Origin: Kofleriaceae bacterium
Lineage (GTDB): Bacteria; Myxococcota_A; Polyangia; Haliangiales; Haliangiaceae
Direction: 5' to 3'
Assembly: GCA_046597055.1 (NCBI GenBank)
Contig: JBKJLC010000237.1
Coordinates: 32,001-96,000 of the forward strand
DNA length: 64,000 nucleotides
Both the position numbers and the translations under genes were made by a program. This document shows positions 1-64,000 of this stretch, in pieces (the first letter of the stretch is position 1; each line of letters opens with the position of its first letter). The notes under the pieces were generated by a model. It saw only the letters and a list, made by a program, of their open reading frames with translations, did no database searches and was not told where the DNA came from.

Positions 1-78
1 CTGAAACTCGACGATGTTGTACGGGTTCCCGTCGATCAGGACCTTGAGACCCTTGCGGATGTCCGACGTGTCATACAT
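1..78 (-). CDS. efp: Elongation factor P, 5' part (runs off window)
   Basis: Reverse strand from ATG at 78 reads MYDTSDIRKGLKVLIDGNPYNIVEFQ, the typical EF-P N-terminus; not in the ORF track. Confidence 0.92.
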   Translation of the reverse strand, partial: MYDTSDIRKGLKVLIDGNPYNIVEFQ

Positions 79-87
79 GGCCGGACG

Positions 88-116
88 CTCTTACCCGACC
101 GCTCTCGCGCTGTCAA
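88..116 (-). promoter_or_regulatory. Sigma70-type promoter of efp
   Basis: Minus strand TTGACA (116-111), 17-nt spacer, TAAGAG (93-88), 9 nt before the ATG. Confidence 0.7.
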
Positions 117-129
117 ACAGATCCAACGG

Positions 130-437
130 TTAGAGACCTGGCCCCAGCTCGCGGTCCACTCGAACGCGGCGAACGGCAGCTTGTCGTCGCGGCCTTCGCC
201 GGTGCTCCACGTGTCGAGCCGCTGGCCGTCGGAGGTCGCGACCACGACGTCGACCTGGGGCGCCGCGTCCCCGCCGGCGCAGTACCGGGCGCCGCCGCCG
301 ACCATGGCGACCTGGATCGTGGTGGCCTTGCTGGCGTCGAGCCACGCCGGGCGGGGCCCGGTGGGCCCGCAGCCGGCGACCACCAGGATCGGAAGAACCA
401 TGACGGGACGAGCGATCCCGGAGCTGCGAGGGACCAT
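130..437 (-). pseudogene. Probable 3'-truncated lipoprotein gene
   Basis: Hydrophobic segment plus lipobox LVVAGC and GC3-rich codons up to ...TASWGQV; the frame then runs abruptly into the efp promoter and overlaps efp. Confidence 0.45.
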
Positions 438-521
438 CGGGCGCCATCGTCGGCCCTGGGGGGTGAACCGCGCAATCTCCCCGCAAACGCGCCGGCGCGC
501 GCTGCGCCCGACACCGGGGCC

Positions 522-1046
522 ATGCTACCAAGGATCATCGTGGACCAGGCAGAGCGGTATCTGCAGCTGGCGCTCCTGGGGCGGGCCGTGTTCGTGGCGT
601 CATCGGCGCCCGCGGCCCTGGTGCGACGCCGCGCCGACAACCAGGACACCGACAGCGACTCGCGCCCCTCGCTCGACGAGGAGGTCGATACCCTCATCGC
701 GCCGGTGCTCGGCCGCCGCCGCGGGCCGCGCGGCGTCGAGGTCTACCCGCTCGCCAAGAAGCTGGGCGCCTCGTTCGCCGACATGATCACCGTGGGCCGC
801 ACCCCCAACAATGACGTCGTGCTTCGCGACGTCACCGTGTCGCGCTTCCACGCGTACTTTCGCCAGCGCGGCGACAAGTGGATCGTGGCCGACGCCGGCT
901 CCAAGAACGGTAGCGAGCTCGGCGGCGAGCCGCTCGAGGCCCGCAAGGAGCGCGAGCTCGTGTCGGGCACCGCGGTGCGCATCGGCGACCTCGAGCTGAC
1001 GTTCTACACCGCGGCCGAGCTGTACGGCGTCCTCGGCGGTCGGTAG
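522..1046 (+). CDS. FHA-domain protein (start may be GTG at 540)
   Basis: FHA motifs ITVGRTPNND, VSRFHA, DAGSKNGS. Confidence 0.88.
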   Translation: MLPRIIVDQAERYLQLALLGRAVFVASSAPAALVRRRADNQDTDSDSRPSLDEEVDTLIAPVLGRRRGPRGVEVYPLAKKLGASFADMITVGRTPNNDVVLRDVTVSRFHAYFRQRGDKWIVADAGSKNGSELGGEPLEARKERELVSGTAVRIGDLELTFYTAAELYGVLGGR

Positions 1047-1161
1047 CACCGACGCGGCTGGCAGCGCTCGTGGGCGAGTCCGCGCAACCGCGCGGCGGCC
1101 GGCGCGACGGATGCGGGCGGCAGCCGTCGACGGCGTCGATCATGCGAGCTAAGACTCGGGC

Positions 1162-1659
1162 ATGGTCGACCCGGACTGGACGGAACGGCGCCTGTGCGAC
1201 GACGGTGGCTGCACCGGGGTCATCGGCGGCGATGGGCAGTGCAAGGTGTGCGGCCACGCGGCCCGCTTCTGGGGCGACGAGCGGCGACGTGGGCTCCGCA
1301 GCGACGACGACGCCGACCGCGAGACCAGCGAGCACGTGATCGCCCGGGCCATGCCGGTGGCCGAGGGCGAGGTCGCCGAGCGCCGGATGTGCGCCGACGG
1401 CGCCTGCGTCGGCCTCCTCGGAGACGACGGGCGCTGCAAGGTGTGCGGCGCGCTCGCGCCCGATGCACCCGTGCGGTCGTCCGCGGACGCGGGTGCCCGC
1501 GGCGACGACGGCGTTGGCGGTCGGTTCGCCGACCCCGACGAGGACGTGGCCGACGTCGAGGTCCGCGCGGTGTGCCCCGATGGCAACTGCATCGGCCTGA
1601 TCGGGGCCGATGGGCGCTGCAAGGCGTGCCTGCGCGCCGCCGGCGACCTGCCGGAGTGA
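1162..1659 (+). CDS. Hypothetical protein with three Cys4 repeats (putative metal-binding)
   Basis: Three copies of C-x-DG-x-C-x-G-x2-G-x-DG-x-C-K-x-C with acidic linkers; 3 bp upstream of the ThiF gene. Confidence 0.8.
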   Translation: MVDPDWTERRLCDDGGCTGVIGGDGQCKVCGHAARFWGDERRRGLRSDDDADRETSEHVIARAMPVAEGEVAERRMCADGACVGLLGDDGRCKVCGALAPDAPVRSSADAGARGDDGVGGRFADPDEDVADVEVRAVCPDGNCIGLIGADGRCKACLRAAGDLPE

Positions 1660-1662
1660 AAC

Positions 1663-2313
1663 GTGGCAGGTCCGCGCATCACCGTGATCGGCGCCGGCGG
1701 CCTGGGCGGGCCGATCGCGCTGGCGCTCGGTGATGCCGGCGCGGTGGTGACGGTGTGCGATCCCGACGTCGTCGAGCTGTCGAACCTGCACCGGCAGGTC
1801 CAGTTCGGGGTGGCCGATCTCGGCGCCGGCAAGGCGGCGGCGCTGGCGGCGGCGATCCAGGCGCGCGGGGGCACCGCGCGCAGCGTCGCGCGGCCGTTCG
1901 CGGCGGCGACCGCGGCCGAGCTGGCGGCGGATGCCGAGGTGCTCGTCGATGGCTGCGACGATCCCGTCACCAAGTTCGCGGTCGCCGACGGGGCCCGCCG
2001 GTCCGGCCGGCCGTACGTGATCGCCGCGGCGCTGCGCTACGGCGGGAACGTGTTCGCCGGGGCGCCCGGCACCGCCTGCTACCGGTGCCTGTTCGAGGAT
2101 CCGCCCGACGAAGCCCCGACCTGCGCGGACGCCGGCGTGCTCGGGCCGCTGGTCGGCTGGGTCGGCGGCGTCGCCGCCGCTGCCGCGCTGCGCCTGGCCG
2201 GCGGCGATCGGGCGGCCGCCGGGCGGATCTGGGTGCTCGACGATCTGCGCCGCGGTCCGCCCCGCGAGCTGGCCCTCACCCGCCGGCCCGGCTGCGGCTG
2301 CGAGGCGCCATGA
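1663..2313 (+). CDS. ThiF/MoeB/HesA E1-like adenylyltransferase, catalytic type, N-terminally short
   Basis: GAGGLG, DVVELSNLHRQ, DGCD, CYRC, PTCADAGVLG, C-terminal RRPGCGC. Confidence 0.9.
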   Translation: MAGPRITVIGAGGLGGPIALALGDAGAVVTVCDPDVVELSNLHRQVQFGVADLGAGKAAALAAAIQARGGTARSVARPFAAATAAELAADAEVLVDGCDDPVTKFAVADGARRSGRPYVIAAALRYGGNVFAGAPGTACYRCLFEDPPDEAPTCADAGVLGPLVGWVGGVAAAAALRLAGGDRAAAGRIWVLDDLRRGPPRELALTRRPGCGCEAP

Positions 2314-2756
2314 CCGCGTTCTCGCCAGCGCAGGTGCGGCGCTACGCGCGGCACGTGCTGCTGCCCGACGTCGGGGGCACCGGCCAGGCCCGGCTGCTCG
2401 CGGCCTGCGTCGCGGTCGATCTCGGGGGGGCCGCGGCGCGGGTCGCCGCGACGTACCTGGTGGCGGCCGGGGTCGGCCGGGTGTGGCTCACCGGCGACGA
2501 CGCCCGCGCGGTCGCGCTCGCCCGGTTCCCGCTGGTGCCGGCCGACCTCGGCCAGCCGATCGGCGCGGCGATGCGGACCGCGCTGGCCGGCCGCAACCCC
2601 GACGTCACGGTCGGGCTCGGCCCTCCGCCCGCTGGCACCGTACCCCTGGTGATCCCCGACGACACCGACGACCTGCCGCTCGCCGAGGCCTTCGCGCGGG
2701 GCGGCGCCGCGGCGGCGCTGATGGTGCACCGGCTGGCCACGGGCGGCCCGTCGTGA
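2310..2756 (+). CDS. Degenerate ThiF/MoeB-like protein retaining the N-terminal RYxRH helix
   Basis: ATGA overlap with upstream gene; RRYARHVLLPDVGGTGQARL and YLVAAGVG present; GxGxxG, SNLxRQ and Zn/catalytic cysteines absent. Confidence 0.8.
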   Translation: MTAFSPAQVRRYARHVLLPDVGGTGQARLLAACVAVDLGGAAARVAATYLVAAGVGRVWLTGDDARAVALARFPLVPADLGQPIGAAMRTALAGRNPDVTVGLGPPPAGTVPLVIPDDTDDLPLAEAFARGGAAAALMVHRLATGGPS

Positions 2757-3178
2757 TCACCGAGGATGCCTGGGCCACGCTGAGCGACCTGTGCGAGCAG
2801 GCCTATCCGCGCGAAGCGTGCGGGTGGCTGGCCGGCACCGACCCCGACCGGCTCGACACGGTGCGACCGGCCGCGACCGGCGGCCGCGATCACTTCCGGT
2901 TCTCCGCCGAAGATCTGCTCGCGCTCGCGGCGGCGACCCGCGGGGCCACGCCGCCGCGGGCGCTGTTCCACGCGCATCCCGACGGGGCCCCGACCCTGTC
3001 GGCGGCCGACCGCGCGGCCCTGGCGCCCGGCGGGGTCGTGCTGCACCCACTGCCGCACCTGGTCGTGGCGGTGGCCGGGCGGCGCGCCCACGCGGCGACG
3101 CTGCACGGCTGGCGCGCGGGTGCGCCGTTCGTGATCGCGCAGTGGCAGCGGGTCGGCGCGGCCTGGAGGCCGCGGTGA
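2753..3178 (+). CDS. JAB/Mov34/MPN+ (M67) metallopeptidase
   Basis: YPREACG glutamate and FHAHP-x6-SAAD JAMM motif; GTGA overlap. Confidence 0.88.
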   Translation: MITEDAWATLSDLCEQAYPREACGWLAGTDPDRLDTVRPAATGGRDHFRFSAEDLLALAAATRGATPPRALFHAHPDGAPTLSAADRAALAPGGVVLHPLPHLVVAVAGRRAHAATLHGWRAGAPFVIAQWQRVGAAWRPR

Positions 3179-3519
3179 CCCCCGATCCGATCCCGGCCGG
3201 GCCACGGCTGACGTTCGTCCTTGCCACCGGCCCGGCGGTCGGCGACCTCGCCCGGATCGTCGCGCTGGCGCGGGCCGCGCAGCGCCGCCACGTGCCGACC
3301 GCGCTGTTCGCCATGCACCACGGCGTGACCACGCTCGCCGCCGCGCCGGCCCTGGTCGCCGCGCTCCACGACGCCGACTGCGACGTGGTCGGGTGCGCCA
3401 CCAGCGCCGACCAGCTCGGCGTCGAGCTCGCGACCCTGGCCGCGGCCGGGGTCGCGATCGGCAGCCAGGACGATCATGCCCGCCTGGTTGATGGCGCCCG
3501 CGTGGTGGCGTTCACGTGA
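3175..3519 (+). CDS. DsrE/TusD-like sulfur relay protein
   Basis: DsrE-fold pattern LFAMHHGV, CATSA (candidate active Cys), GSQ; GTGA overlap. Confidence 0.75.
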   Translation: MTPDPIPAGPRLTFVLATGPAVGDLARIVALARAAQRRHVPTALFAMHHGVTTLAAAPALVAALHDADCDVVGCATSADQLGVELATLAAAGVAIGSQDDHARLVDGARVVAFT

Positions 3520-4025
3520 CCGCGCCGCCGGCCCGCGCCCCGGCGACCGCGGCCGTCCTCATCGGCACGGTCGACCCGGCGACCGCCGACGAGGCCCTGC
3601 GCGCGGCGGTGGGGCTGACCCTGCGCGGCGCGCGCGTGCTCGTCGTCCTCGCCGACCCGACCGTCACCTTCGGCGCGCGCGGCGCGCGGGCGCAGGCCAC
3701 GCTCCGCCTGTTCGCGCACCGCGTCGAGGGCTCCGACCACCTCGCCACCGCGCTGCAGGCCACCACGGTCGAGGTCTGGGGCCCGGTCGCGGCCCCTGCC
3801 GCGCCGGCCGCCCTCGACGGCGCCTCGCCCCACCCGGCCGCCGTCGAACCGCCGGTCGACCTCGTCCACCCGGTCGCCCCGCGGCTCCACCTGGTCCGCC
3901 CCGGCCGCGCATACCCGCTGCGGGGCGGTGACGACCTCGTGGTAGACCTGCCGGACCGCCTCGACGATGCCACCGCCGACCGCCTCCTCGAACTCGTCGT
4001 CCCCGCCGGCGCCGTCGTCTGGTGA
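3516..4025 (+). CDS. DsrF/TusC-like protein, possibly fused to a DsrH-like part
   Basis: DEALRAAVGL motif and C-terminal RLLELV...VVW; between DsrE and TusA; no Cys. Confidence 0.55.
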   Translation: MTAPPARAPATAAVLIGTVDPATADEALRAAVGLTLRGARVLVVLADPTVTFGARGARAQATLRLFAHRVEGSDHLATALQATTVEVWGPVAAPAAPAALDGASPHPAAVEPPVDLVHPVAPRLHLVRPGRAYPLRGGDDLVVDLPDRLDDATADRLLELVVPAGAVVW

Positions 4026-4257
4026 CCCCGACGGCACGCTCGACCTCGCGGGTGAGGTGTGTCCCTACACCTTCGTGCGGACCCGGCTCGCGCTCGAAGC
4101 GCTGCCGCTCGGGGCCCGCCTCGCCATCCTGGTCGATCACGAGCCGGCCCGGCGCAACCTGCCGCGCAGCGCCGTCGACTGGGGTCAGGAGATCGCCGGC
4201 GTCGACGAGGTCGCACCCGGGCGCTGGCGCATCGTCGTGATCAAGCGGGTTGCGTGA
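3967..4257 (+). CDS. tusA: Sulfurtransferase TusA/SirA family protein
   Basis: TLDLAGEVCPYTF CPxP-like motif, LVDHEPARRNLP. Confidence 0.85.
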   Translation: MPPPTASSNSSSPPAPSSGDPDGTLDLAGEVCPYTFVRTRLALEALPLGARLAILVDHEPARRNLPRSAVDWGQEIAGVDEVAPGRWRIVVIKRVA

Positions 4258-4288
4258 CGGTCCTCGTCCCGCGTGTTAGATCAAGAAG

Positions 4289-5823
<1,535 letters not shown>

Positions 5824-5873
5824 CCGGCCGGCGCTGATCGGCGCGCTCGCGCGAACCGGCGTAGAGTCGCAGG

Positions 5874-7508
5874 ATGCCTCTCTGGCTGTGGGTGATCCTG
5901 GGGGTGATCGCCGTGCTCGGCGTGGTCGCGATCTACGATCTCGTCCAGACCCAGCGCGCGATCCTGCGCAACTTCCCGATCGTCGGCCACCTCCGCTACA
6001 TCTTCGAGAAGGTCGGGCCCGAGCTCCGCCAGTACATCGTCACCGGCAATGACGAGGAGCGGCCGTTCTCGCGCGACCAGCGGCGCTGGGTCTACACGTC
6101 GGCCAAGAAGGAGAACAGCTACTTCGGCTTCGGCACCGACAACGATCTCGAGCAGTCGACCGGCTACATCATCATCCGCCACGCGGCGTTCCCGCTGACC
6201 ACCCCGTCGGCCGGGCAGCCCGGCTACGATCCGCTTCACCTGCTGCCGTGCGCCAAGGTCCTCGGCGCCAAGCGCGGCCGCGCCCGCGCGTTCCGCCCGC
6301 GCTCGATCATCAACGTTTCGGCGATGAGCTACGGCTCGCTGTCGGGCGCGGCGGTCGAGGCGATCAACCGCGGCGTCGCGATCGCCGGCGCCTTGCAGAA
6401 CACCGGCGAGGGTGGGATCTCCGACTTCCACCGCAAGGGCGGCGAGCTGATCTGGCAGATCGGCACCGGCTACTTCGGGTGCCGCGACGGCGCGGGCCGG
6501 TTCTCGATGGAGCGGTTCCTCGAGTCGATCGCGTCGGCGCCGGTGCGCGCCATCGAGATCAAGCTGTCACAAGGCGCCAAGCCCGGGATGGGCGGCCTCT
6601 TGCCGGCGGCCAAGGTCACGCCCGAGATCGCGCGCATCCGCGGCGTGCCGGTCGGCAAGGACGTGGTCAGCCCGGCCGCGCACGCGGAGTTCCGCGACGT
6701 GTCGTCGATGCTCGACTTCATCGAGCAGCTCGCCGAGGCCACCGGCCTGCCGGTCGGCATCAAGAGCGCGGTCGGCGAGTCCGGGTTCTGGCACGAGCTG
6801 GCCCGGCAGATGCGCCAGAGCGGCCGCGCGCCCGACTTCATCACGATCGATGGCGGCGAAGGCGGGACCGGCGCCGCGCCGCTGGTGTTCGCCGATCACG
6901 TGGCGATGCCGTGGAAGCTCGGCTTCAGCGAGGTCTACCGCGCGCTCGCCGAGGAGGGCGTCCACGAGGACGTCGTATTCATCGGCTCCGGCAAGCTCGG
7001 GTTCCCCGAGAACGCGCTGCTGGCGCTGGCGATGGGCGCCGACCTGATCAACGTGGCCCGCGAGGGGATGCTGGCGATCGGCTGCATCCAGGCCCAGCAG
7101 TGCCACACCGGCCACTGCCCGACCGGGGTCGCGACCCAGAGCAAGTGGCTCATGCGCGGGCTCGACCCGACCAACAAGTCGTACCGGCTGGCCAACTACC
7201 TGGTCGCGGTGCGCAAGGATCTGCTGCACCTCGCCCACGCCTGCGCCCAGGTCCATCCGGCGCTGGTCCCGCTCGACGCGATCGACATCATCGAGGGGCT
7301 GGTGCGCCGGCCGGCCCGCGAGGTGTTCGGCTACCAGCCGAGCTGGGGCCTGCCGCCCGACCCCGACCGGACCGCGATCGCCTCGATCATGAGCGGCCGC
7401 GAGGTGGTCTCGCCCCAGGCCGCCGCGCCCGGGGTGGCCGAGGGCACCGCCGCGCGCGCCGAGCAGGTCGCCAACGTCGCCGCCGGCAAGGCCCCGGGGC
7501 CGCCGTGA
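5874..7508 (+). CDS. FMN-binding glutamate synthase family protein
   Basis: SAMSYGSLS, NTGEGG, EIKLSQGAKPG, IDGGEGGTGAAP, CIQAQQCHTGHCP. Confidence 0.92.
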   Translation: MPLWLWVILGVIAVLGVVAIYDLVQTQRAILRNFPIVGHLRYIFEKVGPELRQYIVTGNDEERPFSRDQRRWVYTSAKKENSYFGFGTDNDLEQSTGYIIIRHAAFPLTTPSAGQPGYDPLHLLPCAKVLGAKRGRARAFRPRSIINVSAMSYGSLSGAAVEAINRGVAIAGALQNTGEGGISDFHRKGGELIWQIGTGYFGCRDGAGRFSMERFLESIASAPVRAIEIKLSQGAKPGMGGLLPAAKVTPEIARIRGVPVGKDVVSPAAHAEFRDVSSMLDFIEQLAEATGLPVGIKSAVGESGFWHELARQMRQSGRAPDFITIDGGEGGTGAAPLVFADHVAMPWKLGFSEVYRALAEEGVHEDVVFIGSGKLGFPENALLALAMGADLINVAREGMLAIGCIQAQQCHTGHCPTGVATQSKWLMRGLDPTNKSYRLANYLVAVRKDLLHLAHACAQVHPALVPLDAIDIIEGLVRRPAREVFGYQPSWGLPPDPDRTAIASIMSGREVVSPQAAAPGVAEGTAARAEQVANVAAGKAPGPP

Positions 7509-7547
7509 TGCCCGCGTAGCCGGGGCCCTGTGTTAGCGTCCGCCGCG

Positions 7548-8105
7548 ATGGCCAGCCTGCTGCTGTGGATGGACATGGAGATGAGCGGGCTCGACCCCGC
7601 CAAGGACCGCATCCTCGAGATCGCGACGATCGTCACGACCGCCGAGCTCGAGGTGGTCGCCGATGGCCCCGACCTGGTCGTGCACCAGGCCGACGAGGTG
7701 CTCGCCGGCATGGACAGCTGGAACACCGCGCACCACGGCGCCTCGGGGCTGACCGAGAAGGTCCGGCTGTCGACGGTGACCGACGCCGACGCCGAGGCCC
7801 AGACCCTCGCGTTCATCGCCGCGCACTTCGGCGCCCGGGACCGCCCGGTGCTGTGCGGCAACTCGATCCACCAGGACCGCCGCTTCATCCGCCGCTACCT
7901 GCCGGCGCTCGACGCCCGCCTGCACTACCGCATGGTCGACGTGTCGACGATCAAGGAGCTGGGTCGGCGCTGGTATCCAGCGGTGGTCGCGACCATGCCG
8001 TCGAAGAGCGATGGCCACCGCGCGCTCGACGACGTCCGCGAGTCGATCGCCGAGCTCCGGTTCTACCGGGAACGCCTGTTCATCCCGCGCGCGGTCACGG
8101 CGTAG
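7548..8105 (+). CDS. orn: Oligoribonuclease
   Basis: WMDMEMSGLD, LCGNSIHQDRRF, HYRMVDVSTIKEL, HRALDDVRESIAEL. Confidence 0.96.
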   Translation: MASLLLWMDMEMSGLDPAKDRILEIATIVTTAELEVVADGPDLVVHQADEVLAGMDSWNTAHHGASGLTEKVRLSTVTDADAEAQTLAFIAAHFGARDRPVLCGNSIHQDRRFIRRYLPALDARLHYRMVDVSTIKELGRRWYPAVVATMPSKSDGHRALDDVRESIAELRFYRERLFIPRAVTA

Positions 8106-8520
8106 CCGGCGGCGGCGCCGGCGGATCGATCGCGTCGATCGAGATCGCCACCGTGCTGCCGGCCGCGGCCGCGACGGTGCGCCGCACGCGACGCGGCCCG
8201 CCGATGGTGTCGAGTTCGATCGTCACCTCGACCTGCACGGCCGGCGGCGGCGTGCGCAGCGTGATCGGTGCGCGGCGCTCACCGGCCGCGAAGATTCGTT
8301 CGGTCCCGCCCAGGGATCGTTCGCCCTCGGCCACGTCGATCCGCACCCCGCGGATCGCGTCGCCGCTCGGCCCGGGATCGACGACGACCGTGAGCTCCTC
8401 TCGGTCGCCTTCGCAGTCGCGGGTGGCGAGCGCGACGATCATCGCGACGCCGCCGGCGAGCAGCAGGCGCGAGACGAGGCGGCGGGCGATCGGTGACAGC
8501 TCGATGGTTCTTGGTAGCAT
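8095..8520 (-). CDS. Hypothetical membrane-anchored protein (start uncertain)
   Basis: Fills the orn-glgC gap with GC3-rich codons; N-terminal hydrophobic segment RLLLAGGVAMIVALA. Confidence 0.6.
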   Translation of the reverse strand: MLPRTIELSPIARRLVSRLLLAGGVAMIVALATRDCEGDREELTVVVDPGPSGDAIRGVRIDVAEGERSLGGTERIFAAGERRAPITLRTPPPAVQVEVTIELDTIGGPRRVRRTVAAAAGSTVAISIDAIDPPAPPPATP

Positions 8521-8529
8521 CGGATCCGG

Positions 8530-10014
8530 ATGAAGGACACCTTGGTGATGATCATGGCGGGCGGGAAGGGGTCGCGCCTCGGCCCCCTCACGCTGCACCG
8601 ATCCAAACCCGCCGTGCCGTTCGGGGGTCGCTACCGGATCATCGACTTCGTCCTGTCGAACTTCATCAACGGCGGCTACCGCACCATCTACCTGCTCACG
8701 CAGTACATGGCGTCGAGCCTCATCAAGCACCTCAACCGCAACTGGCGGCTGTCGGGCTTCGGCGAGTTCATCGAGGTGGTGCCGGCCCAGATGCGGCTCG
8801 GCGAGTTCTGGTACCGCGGCACCGCCGACGCCGTGTACCAGAACCTGAACCTGGTCCGCGACGCCCGGCCCGCCCACGTCGCGGTGTTCGGCGGCGATCA
8901 CGTCTACAAGTTCGCCCCCGAGCAGATGGATCAGGCCCACCGCGAGCGCGGCGCCGATCTCACGGTCGGCGCGTTCCCGGTCCTGCGCAGCGAGGCCCAC
9001 CAGTTCGGCTGCCTGCACGTCGACGACCAGTGGCGGATCACGTCGTTCGTCGAGAAGCCCAAGGACCCGCCGGGCATGCCCGGCCGGCCCGAGTGGACCC
9101 TGGCCTCGATGGGCAACTACATCTTCAAGGCCGACGTGCTGGCGCGCGTGTTGACCGAGGACGTCAACGATCTGTCGAGCCGCCACGACTTCGGCAAGGA
9201 CGTGATCCCGCGGCTGCTGGCGCAGGGGGCGCGGATCTTCGGCTACGACTTCGCCACCAACCGGGTGCCCGGCGACCCGCCCGACGTGGCGCCGTACTGG
9301 CGCGACGTCGGGACCATCGAGAGCTACTTCGACGCCAACATGGAGCTGCGGGCGCGGGTGCCGGCCCTCGATCTCTACAACCGGCGCTGGCGCATCCGCT
9401 CGGCGCAGCGCGACTACCCGCCGGCGCGGTTCGTGGTCGCCGGCGAAGGTCAGCCTGCGGCCGCGATCGACGACTCGCTGGTGTGCGAGGGCTCGATCGT
9501 CGCCAGCGCCAAGCTGAGCGAGGTGCTGCTCGGCTACGACTGCTTCGTCCATGCCGGCGCCGAGGTGTCCGAGTCGGTCATCCTGAGCGGCTGCGACATC
9601 GGCGCCGGCGCGCGCCTGCACCGGGTGCTGCTCGACAAGAACTGCAAGATCGAGCCGGGCACCGTGCTCGGCGAGGATCCCGAGGCCGACCGCGAGCGGC
9701 TGCCGTTCGTCACCGACTCCGGCATCATCGTGGTGCCGAAGGGCACCGTGGTGCCGGCCAAGGGCCCGGCCATCCTCGCCAACGACGTCGCCGAGCTGGT
9801 CGCGAACGAGCCCGAGCTCAAGAGCCAGCTGCGCCCCGGCACCTACGCGATCGCGATGCGCGGCCGGCACTCGTACGACTCGGCCGGACCGCGCTTCCGG
9901 CGCTACTCGCAGAAGCCGTCCGGATCGCCGCGGGCGCCGGGCGAGGCGCCCGAGGCGATCGATCCGGCCGCGGACGCCACCGGCGAGGTCGACAGCCCCA
10001 GCGACGACGAGTGA
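8530..10014 (+). CDS. glgC: Glucose-1-phosphate adenylyltransferase
   Basis: MAGGKGSRLGPLT..RSKPAVPFGGRYRIIDF, WYRGTADAV, FVEKP, ASMGNYIF, YWRDVGT. Confidence 0.96.
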   Translation: MKDTLVMIMAGGKGSRLGPLTLHRSKPAVPFGGRYRIIDFVLSNFINGGYRTIYLLTQYMASSLIKHLNRNWRLSGFGEFIEVVPAQMRLGEFWYRGTADAVYQNLNLVRDARPAHVAVFGGDHVYKFAPEQMDQAHRERGADLTVGAFPVLRSEAHQFGCLHVDDQWRITSFVEKPKDPPGMPGRPEWTLASMGNYIFKADVLARVLTEDVNDLSSRHDFGKDVIPRLLAQGARIFGYDFATNRVPGDPPDVAPYWRDVGTIESYFDANMELRARVPALDLYNRRWRIRSAQRDYPPARFVVAGEGQPAAAIDDSLVCEGSIVASAKLSEVLLGYDCFVHAGAEVSESVILSGCDIGAGARLHRVLLDKNCKIEPGTVLGEDPEADRERLPFVTDSGIIVVPKGTVVPAKGPAILANDVAELVANEPELKSQLRPGTYAIAMRGRHSYDSAGPRFRRYSQKPSGSPRAPGEAPEAIDPAADATGEVDSPSDDE

Positions 10015-11489
10015 TGCGGATCCTCCACGTCGCGTCGGAGGTCGCGCCGTGGGCGCAGACCGGCGGGCTGGCCGACGTGGTCGGCGCCCTGCCCCCCGCC
10101 ATCGCCGCCCTGTCGTCCGAGATCCGGTCGGCCACGGTCGCGCCGCTGTACCGGGCCGCCCAGGCCCGGCTCGATGCCGCCGGGGTCGTGCTCGGCGAGG
10201 GCGTGGCCCACGAGGTCGTGCTCGGCAGCCACGTGGTGCCGGTGCGGCTGCGCCCGATCGGCCCCGACGGCGCGGCCCGGGTGTGGCTGCTCGATTGCCC
10301 GCCGCTGTTCGATCGCGGTGGGTTCTACGAGCAGCCCGGCGGAGGCGACTGGCCCGACAACGCGCTGCGCTTCGCGGTGCTGTGCCGGGCCGCGGTCGAC
10401 CTCGCGCCGCAGATCCTGGGCGGCGCCCCCGACGTCATCCACGGCCACGACTGGCAGGCCGGCCTGGCCACCGCGTTCGCGCGGCTCGCGGGCGCGCCGG
10501 CGGCCACCATCTTCACGGTCCACAACCTCGCCTACCGCGGGATGTTCTCGAAGCACGAGGTGCCCGCGCTCGGGCTGCCGTGGAGCAGCTTCGATCACCA
10601 CCACCTCGAGTTCTGGGATCACCTCAGCTTCCTCAAGGGCGGCATGGCCTACGCCGACATCGTCACCACGGTGTCGCCGACCTACGCCCAGGAGATCCTC
10701 ACCCCCGAGCGCGGCGAGGCGCTCGACGAGTTCCTCCGCCACGACGTCGCGCGCCTGGTCGGCATCGTCAACGGGATCGACACGACCTCGTGGGATCCTG
10801 GGACCGACCCGGCGCTGCCGGCGCGGTTCGGCGTGGCCGACCTCGGCGGCAAGGCCGCGTGCCGCGAAGCGCTGGCCCGCGAGCTCGGCCTGGCGCTGCC
10901 CCCGGGCACCGCGCTGGCGGTCGCGATCGCCCGCATGACCTCGCAGAAGGGCCTCGACCTGCTCGCCGATCTGGTGCCCGAGCTGGCCGCGCTCCACGTC
11001 AAGCTGATCGTCCTGGGCGCCGGGGACCTCGCGCTCGAAGAGCGCTGGCGCTGGCTGGCCGACGAGCACCCGCGCGACCTCGCGGTGCGGATCGGCTTCG
11101 ACCCGGCGCTGTCGCGGCGCATGTACGGCGGTGCCGATCTGTTCGTCATGCCGAGCCGATTCGAGCCGTGCGGGCTCGGGCAGCTGTACGCGATGCGCTA
11201 CGGGGCGGTGCCGGTGGTCGCGGCGGTCGGCGGACTGCGCGACACCGTGGTCGATCCCGGCCCCGGCGACGACGAGCTGACCGACGGCGCCGGCACCGGG
11301 TTCCGGTTCGAGCCGGTCACCACCGCCGGCCTGCGCGGGGCGCTGGCGCGGGCCGCGCACCGGTTCCGCCACCGGCCCGCCGGGTTCGCCAGCGTGCGCA
11401 CGGCGGGCATGCGCCGCGACTCGTCGTGGCTGGCGTCGGCGCGCGAGTACCTGCAGGTCTACCGGGCGGCGCTGCGGTCGCGGCCGTGA
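10014..11489 (+). CDS. glgA: Glycogen synthase
   Basis: TGATG overlap; ASEVAPWAQTGGLADV, HGHDWQ, PSRFEPCGLGQLYAMRYG. Confidence 0.95.
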   Translation: MRILHVASEVAPWAQTGGLADVVGALPPAIAALSSEIRSATVAPLYRAAQARLDAAGVVLGEGVAHEVVLGSHVVPVRLRPIGPDGAARVWLLDCPPLFDRGGFYEQPGGGDWPDNALRFAVLCRAAVDLAPQILGGAPDVIHGHDWQAGLATAFARLAGAPAATIFTVHNLAYRGMFSKHEVPALGLPWSSFDHHHLEFWDHLSFLKGGMAYADIVTTVSPTYAQEILTPERGEALDEFLRHDVARLVGIVNGIDTTSWDPGTDPALPARFGVADLGGKAACREALARELGLALPPGTALAVAIARMTSQKGLDLLADLVPELAALHVKLIVLGAGDLALEERWRWLADEHPRDLAVRIGFDPALSRRMYGGADLFVMPSRFEPCGLGQLYAMRYGAVPVVAAVGGLRDTVVDPGPGDDELTDGAGTGFRFEPVTTAGLRGALARAAHRFRHRPAGFASVRTAGMRRDSSWLASAREYLQVYRAALRSRP

Positions 11490-12904
11490 CCGGGCCACGG
11501 CGGGGGCCGGCGATCGCGGGCGCGGTCGTCGCCGTCGTCGTCACCCTGGTCGCGATGGGCTGGCTGCGCGGCGCGCTGGGCGCGCGCCTGACCGCGGCCG
11601 GCGCGCCGGTCGCGCAGCGGCCGCTCGCCGGCACCGGCGCCGCGGCCACCCCGATCACGCCCGGTCCGGTGCGCGTGGTCGTGCTCGATGGCCTCGCGCG
11701 CGCCGAGGCCCGGGGGCCGGCGCTCGACGCGCTGTGCGCGCGCGGGCTCGACCTGGGGGTCGACGTCGGCTTTCCGACCAAGTCGCTGCCGGTGCAGAGC
11801 GTGCTGTGGACCGGACGCACCGCGCAGGAGACCGGGGTCGCGATGCGCAACCAGCTGCCGGCGGCGATCGCCGGCGCGCTCCCGGCGCGGGTGCCGGGCT
11901 CGCGCGCGGTGGTCGAGGCGTGGACCTCGATCGCGTCGGCGATGGGCTTCGCGCGGGTGGCGCCGCCGCGCGCGGCCGACGCCGCGCACGCGGGCGCCGA
12001 TCCGATCGCGGTCGCCGCCTGGCGCGAGGGCTTCGCCGCGGCCGCGCGCGACGCGGTGGCGAGCCCGGCGCCGCTGGTGTTGATCCACGTGCTCGCGATC
12101 GACGCCGCCGGCCACCGCGGCGGCCGCGACGCGCGCTACCGCGCCGAGGTGGCGCGCGCCGATCGCCTGCTCGCCGGGCTGATCGCGGCGGCCCCGGCCG
12201 CGCACTGGATCGTGCTCGCCGACCACGGCCACCTCGCGGGCGGTGGCCACGGCGACGCCGAGCCGGAGGTCCGCCTGGTGCGCGCGTGCGTGGCGCCGCG
12301 TCCGCCCGGGGCCGCCGCGACCGGCGCGGTCCACCTGGTCGATGTCGCCCGTCACGTCCACGACGCGGCGGGTGCGTCGGCGTCGGGAGTCGGTCGGCCG
12401 CTCGCGATCGCGCTGGCCGCTCCCGATCCCGACGCGACCTTGCCGCGCCCGGCATGGACCGCATGGATGCTCGCCGGCGTGCTGGCCGGGGCCGGGCTGG
12501 CGGTCGCGCTGGGGTTCGGTCGACCGCGGCTGGCCGCAGCGTGGGTCGTCCCGGCCGCGGCCTGCTACGCGGTCCTGGGCGGGATTCCGACCCTGTCCGC
12601 GCGGCACCCGGTGCTTGCGGTGGCGTGCGGCCTGCTCGGGACTGGCCTGGCGCTCGCTGCTCCCGGCCCGCGGGCTCACCCACGCCGGGTGATCGCGCTG
12701 GCAGTCCCTGGTCTTACCGCCGTCCTCGCCGCCGCGGTGCTGGCCGGGTTGCCGTCGGCCGTGCTCGGTGGCGCCCCGGCCCGACGCCCGGTCACAACCG
12801 CGGTTCTGGTGATCGCGGCTCACGCGGTCGCGCCGGTCATGCTCCTGGCCGCCGGCCTCCTCGGGGCGCGCGTCGGTGGACGGCCTCGCCGGCAGAAAAC
12901 TTGA
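11486..12904 (+). CDS. Alkaline phosphatase-superfamily membrane protein
   Basis: VVVLDGL, FPTKSLP, DAAGH, LADHG metal ligands; N-terminal anchor and several C-terminal TM helices. Confidence 0.75.
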   Translation: MTGPRRGPAIAGAVVAVVVTLVAMGWLRGALGARLTAAGAPVAQRPLAGTGAAATPITPGPVRVVVLDGLARAEARGPALDALCARGLDLGVDVGFPTKSLPVQSVLWTGRTAQETGVAMRNQLPAAIAGALPARVPGSRAVVEAWTSIASAMGFARVAPPRAADAAHAGADPIAVAAWREGFAAAARDAVASPAPLVLIHVLAIDAAGHRGGRDARYRAEVARADRLLAGLIAAAPAAHWIVLADHGHLAGGGHGDAEPEVRLVRACVAPRPPGAAATGAVHLVDVARHVHDAAGASASGVGRPLAIALAAPDPDATLPRPAWTAWMLAGVLAGAGLAVALGFGRPRLAAAWVVPAAACYAVLGGIPTLSARHPVLAVACGLLGTGLALAAPGPRAHPRRVIALAVPGLTAVLAAAVLAGLPSAVLGGAPARRPVTTAVLVIAAHAVAPVMLLAAGLLGARVGGRPRRQKT

Positions 12905-12967
12905 CCCTGCTGTCCGCTGACCGGACGTCCGGATCCCGGACGCGGAACGTCCGTGGAGCGGACAGGG
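12905..12967 (+). repeat. Imperfect inverted repeat right after the glg operon (possible terminator or stability hairpin)
   Basis: CTGTCCGCT/AGCGGACAG outer arms and CGGACGT/ACGTCCG inner arms; no U-tract. Confidence 0.5.
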
Positions 12968-13125
12968 CGGTCCGCCGACCGGACGCGTCACGCCGCTACC
13001 CGTGCCCCCTGCGCACCTGTGCGTACGTGACACAGGACCGTCTTGTCCGGGTTTCGGACCGGGTGGGGAACCGGCCCCCAGGGCCGTCCGGAGGCCGGAC
13101 GCTTCTGTCCGGTGCTCCGGATCCC

Positions 13126-13230
13126 CTGTGCACAAGTGCTCTGTCCAGGGGAGTTATTCACAGCCGTCCACAGGGCTAACCGCTCAATACGGAAGCCGAA
13201 CCGTGCGGCCCTGTGGAAGCCTGTGGAGAA
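13126..13230. promoter_or_regulatory. Cluster of DnaA-box-like 9-mers
   Basis: TTATTCACA 13154-62, CCGTCCACA 13164-72; reverse-strand GCTTCCACA 13212-20, TTCTCCACA 13222-30, TTGTGCACA 13127-35. Confidence 0.65.
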
Positions 13231-13451
13231 CCTGTTGTTTGGGTGTGGCGGCCGGGTCCGGACCCACGGATCATCGCCAGGTTGGGTGGGACATGTCACC
13301 CCAGCGAACGGGAGTGTGACGCACTGTCCCATATGCGCCCCGCGTCGCTCCCGGAGTCCGTCGCGGCCCTCCCGGGCCGCCCATCCGGAGCGATGCGCGT
13401 TCATTGCCCGGCCATCCGGATTGCCTTCACCAATTTGTTAGCCTCGCCGGG

Positions 13452-15338
13452 GTGCGTCCCGACGAGCTGCGCCTCGCGCTGGCGGGCCTCGAGCTGATCG
13501 AGGTCGGCCCCGGTCGGGCCCGCGTGCGGGTCGGCAACGTCGACGTGACGCTGACGGTCGCAGGCGACCGGATGACGGCCGCCGCGTCGAGTCCCGACGC
13601 GACCCCGCTCTACCTCGACGCGGCCCTCGATCGGCTCGGCGCGCTCACGGTCAGCACCAGCGACGCCGGCTTCGCCGACGCGCTCCTCGAGGGCGGCGGC
13701 CGCGCGCGGCTGGAGCGGGTGCTGGCGCACGGTGGTCGCGCGCGCCTCGCGATGGGCCGGTGGACGATCGAGCGCATCGATCCGCGCATCGCGCTGCGCG
13801 AGCTCGGGCTGGTGGTCGGCTTCCTCGCCGACCGGCCCCGGGTGCTCGGCGAGCGCTGGGCGGCGCTGGCGCGACGCCTCGGCGTCGCGTGGACCGGGCG
13901 CTGGTCGACCCGTGGCGACGTGCGCCTGGCCCTGCCCGCGGCCGACGGCCGGACGCTGGCGATCGACGTCATGGCGCTGGTGCCGGGCGCGCCGGCCGAG
14001 GTCGCGCCCCGGCTGCGCACGGGGGTCTGGTCGCACCCGGACGACCGCGCCTGGTCGGGAACCCCGTCGCCGATCCGGCTCGGCGGCCGCGAGGGCGCGC
14101 GGATCACGACGCGGGAGCTCGACGCGGCCTGGCTGTGGGGGCTGTGCGACGACGCCGATCTGATCGGCGAGCTGGCCCGGCTGGTCGGCGGGCCGGCCCC
14201 GGCCGCGATCGAGCCGGCGAGCGCGACCGCGGCGTCGGTCGCGCCGATGTCGGTCATCGACTGGCCGAGCGCCCGCATCGACGTCATCGGCACCCGGGCG
14301 GCACCGCCGACGCTGGCGTGGACGCTGCGTCCGATGCCGGGCAGCGACGCCGTGGTCGGTCTGGCCGAGACCGTCGACGTCGATGGCATCGCCGTGCGCA
14401 CGGAGATCGTGCCGTCGCGAGTGACGGAGTACGTGGCCGAGGTCCGGGTCCGCGCCGAGGTCCGCGGGCTGGCGCCGCGGGTCCGCGCCCGCCCCGGCTA
14501 TCACTTCTTGCTGGCCGGCTTGCGGCGCGACGATCACCTCGGCGACCCGGCGCTCGACGAGCGCTACATCGTCCACGCTGACGATCTGGCGTGGGTGCGC
14601 TGGTGGCTGGGCGCGACCGAGCGCCAGGCGCTGATGGCGACCTTCGATCCCGAGGCGGTGATCCCGTTCGCCCTCGAGATCGCCGACGGCGCGGTCGTGT
14701 TCGCCGGGGGCGGCCTGCCACCGCGGCGCTATCTCGACGCGGCCCGGCAGGCGGCCGCGTTCGTCGCCGCCCGCGCCGAGCGGGCCGCCGACGAGTGGCG
14801 CGGGCTGGCGCCGGCGCTCGGCGCGGTGGTGCGGGGTGCGGTCTGGACCGCGACGGCCCCGCGCGCGAACACCGCCACCGCCAGCGAGTTCGCGCTGACC
14901 AGCGAGCGCGGTCGCGCCGTGGTCACGATCGACTTCGCCACCGCCCTGCCCTTCGATCGGGGCGGGCCTCGCCTGCGCACGTGCGTCCACGCGCCGCGCC
15001 AGGCCGCGCACCGCGCCGCCCTCGCACTCGAGCGCGACGACTTGCCGCGCCGCCATCGCCTCCGCCCCGGCGTGGTCGGCGACCTCGACCGCCGGCTGCG
15101 GGTCACGCCCGGCCTGAGCGGGCGCACCGATGACGTCGCGTGGGCCGAGGCCCGCCTGACCTCGACCGCGACTCCGCTGGCGCGCGCGGCGCCCGACGTC
15201 GTCGTGATCGGCGCCGACCGGGTCCTGATCGCGTGGGAAGGCGTGGTCGCCGATCCCACGCGGCTGACCGCCGCGATCGACCTGGTGGCCCAGCTCGCGG
15301 TCGAGACCGGCGGCCCCGGCGCCGGGCCCTACCGATGA
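13452..15338 (+). CDS. Hypothetical protein with internally repeated alpha/beta units and C-terminal GPYR
   Basis: GTG at 13452 lies 7 nt after TAGCCT; segments TVSTSDAGFADALL / YIVHADDLAWVRWWL / GRTDDVAWAEARL look related. Confidence 0.7.
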   Translation: MRPDELRLALAGLELIEVGPGRARVRVGNVDVTLTVAGDRMTAAASSPDATPLYLDAALDRLGALTVSTSDAGFADALLEGGGRARLERVLAHGGRARLAMGRWTIERIDPRIALRELGLVVGFLADRPRVLGERWAALARRLGVAWTGRWSTRGDVRLALPAADGRTLAIDVMALVPGAPAEVAPRLRTGVWSHPDDRAWSGTPSPIRLGGREGARITTRELDAAWLWGLCDDADLIGELARLVGGPAPAAIEPASATAASVAPMSVIDWPSARIDVIGTRAAPPTLAWTLRPMPGSDAVVGLAETVDVDGIAVRTEIVPSRVTEYVAEVRVRAEVRGLAPRVRARPGYHFLLAGLRRDDHLGDPALDERYIVHADDLAWVRWWLGATERQALMATFDPEAVIPFALEIADGAVVFAGGGLPPRRYLDAARQAAAFVAARAERAADEWRGLAPALGAVVRGAVWTATAPRANTATASEFALTSERGRAVVTIDFATALPFDRGGPRLRTCVHAPRQAAHRAALALERDDLPRRHRLRPGVVGDLDRRLRVTPGLSGRTDDVAWAEARLTSTATPLARAAPDVVVIGADRVLIAWEGVVADPTRLTAAIDLVAQLAVETGGPGAGPYR

Positions 15339-15351
15339 TAGCGTGACGCCC

Positions 15352-17229
15352 GTGTCCCGCCGCAGTGGATGGTTCGCGCGCCTCGGCCGCGCGCTCGGCG
15401 ACCGCGAGACCCGCGGCCGCTGGCTGGTGATCGCGGTGATCGGCGCGGTGCTGGCGGCCGCGACCTTCGCGTTCGCGATCGGCGACGACGGCCAGGGCCG
15501 GCCGGTCGCCCGTCCCTACGCCGATGCGCCGTATTACTACGTGTACGCGCCGTCGATCCTGCTCGATCACGACGTCGACTTCACCGACGAGTACCGCGAG
15601 ACCAAGAACTGGTACCGGCTGTCGATGACGCCGAGCCGCAAGCCGAGCAACGTGTTCGGCGTGGGTCCGGCGCTGCTGGCCGCGCCCGCGTTCCTGACCG
15701 GTCACGCGATCGCGGTCGCCAGCGGCGAGCGCACCGACGGCTTCTCCACGGTCGAGCAGATCCTGACCATGTGGGTGTCGGTGCTGCTGGCGGTGCTGGC
15801 GCTGGTGTTCCCCTACCGGCTGGCGGCCCGCCGCCTCGACGCGCCCGGCGCGGGCCTGGTCGCCGCGGTGCTGGTGTTCGCCGCCGGCCCGGTCGTGTAC
15901 TACGCGGTCCGTCAGCCCGGGTACGCGCACGGGTTCGCGACCTTCTTCGCCGCCTGGTTCTGCGATGCCTGGGACGGCTCGTACCAGCGCGAGCGCCGCG
16001 CGCGCACGTGGGCGCTGCTCGGCCTCACCTTCGGCCTCGCCGTGCTGGCCCGCCCGCAGCTCGCGACCTGGGGCTTCCTCCTCGCGCTGGCCGGGCTCGA
16101 CGATCTGCGCCGGCGCCGCGCCCCGGTGCGCGCGCTGGTCGGGCGCTGGGCGCTCGGCGCCATCATCGCCGTGCTGTGCGTGGCGCCGCAGCTGCTGACC
16201 TGGAAGGCGCTCTACGGCGCGTACTACGTGGTGCCGCAGGGCCCCGGTTTCATGCGCTGGGATGCGCCGGCGTGGAGCGAGGTCCTGTTCTCGTCGCGCA
16301 ACGGCCTGCTGCCGTGGGCGCCGCTGTACGCGGTCGCGGGCCTCGGCCTCGGCGCCGGGCTGGTCCGGGTCCCGCGCGTCGCGGGCGCGCTCTTGGTCGG
16401 GGTCGCGCTGCAGGCCTGGGCCAACGGCGCCGCCTGGGACTGGTGGGGTGGCGGCTCGTTCGGCGGTCGCCGCTTCGACTCGACCTACGTCGCCTTCGGG
16501 TTCGGGCTGGCGGTCGTGCTCGCGCCGCTGACCCGCGCGCTGGCCCGCGTCCGCCTGCGCCCGCTCGCGCTCGCCGGCGCGCTGGTCGCGACCGCGGGGC
16601 TCGCCGCCGCGACCGCACTGGCGATCGCCAACCTGGTCATGGTCGCCAGGGTCGCGTCGCCTTCGGCGCGGATCGGCGGTGGCGACAGCGCGGCCCGCGT
16701 GATCACGGCCGGCGTCAAGGGCCGGCTCGGGCGGTTCGCCGGCCGGGCCGCCGGCCTCGCCAACTGGCCGGCGCGCGCCCACTTCGCGTGGACCTTCGGC
16801 CGAAGCCAGGCCGACTACGACCGGATCGTCGGGGTGCACTGGCTGGGCGAGACCTACCCGGGCCTCAACTCGTTCCAGCCCAAGACCGAGGAGCACCGCA
16901 CCATCCCGCAGGTGCCGGCCCTGCTCCGCCGCGGCATCGTCGGCGGTGCGGGCGGCGTCCACCGGATCCCGTCGGGCCAGGCGCGCATCGTCATCCCGCT
17001 CAACCGCACCGGCGGCCTGCGCATCGCGGTGACCCTGGCGCATCCCGACGGCGGCGCGGTCGTGCTGGCCTGGAACCGCGCGCCCGGGGCGCCCGCCGCG
17101 GTGACGGCGGCCCCCGCGCCGGTCGAGCTGACCACGCGGTTGCTCGAGCGCGGGGTCAACCTGCTCGACATCGACGCGTCGCCGGGAACGCTGATCAGCG
17201 GCATCGATCTGTGGGCGCTGCCGCCCTGA
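15352..17229 (+). CDS. GT-C fold (ArnT/PMT-like) membrane glycosyltransferase
   Basis: Loop ADAPYYYVY..SILLDHDVDF, many TM helices, LARPQ, VLFSSRNGLL.WAP, WWGGGSFGGRRF; alternative start 15343. Confidence 0.75.
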   Translation: MSRRSGWFARLGRALGDRETRGRWLVIAVIGAVLAAATFAFAIGDDGQGRPVARPYADAPYYYVYAPSILLDHDVDFTDEYRETKNWYRLSMTPSRKPSNVFGVGPALLAAPAFLTGHAIAVASGERTDGFSTVEQILTMWVSVLLAVLALVFPYRLAARRLDAPGAGLVAAVLVFAAGPVVYYAVRQPGYAHGFATFFAAWFCDAWDGSYQRERRARTWALLGLTFGLAVLARPQLATWGFLLALAGLDDLRRRRAPVRALVGRWALGAIIAVLCVAPQLLTWKALYGAYYVVPQGPGFMRWDAPAWSEVLFSSRNGLLPWAPLYAVAGLGLGAGLVRVPRVAGALLVGVALQAWANGAAWDWWGGGSFGGRRFDSTYVAFGFGLAVVLAPLTRALARVRLRPLALAGALVATAGLAAATALAIANLVMVARVASPSARIGGGDSAARVITAGVKGRLGRFAGRAAGLANWPARAHFAWTFGRSQADYDRIVGVHWLGETYPGLNSFQPKTEEHRTIPQVPALLRRGIVGGAGGVHRIPSGQARIVIPLNRTGGLRIAVTLAHPDGGAVVLAWNRAPGAPAAVTAAPAPVELTTRLLERGVNLLDIDASPGTLISGIDLWALPP

Positions 17230-17245
17230 CCGCCGGCGCTGCGCG

Positions 17246-18151
17246 CTACCGCGGCGGCCCGGCGTCGACCGCCGGGCCGGCGGCGCCGGCGTCCGGACAC
17301 GCCGCCCCATCGCCGAGCGCGCACGCGGTCCGGGTCAGCTCGGCGGCGCGGGCCGGATCCTTGGCGACGCCGCGGCCGCCCGCGTGGAGCTCGCCGAGCA
17401 GCCGGCAGCCGATGGCGTCGCGGCGCTCGCAGGCCTTGCCCAGCCACACCGCGGCCGCCGCGCCGCCGGCGGGGACGCCGTGCCCGGTCAGGTACGCCGC
17501 GCCCAGCAGCCGGCAGCCGGCCGGGTCGCCGCCCTCGCACGCGTGCTTGAACAGCGGGATCGCGCCCACCTCGTCCTGCGCGATCCCGTCGCCGGCGGCC
17601 CGCATCTGGCCGGCGTTGGTGCAGGCCAGCGGCAAGCCGTCGACGCAGATGCCCTCGAGCAGGGCGAGCGCCGAGGTGGCGTCGACCGGACCGCCCTCGC
17701 CGCGCGCGAGCGCGAGCGCGAGGTTGCGGCAGCCCAGCAGATACTTCGCGTCGCAGCTCTTCCGGAACCAGCGGCGCGCGGCCTCGGGATCGGCGGGGAC
17801 GCCGTGGCCCTGCAGCAGCACCACGCCGAGGCTGCTGCACGCCGCCGGGTTGCCCTGATCGCAGGCCTGGCCGTACAGGGTCCGCGCCCGCTGCGGATCG
17901 GCGGGCACGCCGACGCCCTCGGCGTACATCACGCCGAGGCTGCGGCAGGCCTCGGTCTCCCCGGCGCTGCACGCGCGCTCGTACCCGGCGGCGAGCTCGG
18001 CGGCCGACTTGATCGGCGGGCCCGCGTCGGTGCCCGCGGCGACCAGGCCGCCGTCGCCGGCGGGGCCGCCGGCCGGCGCCTTGCGCTTGCAGCCCGCGGT
18101 CGTGCCAGCAGCCACGGACGCGAGCACGAGCACGACGGCGAGAGAGCGCAT
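17246..18151 (-). CDS. Sel1-like repeat (Cys-paired, Hcp-type) lipoprotein
   Basis: Lipobox-like TAGC; about 7 repeats of AC..G...AC..LG..Y..G.GV..D...A. Confidence 0.9.
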   Translation of the reverse strand: MRSLAVVLVLASVAAGTTAGCKRKAPAGGPAGDGGLVAAGTDAGPPIKSAAELAAGYERACSAGETEACRSLGVMYAEGVGVPADPQRARTLYGQACDQGNPAACSSLGVVLLQGHGVPADPEAARRWFRKSCDAKYLLGCRNLALALARGEGGPVDATSALALLEGICVDGLPLACTNAGQMRAAGDGIAQDEVGAIPLFKHACEGGDPAGCRLLGAAYLTGHGVPAGGAAAAVWLGKACERRDAIGCRLLGELHAGGRGVAKDPARAAELTRTACALGDGAACPDAGAAGPAVDAGPPR

Positions 18152-18167
18152 GGGGCGGCCTTATAAC

Positions 18168-19787
<1,620 letters not shown>

Positions 19788-20092
19788 GCGCGACGCATAC
19801 CACGCACCCGCACCTCGACACCGGCAAGATGACCCGTCGCGGGCGCCCGGGCGCCCCCGGGCGCGAGACGCAGGACCGAAGGGCTGCTGCCGGTAGCTCG
19901 AGGTCCTGCAACGAAGCCCATGGGATGGATCGGCGTCCTCGACCGGTCAGCTTGCGCGTGGCGCGCCGAGGGCGGACGGGCTCGCGCAACCGCGGCCCGC
20001 CGGTGGGCACGGAGCCGCGCGTCGTGGTAAATGCCTGAGGCTCGGATGTCGACCCTTTCCCGCCGGCCGGGCTGCGTGCCGATCTCTCCGTC

Positions 20093-22912
20093 GTGACCGC
20101 GCGCGCGCGTCTCGGGCCCGCCCTCGTCGACGACCTGCGCGCCGGCGCCCGCGCCTCGGCGGGCGGCGCGATCGCGCTGGGCGCGGTCGAGTACGCGGCC
20201 ACCGTCATCGGCCACACCGGCCCGGTCGCGCCCATGGTCGCCGCCCGCCTGCTGGTGCTCGACGCGGTCCTGGTCGCGCTGCTGTGGCTGGCGATCCTGC
20301 CGCTGTGCGCGGGCGCCGCGGTGCTGCCCCGCCTGATCCGCGCCGCGATCGCCGGACGCGCCGCGGCCGCGCGCGCGCCCCGCGCGCTGGACGCGCCCAG
20401 CCGCTGGCCCGCCCCGCTCGCGCCCGCGATCCTGGCCGGCGCGATCGCGCTGATCGGGTTCGCGGCCATCGTGACCACGGGCAGCGCCCGGCTCTTCATC
20501 TACTTCAACGAACCGGTGCTGGTCGGCGTGGTGATCTCGGTGCTGGCGGTGGTGGCCGGCGGGCTCGCGCTGGTCACCGGTCGGGTCCTCGCCGCCGTGC
20601 TGACCCGCGGCGCGCGGGCGGTGGACCGGCGCTGGCCGCGGCCGCTCGCGTGGTCGCCGCTCCGCTCGCCGTGGCTCGCGGTCCTGGTCGGCGTCGTGCT
20701 GATCGTGATCGCGCTCACGGTCACCGGCCGCGTCCACCCGCACCTGCGGGCGGTGTGGCCGTGGCGCCACCTGCTCGCGGTGCTGGCGTTCGTCGCCGGC
20801 GCCGGGCTCCAGCTCGAGCTGGCGGCGCGCTGGCCAGCGCGGCGCGGGCGCCGGCGCCGACGCACCGCCGCGATCCTGGCCGCGGCCGCGCTGGTGCTCG
20901 TCCCGCTGACGCTGGTGCATCCCGGCAGCGACGCGCGCGCCAAGTACGTCGCGGTCACCGCCTCGCCCATCCTCGCCCGCGGCATCGGCCTGGTCCGCAC
21001 CGCCAATGATCTCGATCGCGACGGGTTCGGCTCGCTGCTCGGCGAGAACGACTGCGCGCCGCGCAACCGCAAGATCCGCCCGGGCGTGCGCGACCTGCCC
21101 GACAACGACATCGACGAGAACTGCGACGGCCGCGACTTCTCGATGCGCGACCTCGCGCTGCCGACCGGCCCGACCCTGCCGGTGCCGGCCGCGTTCCAGA
21201 AGCCGTGGAACGTCCTGTTCATCACGATCGACACGGTCCGCTACGACTACACCAGCTTCGGTGGCCGCCTGACCGGCCCCCGCAAGCACGACACCACCCC
21301 GCGCATGGCCGAGCTGGTCGAGCGGGCGGCGTCGTTCAGCTTCGCCCAGGCGCCGTCGGCCGGCACCATGGCGTCGGTGCCGGCGATCCTGACCTCGAAG
21401 TTCTTCCACTCCGGGATCGGGCTCGACGAGAAGAACATCAAGCCCGGCATGCCGCCGCGGCTGAAGGCCGACAACACCACGCTCCCCGAGATCATGAAGC
21501 GCGGCGGCTACACCACCGGCGCGATCCTCACCCACGAGTACTTCAACGACTGGGGCCTGCAGCAGGGCTTCGACTGGTACGACAACGAGCTGGGCAAGAC
21601 CCACGACCCGCGCCGGGTGTCGGCCGATCGGGTCACCGACCGCGCGCTGGCGTGGATCTCGGCGCGCCCGACCCCCAAGTGGTTCCTGTGGCTCCACTAC
21701 CTCGACCCGCACGCCCACTACGTCGCGCACCCGGGCGAGCCGTCCTTCGGCGAGTCGCAGGAGGCGCTCTACGAGGGCGAGCTGCGCTGGACTGACAAGC
21801 AGATCGGGCGCCTGCTCGACGAGCTGGTCCGCCTGCCCGGCGGCGAGCGCACGATCGTCGTGATCACGAGCGACCACGGCGACGCCTTTGGCGAGCACGG
21901 CTTCGACGGCCACGCGATCGCGCTGACCCGCGAGATCCTCAACGTGCCGCTGATCTTCTACATCCCCGACAACCCGCCGCGCCAGCTCGGCGGCGCGGTG
22001 TCGAACCTCGACGCGCTGCCCACGGTGGCCCAGCTCTGCAACATCGACGTCGCCGGGCTCGCGTTCGAGGGCAAGAGCCTCGTGCCGCAGATCTTCTACG
22101 GCAAGGAGGAGCCCGACCGGGTCGTGTTCGCCGAGACCAACTATCCGAGCCCGCTCCGCGCGGCGATCTCGGCGCAGTGGAAGCTCGTCTACAACATGAA
22201 GGCGAACTTCCACGAGCTCTACGACCTGGTCGGCGACCCGTGGGAGAAGTCCAACGTCGCCCACAGCCGCAGCGACGGCATGAGCCTGATGAAGCCGATC
22301 CTCGATGGCTGGCTCGAGCGGGTGGTGTTCGCGCGCGACCCCGCGATGAGCCAGGCCGCGATGCGGATGGAGAAGGTCCTGCGCTCGGCGCCGCCGACGC
22401 CGCAGGTGCCGGTCACCGGCGTCAGCTTCGACGCCGGCGCGATCGAGGTCGTCGGCCTCGACGTGCCGACGCTGACGCCGGGCGCCAAGGTGACCCTCGC
22501 CGTGTACCTGAAGGTGGTGCGGCGACCGACCCGCGCGTTCAGCTTCGGCGCGGTCCTGTGGGGTGTGCCGGTCGGCGCACCGCCGACCACCCCGCTCGGC
22601 GCGATGTCGGCGCGCTCGCCGGTCCGGGTCACGCTCGACGGCCTGCTGCCGAGCGACCGCTGGCGCGCTGGCGAGTTCGTCCGCGAGGAGATGATCGTCA
22701 CCGTGCCGGCGTCGTGGTCATCGCCCGCCGCTGCGATCGGGCTCCTGGTCGCGCCGCCCGCCGAGGCCCGCTGGCAGGCGGCTCACCCCGAGAACGACCC
22801 GTCGCTCGGCGCGCTGACCGTGGTGCCGGTGGCCGGGGTGGCGGCGCCGCCGGTGGCGCCGCCCGGCCCCGCGCTGGTGCCAGCGCCGGCCCTGGTCCCG
22901 GCCACGAAGTAG
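20093..22912 (+). CDS. Membrane-anchored sulfatase-like hydrolase/transferase with a putative metal-binding repeat
   Basis: About 7 TM helices, DLDRDGF...DNDIDENCDG, NVLFITIDTVR, WLHYLDPH, TSDHG; no CxPxR formylglycine motif (SAGTMAS instead). Confidence 0.85.
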   Translation: MTARARLGPALVDDLRAGARASAGGAIALGAVEYAATVIGHTGPVAPMVAARLLVLDAVLVALLWLAILPLCAGAAVLPRLIRAAIAGRAAAARAPRALDAPSRWPAPLAPAILAGAIALIGFAAIVTTGSARLFIYFNEPVLVGVVISVLAVVAGGLALVTGRVLAAVLTRGARAVDRRWPRPLAWSPLRSPWLAVLVGVVLIVIALTVTGRVHPHLRAVWPWRHLLAVLAFVAGAGLQLELAARWPARRGRRRRRTAAILAAAALVLVPLTLVHPGSDARAKYVAVTASPILARGIGLVRTANDLDRDGFGSLLGENDCAPRNRKIRPGVRDLPDNDIDENCDGRDFSMRDLALPTGPTLPVPAAFQKPWNVLFITIDTVRYDYTSFGGRLTGPRKHDTTPRMAELVERAASFSFAQAPSAGTMASVPAILTSKFFHSGIGLDEKNIKPGMPPRLKADNTTLPEIMKRGGYTTGAILTHEYFNDWGLQQGFDWYDNELGKTHDPRRVSADRVTDRALAWISARPTPKWFLWLHYLDPHAHYVAHPGEPSFGESQEALYEGELRWTDKQIGRLLDELVRLPGGERTIVVITSDHGDAFGEHGFDGHAIALTREILNVPLIFYIPDNPPRQLGGAVSNLDALPTVAQLCNIDVAGLAFEGKSLVPQIFYGKEEPDRVVFAETNYPSPLRAAISAQWKLVYNMKANFHELYDLVGDPWEKSNVAHSRSDGMSLMKPILDGWLERVVFARDPAMSQAAMRMEKVLRSAPPTPQVPVTGVSFDAGAIEVVGLDVPTLTPGAKVTLAVYLKVVRRPTRAFSFGAVLWGVPVGAPPTTPLGAMSARSPVRVTLDGLLPSDRWRAGEFVREEMIVTVPASWSSPAAAIGLLVAPPAEARWQAAHPENDPSLGALTVVPVAGVAAPPVAPPGPALVPAPALVPATK

Positions 22913-22987
22913 CCAGAACCCGAGCGAAACCACCGAGGTCCAGGCCGGGGGATGTCCTGGCCACCGGCCCCGTATTACGATTGCGCC

Positions 22988-23728
22988 ATGATCACCGACC
23001 TCGCCAGCTTCTTCTTCAGCCAGGCCCGCGTCGCCGAGGAGGAAGCCGGTCGGATGTACGACGCCGTGATCGGCATCGTCACCGACATCAAGGACGAGGC
23101 GAAGCTGTGCCGGGTGAAGGTCAAGATCCCGACCATGCCCGAGGGCAACGACAACACCTGGTGGTGCAACTGGGTGTCGGTCGGTGGTGGCAAGGACCGC
23201 GGCTGGTTCTCGGTGCCCGAGGTCGACGACGAGGTGCTCCTGATGTTCGAGCACGGCGACATCGGCCGGCCGCTCATCATCGGCGCGCTGTGGAACGGCA
23301 AGGACAAGCCGCCCGACAGCAACGGTGACGGCTCGAACAAGAAGCGCATGTTCAAGTCGAAGAGCGGCTCGACCGTGACCCTCGACGACGACAAGGGCAC
23401 GATCGAGATCAAGGACGGCGGCGGCAAGGGCATCGTCACGATCGCCAAGGACAACAAGATCAACATCGAGGCCAAGACCGGCGACGTGACCTTCTTCGGC
23501 AAGGACGAGGTGAACCTCCTCGCCGCCGAGATCACCATCAAGGCGACCGGTGAGTGCAAGTTCGCCGCGGGCTCGGGCGGCCTCAAGGCCTCGGGCGCGA
23601 CCGCCAAGGTCAACGCCGGCGCGGTCAAGATCATGGGCTCCACCGTCGACTTCAACCCCGGCGGTGTCGCCCAGGCCGACGCCGCCAGCGGCACCGTCTC
23701 CGACGTCCCCGATCCTGTCAAAGGCTGA
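22988..23728 (+). CDS. Phage baseplate assembly protein V / Gp5-OB spike (eCIS/VgrG-like)
   Basis: GIVTD...RVKVKIP, GWFSVPEVDDEVLLMFEHGD..RP.IIGALWN, then beta-helix-like repeats; ATG 6 nt after TACGAT. Confidence 0.88.
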   Translation: MITDLASFFFSQARVAEEEAGRMYDAVIGIVTDIKDEAKLCRVKVKIPTMPEGNDNTWWCNWVSVGGGKDRGWFSVPEVDDEVLLMFEHGDIGRPLIIGALWNGKDKPPDSNGDGSNKKRMFKSKSGSTVTLDDDKGTIEIKDGGGKGIVTIAKDNKINIEAKTGDVTFFGKDEVNLLAAEITIKATGECKFAAGSGGLKASGATAKVNAGAVKIMGSTVDFNPGGVAQADAASGTVSDVPDPVKG

Positions 23729-23782
23729 CGACGGCGCGCCCCCCGGCGGGTGCGCACCAGACCGCCGGCTCGAGCGAGCCGG

Positions 23783-24007
23783 TCAGTCGTCGGCGGGGGC
23801 CTCGCCATCGGCGAGGCGGCGGTTGCGATCCGCGGCGAGCTCGTACTCCGTGCGGTACTTGCCGGGCTTCTCGCGCTCGGCGGCGCGGTCCCACTGGTGG
23901 GCGGCGTCGCGGTAAGCGCGCGTGCGGGTGCCGTCGTCGCCGGCCTCGGCCGCCTTTTGCTCGGAGGCGACCGCCTTGGCCACGTAGGGGTTCTTGCCGA
24001 AGCCCAT
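23783..24007 (-). CDS. Small helical hypothetical protein (74 aa)
   Basis: MGFGKNPYVAKA...AAHQWDRAAERE; starts 2 bp after the VanW gene stop; GC3-rich codons. Confidence 0.7.
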   Translation of the reverse strand: MGFGKNPYVAKAVASEQKAAEAGDDGTRTRAYRDAAHQWDRAAEREKPGKYRTEYELAADRNRRLADGEAPADD

Positions 24008-24009
24008 GA

Positions 24010-25410
<1,401 letters not shown>

Positions 25411-25572
25411 TCAGGTTGCCCTTATCACATTCTCCCGGACGGCCAGGGAAGGCAAGAATCAGCCGGATAGCGCATGGTTTTGCATCGCCCGCGCCAGTGC
25501 AAGTCCTTGCCGGACCAGGAGTCGTGTGGACGTGGACACGGCGCACGTGGGTGGGTGGACGCGGATCCGGGT

Positions 25573-25601
25573 TTGACAGCCCGCCCCCCATGCCGCAGAT
25601 T
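25573..25601 (+). promoter_or_regulatory. Sigma70-type promoter
   Basis: TTGACA, 17 nt, CAGATT, 8 nt before ATG at 25610. Confidence 0.65.
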
Positions 25602-25609
25602 CCTTTCCG

Positions 25610-25801
25610 ATGGGCTCGCTCGTTCAACGCAACAAGTCGGTCGCCAAGCGCAAAGGTGCGATCGCCGCTGCCACCGGTGTGGGTGCAGGTGTCGCGTTGG
25701 TCGCGCTGAGTCCGGTGGTCGGGGTCCTGGGGCTCGCCGGCGCGGCGTACCTCGGCTACGACTGGCTCTCGTTCCGGATCAAGAACGGCCTGCGGTTCTG
25801 A
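25610..25801 (+). CDS. Small membrane protein (63 aa)
   Basis: Basic N-terminus, Gly/Ala-rich hydrophobic hairpin, own promoter, 4 bp before the kinase gene. Confidence 0.7.
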   Translation: MGSLVQRNKSVAKRKGAIAAATGVGAGVALVALSPVVGVLGLAGAAYLGYDWLSFRIKNGLRF

Positions 25802-25805
25802 CCGG

Positions 25806-27401
<1,596 letters not shown>

Positions 27402-27489
27402 CGTCTGGTCCGGAGCATCACTCGGAGGGTCGCGATTTGACCGTTGCGCGCGCAGACGCGTATTCTCGCTCGGAGATGGGAGACCGCCG

Positions 27490-29223
27490 ATGACGGAGCC
27501 GGCCACGGCTGCCCACGACCTGGCCGAGCCGACCCATCAGGCCATGGCCACCGGGCCGACCCTCGGCGGATGGACCGTCGGCGCCCGGGTCCGGGAGACG
27601 CTGATCGCCAGCGTGCACCAGTGCACCCGCGGTGAGGAGCACGGCACGATCCACCTGGTCCACCCGCAGCTGGCCAAGCTGCGCGAGGTGGTCGCCGCGC
27701 TGTCGGAGCGGGCGCCACGGACCTCGCACCTGACCGACCACCGCAACGTGCTGCACGTGCTCGGCGCCGGTCACGAGCAGGGCCACCTCTACGTGGTGAC
27801 GGAGGCCGAGGACGGCCCGATCCTGCGCGACGTCCTCGACCGTAAGCACGCCGGCACCGGCCTCGGCCTGCCCTCGCGCGGCGCCGGCAACGTGCTCGCG
27901 CTGGTCGCGCAGGGCCTGATCAGCGCCCACGATCCTGGCCAGGCCGGGCTCATCCACGGCGCGATCGGCGACGAGTCGGTCACGATCTCGCGCGGCGGGC
28001 GCATCGCGATCACCGATCTCGCGCTGGGCCCCGCGCTGTGCGCCGCGATCGCGCTCGGCGCGGTGAAGGCACCCGGCTGGATCGCGCCCGAGGTGCTGCG
28101 GGGCGAGCCGCCCACCGCGGTGTCCGACGTGTACGGCCTGGGCGCCCTGCTCTACGACGCGCTGGTCGGGCAGCCACTCACCCGCGGCGGGCCGCGTCCC
28201 AGCGAGGTCTGCCCCGGGCTGCCGCCCGAGGTCGACGAGATCATCGCGCGCGCCTGCGCCGAGAAGCCCGACCGCCGGTTCGGGTCGGTCGCCGCGCTGC
28301 GCGAGCTGGTGATGGACGTGCTCCTGCACGGCGCGGCCGACGAGGACGAGCCAGGCGCGGGTGACAGCCTGGCGTCGGCACCCCGGCCCGCGCTGGCGAT
28401 CCCGCCGGCGCTCGAGGCCGCGATGGAGGACCCACACGAGCGCTGGCTGGTAACCAAGGGGCGCTTCGACTTCGGGCCGTTCTCGATGAAGAGCGTCGTC
28501 GATCAGATCGTGAACGGCCACATCCATCACGGCGCGGTCCTGTTCGACAAGGACGACGGCGGGCGGGTGAAGGTCGAGGAGCACCCGCTGCTCGGGCCCT
28601 TGATCGACGCCGCCAAGCAAGCCCACGACGACGCCCGCCGGGCCCACGCCGAGGTCAAGCACCAGTCGCGCGAACGCAACCGCGGCGTCACGCTGTACGC
28701 CGGCATCGCGCTCGGCCTGGCCGCCGCGGTGGTCGGCGTCTACCTCCTGATCCAGGCGGTGTCGTCGGCCGGCAAGGGCAAGCAGGTCGCGGGTGCGTCG
28801 GTCACCGAGGCCACGCTCAAGGTCACCGTGTCGGCGCCCAAGGCGCCCGAGCGCAAGAAGGCGGTCGGCGGCGGCGGCGGCCGACGCACCAGCGGCGGCG
28901 GCGGCGGTGGTGGTGGCAACGACGTGCTCGCGTTCGACATGTCCGACGAGAACGACGCCACCGAGACGCTCGACATGGGCACGGTCTACAACGTGTACTC
29001 GCGCTTCGGCGGCCAGCTCGGCGGCTGCCTGCAGCGGACCGGCGGCTCGTCGGTGAACATCAGCATCATCATCGACGGCCCCACCGGCCGGGTGACCTGG
29101 CTGCGCACCAACGGCGAGTCGTCGGGCGCGCTGTTCAGCTGCATCAACGGCGTCATGCGCAGCATGAAGTTCCCGACCATCAACGGACCGCGCACCCGCG
29201 CCGAGTTCGACATCTCGATGTGA
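27490..29223 (+). CDS. Pseudokinase-GYF-TM-AgmX/TonB-C-like protein
   Basis: Kinase fold keeps WIAPE and SDVYGLG but lacks the Gly loop; VAIK>GTIH, HRD>HGA, DFG>DLA; WLV..DFGPF GYF-like; TM; Gly linker; C-terminal domain with two Cys ending ..MKFP. Confidence 0.8.
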   Translation: MTEPATAAHDLAEPTHQAMATGPTLGGWTVGARVRETLIASVHQCTRGEEHGTIHLVHPQLAKLREVVAALSERAPRTSHLTDHRNVLHVLGAGHEQGHLYVVTEAEDGPILRDVLDRKHAGTGLGLPSRGAGNVLALVAQGLISAHDPGQAGLIHGAIGDESVTISRGGRIAITDLALGPALCAAIALGAVKAPGWIAPEVLRGEPPTAVSDVYGLGALLYDALVGQPLTRGGPRPSEVCPGLPPEVDEIIARACAEKPDRRFGSVAALRELVMDVLLHGAADEDEPGAGDSLASAPRPALAIPPALEAAMEDPHERWLVTKGRFDFGPFSMKSVVDQIVNGHIHHGAVLFDKDDGGRVKVEEHPLLGPLIDAAKQAHDDARRAHAEVKHQSRERNRGVTLYAGIALGLAAAVVGVYLLIQAVSSAGKGKQVAGASVTEATLKVTVSAPKAPERKKAVGGGGGRRTSGGGGGGGGNDVLAFDMSDENDATETLDMGTVYNVYSRFGGQLGGCLQRTGGSSVNISIIIDGPTGRVTWLRTNGESSGALFSCINGVMRSMKFPTINGPRTRAEFDISM

Positions 29224-29263
29224 GCGTGGTGGACGCCCTGCCCCACGACCCGCCCCCCCTCCG

Positions 29264-32188
<2,925 letters not shown>

Positions 32189-32205
32189 GCGCGCGGACGA
32201 TGCCG

Positions 32206-32472
32206 TCAGCGGTAGCCGGGACCGGCCGACTCGGGCGTGACCCGGACCGCGCGGATCTCGGTGACCTCGACCGCGTAGCGCTCCTTGCGCTGCGTCACCA
32301 CGATGGCGACCTCCGCCGCGACCTCGATCGCGCTGACGCGGTCGATGATCAGCGCGTCGTCGCCGAAGCCGAGGTAGACCGAGCAAGCGCCGGTGTTGGG
32401 GGCGAGCAGCGCGTCACCCTCCTTGCGGAAGCCCTGGCGCGTCAGGATGTCGAGGAGGTTCTTGGCCTGCAT
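32206..32472 (-). CDS. Small hypothetical protein (88 aa)
   Basis: MQAKNLLDIL...AGPGYR; GC3-rich codons; TACCTT upstream. Confidence 0.75.
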   Translation of the reverse strand: MQAKNLLDILTRQGFRKEGDALLAPNTGACSVYLGFGDDALIIDRVSAIEVAAEVAIVVTQRKERYAVEVTEIRAVRVTPESAGPGYR

Positions 32473-32502
32473 GGCAGGCCGAAGGTAGCACCGCCGGGTC
32501 CA

Positions 32503-33081
32503 GTCGTCGCGTCGCGCGTCGCGCCGGGGGGCCCGGCATGGATCGTCGCCGCGGTCCTGGTGGCGGCCGCGGCGTGCGCCCGGCCGCAGCCGGTTGGACC
32601 CAGCGCGATGACCCAGGCCGACATCGCGGTGGCCGAGGCCGCGCTCGCCCGCCGCGAGCACGACGTGGCCCGGGCCGCGTATACCCGCGCGATCGCGCGC
32701 GCCGCCGATCCGGCCAGCGCGGCGTACGCCCGGCGGGAGCTCGCCAGCATGCTGGTGCTCGTCCAGGAGCTCGCGGCCGGCGAGCGCGAGCTGGTCGCGG
32801 TGACCCGGCTCGCGCCGTCCGATCCCGCCGCCTGGCACGACCTCGGGATCGTTCGCCACGCGCGCGGCGATCTGCCGGGCGCGACCGTCGCGCTCGCGCG
32901 GGCCCGCGAGCTGGCGCCGCGTGATCCGCGGCCCCGGATCGCGCTGGCCGCGCTGCACTGGAAGCGCGGCGACCACGCGGCGGCGGCAACGGAGTACCGC
33001 GCGCTGCTCGAGCTCGAGCTGCCGGCCCGGGTGCGGGCCAAGGTCGAGTGGGCGCTCGCCGAGCTGGCGCGGACACCCTGA
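32503..33081 (+). CDS. TPR-repeat lipoprotein (start codon uncertain)
   Basis: Lipobox LVAAAAC; TPR patterns AAWHDLG, RIALA; no in-frame ATG/GTG found at the front of the signal peptide. Confidence 0.65.
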   Translation, partial: VVASRVAPGGPAWIVAAVLVAAAACARPQPVGPSAMTQADIAVAEAALARREHDVARAAYTRAIARAADPASAAYARRELASMLVLVQELAAGERELVAVTRLAPSDPAAWHDLGIVRHARGDLPGATVALARARELAPRDPRPRIALAALHWKRGDHAAAATEYRALLELELPARVRAKVEWALAELARTP

Positions 33082-33118
33082 TCGGGCGTCGCGCGCGCCG
33101 GTCCCGTATACTGGCGCC

Positions 33119-35653
33119 ATGTTGCGCGGCCACGTGGCCTCACTACTGTTCGCGCTGCTCGCCGTCGCGCCCGCCCCGGCCGCGGCCGATGGCGAGACCT
33201 GGGGCTTTGACTGGCTCGGCCGCATCGAGAGCGACGCGCAGGGCCTCGACAGCGAAGACCCCGAGATCCGGCTGGCCGCGGTCAACGCGCTGCGCGGCTA
33301 CGACCCGGCGCTGACCCGACGCTTCCTGCTGAAGGCGCTCGGGGACGACGAGGACGCGGTCCGGCTGGCCGCGGCCCGCGCGCTCGCTGCCGGCGGCGTC
33401 GCCGAGACGGTCCCCCGCGTGATCGAGTGGCTCGGCGAGGCCGACAGCCGCGTGCGCGGCACCGCGGCCGAGGTGCTCGGTCAGCTCGGCACCGAGGCCG
33501 GCAGCGCCGCGCTGATCCGCACCCTCGGCGACACCGACCCGGTGGTGCGGGTCAAGGCGGTCACCGCGCTCGGCGCGATCGGCGGACGCGGCGACCGCTC
33601 GGTGGTGGTGCCGCTGATCTCGCGGCTGTCCGACGACAAGACCGAGGTGCGCCGCGGCGCGATCGAGCAGCTGCGCGCGATCGGCGATCGCCGGGCGGTG
33701 GTGCCGCTGGTCGGCGCCTTCACCGACAACTCGCTCGAGGTCCGCAAGGCCGCGGTGCAGGCGGTCGGACGGCTCGGCGATCGCGCCGCGATCCCGGCCC
33801 TGATGCGCCTGCTCGGCGACCCGGTGCCCGAGATCCGGGGGCTGGCGATCGGGTCGCTCGGCGAGCTGGGCGCGGTCGAGGCGGTCGACGAGCTGATCCA
33901 GATCCTGTCGTCGTCTGGCGACCACGTCGCCAAGGCGGCGTTCGCGCTCGGCCAGATCGCCCGCCTCGGCGACCCCGAGGCCTCCCCGCTCGCGGTCGAG
34001 GCGCTGGTCGCCGCGCTGGCCGACGCCGCTCAGCGCGACGGCGCGACCGAGGCCCTGCGCGCGGCCGGGACCATCGCGGTCCCGGCCCTGGTCGCGCACC
34101 TCGACGGCCAGCTAGCCGGCGACCCCACCCGCGCGGTCAGGCTGCTCGCCGAGCTGGGCGACGCCCGCGCGACCGATGCCCTGGTCGCCGAGCTCGAGCG
34201 CGGCCGGGTCGCGGTCGCCGACGTGGTCGCGGCGCTGGCGCGGACCCGCGATCCCCGCGCGCTCATCCCGGTGCTGCGCCTGATCGCCGCTGACGATGCG
34301 ACCATCCGGCTGGCCGCGATGACCGCGATCGGCCCGCTGCTCGGCACCGATCCGCGCGCCGCCGACGCGATCGTCGAGCGGCTCGGCGACGAGGACGAGG
34401 AGATCCGCGTGCTCGCGGCCGAGTACCTGGGCCAGATCGGCGCGCGCAACGCGGTGGCGCCGCTGGTCGGGCTCGCCGGCGGCGGCAACCCGCTGCGGCT
34501 GCGTCGCGCCGCGATCGACGCCCTCGGCGGCATCGGCGATGCCCGCGCGGTGCCCGCGCTGCTCGCCGCGATCAAGGACGGCCCCGAGCCGCTGCAGCAG
34601 GCGGCGGCCGACGCGCTCAGCTACATCGGCGATCCGGGGTCGGCAACGCTCCTCGGCAAGCTCGCCGACGACCTGCGCGGGCCCGGCCGTCATCACGCGG
34701 TGCGCGCCTGGGGCGCGGTGCTGCGCGATCGACCCGAGCCGCGCACGCGGGCCCGCCTCGAGGAGCTGGCGCGGACCGCGCCGGCGCCGGTCGCGATCGC
34801 GGCGATCGGGGCGCTGGCCGCGATGGGCGACGCTGCCGCGGCCCCGACCCTGATCGCGCTGGTCGGCGCGGCCACGCCCGAGCGTCAGCGCGCCGCCGCG
34901 TGGGCGCTCGGCGAGCTCGGGGTCGCCGCGGCGGTGCCGGTCCTGGTGGCCGCGCTCGCCAGCAGCGACGACCGGGTCGCGTCCGCGGCGGCGTGGGCGC
35001 TCGGCGATCTGGCCGCGAAGCCGGCGCTGCGGGCGCAGCTCGCGCAGGTGGCCGGCCCGGCGCTGCGCCGGCTGGCCCGCCGCGGCTCGTGGGCGACCGC
35101 GATCGACGCCACCGCGACCCTCGGCCGGGCCCGGATCGCCGATGGCGCCGGCGATCTCGCGACCCTGGTCTTCCACCGTTCGCCGCTGATCCGCGCCAAC
35201 GCCGCCTGGTCGCTCGGGGCCCTCGCCGGGAGCGGCACCACGCTGCCCGCCGATGCGATCGCCGCGCTCACCCGCGCGGTCGGCGAGGATCCCAGCGCGA
35301 TCGTCCGCGTCAGCGCGGTGCGCGCGCTGGCCGCGGTGCCGGCACGACCGGCCCCGGCGACCGCCGCGATCCGGACCGCGGCCGACGCCGATCGGGCCGA
35401 GCCGGTGCGCACCGCGGCGACCAGCGCGCTGGCGGGCCGGCCCGCGACACCCGCACGCAACGAGTGGCGGGTCTTCTACGTCGTCGACGCGGCGACCACC
35501 GACAAGCTGGTGCGCGAGGAGCCCTACGTCCTGATCGGCGCCGACGGCCTGATCTGGGCGACCTACACCGACCTGCGCGGCATGGTGGTCAGCGAGCACT
35601 TCCCTGCCGGAGACGCCGCGCTCCATCCCGGCTCGTCCGACCCGACGCTGTAG
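33119..35653 (+). CDS. Exported HEAT/PBS-repeat protein
   Basis: Signal peptide; many LxD.D..VR..A..ALG repeats; ATG 6 nt after TATACT. Confidence 0.9.
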   Translation: MLRGHVASLLFALLAVAPAPAAADGETWGFDWLGRIESDAQGLDSEDPEIRLAAVNALRGYDPALTRRFLLKALGDDEDAVRLAAARALAAGGVAETVPRVIEWLGEADSRVRGTAAEVLGQLGTEAGSAALIRTLGDTDPVVRVKAVTALGAIGGRGDRSVVVPLISRLSDDKTEVRRGAIEQLRAIGDRRAVVPLVGAFTDNSLEVRKAAVQAVGRLGDRAAIPALMRLLGDPVPEIRGLAIGSLGELGAVEAVDELIQILSSSGDHVAKAAFALGQIARLGDPEASPLAVEALVAALADAAQRDGATEALRAAGTIAVPALVAHLDGQLAGDPTRAVRLLAELGDARATDALVAELERGRVAVADVVAALARTRDPRALIPVLRLIAADDATIRLAAMTAIGPLLGTDPRAADAIVERLGDEDEEIRVLAAEYLGQIGARNAVAPLVGLAGGGNPLRLRRAAIDALGGIGDARAVPALLAAIKDGPEPLQQAAADALSYIGDPGSATLLGKLADDLRGPGRHHAVRAWGAVLRDRPEPRTRARLEELARTAPAPVAIAAIGALAAMGDAAAAPTLIALVGAATPERQRAAAWALGELGVAAAVPVLVAALASSDDRVASAAAWALGDLAAKPALRAQLAQVAGPALRRLARRGSWATAIDATATLGRARIADGAGDLATLVFHRSPLIRANAAWSLGALAGSGTTLPADAIAALTRAVGEDPSAIVRVSAVRALAAVPARPAPATAAIRTAADADRAEPVRTAATSALAGRPATPARNEWRVFYVVDAATTDKLVREEPYVLIGADGLIWATYTDLRGMVVSEHFPAGDAALHPGSSDPTL

Positions 35654-35705
35654 GCGGCCGCCCCCGACCAGGCGCGAGGGAGCGCCGGCGAGGGTCCGAG
35701 CGCCG

Positions 35706-36356
35706 CTACCTGGTCGCGCGCACGGTGTACGGCGCCGAGCTGAACACGCCGGTCACGACGTCCGCCGGCCTCGCCTTGCTCGCCTCGTCGGCCTGGTAGT
35801 GGACGACGATTCGATATGTGCCCGGCTCGGTCGGCCGGTACCACTTCCACAGATCGAGCTCGGTGGTCACCGACGCGCCGGGCTCGAGCAGGCCGTACTC
35901 GGTGGCATCGTCGCGCTGGTAGTCCTTCGTCACCAGCGCGGGCTCGGTGCCAGGCGCGTCGGCCGGTTCCCAGCTGACGAACAGCTCGCGGGCGATGCTG
36001 GCGCGGTAGCCCATCGCCAGGCGCCGGTTGATGCGCAGCGGCCGTCCGCTGGTGTTCGCCACGGTGAGGCGCACCGGGAATGGCTGGCCCAGCGGAGCGA
36101 CGTCGGCCATCGACGCCTCGATCGCGAGGGCGGCGCCGGGAGTCCTGGGGGTCGGCTCTGCGTCAGGGCCCGTGGGGCTCGGCACCGCCGACTCGCCTCG
36201 GTCATGGCTGACCGGCGTCGAGGTTCCACTGCCCACGGTCGCGCCTGGCTTGGTGGTTTCCGAGGACGCACACGCCGCGACCATGGCCGCCACGACGACG
36301 ATGAAGACGATACTTGCGACGCGGTCGGGCAGCATGGGCTGCCGTGATCGTGTCAT
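35706..36356 (-). CDS. Putative lipoprotein with beta-sandwich domain
   Basis: Lipobox MVAAC; VRLTVANTS, LEPGASV, PGTYRIVV; alternative start 36335. Confidence 0.7.
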   Translation of the reverse strand: MTRSRQPMLPDRVASIVFIVVVAAMVAACASSETTKPGATVGSGTSTPVSHDRGESAVPSPTGPDAEPTPRTPGAALAIEASMADVAPLGQPFPVRLTVANTSGRPLRINRRLAMGYRASIARELFVSWEPADAPGTEPALVTKDYQRDDATEYGLLEPGASVTTELDLWKWYRPTEPGTYRIVVHYQADEASKARPADVVTGVFSSAPYTVRATR

Positions 36357-36436
36357 GGCGGCTGCACGACGGGATCCGCGTCGCGGCGTCGACCTGCATG
36401 CCGAGCACCAGGCCGTGAAATCGCGGCGGTCGCGTG

Positions 36437-36468
36437 AAGAGGTGTCGAGGCTTTGATCAACACCTCTT
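36437..36468. repeat. Inverted repeat (terminator or operator)
   Basis: AAGAGGTGTCGA, 8 nt, TCAACACCTCTT (11/12 match) just downstream of the ECF sigma gene. Confidence 0.6.
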
Positions 36469-36512
36469 GCGGCGTGACGCGGCGACCGGGAGACCGGTCG
36501 CGGTGCCGGCGG

Positions 36513-37211
36513 TCACGCCGCCTTGGTCAGGCCCCAGTCGCGTGCCGCGAAGTCGCGGAGCTCGACCTCGAGCTGCCGGCGCGCGCGGAACAGGCGCGAC
36601 ATGACCGTGCCGATCGGCACGTCGAGGGCGTCGGCGATGTCCTTGTACTTCTCGCCGCCGAGATCGGCGCGCTGCACGACCTCGCGGTAGTCGGGCCCGA
36701 GGCGATCGAGCGCGGCGGTGACCTCGTCGGACAGGAGCGCCTCGGTTATGACCTCGGTCGGGTCGCCGGTGTGGTCCTCGATGGTGCCGTACACCGCCAT
36801 GCGCGCGTCGCCCGGGCGCTCGGCGCCAAAGCGCTGGTGGCGGCGGCGCTTGCGGTAGCCGTTGATGAAGCTGTTGGTGAGGATGCGGTACAGCCATGCA
36901 CGCACGTTCGAGCCGGGCGCGAACCGCGACCACGCGACCATCGCCCGCATCATGGTCTCCTGGACCAGGTCGCGGGCGTCGTCGGGGTTGCGGGTCAGCC
37001 GCACCGCGGTGCCCTGGAGCTCGCCGGCGAGCGGGAGGCACTCGGCCACGAAGCCGGCGTGCAGCGCGCGGTTCGCGGACGTCGGGCCAGCCGCCGGCAC
37101 CGCTTCCAGCCGGCGCGCCGAACGGGGCGCCGAGCCGGCCTTGCGGCGCAGCTCGGAGCGGGCGGGAACAGCCTTGGCGTTCTCGGTCGACACATCGGCG
37201 GTACGCGGCAT
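36513..37211 (-). CDS. ECF-family RNA polymerase sigma factor
   Basis: DARDLVQET, GSNVRAWLYRILTN (region 2); YKDIADALDVPIGTVMSRLFRAR (region 4). Confidence 0.93.
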   Translation of the reverse strand: MPRTADVSTENAKAVPARSELRRKAGSAPRSARRLEAVPAAGPTSANRALHAGFVAECLPLAGELQGTAVRLTRNPDDARDLVQETMMRAMVAWSRFAPGSNVRAWLYRILTNSFINGYRKRRRHQRFGAERPGDARMAVYGTIEDHTGDPTEVITEALLSDEVTAALDRLGPDYREVVQRADLGGEKYKDIADALDVPIGTVMSRLFRARRQLEVELRDFAARDWGLTKAA

Positions 37212-37223
37212 GGCAGACCACAA

Positions 37224-37239
37224 AGCAACCGGAGTGCCA
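37224..37239 (-). promoter_or_regulatory. Sigma54 (-24/-12) promoter of the ECF sigma gene
   Basis: Minus strand TGGCAC-TCCGG-TTGCT with consensus spacing, 12 nt before ATG 37211. Confidence 0.8.
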
Positions 37240-37356
37240 TGTTCAAGCCGCTGAAACCAAAGGGGCGTATCGACGGCGTCGACGGGGTGACACACGACCG
37301 CGTCCTCTGACAGACGCGGCGGGTGCGTCACGCGACGCCCGGCGCGTGGCTCGGGG

Positions 37357-38877
37357 TCAGCGCAGCGCGATCGCGATCGCGTCGGGCAGATCGCTGGCCA
37401 TCACGCCGCGGTCGCCGAACCGGGTGGCCAGCGCGTCGCCGGCGGCGCCGTGGACCCACACGCCGAGCCGCGCGGCGGTGATCGCGGGCAGGCCCTGCGC
37501 GAGCAGCGCGCCGATCAGGCCGGCGAGCACGTCGCCCGAGCCACCGGTGGCCAGCGCCGGGCCGCCGGTCGGGTTGATGGTCACGAAGTCGCCCGCGGTG
37601 CCGTCGCAGACGAGCGTGCGCGCGCCCTTGAGCACGACCACCGCGCGCGCGGTGGCCGCGAGCTGGCGCACCGCCGCCATCCGGTCGGCCTCGACCGCCG
37701 CGGTGGTGATGCCGAGCAGTCGCGCCGCCTCACCCGGGTGCGGCGTGAGCACGACCGGGCCGGCCGCGCTGGCGACCGAGGCCAGCCCGTGCGCCCCGGC
37801 GTCGGCGAGCACCGCCAGGCCGGTCGCGTCGATCACGAGCGGGACCGCGGTCGCGAGCACGGCGTCGATCCAGCCGCGGCCTCGCGCGTCGTCGGGCATG
37901 CCGGGACCGATCACGATCGCGGCCTTGCCGGCGGCGTGGCGTCGCAACTCGGTGACGCTGGCCACCACCGCGGTCATCACCGGATCGGGCGCGGTGAGCT
38001 CGCCGGTGGCGTCGGCCGGCCCCGCCATCGTGCACAGGCCCGCGCCGGCGCGCAGCGCGGCGATCGCCGCCAGCCGGGCCGCGCCGCGCTTGCCGGGCGA
38101 GCCGCCCACCACCAGCACGTGGCCGCGCCGGCCCTTGTGATCGAGCGGGTCCGCCCGCGGCCGCCAGGCCTCGACGTCGGCGGCCTCGACCAGCGCCGCG
38201 CGGATGCTGGCGGCGTCGATCAACGCGCGCGGGATCCCGATCTCGGCGACCTCGACCGCGCCCGCCCACGCGAAGCCGGGCGCGGTCACGATGCCGAGCT
38301 TGGGCAGCGCCATCGTCACCGTGCGGTGCGCGCGGACCGCCGCGCCGAGCGGATGCCCGGTGTCGGCCGACAGCCCGGACGGCAGATCCACCGCCAGGCG
38401 CAGCCCGGGCGCGCGGTTGATGTGCTCGATCACCCGGGCCAGGTGTCCGGCGACCGGACGCGTCAGCCCGGTGCCGAGCACCGCGTCGACCACGACCCGC
38501 GCCCGCGCCAGCGCCGCCCCGAGCGCGACCAGCCCGTCGTCGGTGGCCTCGAACACCGCCCCGCCCGAGCGCTCGTGGGCGTCGAGGTGGCGGCGGGCGT
38601 CGCCGCCGACCTGCGCGCGGGCGACCACCAGGTGCGCCTCGGTCGCGATGCCCGCGGCCCGCAGCACCCGCGCGACCACGAAGCCATCCCCGCCGTTGTT
38701 GCCGCCGCCGCACACGATCACCACCAGGCGGTCGCCGGCATCGCCGAGCGCGGCCCGCACCGCGGCCGCGACCGCGCGCCCGGCGGTCTCCATCAGCACC
38801 GCGCCCGGCAGGCCGATCTGGTCGATCGTCGCCTGGTCGAGCGCGCGCATCTCGGCGGCGGTGGCGACCGGCTGCAC
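37357..38877 (-). CDS. nnr: Bifunctional NAD(P)HX epimerase/dehydratase
   Basis: LMETAGR, GGGNNGGDG, AVDLPSG, HKGRRG, VLTPHPGE, LATGGSGDVL; GTG start. Confidence 0.94.
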   Translation of the reverse strand: MQPVATAAEMRALDQATIDQIGLPGAVLMETAGRAVAAAVRAALGDAGDRLVVIVCGGGNNGGDGFVVARVLRAAGIATEAHLVVARAQVGGDARRHLDAHERSGGAVFEATDDGLVALGAALARARVVVDAVLGTGLTRPVAGHLARVIEHINRAPGLRLAVDLPSGLSADTGHPLGAAVRAHRTVTMALPKLGIVTAPGFAWAGAVEVAEIGIPRALIDAASIRAALVEAADVEAWRPRADPLDHKGRRGHVLVVGGSPGKRGAARLAAIAALRAGAGLCTMAGPADATGELTAPDPVMTAVVASVTELRRHAAGKAAIVIGPGMPDDARGRGWIDAVLATAVPLVIDATGLAVLADAGAHGLASVASAAGPVVLTPHPGEAARLLGITTAAVEADRMAAVRQLAATARAVVVLKGARTLVCDGTAGDFVTINPTGGPALATGGSGDVLAGLIGALLAQGLPAITAARLGVWVHGAAGDALATRFGDRGVMASDLPDAIAIALR

Positions 38878-38885
38878 CGGTCGAC

Positions 38886-40244
<1,359 letters not shown>

Positions 40245-40394
40245 GTGGGTGAATACCACGTCACCGCGGTGAGGGCCAGATTCGCGAGCAATGACGAAGG
40301 ATTGCACCCGCACAGGCAGCCGGCGCGGGACCCGGGGCGGGCTGTGCCGCATTCGTACGTACGCGGCGTCGGCCGGCTCGGCCATGATGAGCGG

Positions 40395-41786
40395 ATGCGC
40401 GCCTCGCTCGCCGTTCTCGTGTCGATCACCGCGCTCATCGCCTGCGGCGATGACGCGGTCGGGCCCGAGGGTCCCGACCCCATCGATCTCGCCATCCGCC
40501 TCGACCAGCTGCCCGGGACCCGGGCGACCGAGTGGATCCCACCGATGGGCTTCGACGCGCCCGACGGCTATCGGTTCTTCGACCTGCACGTCACGCTGCC
40601 GGTCGACCACGCTCGCCCCGAGGCCGGGACCTTCGAGCTCTACGGCGCGCTGATCAGCCACGATCCCGCCGCGCCGCTGGTGGTCCACGTCGGCGGTTAC
40701 GAGGCCGGCTGGAAGCGCTATGCGACCGAGCCGACCCAGATCGTCGGCGGCAACCAGCTCTCGCTCGAGTACCGGTTCTACGGCGGCTCGCGGCCGGCCA
40801 CCATCCCGTGGTCGCTGCTGCGGGTCCGGCAGGCCGCCGCCGACGAGCACGTCGTGCTCGAGACCCTGTCGGCGATCTACACCGGCCGCCGCATCGCGAC
40901 CGGCGGCAGCAAGGGCGGCGAGAACGCCCTCTTCCACCACAAGTTCTATCCCGACGACTACGACGGCATCGTCGCCTACGTCGCGCCGATCATCACCGAC
41001 TTCCCCGACCTGCGCTACGCCGGCATCCTCGACCGCATCGGCGAGGAGACCTGTCGGGCCCGGTTGCGCGGCCTGGGCCGGGTCGCGCTCGCGCGGCAAG
41101 GCATGCTCGCCAGCCGCTCGCTCGAGCAGGCCAGCTTCGGCGTGGCCGGCGTGGAACAGGCGGTCGAGACCGCGATCGTCGAGCTCGAGTTCGGCTTCTG
41201 GATGACCCAGACCGTCGACGACTGCGTCCGCGTGCCCGACCCGGCCACGGTCACCGACGACCAGCTGTGGGCCTTCATGGACGAGATCAGCTCGCCGATC
41301 GCGTACGGCGACGAGGCGCTCGCCAGCTACGGCACCCAGTACCTCTACCAGGACCACGTCGAGCTCGGCTATCCGGTGTGGATGCACGCCCACCTCGACG
41401 ACCTGCTCCGCTTCTCGTACGAGGACTGGTCGCCGTACCTGCCGCCGGGCGAGCCGATCACCTATGACCCGACCGAGGCCCGCGCGCTGGCCGCGTGGAT
41501 CGAGAACGAGGCCGAGAACATCCTGATCATCCAGGGCGAGTGGGACCCGTGGGCGGCCGGCGCACCTGTGGTCGGCGCCGGCCGCGATGCCTACCAGTAC
41601 TGGGTCCCGCGCGGCAGCCACTGGTCGGCGGGCATCGATACGCTGCCCGAGGCCGAGCGGGCGCTGGCGATCAGCCACGTGCGCCGCTGGGCCGGCGTCA
41701 CCGAGCGCTCGGCCCGGCTGGCCATCCCGGCCCCGCTGGCGCCGATGGCCTCGCGCGGCCCCGACGACCCGCGCCTGCGCCGCTGA
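40395..41786 (+). CDS. Lipoprotein serine peptidase, S37/S28 (PS-10-like)
   Basis: Lipobox [31 protein letters not shown] nucleophile motif, DPW. Confidence 0.85.
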
Positions 41787-41797
41787 GCGCGGCCTGG

Positions 41798-42790
41798 TCA
41801 GCGCGGGTGGCTGACCCGGACTTCGGCCGGGCGGACCACGACCTGGACGCCCGACGGGACGCCGTCGACGGCGACCTGGGCGCGGGCGCCGTCGGGGTAG
41901 CCGCGCGGCAGCTTGATCGTGGGCCGCACGCCGTCGGCGACCAGCCGATCGATCGCGGCGCGCGACCCGGTCAGCTCGACCTCGACCGCCGGCGGCTCGA
42001 TCGAGACCCGCGGCGCCGGTGCGCCGTCGACCAGGGCGACGACCGGGGTGGCGCCGACCCAGCTGCCCGCGATCGGCACCGTCACGACCACGGTGCCGGC
42101 CCAGTCGATGTCGACGCCGTCGGGCGGTAACAGGGTGGCCTCGAGCTCGAAGTCGGCCGAGCGCCCGTCGACCGCGATGTCCTGGGTGCGGACCTGGCTC
42201 ATCGCCGACACCACGGTCTCGGGGCCCCGCACGATCACGGTCGGTGGCTCGGCGACCACCCCGCCTTGGACCACGGCGTAGCCATAGGCCGGCCGCCCGG
42301 TCTGGACCGGCGCGACCTCGACCTCCTTGGCGACCCGGTTCTCGAACGCGAGCCGGACCGCGCGCGGCGTGATCGAGGTGACGGTCAGGCCGTCGGGCAC
42401 GTCGATCATGTCGGGCGTGATCAGGACCTCGCCGCTGCGCTTGCTGGCGTCGATCGTGATCTGGTCGAGCTCGCGCTCGTCGAACTGCTTGATGCGCCGC
42501 CAGGGACCCTTGATCGTCAGCCGGACCTCGTCGATGCGGTCGGAGACCAGCACCTTGCCCTCGGGCAGGACGTAGCGGACCCCGACCCCGGCGCGGATCT
42601 CGCGCTCCTCGTCGGACGAGCCAACCACCAGGAACACGGTCAGGGTCAGCACCAGGGCCAGCACCTTGAGGCCGAGGTGGTCGAGCAGCGCGCCGCGCAG
42701 CCAGCGCCCGACGCTGGGCCGCGGCGCCGGCTCGGGCTCGGGCCGGACCGCGGGTCGGAACGCACTCACGGTGTCGTGGCGACGGCTCAC
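41798..42790 (-). CDS. cdaR: YbbR/CdaR domain protein
   Basis: [10 protein letters not shown]; YbbR-type P..V...GP segments; GTGA overlap with cdaA. Confidence 0.85.
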
Positions 42791-43683
42791 TGGGCCCGCT
42801 CCGGAGACGTCACCGGACGCGACGCCGACTCCCGGCTGGCCTCGCCGACCGAGGCGATCGCCTTGCCGATCTCGGCCGCCGCCGCCGCCTCGACCGCGGC
42901 CCGGCCCGAGAACACGTCATGGAGCGCGCGGCGCAGGCTGACCACGTCGAGGTCCTGGGCGACCCGGCCGTGGAAGCACACCGAGATCTGGCCGCGCTCC
43001 TCGGAGACGACCAGCGCGATCGCGTCGGTGTCCTCGGTGATGCCGAGGGCGGCCCGGTGCCGGGTCCCGAGCTCGGGGCCGAGGTCGTGGGCGCGCGACA
43101 GCGGCAAGAGCGCGCGCGCCAGCTCGATCCGGCGGGTCTTGCCGATCACGACCGCGCCGTCGTGCAGCTCGTTCTCGCCGGTCGGGACGAACAGGCTGAC
43201 CAGGAGCTGGCGCGACAGCCGGGCGTCGATGCGGGTCGCGTCGTCGACGAACGGCGCCACCGCGGCGTCGCGCTCGAGCACGATGATCGCGCCGAGCCGG
43301 GCCCGCGCGAGCTGGGCCACCGCCGACACCACCACGTCGATCGTCTCGGCGGCCTCGGGCGAGCGCGAGAACGGCAGCACGCCCTGGCCGATGCGGCCGA
43401 GCGCGCGCCGGATATCCTCCTGAAACACGACGATCACGATGATGATCGAGTAGTTGATGACGTTGTCGAGCAGCCACGACACCGTGGTCAACTCGAGCCG
43501 GTCGGCGGCGTAGAACGCGGCGCCGATGAAGACGATGCCGACCACCATCTGGGCCGCCCGGGTCCCCCGGATCACCAGGAGCACGCGGTAGATGATGAGG
43601 TAGACCAGGACCAGGTCGACCGCGCTCGCGTACAGCGAGCGTGAGCCGAGGCGGTCGAGGATGCTGGCCAGCGTGTCGGGCAT
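42787..43683 (-). CDS. cdaA: Diadenylate cyclase CdaA/DacA
   Basis: Three TM helices, [18 protein letters not shown] and GTRHRAA catalytic motifs, VVSEERG. Confidence 0.95.
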
Positions 43684-43699
43684 GGGCGCGGCTGGGTAT

Positions 43700-43831
43700 C
43701 TAGTCCAGAGGGGAGTCAGACCCCGTGACCGCGCCGTCCCCCTGCACGCCCAGCGCCGCTGGCGACTGCGTCGCTTCGCTCGCTGGGGCCAGGGGAATCG
43801 GACATGGCGCGGCCACGATGGGCGCTAGTCC
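43700..43831. repeat. 118-bp hairpin element flanked by CTAGTCC direct repeats
   Basis: CTAGTCC at 43700-06 and 43825-31; nested arms 43724-35/43806-17, 43739-44/43790-95, 43749-55/43781-87, 43762-66/43770-74. Confidence 0.6.
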
Positions 43832-44736
43832 GGCAACGACGCTAGCGCCTGCTCTATTGCGGTGTACACCGCCAGCGCGGGGCGAAGCAACGAAACATCG
43901 TGGGTCCGCACCACGTGCGCGCCATGGCGCACCGCCGCCAGGCACGCGCCGACCGTGCCGGCATCCACGGCCGCCGGGTCGGTCGCCGCCGCCCCCGACC
44001 GCCGCGTCCCGATCAGCCGGCTGATGAAGCGCTTCCTCGACGGCCCGACCAGCACCGGCCGCCCGAGCGCGTGGGCGAGATCACTCGCATGGGCGATCAG
44101 CGCCGCGTTGCCCTGCCCGTCCGCGCCCTTCCCGAAGCCCAGTCCGGGGTCGACGATCGTGCGGCCGCGCAGCGACGGCGGCATCGCGGCCAGCCGGGCC
44201 CCCAGCTCGGCTGCGACCTCGCGCCAGGTGGCCGGGACCTCGGCGGCGAAGACCTCGGCCAGGCTCACGCCGCGGAGGTGACTGCACACGTAGGCGACCC
44301 CGGCCGCCGCCGTGACGGCGATCATGTCCGGATCGAAGCCGCCCCCGGACACGTCGTTGACGACGTCCGCCCCGGCGGCGACCGCCGCGGCCGCGACCGC
44401 GGCCTTGGTGGTGTCGACCGAGAGGACCGCCCCGGTGCGGGCGGCCAGGCCGGCCAGGACCGGGACCACCCGCGCGATCTCGATCGCGGCGGTGACCGGC
44501 TGGGCCCGGGGGTTGGTCGCCTCGCCGCCGACATCGAGCAGGTCGGCGCCGGCCTCCCACAGGGCGACACCATGGGCGATCGCGGCCTCGGTGTCGAGGT
44601 AACGACCGCCGTCGGAGAACGAGTCGGGCGTGACGTTGACCACACCCATCACGAGCACCTCGTCCCACGCCAGCGCGGAGACGACCCGCCCGACGCGAGG
44701 CAGCAACACGATCGGTGGCGGAACGAACCGGCTCAC
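43825..44736 (-). CDS. folP: Dihydropteroate synthase
   Basis: MGVVNVTPDSFSDGG, SVDT, VNDVSG, DPGLGFGK, SRKRFI, VRTHDV. Confidence 0.96.
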   Translation of the reverse strand: MSRFVPPPIVLLPRVGRVVSALAWDEVLVMGVVNVTPDSFSDGGRYLDTEAAIAHGVALWEAGADLLDVGGEATNPRAQPVTAAIEIARVVPVLAGLAARTGAVLSVDTTKAAVAAAAVAAGADVVNDVSGGGFDPDMIAVTAAAGVAYVCSHLRGVSLAEVFAAEVPATWREVAAELGARLAAMPPSLRGRTIVDPGLGFGKGADGQGNAALIAHASDLAHALGRPVLVGPSRKRFISRLIGTRRSGAAATDPAAVDAGTVGACLAAVRHGAHVVRTHDVSLLRPALAVYTAIEQALASLPD

Positions 44737-44749
44737 CGATCGTCCACGC

Positions 44750-46708
<1,959 letters not shown>

Positions 46709-46804
46709 ATCGACCTGCCTTCTCGTCGGGGAGACCCGCGGGGCTGCGTGAGTATACCTGCGGGTGCGCACCGGACCAGCTGCGATCGCAGCCATCTGAC
46801 CTGG

Positions 46805-48043
46805 TTAACCAGGTAGGTCGGCGCCCGCCTCGTCCTCGGCCCCGGCGCGCAGCGTCAGCGTGATTCCGTGGGCGATCCCCACGTGCTCGGCCCAGACGAT
46901 CGTCCCGTCCGCGCGCTCGATCACCCTCGCGATTCGTCGCTGCGACCGCGGCAGCTTGGCGTCCCCGTAGAGATCGGACAGCTTGCGCGACCGGCCGTGC
47001 AGGCGGGCCGGTCGCATCCGGTCGCCGGGTTGCCACGGCCGCAGGTGGTAGGGCCCGTCGGGGCCCTCGACGCCCGGCGCGGGCGGGATCGTCTGCGGTC
47101 CGACCGATGCGCGGACCAACCGGTCGTAGACCCGCTCGACCCGACCCCCGGGCAGGTCGATCCCGCGGGTCCCCGCGGTTGGGGCCCGGACCAGCGCCAG
47201 GATCGCCTCGAGATGCACCGCCTCGACGCCGAGCGTCGGGCGCAGCCAGCGGGCGATCGCGCGCTTGGCGATCGGGGCGGGCGCGGTGGCCAGCGGGGCG
47301 CACGCGAGGCCATCACCCGGGAGCGCGGCGCGACGCGCCGTGGCGAGGAGCGGCGCGGCCTGCTCGGCGAGCACGGCGGCATCCTCGGCGGCCGACGCGG
47401 CCAGCCGGCACAGCGCCTCCTCGATCCGCGGGTTGAGCTCGCCCAGCGCCGGCAGCAGCTCGCGCCGGACCCGTACCCGCGTGAACCGGCGGTCGTCGTT
47501 CATCGGGTCGCGCCACGGCGAGAGCACGGCCGCCGCCGCGTAGGCCAGCACCTCCGCGCGCGACACCGCGAGCAGCGGCCGCACGAACACGCCGCGCACC
47601 GGGAGGATTCCCACCAGGCCGTCGGGCCCGCTGCCGCGCGCCAGCCGGAGGAGGACGGTCTCGGCTTGATCGCTCGCGGTGTGGGCGGTCGCGATCAGCT
47701 CGCCGGGGACCAGCGCGGCGAGCGCCCGGTAGCGCGCGTGGCGCGCCTGCGCCTCCCACGACGCGCCGGTGGCGACGGTGACCGCGGCCACCTGCACCGG
47801 ATGACCCCGGGCCGCAGCCCACGCGACCGCGTGCGCGCGCGCCGCCGCGCTGGCGGCGACGCCATGGTCGACGTGGAGCAGCACGACCTCGCCGGCGCCG
47901 AGCGCGGCCGCGGCGGCGGCGGCCAGCACGCTCGAATCAGGGCCCCCGGAGAACGCGACGTGAACCCGGCGCAGGCCCCGCCGGGCCAGCGCCAGCCCGA
48001 CGACGGCGCGGATGCGTGCGACGGCGTCCACGCCGCGGAGCAT
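46805..48043 (-). CDS. tilS: tRNA(Ile)-lysidine synthetase
   Basis: AFSGGPDS, HVDHG, ARHARY, TAHTASDQAET, RPLL, DPMN; directly upstream of ftsH; start may be GTG 48031. Confidence 0.94.
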   Translation of the reverse strand: MLRGVDAVARIRAVVGLALARRGLRRVHVAFSGGPDSSVLAAAAAAALGAGEVVLLHVDHGVAASAAARAHAVAWAAARGHPVQVAAVTVATGASWEAQARHARYRALAALVPGELIATAHTASDQAETVLLRLARGSGPDGLVGILPVRGVFVRPLLAVSRAEVLAYAAAAVLSPWRDPMNDDRRFTRVRVRRELLPALGELNPRIEEALCRLAASAAEDAAVLAEQAAPLLATARRAALPGDGLACAPLATAPAPIAKRAIARWLRPTLGVEAVHLEAILALVRAPTAGTRGIDLPGGRVERVYDRLVRASVGPQTIPPAPGVEGPDGPYHLRPWQPGDRMRPARLHGRSRKLSDLYGDAKLPRSQRRIARVIERADGTIVWAEHVGIAHGITLTLRAGAEDEAGADLPG

Positions 48044-48106
48044 ACGCTCGGATGTGCCCCGGGCGAGGTTGCGCCCTGTCCCGGCCGCCACTACGTTGCG
48101 CGACCC

Positions 48107-49786
48107 ATGACCGAGCCGCCGCCCCCGCCCCCCGGCGGTCCCCTCGCCCGTCTGCGTGCTCAGCTCGCCGGTCCCCGTGGCATGCGCAGGGTCGACGCCC
48201 TGCTCGAGAGCCCCGACGCCCCGGCGGCGGTGGCCGCGCTGTCGGTCACCGAGCTGTACGAGCTGATCACCGAGGTCGGCCTGAACGACGCGTCGGAGCT
48301 GGTGCACCTGGCGACGCCCGAGCAGATCCGCGGCTGCTTCGACCTCGAGGTCTGGGAAAAGGATCATCCCAACATGGACCTGGCGCGGCCCTGGCTGGCT
48401 GCGCTGATGGACGCCGGGTTCGAGAAGGTCGGACAGGTGTGGGCGGGGCTCGATGCCGAGTGGCGCGCGCTCTACATCAAGCGCTACACCGAGCTGTTCG
48501 ACATCACCAACGACCAGAACATGGACATCGACGACTCCGACGGCGCGCCGATCTACTTCACGCCCGACCGGACCTTCGCGATCAAGCTGCTCGGCGACGA
48601 GGAGACCAACCGGCTGGTGATGGCGCTGATCGACGACCTGTACCGGGCCGACCTCAACCTCGCCCGCCACACCCTGATGGCCGCCGACACCGAGGGCACC
48701 GCGTATCTCGAGGAGCAGTGCTACCGGTGGCGGTCGGGGCGGCTCGCCGACCTCGGCTACGTGGACTTCTACGACGCGCTCGATCTGTTCCAGCCGCTCG
48801 AGCCCGACGCGGTCAAGATCGGCGAGGGCAGCCAGGACCAGTTCGCCGCCGAGCACGACGACCTGGGCCCGAACGTGCTGCCGATGACGGTCGCCGAGCA
48901 GGTGGTCTCGCGAAACTTCCTGGCCCGCGCCTGGGGCCGGATCGTCGATCCGATCGAGGAGGAGCGGCTCGAGGGCGCGCTGGTGCTGCTGGTCAACAAG
49001 GTCCTCGCGGCGGCGCGGGCGCGGCCCGGCGATCAGGCGACCGTGCGGGCTGGCGCCGACTACGCCACCGCGACCGTCTCGCTCGGGCTCGAGGTGCTGT
49101 CGCGCGGCGACCTCGATCGCGCGGCGCAGGCGCTGCGCTCGGTGTCGATGACCCGCCTGCACCGGGTCGGCTACACGGTGGCGGTGAAGCTGTCGCGGCT
49201 GGCGCGTGGGCTAGCGCCGCGGGCCGCCACCGCCGACTCGTCCGAGGCCGCGACCGTCGCCGCGCTGGTCGGCGCGCGGCCCTGGTTCCCGCGGGTGCTC
49301 GACGAGCCGAGCAAGCCGGGCGTGCGGCCGTTCGAGTCGCAGGCCGACGTGCGCCGGGTCGCCGAGCTGCTGGCCCGCCTGACCCTGCGCATCGCGGTGG
49401 CCGAGAGCCTCGGCCTGCACCTCATCGGCATGAACGAGGTGCCCGAGCCGCGGCCGGGGCTCGACGACCACGTGCGCACCGCGATGGTGCGGGTGCTCGC
49501 GGGCGGACCGCTCGAGCCGCGCGCGGTCACCGAGGACGAGCTGCGCGCGGCGGCCAAGGTACTCGAGCGCGGCGCGCTGCCGGGGTCGGCGCGGGCGCGG
49601 GCGCAGAGCGCGGTGATGGGCCAGCTCGATGCCGGGCGTCTCGAGGCCGGCGGCACCCAGCTGCTGGCGCTCATCGACGGCTGGCTCGCCGACGTCGAGC
49701 AGGTGCTCGCCAGCCTCGAGCCCGACCGGATCGATCCGCGGTTCGTCGAGGGCGTCCTCGTGACGACCGCCCACCTGCGCAGCTAG
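48107..49786 (+). CDS. DUF6178-like conserved hypothetical protein
   Basis: LYELITEVG..DASEL..LATPEQ...FDLEVW and EE..YRWR.GRLADLG; family assignment from memory. Confidence 0.7.
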   Translation: MTEPPPPPPGGPLARLRAQLAGPRGMRRVDALLESPDAPAAVAALSVTELYELITEVGLNDASELVHLATPEQIRGCFDLEVWEKDHPNMDLARPWLAALMDAGFEKVGQVWAGLDAEWRALYIKRYTELFDITNDQNMDIDDSDGAPIYFTPDRTFAIKLLGDEETNRLVMALIDDLYRADLNLARHTLMAADTEGTAYLEEQCYRWRSGRLADLGYVDFYDALDLFQPLEPDAVKIGEGSQDQFAAEHDDLGPNVLPMTVAEQVVSRNFLARAWGRIVDPIEEERLEGALVLLVNKVLAAARARPGDQATVRAGADYATATVSLGLEVLSRGDLDRAAQALRSVSMTRLHRVGYTVAVKLSRLARGLAPRAATADSSEAATVAALVGARPWFPRVLDEPSKPGVRPFESQADVRRVAELLARLTLRIAVAESLGLHLIGMNEVPEPRPGLDDHVRTAMVRVLAGGPLEPRAVTEDELRAAAKVLERGALPGSARARAQSAVMGQLDAGRLEAGGTQLLALIDGWLADVEQVLASLEPDRIDPRFVEGVLVTTAHLRS

Positions 49787-49827
49787 CCTGGCAGCGCGCG
49801 TGGGCCTCGAGCGCACGTGCGCTGCGG

Positions 49828-50547
49828 CTATTCACTGGGTAGGGGGCCGAGGGTGGCTTCGAGCTTGAAGGTCGCGGCGGCGGCCGCGCTCTGCTCGGCC
49901 TCCTTCTTGGAGCCGCCCTCGGCCCGGGCCCACTCGTCGGCGCCGATCATGACCGCGACCACGAACCGCTTGGCGTGGTCGGGTCCGATCTCGCCGATGA
50001 CCCGGTAGGTCACCTGCTCCTTGAGCCGCGCCTGCGCCATCTCCTGCAGGCGGGTCTTGAAGTCGTAGAAGCCGGTGAACTCCACGGTCTCGATCCGGGC
50101 GCCGAGCAGCCGGCCGACCAGCGCCCACGCCGCGTCGAAGCCGCCGTCGATGTAGACCGCGCCGAGCACGGCCTCGAAGGCGTCGGCCAGGATCGACTTC
50201 TTCTGGCGCCCGCCGCTGCGCTCCTCGCCCTTGCCGAGCTTCACCCACGCGCCGAGGTCGAGCCGGGCTGCGGTCTCGGCCAGGCCGGCCTCGCTCACGA
50301 CCTGGGCGCGGGTCACGGTCAGGACGCCTTCGCCGAGCTGGGGGTAGCGGTCCATCAAGCGATGGCCGACGATGAGGTCGAGCACCGCGTCGCCGAGGTA
50401 CTCGAGCCGCTGGTTGTCACGCCCGGGCTCGTCGGGGTGCTCGTTGGCCCACGAGGTGTGGCGCAGCGCGAGCTCGAGCTTCGCCGGATCGCGAAAGTGA
50501 TAGCCGAGGACCACCTCGAGCGCGTCGTAGTCGGTGCGGCCCACCAC
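49828..50547 (-). CDS. rnc: Ribonuclease III
   Basis: DNQRLEYLGDAVL, ADAFEAVLGAVYIDGG, dsRBD DFKTRLQE..GPDH..SKKEAEQ. Confidence 0.97.
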   Translation of the reverse strand: MVGRTDYDALEVVLGYHFRDPAKLELALRHTSWANEHPDEPGRDNQRLEYLGDAVLDLIVGHRLMDRYPQLGEGVLTVTRAQVVSEAGLAETAARLDLGAWVKLGKGEERSGGRQKKSILADAFEAVLGAVYIDGGFDAAWALVGRLLGARIETVEFTGFYDFKTRLQEMAQARLKEQVTYRVIGEIGPDHAKRFVVAVMIGADEWARAEGGSKKEAEQSAAAAATFKLEATLGPLPSE

Positions 50548-50575
50548 GGCGGGACCATACCAGCTACCATCGCGG

Positions 50576-53500
50576 ATGGTGGAGGCGGCACGCGCGCGCA
50601 TCGGCCGATATCACGTGCTCGGCCGGCTGGCCCAGGGCGGGATGGCCGAGGTGTACAAGGTGAAGACCGTCGGGATCGCGGGCTTCGAGAAGGTCCAGGC
50701 GCTCAAGCGGATCCTGCCGCACCAGGCCAAGGAGCCTCGGTTCATCCGCTCGTTCGTTGACGAGGCGCGCATCGCGGTCGAGCTGTCGCACCGCAACATC
50801 GTGCAGGTGTTCGATTTCGGCGAGGCCGACGGCGACCTGTACCTCGCGATGGAGCTGATCGAGGGCAAGGACCTGCGGACCGCGCAGGTCGAGGCCGCCG
50901 CCTACGCCCTGCCCTTGCCGGCCAACCTGGCCGCCTACGTCATCGCCGAGATCGGCGCCGGCCTCGACTACGCGCACCGCAAGGTCGACGGCATGGGTGG
51001 CTCGCTCGGCATCGTCCACTGCGACGTGTCGCCGGCCAACGTGATGCTGTCGACCGAGGGCTACGTGAAGATCCTCGACTTCGGCGTGGCCCGCGCCAGC
51101 TTCGCCAGCGCGGTCGAGCGGCGGCGCCTGCGCGGCAAGCCACGCTACATGGCGCCCGAGCAGACCTACGGCGAGACTCCGACCCCGGCGACCGACGTGT
51201 TCGCGCTCGGGATCGTCGCGTGGGAGCTCCTGACCGGCGCGCCGCTGTTCGACGGCGCCGATCTCAAGTCGATCTTGCACGCGGTCCGGCGCGGCCAGGC
51301 GCCGCGGGTCGACCGGCTGGCGCCCGACGTGCCCGACGAGCTGGTCGCCGCGGTCGCGCGCGCGCTGGTGCTCGAGCCGCTCGAGCGCGGCACCGCGGCC
51401 GATCTCGCGGGCGCCGCGGCGGCGACCGCGGCCGGCGCCGGGCCCCGCGCGCTGGCGGCGTGGCTCGACGAGCTGAACCGGCGCGGCGCGGTGCCCGAGC
51501 CGTTCACCGACGCCGCCCCCGGACCCGCGGTGATCGAGCTGACGTCCGACACCGTGACCCGCGCACCGCCGGAGCCGCCGGCGGTGGCCGAGCCGGCCGC
51601 GACGACCCGGCTGCGGCGCCGGCTGACGGCGCCGGCGCCCGACGAGGACCTGCCGACCCGGGTCCACGGCGCGGCGGTCACCAGCACCACGGCGGCCGCG
51701 CTGCGCGAGCTGGCGGCGCTCGAGGTCGCGATGCACGAGCCGACCCGGCTCGAGCTGCCGTCGTTCATGTGGGAGGGCATGGACGTCGACGCCGCCGACG
51801 AGCGCCTGGTGCCCGGGCTGGCCAGCAGCCTCGGCGCGGTGGCGGCGATCATGACGGGGGCCGGCACCGGGTCTGGCGTCGGCACTGGCACCGGGCTGGA
51901 CCTCGGCACCGGGCCCCGGCGCGGCTCTGGGCTGATCGGGCTGGCCTCGCTCGACGAGTCGACCGAGCTGCCGGCCGCGGCCTGGACCGGCGACCTGACC
52001 CATGCCGGGCCCGGCTACCTCGAGTCGATCGACGACCCGGCCCCGCTGGCGAGGGTCCCGCGGCTGCCCGAGCACCGGCGCGCGGTGATCGTCGCGGCCG
52101 CGATCGACGGCCCGCCCGAGGTCACCGCCCGGCTGGCGCAGACGCTCGGGGAGCTCGCCTACCGGCGCGGCGGGCTGGTGGTCGCCGACGATCCGGTGGT
52201 CGCCTTCGGGCTCGAGACCGCGTCCGAGGAGGACGCCGCGACCGCGCTGGCGTTCGCGCTCGACGCCCAGCTGGCGGCGCGCGAGGCGCGGGGGCCGGTG
52301 GTGCGGATCGGCGCCCGGGCCGGCGTGACGATCGGCGGCCTGCTCGGCGGCGGCCTGGCCCGGCCCCGGGTCCCGGCCGACGCGCTCGACGAGGCGCGGG
52401 CGCTGGCCCGCGAGGCGCCTCCCGAGCGACCGCTGCTGTCGGGGCCGCCGGGCCGGCTCGCCACCGCCAGCTTCCATCTGCGCGAGCAGCCGGCCCCGCG
52501 CCGCCTGCACCGACGTCACCGCGCGGTCGAGGTCGCCGGCCGCCGCACCGTCGACGAGCGGGCGCGCCTGCTGGTCCGCCGCGGGGGGTTCGTCGGCCGC
52601 GCCGGCGAGCTGGCCGCGCTGACCGCGATCTTCGAGCGCGCGGTCGCGGGCCGGGTCCGGCGGACCGCGCTGGTGCGGGGCCGGGCTGGCGCCGGCAAGA
52701 GCCGCCTGCTCGCCGAGCTGCGGGCCCGGATGAGCGCAGCCGGCGTGCTGGTGGTCGCCGCCGCGGCCAGCCCGGGCAGCCGCCTCGAGCCGTTCGGGCT
52801 GGCGGTCGAGCTGGGGCTCGCGCTGTGCGACGTGCCGGCCGAGCGGGGTCGCGAGGCCCGCGGTCGCGCCGGCCAGCGGCTCGCGCGCGTGCTCGAGCGC
52901 AGCGGGCTGCCGCTGGCGAGCGCCGCGCAGGCGATCGACGCGTTCGCCACCGCGATGGAGCTGCGCGACGGCCAGGCGCCGGCCACCCCGCCGCCCGACG
53001 AGCTGCGCGGGCAGCTGGTCGCGTGCCTGACCGCGGTCGCGACCGCCGAGCACCCGGGCCGGCCGAGGCTGATCGTGATCGAGGATCTCCACCTCGCCGA
53101 TCCGGCCAGCCTCCCGGTGGTCCACGCGTGGGCCGCCGGGGCCGCCGATCGCGGCGAGCTGATCGTGATGACCGCGCGATCGCATCACCCGGGCGGCGCG
53201 GTCGACCTCGCGATCGAGCTCGGCGAGCTGGACGGCACCGACGCCGACGCGCTGGCCGCCGATCGCCTGGCCGACGCCGCCTCGGCCGAGACCATCGCCG
53301 CGGTGCTGGCGCGAGCCGGCCGCCTGCCGCTCCTGATCGAGGAGGTCGCGGCCGCGGTCCACGACGGCGTCGCCGAGATCCCGCCGGCGGCGCGCGACGC
53401 GATCGCGGCGCAGGCCGCCCTGCTCGAGCCGGGCGCGCGGCTGGTGCTGCAGCACGCCGCGGTCGCCGGCGAGCCGGTGCGCGCGTCGATCCTCGCCGAG

Positions 53501-55138
53501 CTGCTCGGCGCCGGCGAGCTCACCGCCGAGCTGGCCGCGCTGTGCGAGCGCGGCCTGTTCGCGCGCGAGGGCGGCGCGCCCGACGCGCCGGTCGGGTTCG
53601 CGTGCGGCCTGGTCCGCGAGGCGATCTACGACGCGCTGTCGCCGCGGGCGCGGCGCGATGCCCACGCCCGGGTCGGCCGGGTCCACGCCGGGCGCTTTCA
53701 CCTCCATCGCGACGAGCCGCCGGCCGCGATCGCGGCCCACCTCGAGCTCGGCGGCGATCGCGCCGGCGCCGCCGCGTTCTGGCTGCGCGCGGCCCGCGAC
53801 GCCATCGCCACCCGCGACCTCACCGGCGCGCTCGGCCATCTCGACCGCACGCTCGCGCTCGAGGCCGAGCTGGGCGGACCGCCCCCGAGCGCGGCGTCGG
53901 CGGCGCGGCGCTGGGAGGCGCGCCTGGGCCGCGAGGCGATCTACCGGGCGCGCGGCGACCTCGACACCCACGCCGAGGATCTCGACGAGCTGGCCGCGCT
54001 CGCGGGCGACGATCGGGTCGGGCTGGCCGAGGTCGCGGTGCGGCGCGCGGCCCGGCTGGTCCGGCGCGGCGCCGCCAGCGGCGACGCCGCCAGCACCGAC
54101 GCGGTGGCGTGCGCCGACCTCGCCGGTGACGACCGGCTGCGCGGGGGGGCGCTGATCGTGCGCTGCGTCGCCGCCGGCCAGCGCGCGCGGTTCGGCGAGG
54201 CCCGCGCGACCCTGGCGCAGGCGACCGCGATCGGGCGCGGCCCGGCCGGCGACGACCCCGCGGCCGCGCTCGCGATGGCCCAGCTCCAGCTGTGGCGCGG
54301 CGCGGTCGACGGCGCCCGCGACACCGCCGGCCGGGTGATGACGGCCCTGGAGCGCGGCGGCGATCCCGAGCTCGAGCGCGCGGCGCGGCGGCTGCTCGCG
54401 CACGTGCAGCTGTGCCTGGGCGATTATCTCGACGCCGCGGCCCACGCGACCCGCGCCCGCGAGCTCGACGATCGGGTCGGCGATCGCCTCGGGCGCTGCG
54501 AGTCGATCGCGGTCGCCGCCGCGATCGCGGCCCACGTCGGCCGGTTCGGCGATGCCGCCGCCGGCTTCGCGGCCGCGCTCGAGCCGGGCCCAGGCCCGTC
54601 GTGGGCGCGGGCCCAGGCGCTGGTGTGGGCCGGCGAGGCCGAGCTCGGCCGCGGCACCGGCGGGGCCCGGGCCCGGTTCACCGAGGCGCTCGAGCTGGCC
54701 CGCGACCTGCGCGCGCCGTACCTCGAGGCGCGCGCGCTGACCGGCCTGGCCGGCGCGGCCCTCGGGGTCGACGATGCCGGCGCGGTCGAGCACGCCACCC
54801 GCGGCCTCGAGCTCGCGACCAACCTCGAGCTGGGTGCCATCGCGGCGCTGGCCGCAGCCCGGCGCGCCCACGCCGCCCACGCGCTCGGGCTGGCCGCGGT
54901 CGCCGAGTCCGCGAGCGCGGCTGCGCTGGCCCGGCCCGAGGCCTGCCTGCTCGACACGCCGTGCGAGGAGGTCTGGCTGCGGATCGCCGACGTGTGCGCC
55001 GACCGCGACCCGGCGCACGCGACCGCGCTGCGCGACCAGGCCCGCGCCAGCGTCCACGCCAAGCTGCGCCGGGTAGGTGACGCCGCGGCGGCGGCCGCGC
55101 TGCGCGCCATGCCGCTGTACCGGGGGCTCCTGCCGTGA
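50576..55138 (+). CDS. Ser/Thr kinase - degenerate class III cyclase - AAA/STAND ATPase - TPR protein
   Basis: QGGMAEV, HCDVSPAN, DFG, YMAPE; VAFG..EDA and VRIG cyclase remnants; FVGR..EL, GRAGAGKS, IEDLH; helical repeats. Confidence 0.88.
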   Translation: MVEAARARIGRYHVLGRLAQGGMAEVYKVKTVGIAGFEKVQALKRILPHQAKEPRFIRSFVDEARIAVELSHRNIVQVFDFGEADGDLYLAMELIEGKDLRTAQVEAAAYALPLPANLAAYVIAEIGAGLDYAHRKVDGMGGSLGIVHCDVSPANVMLSTEGYVKILDFGVARASFASAVERRRLRGKPRYMAPEQTYGETPTPATDVFALGIVAWELLTGAPLFDGADLKSILHAVRRGQAPRVDRLAPDVPDELVAAVARALVLEPLERGTAADLAGAAAATAAGAGPRALAAWLDELNRRGAVPEPFTDAAPGPAVIELTSDTVTRAPPEPPAVAEPAATTRLRRRLTAPAPDEDLPTRVHGAAVTSTTAAALRELAALEVAMHEPTRLELPSFMWEGMDVDAADERLVPGLASSLGAVAAIMTGAGTGSGVGTGTGLDLGTGPRRGSGLIGLASLDESTELPAAAWTGDLTHAGPGYLESIDDPAPLARVPRLPEHRRAVIVAAAIDGPPEVTARLAQTLGELAYRRGGLVVADDPVVAFGLETASEEDAATALAFALDAQLAAREARGPVVRIGARAGVTIGGLLGGGLARPRVPADALDEARALAREAPPERPLLSGPPGRLATASFHLREQPAPRRLHRRHRAVEVAGRRTVDERARLLVRRGGFVGRAGELAALTAIFERAVAGRVRRTALVRGRAGAGKSRLLAELRARMSAAGVLVVAAAASPGSRLEPFGLAVELGLALCDVPAERGREARGRAGQRLARVLERSGLPLASAAQAIDAFATAMELRDGQAPATPPPDELRGQLVACLTAVATAEHPGRPRLIVIEDLHLADPASLPVVHAWAAGAADRGELIVMTARSHHPGGAVDLAIELGELDGTDADALAADRLADAASAETIAAVLARAGRLPLLIEEVAAAVHDGVAEIPPAARDAIAAQAALLEPGARLVLQHAAVAGEPVRASILAELLGAGELTAELAALCERGLFAREGGAPDAPVGFACGLVREAIYDALSPRARRDAHARVGRVHAGRFHLHRDEPPAAIAAHLELGGDRAGAAAFWLRAARDAIATRDLTGALGHLDRTLALEAELGGPPPSAASAARRWEARLGREAIYRARGDLDTHAEDLDELAALAGDDRVGLAEVAVRRAARLVRRGAASGDAASTDAVACADLAGDDRLRGGALIVRCVAAGQRARFGEARATLAQATAIGRGPAGDDPAAALAMAQLQLWRGAVDGARDTAGRVMTALERGGDPELERAARRLLAHVQLCLGDYLDAAAHATRARELDDRVGDRLGRCESIAVAAAIAAHVGRFGDAAAGFAAALEPGPGPSWARAQALVWAGEAELGRGTGGARARFTEALELARDLRAPYLEARALTGLAGAALGVDDAGAVEHATRGLELATNLELGAIAALAAARRAHAAHALGLAAVAESASAAALARPEACLLDTPCEEVWLRIADVCADRDPAHATALRDQARASVHAKLRRVGDAAAAAALRAMPLYRGLLP

Positions 55139-55201
55139 CTGCCGCCTGACTTTGCCGATCTGAGGCGCAATCCCGCGGTCGGCGCAGGGCATCCTACCCG
55201 C

Positions 55202-56179
55202 ATGAAGATCGTCATCCCCGGTGGCACCGGCCAGCTCGGTCAGCTCCTGGTCCGCGAACTCGGCGCGGCCGGGCACCACGTGGTCGTGCTGGGTCGCAGG
55301 GCGGCGCCCGGCGTGATCGCGTGGGACGGCGAGACCCTGGGCGCGTGGGCCGACGAGATCGACGGGGCCGACGTCGTCATCAACCTCGCTGGCCGCACCG
55401 TCAACTGCCGCTACACCGAGGCCAACCTGCGCGAGATGCTCGACTCGCGGGTGCGCTCGACCACCGTGGTCGGCCTGGCGATCGCGCGCGCGCCGCGCCC
55501 GCCCCGGGTGTGGCTGCAGATGAGCACCGCGACGATCTACGCCCACACCCTCGACCGCGCGCAGGACGAGGCGTCCGGCCAGCTCGGCGGCGACGAGCCC
55601 GGCGTGCCGGCCTACTGGAAGCGCTCGGTCGACATCGCGCGGGCCTGGGAGGCCGCGCTCGACGCGGCGCCGACCCCGAGCACCCGCAAGGTGGCGCTGC
55701 GCACCGCGATGGTGATGGACCCCGAGCCCGGCGGCATCTTCGACGTGCTGTGCGGCCTGGTCCGACGCCGGCTGGGCGGGCCCGCCGCCGGGGGCGGCCA
55801 GTATGTGTCGTGGATCCACGACCGCGACTTCGTGCGCGCCATCCAGTTCCTGATCGCGAACGACGAGCTGTCGGGCCCGGTCAATTTGTGCGCCCCCGAG
55901 CCGCTGCCGCAGCGCGAGCACATGGCCGGGCTGCGCCGCGCGCTCGACGTCGGGCTCGGCCTGCCGGCGACCCGCTGGATGCTCGCGATCGGCGCGTGGG
56001 CGATGCGCACCGATCCCGAGCTCTTGCTCAAGAGCCGGCGGGTGGTGCCGGGCCGCCTGCGCGCGGCCGGCTTCACCTTCAGCCAGCCGGCGTGGCCGGC
56101 GGCCGCGGTCGAGCTGGTCGCGCGCTGGCGGGCGGCCCGGGCACCGAGCGCGCTGCGACCGGCGCGCGCCGCGAGCTGA
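55202..56179 (+). CDS. TIGR01777 family NAD-dependent epimerase (YfcH-like)
   Basis: GGTGQLG, INLAGR, QYVSWIH, GPVNLCAP, LLKSRRVVP. Confidence 0.9.
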   Translation: MKIVIPGGTGQLGQLLVRELGAAGHHVVVLGRRAAPGVIAWDGETLGAWADEIDGADVVINLAGRTVNCRYTEANLREMLDSRVRSTTVVGLAIARAPRPPRVWLQMSTATIYAHTLDRAQDEASGQLGGDEPGVPAYWKRSVDIARAWEAALDAAPTPSTRKVALRTAMVMDPEPGGIFDVLCGLVRRRLGGPAAGGGQYVSWIHDRDFVRAIQFLIANDELSGPVNLCAPEPLPQREHMAGLRRALDVGLGLPATRWMLAIGAWAMRTDPELLLKSRRVVPGRLRAAGFTFSQPAWPAAAVELVARWRAARAPSALRPARAAS

Positions 56180-56188
56180 CCGGGCCGG

Positions 56189-57316
<1,128 letters not shown>

Positions 57317-57343
57317 CGCGTGGTACGAATGCCACCTCCCGCC

Positions 57344-58696
57344 ATGGCACGCAAGCACGAGCCTCTGGTCGTCCGCGCCGAACGGCTCGACGACGCCGGC
57401 GCCGGCGTCGGCACCGCCGGCGACCGGACGATCCACGTCACCGACCTGCTGCCCGGCGAGGCGGCCGAGGTTCACCTCGAGCACCAGAGCCCGCACCGGC
57501 CCGAAGCCTGGGCCCGCGCCGTGCGCCGGCTGGGCCCGGCGTCCGCCGATCGGACCGAGCCCGCGTGCCCCGGCTGGGGCCACTGCGGCGGCTGCGCCTG
57601 GCAGCACCTCGCCTACCCGGCCCAGCTGCAGATCAAGCAGGGGCGCGTGGCGGCCGCGCTGGCCAGCTGCTTGCCGCCGGGCGTCGCGGTCGCCCCGGTG
57701 GTGCCGTCGCCGCAGCGCCTGGGCTACCGCGCCAAGGGCAAGTACGTGGTCGCCGATCGCCGGGGCACGCTGGTGCTCGGCGCGTGGGCGCCGCGCTCGC
57801 ACGTGCTGGTCGACACCGCGCGCTGTCAGGTGGTCGCGCCGCTGATCGACGAGCTGCGCGGCCGCGCGCGCGAGGCCTGCGCCAGCGCCGGCCTGGTTGC
57901 CTACGACGAGCGGACCCGCGCCGGCGTGCTGCGCTACGTGATCATCCGGGCCGGCCAGGACGATCGCGCGCTGGTCGTGCTGGTGGTCCGCTCGGCGGCC
58001 GACGCCGCCCAGGTCACCGCCGCGGCGCACGCGATCGCGCTCGATCCGCGGGTCGCCGGGGTGGTCCGGCTCGACAACGATCGCGACGACGGCGCCATCG
58101 TCGACGGCGACGGTCACGCGCTGATCGGCGCCGATCACGTGCTCGGCCAGGTCGCCGGGGTCGAGGTCGCGCTGGGCGCCGGCGAGTTCGCCCAGGTCAA
58201 CCCGGCCCAGGCCGACGTCATGTACGCCCGGGTGGCGGCGCTCGCCGGCGTCGGGCCTGGCGATCGCGCGGTCGACGTCTACGCCGGCCTGGGCGGCATC
58301 TCGTTCGCGCTGGCCCGCACCGGCGCCGACGTGATCGCGATCGAGCACGACGCCAGCGCGGTCGCGGCCCTGGCCGCCGCCGCCACCCGCGCCGGGCTCG
58401 GCGATCGCATCGACGCCCGCACCGGCGACGCGGCCACCCTCAGCGCGGTCGTCGGACCGGTCGCGGTGGTGGTCGTCAACCCGCCGCGACGCGGCCTGAC
58501 CCCGGCCGCCTGCGCCGCGGTCGCCGCCAGCCCGGCCGGCCGCCTCATCTATGTCAGCTGCGGCCCCGACTCGCTCGCGCGCGACCTGACCGCCCTGGCC
58601 GCCGCCGGCTGGACGGTCGAGACCGTGGAGCCGTTCGATCTGATGCCGGGGACCAGCCAGGTCGAGACCGTGGTGCGCGCGGTGCGGCGCGGGTAG
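57344..58696 (+). CDS. rlmD: 23S rRNA m5U methyltransferase (RlmD/TrmA family)
   Basis: C-x5-CGGC, FAQVN, DVYAGLG, NPPRRG, YVSC, DLMP.T..VE. Confidence 0.9.
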   Translation: MARKHEPLVVRAERLDDAGAGVGTAGDRTIHVTDLLPGEAAEVHLEHQSPHRPEAWARAVRRLGPASADRTEPACPGWGHCGGCAWQHLAYPAQLQIKQGRVAAALASCLPPGVAVAPVVPSPQRLGYRAKGKYVVADRRGTLVLGAWAPRSHVLVDTARCQVVAPLIDELRGRAREACASAGLVAYDERTRAGVLRYVIIRAGQDDRALVVLVVRSAADAAQVTAAAHAIALDPRVAGVVRLDNDRDDGAIVDGDGHALIGADHVLGQVAGVEVALGAGEFAQVNPAQADVMYARVAALAGVGPGDRAVDVYAGLGGISFALARTGADVIAIEHDASAVAALAAAATRAGLGDRIDARTGDAATLSAVVGPVAVVVVNPPRRGLTPAACAAVAASPAGRLIYVSCGPDSLARDLTALAAAGWTVETVEPFDLMPGTSQVETVVRAVRRG

Positions 58697-58769
58697 CGGG
58701 GCCATGCCGATGCCCGAGGGCCCGGGTGAAAAACTGGCCCCGGCCGCGATCGATCCCTAGCCTCGACCG

Positions 58770-59612
58770 GTGCGCCCGAAGCTCGCCGCCGCCCTGCTCG
58801 GCTCGCTCGCGGCCGCGCTGGGCTGTGGGCCGCGCGGGCTGCTGACGTCGTCGCCGATCGTCGGGCACGCGCGGCTGGGCGATCTGGAGCTGGCCTCGGC
58901 CGAGCCAGATCGCGGCCCCGAGGAGACCGAACCACCGGCACGCACCCACGCGCCCGCGGCGGCGTCGGTGGTGCTGCCGCCTGCGCTCACGACCCCGGCG
59001 GCCGCGCTCCACGTCGACGCGGCGGTGCTGATCGATGGGGCCCCGGCCGCGCCCGGCGCGTCCGAGCCCGGCTCGATCGTGATCTCGCGGCTGCCGGCCC
59101 CGCACCGCACGGTCCCGGTCGCACCCGGCGAACCAGCGGCGCCGCTGACCGTCGCTGGGGCCCGCGCGCTGGTCGGCCGCCGCGATCCGCGCGCGCCGTT
59201 CGAGCTCGCGCTCGCGGTCGCCACCGCGCTGACCAGAGCGCCCGCCCCGCGCGCGACCGACGGCCCCGCGCTGGTCGCGTGGGCCGAGGCGAGCGGCACG
59301 TGGGCCGCGCTGCCGGCCGCCTCGCTCGAGCCGGGCGACCTGGTCGTCCTGGATCGTGCGGTCGACGACGCGCCGGCCTCGCTGGTGGCGGTCGTGCTCG
59401 CCACCGACCTCCGCGGCGTCACCGAGCTGCTCTACCTCGGGCGCGGCGTGATCCGCCGCGGCTTCCTCGATCCCGCGCGCTCGGCGCTGGCTCGCGACGC
59501 CGACGGCAGGGTCGTGAACAGCTTCGTCCGGCACGGCGCCGCCTATCCGCCCGCGGGCACCCGCTATCTCGCCGGCGAGCTGGCGATCGGCCGGGTCCGC
59601 CCCCCGCGGTAG
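58770..59612 (+). CDS. Lipoprotein with degenerate NlpC/P60-like C-terminus
   Basis: Lipobox ALGC; PGDLVVLD ... VAVV ... NSFVR pattern without catalytic Cys/His. Confidence 0.55.
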   Translation: MRPKLAAALLGSLAAALGCGPRGLLTSSPIVGHARLGDLELASAEPDRGPEETEPPARTHAPAAASVVLPPALTTPAAALHVDAAVLIDGAPAAPGASEPGSIVISRLPAPHRTVPVAPGEPAAPLTVAGARALVGRRDPRAPFELALAVATALTRAPAPRATDGPALVAWAEASGTWAALPAASLEPGDLVVLDRAVDDAPASLVAVVLATDLRGVTELLYLGRGVIRRGFLDPARSALARDADGRVVNSFVRHGAAYPPAGTRYLAGELAIGRVRPPR

Positions 59613-59701
59613 CTCGGCGATCCACGCTGCACCGCCATCCGGGCGCCTCGGCCGCGATCATCGTTCGACTTATCCATTCGCGGGCCCTAAGCTGCGCCGC
59701 C

Positions 59702-59784
59702 GCCCGGATGGTGGAATGGTAGACACGCACCCCTTAAAAGGGTGTGAGAGCAATCTCGTGCCGGTTCGAGTCCGGTTCCGGGTA
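59702..59784 (+). tRNA. tRNA-Leu(TAA)
   Basis: Acceptor GCCCGGA/TCCGGGT, anticodon arm CACCC-CTTAAAA-GGGTG, long variable arm GAGA-GCAA-TCTC, T-loop TTCGAGT, discriminator A; CCA not encoded. Confidence 0.95.
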
Positions 59785-59824
59785 CTCCTTTGCGGCGCGG
59801 CTCCGACGCGGTAAAGAACGGGGG

Positions 59825-60799
<975 letters not shown>

Positions 60800-60820
60800 T
60801 CGACGACCAGGTGGCCCTGG

Positions 60821-62262
<1,442 letters not shown>

Positions 62263-62266
<4 letters not shown>

Positions 62267-63195
62267 GGGACGATGCTATCACGCTCGCGGCGCGCCACCG
62301 ACCCCGCGACCCGTGCACCTGGTGGGACGCTGGAGGTGACGAAGGCGTTGCCGCCGATCACCGCGCCCTTGCCGATGACGGTATCGCCGCCCAGGATGGT
62401 GGCCCCGGCGTAGATGACGACGTCGTCCTCGATGGTCGGGTGCCGCCTCGAGCCGGGGGCCGGCCGCTCCTCGGTGCGTGGCACGCTGAGCGCCCCCAGG
62501 GTCACCCCCTGGTAGATACGGACCCGGTCGCCGATCACCGAGGTCTCGCCGATCACGACCCCGGTGCCGTGGTCGATGAAGAACGAGCGGCCGATCTGGG
62601 CGCCCGGGTGGATGTCGATCCCGGTGCGCTGGTGGGCGAGCTCGGTCATCATCCGGGGCACGATCACCGCGCCCTCGTGGAGCAGCGCGTTGGCGATCCG
62701 CCACACCGTGGTCGCGTACAGCCCGGGATAGCAGACGATGATCTCGTCGGCCCCGGTCGCGGCCGGGTCGCCCTCGAAGGCGGCCTGGATGTCGGTCGCG
62801 AGCGCCTCGCGCAACGACGGCAGCCGGGTCAGGAACCGGGCCACGACCTGCTCGCCGCGGGTCGCGCAGTCGGGGCAGTCGGGGTCGCTGGTGGTGTTGG
62901 TGATCTGGATACGATGGTTGAACGCCCGGTAGACCTCGCGGCGCAGGCTGTTGCGCAGCTCGTCGATCCGCTCGCGGACCAGGTCGCGCAGCTCGGTCGG
63001 CGTCAGCCGGGTCGCGTTGGTGCCAGCGAAGCCAGGAAACAGGAGCGCGCGGCACTGGTCGACGACCCGGGCGACCTGCTGCTCCGACGGCAGCTCGTAG
63101 CCGCCGAGGTGCTGCATGCCGGCGTGACAGGCCTGATAGCTCGTCAGCAACTGGGTCGCGACGTCGTCAGTCACGTTGCCGGAGCGAGCACTCAT
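62263..63195 (-). CDS. cysE: Serine O-acetyltransferase (CysE/EpsC type)
   Basis: GDPAA, TGIDIHPGA, FFIDHGTGVVIGET, IYQGVTLG, RHPTIED. Confidence 0.93.
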
Positions 63196-63305
63196 GGCCC
63201 AGGTTGTAGCGCGAGGCGCCCGCGCCGCCTATGGTTTCGCGGTCACCCGCCGGGGGCCCGATCTCTGCCACCGGCGCGGGCACCTGCCCACTCGGCCGGT
63301 GACCC

Positions 63306-64000
63306 TCACTCGGCGAGGTCGCCGGGCGCGAGCACGGCCGGCACCGGCGCCGGCGCTTCGTTGATCACCCGCAGCGCCTCGACGAACCGGCTGTCGGGCA
63401 CGGTGACCCGGGTCGGCATGCCGCCCCCCAGCTCGAGCAGGCGCACGAAGTCCCAGCCCGAGCCGAACGCCGCGGCGATCGTGACCATGCCCGAGTCCTT
63501 CACCATCGACACCGGCGCGCGGGCCTGGCCCGCGAGCAAGAGGTCGGTCTTGTCGTAGGGCAAGCTGCTGCCGGCGGTGTCGACCCACGCGACCCGCCCG
63601 CGGATGACGTAGCGGGCGTCGAGCGCGGCGGTGCCAGCCGCGCGCACCTCGAACTCGCGCGCGGCCTCCTCGATCACGTCGGCGTGAGCCCCCGACTTCA
63701 TGCCGCCGGCCAGCCACCACACCACCGCCCGCTTGAGCTGGTCGTCGCGGAACTTGGCGCGCAGCGCGTGGTCGATCCGGATCGCGATCGGGCCCGGCTC
63801 GCCGATGCGGGTGTCGACCGCGCGCGCGTCGTCGTCGGCGCCGCGATACGGCTCGACCCCGGCCAGCACCCACTTGGCCGCCGAGTACAGCCCGTCGAGA
63901 TCGACGTGGCTGACGATCGTCTCGATCGGGCCGACCCGGCGCACCAGCTCGGGCGTCACCATCTCGGGACACGCGCCGTGCTGCGCCTTGGTCGCGAGCA
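63306..64000 (-). CDS. DHH-like phosphoesterase-fold protein, 3' part (5' end outside window)
   Basis: Frame open to the window edge (..LATKAQHGACPEM..); SHVDLDG DxDG motif. Confidence 0.6.
   Translation of the reverse strand, partial: LATKAQHGACPEMVTPELVRRVGPIETIVSHVDLDGLYSAAKWVLAGVEPYRGADDDARAVDTRIGEPGPIAIRIDHALRAKFRDDQLKRAVVWWLAGGMKSGAHADVIEEAAREFEVRAAGTAALDARYVIRGRVAWVDTAGSSLPYDKTDLLLAGQARAPVSMVKDSGMVTIAAAFGSGWDFVRLLELGGGMPTRVTVPDSRFVEALRVINEAPAPVPAVLAPGDLAE

Follow-up and report, generated by a model that had tools for sequence, protein, structure and literature searches.

Two overlapping genes on the forward strand of a Kofleriaceae genome probably encode a single asymmetric E1-like adenylyltransferase, in which an active but N-terminally shortened ThiF/MoeB-type enzyme (gene A, positions 1663..2313) would be completed by a catalytically dead paralog (gene B, positions 2310..2756) supplying the helix that the former lacks. 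Both lie in a stretch of 64,000 nt (hereafter the window, to which all positions refer; contig JBKJLC010000237.1 of assembly GCA_046597055.1). The heterodimer had been put forward in an initial annotation made from the DNA letters alone, and it draws support from the complementary motif losses of the two proteins, their strict co-location, the coupling of their frames and a predicted A/B interface of high confidence.

Gene A starts with a GTG codon, 3 nt past the preceding gene's stop and in the same frame, and encodes a protein of 216 aa that matches the Pfam ThiF family (PF00899) above the gathering cut-off (E 7.3e-38, 130.5 bits vs 28.1). Its residues 5-211 cover positions 22-236 of the 238 of the profile, leaving the first 21 unmatched, and all NCBIfam MoeB/ThiF models score below their cut-offs, with matches beginning at about profile position 23-44. 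The protein opens 9 residues ahead of the GAGGLG loop (G10-G15), which is followed by SNLHRQ (S40-Q45), K57, an acidic cluster (D96/D99/D100), CYRC (C139-C142), the TC motif (T153-C154) and a second cysteine pair (C211/C213), so that both the coordinates and the motifs are as first described. GAGGLGGP, NLHRQ, R44, K57, D96/D99/D100, C139/C142, C154 and C211/C213 are invariant in 28 aligned A homologs, all of which (28/28) begin just ahead of GAGGLGGP. We take these residues to be the phosphate-binding Arg and Lys, the acidic Mg site and the four zinc cysteines, an assignment also based on ThiF Arg70 and MoeB Arg73 (PMC13139853). The N-terminal helix with a trans-acting arginine (of the ThiF Arg11/MoeB Arg14 type) is absent from gene A, according to the Pfam profile, the starts of its homologs and a search of the upstream DNA, and gene A has no rhodanese domain.

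Gene B starts with an ATG within an ATGA overlap with the stop of gene A, which suggests coupled translation, and encodes a degenerate ThiF paralog of 148 aa that was characterized by Pfam, phmmer, alignment and AlphaFold2/Foldseek. Its sequence includes QVRRYARHVLLPDVGGTGQARLL, then YLVAAGVG, and it retains an N-terminal RYxRH helix (RYARH), a Rossmann remnant and a C-terminal dimer helix. The nucleotide loop is absent (DLGGAAA stands where GxGGxG is expected), as are the catalytic cysteines, a single cysteine being left in the whole protein; the earlier description of a partner that keeps RYARH and has lost the loop and cysteines therefore holds. The ThiF profile is matched below its cut-off of 28.1 (E 1.5e-4, 21.4 bits), residues 12-101 corresponding to profile positions 1-92. 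Among solved structures, phmmer finds E. coli ThiF (E 2.4e-7), aligning RRYARH with MRYSRQ and R14 of gene B with R11 of ThiF. The AlphaFold2 model (pLDDT 92, pTM 0.82) has the fold of an E1 adenylation domain in reduced form: its best Foldseek matches are ThiF (top entries 1zud/1zfn, with TM <= 0.72 when normalised to the query), Uba4 and MoeB, together with chains from the SUMO and NEDD8 E1s, among them 1y8q_A and 1r4m_A (E ~1e-5), which are presumably the inactive subunits of these enzymes.

A match to gene B at E <= 1e-10 is found in 110 representatives (50% clustering), and the nucleotide loop is missing in 35/35 aligned B-type proteins. In a set of 188 B-type proteins, for which the lack of GxGGxG was a selection criterion rather than a result, R11, G22, Q26 and G54 are present in 188/188, and the finger arginine R14 in 182/188, being replaced by His or Gln in the other 6 and in 2 of the 12 genus loci. 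Over 101 aa, gene B is 46.5% identical to the rhodanese-ThiF gene of its own genome, whereas genes A and B give no BLASTP match and are linked by hhalign only at E 2.4e-4 (probability 43%), which points to an independent bacterial origin. Gene B evolves faster than gene A (median NG86 dN/dS of 0.71 and 0.53, respectively) and cannot be separated in this respect from the downstream genes JAB (0.65) or X7 (0.73), in a test weakened by a GC content of ~78% and an extreme GC3.

The two genes occur together in 23/23 relatives' loci examined, loci that were picked through A or B matches and are thus not an unbiased sample; A is immediately ahead of B in 11/11 genus loci, and both are present in 12/12 more distant ones. 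Co-occurrence of the pair, which had been proposed as a check on the heterodimer, is consistent with it in these loci. In three genomes devoid of a B-type match (G017, G026 and G029), the best A matches are full-length ThiF-type ORFs, the same as those found with the B query, and these genomes thus show no A-type gene either. In a phylum sample of 301 genomes, full-length B-type matches are restricted, among the matches listed, to four genomes (G000, G015, G021 and G025). A search of named genome contigs with a 10-row B alignment kept 80 loci, in 8 of which the match extends at least as far as residue 135 of B; all 8 belong to MAGs labelled Myxococcales, Kofleriaceae or Deltaproteobacteria. 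Gene B is spread over several families of the order.

In ThiF and MoeB, Arg11 and Arg14, respectively, are contributed by the neighbouring subunit (PMC13139853), in agreement with the background invoked by the initial annotation. How would A and B meet? Prediction of a complex of A, B, ATP and Mg returns ipSAE values of 0.95, 0.95 and 0.94, compared with 0.06 for the best of 3 controls (the calibration mark for this score is reached by 116/157 solved complexes and 2/215 mismatched pairs), although these values may in part reflect likeness to the solved ThiF/MoeB homodimers. At least 96% of the contacts agree between runs, with a partner pLDDT of at least 93. The predicted interface follows the ThiF-dimer mode and involves residues 10-15 and 123-140 of B, and 38-47 and 154-173 of A, so that the RYARH segment of B touches A in the model. 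On motifs and model, the pair would combine two different subunits of the adenylation fold around a single active site.

The genes surrounding the pair are all on the forward strand. The cluster begins with an FHA-domain protein (522..1046; Pfam FHA E 8.4e-15) that is 73-89% identical across the genus loci holding it; its YGVLGGR end made it a candidate ubiquitin-like substrate, but this end, found in the window and in five loci (L002-L005 and L007), gives way to HVLAP, DVLSGSR, DLLQKP, ELLVHAD or RDGGPGSRS in orthologs further away, so the idea was dropped. Directly upstream of A, Zn3 (1162..1659) carries three CxDGxCxGxxGxDGxCKxCG zinc-ribbon-like repeats, has no match in Pfam or NCBIfam, and is kept in relatives upstream of A or of a CysK-like gene. 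Gene B is followed, with a GTGA overlap, by a JAB/JAMM metalloprotease of the Mec+/desampylase type (2753..3178; Pfam Prok-JAB E 1.7e-11), whose translation holds the intact motif HAHPDGAPTLSAAD (HxHx7Sx2D) and whose homolog lies downstream of B in 11/11 genus loci. Next come a DsrE-like sulfur relay protein (3175..3519; Pfam DsrE E 7.3e-5, 23.4 bits vs a cut-off of 22.7), whose position is conserved among relatives, and X7 (3516..4025), a single open frame without Pfam or NCBIfam family. In the low-GC relative G028, the slot of X7 is occupied by two genes (89 and 72 aa) whose ends ..ATEIWT and ..HVISW correspond to ..TTVEVWG and ..GAVVW in X7, which we read as a putative fusion of DsrF-like and DsrH-like parts. 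A TusA-family sulfurtransferase (3967..4257; Pfam TusA E 3.8e-16) and a LarE-family PP-loop ATPase with SGGVDS and LACLSSR motifs (4289..5158; NCBIfam TIGR00268, 281.8 bits vs 150) complete the operon, which the LarE-family gene closes in relatives too. Pfam detects no E2-like gene in the operon. This context, of sulfur-carrier chemistry rather than protein conjugation, had been missed by the first reading of the sequence.

In 10 of the 12 distant loci, a CysO-like GG protein (..VPAIAGG end) lies between A and B, accompanied by CysM-like and CysK-like genes and in some loci also by a MetM-like gene and ATP sulfurylase; the association of a carrier and a PLP sulfhydrylase with an E1 and a JAB protease, as in the CysO/CysM/Mec+ system, is therefore found in these 10. 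In L060 and L062, the CysO-like protein continues for some residues past its GG. In such extended operons, B comes directly after the carrier or a NIL gene and directly ahead of the CysM-like gene, and JAB, DsrE/F/H, TusA and the LarE-family gene follow in every relative's operon. The NIL-domain ORF of relatives (81 aa) was also considered as a carrier, since MetO might be a NIL protein, and set aside: its last residues are AG in three loci and AP in L054, and it adjoins the CysO-like gene.

The operon of the window is the compact form, without carrier and PLP enzymes. No ThiS-family match is present on its contig, and the queries used find no CysO-like gene and no NIL-family match in the assembly (94% complete), where the top CysM-like match reaches 40% identity. 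Among other genomes with compact operons, no CysO-like gene is found in G020 and G028 (the positive control G023 being matched), and G003 and G015 show a 39%-identical and a weak match, respectively, both away from the operon. G028 is a genome of 1.6 Mb (98% complete) in which gene A is the sole ThiF-family gene above the cut-off, and a MoaD-MoaE fusion the sole ThiS-family match, which suggests that the pair acts as an E1.

From these elements, the following mechanism can be proposed. Gene A would hold the only ATP/Mg site, the zinc cysteine pairs and the TC cysteine, and the catalytically dead B would pair with it through the usual ThiF/MoeB dimer helices, laying its RYARH helix, the counterpart of ThiF Arg11/MoeB Arg14, against the SNLHRQ phosphate-binding region of A. 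The substrate of the A/B enzyme would be a sulfur carrier of the ubiquitin fold, adenylated at its C-terminal glycine. Since gene A has no rhodanese domain, TusA and the DsrE/F/H-like proteins of the operon would act as the relay that provides the sulfur, and the JAB protease may trim the carrier or free its adducts. In this genome, the best candidate carrier is a fused MoaD-MoaE on contig C209; another MoaD-like gene, on contig C107, looks unrelated because it is preceded by an apparent aldehyde oxidoreductase. A broader version of this scheme is tentative, and we hold it to be rather doubtful as a whole: A/B would be an independently evolved, obligate two-gene E1 that arose by complementary degeneration, the trans-acting helix having gone from A and the active site from B, and that forms, with JAB and the TusA/DsrEFH relay, a general module for sulfur-carrier activation, which in compact operons would also mature fused MoaD-MoaE molybdopterin synthase, with JAB as a MoaX-type protease and the pair as the only E1 of the 1.6-Mb relative. 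The protease acting on mycobacterial MoaX is described as 'as yet unidentified' in PMC4326299.

Could gene A do without gene B? As an alternative that we regard as unlikely without being negligible, A would be a self-sufficient, finger-less homodimeric E1, and B would act separately, for example as an adaptor holding the carrier for JAB or for a CysM-like enzyme, its dead E1 fold serving only as a binding surface. The arginine finger is described as catalytically non-essential in MoeB/ThiF and as missing in E. coli TcdA (PMC13139853), so gene A alone might be active. This, together with the His or Gln that a few B-type proteins carry in place of R14, counts against the obligate character given to the pair in the initial annotation. 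The extended operons, with B set between the carrier or NIL gene and the CysM-like gene, apart from A, point the same way, as does the existence of a B-JAB fusion (the single metagenomic protein P0128), whereas the best 150 representatives include no A-B fusion (their long matches are ordinary rhodanese-ThiF and ThiS-ThiF proteins, and one B-JAB fusion). However, B retains exactly what builds the ThiF dimer, an N-terminal helix together with the GGxAA helix on the C-terminal side, the corresponding first helix of A is gone in 28/28 aligned members, the predicted A/B interface is canonical (0.95 vs 0.06 for the best control), and compact operons without CysM or carrier still keep B, coupled to A.

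The idea that B is merely left over from a ThiF duplication, decaying and without function, is contradicted by its conservation and seems very improbable. Its Pfam score under the gathering threshold, its relatively high dN/dS (0.71) and the loss of the central part of the domain would fit such a decay, but the frame is open in 12/12 genus loci, B is found across several families of the order and in 110 representatives at E <= 1e-10, R11, G22, Q26 and G54 are invariant in the 188 B-type proteins, the model folds confidently (pLDDT 92), and B is kept even in the 1.6-Mb genome of G028; the decaying paralog absent in relatives, which the initial annotation had named as a refutation of its own proposal, is thus not what is observed. 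The same annotation had named an upstream frameshift restoring an RYxR helix to gene A, and an artefact of this kind, with the helix masked by a frameshift or by a miscalled start, is also contradicted and has hardly any credibility, despite a start located 3 nt past the upstream stop in the same frame. The motif [RK][YF]x[RK][QH] occurs upstream of the G-loop in 0/20 loci (three forward frames, 360 nt; 24 loci were searched, gene A being located by regular expression in 20 and missed in 4), the frame ahead of A is occupied by Zn3, itself conserved, 15/15 fetched and independently called homologs are equally short, starting 3-15 aa ahead of the loop, and the low-GC G028 has the same short A start, adjoining EF-P.

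If the asymmetric A/B enzyme is real, a two-gene heterodimer working in ordinary sulfur-carrier metabolism would mean that an asymmetric, one-site E1 can arise in bacteria outside conjugation, and that duplication followed by complementary loss is a route towards it. According to a 2023 paper (PMC10557695), all known bacterial E1-like proteins (ThiS activator, MoeB, Cap2) are homodimers, except for the fused BilD, and no description of a two-gene bacterial E1 of the A/B kind was found in the literature searched, part of it in partial text. The 148-aa pseudo-subunit B could serve as a tool to ask why a second protomer is needed (stability, arginine or carrier binding), and the Kofleriaceae-type operon would join carrier-dependent cysteine/homocysteine synthesis to a TusA/DsrEFH relay.

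Several known systems can be compared with the pair. Like A/B, the eukaryotic NAE1(APPBP1)-UBA3 and SAE1-SAE2 enzymes consist of two different adenylation-fold polypeptides with one ATP site, and their inactive subunit retains an N-terminal helix of the xYxRQ type reaching the partner's site, of which B has an equivalent. In contrast, B has just 148 aa, and A, with 216 aa and a short crossover region only, has neither the inserted catalytic-cysteine domain nor the ubiquitin-fold domain; no E2 is found near A/B, and the product is presumably a thiocarboxylate instead of a conjugate. With regard to sulfur metabolism, the relatives' operons share with the MoeZ(R)-CysO-CysM-Mec+ and MetM/MetO routes the CysO-like GG carrier, the CysM-/CysK-like genes and JAB, as well as, in some cases, a MetM-like ThrC homolog, whereas the operon of the window has no carrier and PLP enzymes. 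MetO, Mec, MoeZ and MetM are listed as a single pathway in GapMind 2026 (PMC13759103, Table 2), and MoeZR serves Moco as well as cysteine synthesis (PMC4326299). MoeZ is a homodimeric ThiF-rhodanese fusion, unlike the rhodanese-free A and B, which stand alongside TusA, DsrE/F/H-like and LarE-family genes. In BubCD (PMC11601596), a JAB peptidase is joined to an E1 adenylation domain that is active and homodimeric, whereas P0128 joins the protease to the dead subunit B.

Precedents for the design are found in two other systems. BilD, from the bacterial Bil antiviral ubiquitination system, fuses two adenylation domains, one inactive and one active, with a single site, to which the inactive one provides Arg9 (PMC10557695); the inactive domain comes first in this single polypeptide, which also has a mobile CYS domain and works with an E2, whereas A/B are two genes, active then inactive, without CYS domain and in a context of sulfur metabolism. 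The yeast ct6A synthase Tcd1-Tcd2 is a ThiF-domain heterodimer in which the active subunit is stabilised by an inactive one that also gives a non-essential arginine finger (PMC13139853); unlike A/B, this eukaryotic enzyme works on tRNA t6A, and has two full-length subunits with C-terminal domains. The bacterial parallel of the eukaryotic design claimed in the initial annotation is therefore supported in part, as regards a predicted one-site asymmetric pair, but such a design is not unique to it: with BilD and Tcd1-Tcd2 as precedents, the asymmetric E1 represented by A/B is not without parallel.

Gene A (1663-2313, plus strand) encodes a ThiF/MoeB adenylyltransferase whose match to the ThiF profile (E 7.3e-38) begins only at profile position 22, its GAGGLG loop starting at residue 10, and which has SNLHRQ, K57, a D96/D99/D100 cluster, CYRC, the TC cysteine and a C-terminal CxC. 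Its homologs are 205-243 aa long, with a start 3-15 residues ahead of the loop in 15/15 whose sequence was retrieved, and the catalytic and zinc residues show no variation in an alignment of 28 sequences. The initial annotation had described A as lacking the N-terminal helix with its catalytic motifs intact, and this description stands. It had also considered that an upstream frameshift might restore an RYxR helix; the helix motif was found upstream of A in 0/20 loci (all forward frames, 360 nt), and a frameshift is, within this test, excluded as the source of the short start.

The overlapping gene B (2310-2756, plus strand; 148 aa) is, as proposed, the complement of A in sequence comparison, since it keeps the RYARH finger helix, has no GxGGxG nucleotide loop and contains one cysteine only. 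It weakly matches positions 1-92 of the ThiF profile (E 1.5e-4, under Pfam's cut-off) and, among solved structures, E. coli ThiF (E 2.4e-7); since RRYARH of B aligns with MRYSRQ of ThiF, R14 of B is the counterpart of ThiF R11. Metagenomes contain many B-type proteins (~140-180 aa): a single-sequence search found 750 matches at E <= 1e-3, a search among 50%-identity representatives gave 110 at E <= 1e-10, and from the 256 proteins of both searches the 188 of 120-200 aa without a nucleotide loop were kept. R11, G22, Q26 and G54 of B are each found in 188/188, Y12 in 183 and R14 in 182 (the exceptions being three His and three Gln). This constancy, together with the presence of B in relatives' loci, speaks against a decaying paralog, and judged by their sequences A and B are families, not accidents; dN/dS, another proposed check, gave no discrimination (B 0.71, A 0.53, the JAB gene 0.65 and the downstream gene X7 0.73). 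B is 46.5% identical over 101 residues to a rhodanese-ThiF gene of the same genome, its likeness to A being much lower; it probably arose from a canonical gene by shortening, and not by duplication of A.

The suggested search for the pair in relatives found A directly 5' of B, with JAB next, in 11/11 genus-level loci, and both genes in 12 more loci, spread over other genera and families within the order (B being weak in genome G022 and found by only some of the searches in G027), all of these loci having been picked up by B or A matches and therefore forming no unbiased census. In three genomes without a B-type match no A-type gene was seen either; the best A matches there coincided with matches of the B query, on full-length ThiF-type ORFs. 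Full-length B-type genes were confined to the same order in the sampled genomes, among the matches listed, and named records with a full-length B match are MAGs bearing the label Myxococcales, Kofleriaceae or Deltaproteobacteria.

A and B are predicted to form a two-gene heterodimer, and this is well supported computationally. One complex prediction combined A, B, ATP and Mg; A/B ipSAE was 0.95, 0.95 and 0.94 against 0.06 for the best of three controls, the calibration mark being attained by 116/157 solved complexes versus 2/215 mismatched pairs. At least 96% of contacts agree between A/B runs (partner pLDDT at least 93). In the model, the B C-terminal helix 123-140 packs against A 154-173 and 17-25, and B 10-15 faces a surface including A 38-47 (SNLHRQ); ThiF/MoeB dimers pack in this mode, so the high score may stem partly from likeness to solved homodimers. 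Modelled alone, B has a confident fold (pLDDT 92), residues 1-20 being less certain (block means 75 and 57), and it resembles ThiF, Uba4, MoeB, and SUMO/NEDD8 E1 entries such as 1y8q_A and 1r4m_A.

What B contributes to the pair is less clear-cut than the finger mechanism first put forward. The available text of PMC13139853 confirms that the neighbouring subunit supplies the finger, Arg11 in ThiF and Arg14 in MoeB; it also describes these residues as catalytically non-essential, and TcdA as having none. Given this description and the 6/188 B-type proteins lacking R14, scaffolding is at least as likely as arginine donation to be the reason for keeping B.

The operon part of the sequence (~70-80% G+C) is a plus-strand run of genes linked by 4-nt ATGA/GTGA overlaps, with families named from Pfam and NCBIfam: an FHA protein (522-1046), Zn3 (1162-1659), A, B, a JAB protease (2753-3178), a DsrE-like protein (3175-3519), X7 (3516-4025), TusA (3967-4257) and a LarE-family PP-loop ATPase (4289-5158), after which comes a DUF882/peptidase M15 protein (5200-5823; Pfam E 3.2e-32). 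The small FHA protein, first of the cluster, has a weak OdhI/GarA likeness, below cut-off, and a C-terminal YGVLGGR kept in the nearest relatives only. Zn3 (165 aa) carries three zinc-ribbon-like repeats of CxDGxCxGxxGxDGxCKxCG separated by acidic linkers of varying length, has no Pfam or NCBIfam family match, and is kept directly 5' of A or of a CysK-like gene in most relatives' loci checked. Two small genes appear to have been fused in X7, its counterpart in the low-GC relative G028 being two genes of 89 and 72 aa (locus L055, 7747-8016 and 8013-8231), which we read, without a family match, as DsrF-like and DsrH-like. Identified by eye, EF-P and EpmA-like ORFs lie upstream on the opposite strand, and a UvrA-like ORF farther upstream on the plus strand. 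Contig C39 of the same genome holds, upstream of the window, an ORF of ~1380 aa that resembles DEAD-box helicases (locus L018, 2245-6387) and contains a very long Arg/Asp/Pro-rich stretch with repeat units such as DDRPAR and EDRPAR.

The purpose of the enzyme is better answered by relatives' operons than by the window. In 10/12 more distant loci, A and B are separated by a gene for a CysO-like carrier of 90 aa with the C-terminus ..VPAIAGG (GG being followed by a few extra residues in two loci); these extended operons hold a CysK-like gene 5' of A and a CysM-like gene 3' of B, and some add a ThrC/MetM-like gene, an 81-aa NIL-domain gene and ATP sulfurylase. They are a gene set for carrier-thiocarboxylate-dependent cysteine and homocysteine synthesis. 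In operons with a MetM-like gene, the NIL-domain ORF (L052 6822-7067, Pfam E 6.5e-14; same slot in L053, L054 and L056) has the CysO-like gene on one side and B on the other. In locus L067 (G022 contig C11, ~5883-6818, minus strand), one open frame without an intervening stop covers both A and the CysO-like gene, which may thus encode a fused E1-carrier protein; the carrier part has an internal ATG ahead of it.

Operons with only A-B-JAB-DsrE-X7-TusA-LarE occur in the window's genus, G020 and G028. The window's genome assembly (94% complete) gave no match to the CysO-like or NIL gene and, for the CysM-like gene, a best match of 40% identity; its ThiS-family genes are ThiS, a MoaD-like gene following an ORF interpreted as aldehyde oxidoreductase, and a fused MoaD-MoaE. 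G028 (1.6 Mb, 98% complete) has A as its sole ThiF-family gene above cut-off and, as its sole ThiS-family match, a MoaD-MoaE fusion with internal ..PPVSGG. Molybdopterin synthase is such a fusion, with a ..PPV[AS]GG junction, in L049 (contig C209 of the window's genome), L151 (G020) and L152 (G028). Fused mycobacterial MoaX needs a cut after GG, by a protease unidentified in 2015 according to the available text of PMC4326299. From the fusions, the G028 gene content and this cleavage need, we infer that in compact operons A/B would activate MoaD, and JAB would release it from MoaE.

Excerpts of PMC13759103 place MetO, Mec, MoeZ and MetM in one pathway (GapMind 2026), and those of PMC4326299 assign MoeZR two roles, one in Moco and one in cysteine synthesis. 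MoeZ is homodimeric, whereas here A plus B take its place, and TusA with the DsrE/F/H-like proteins would plausibly stand in for the missing rhodanese domain. Literature searches, covering sources in part, found no description of a two-gene heterodimeric E1 in bacterial sulfur-carrier metabolism. The nearest systems, as given in the available texts, each differ from such an enzyme: bacterial BilD fuses an inactive and an active E1 (PMC10557695), in BubCD an E1 domain is linked to JAB (PMC11601596), and yeast Tcd1-Tcd2 is a ThiF-domain heterodimer whose dead partner donates the finger (PMC13139853).
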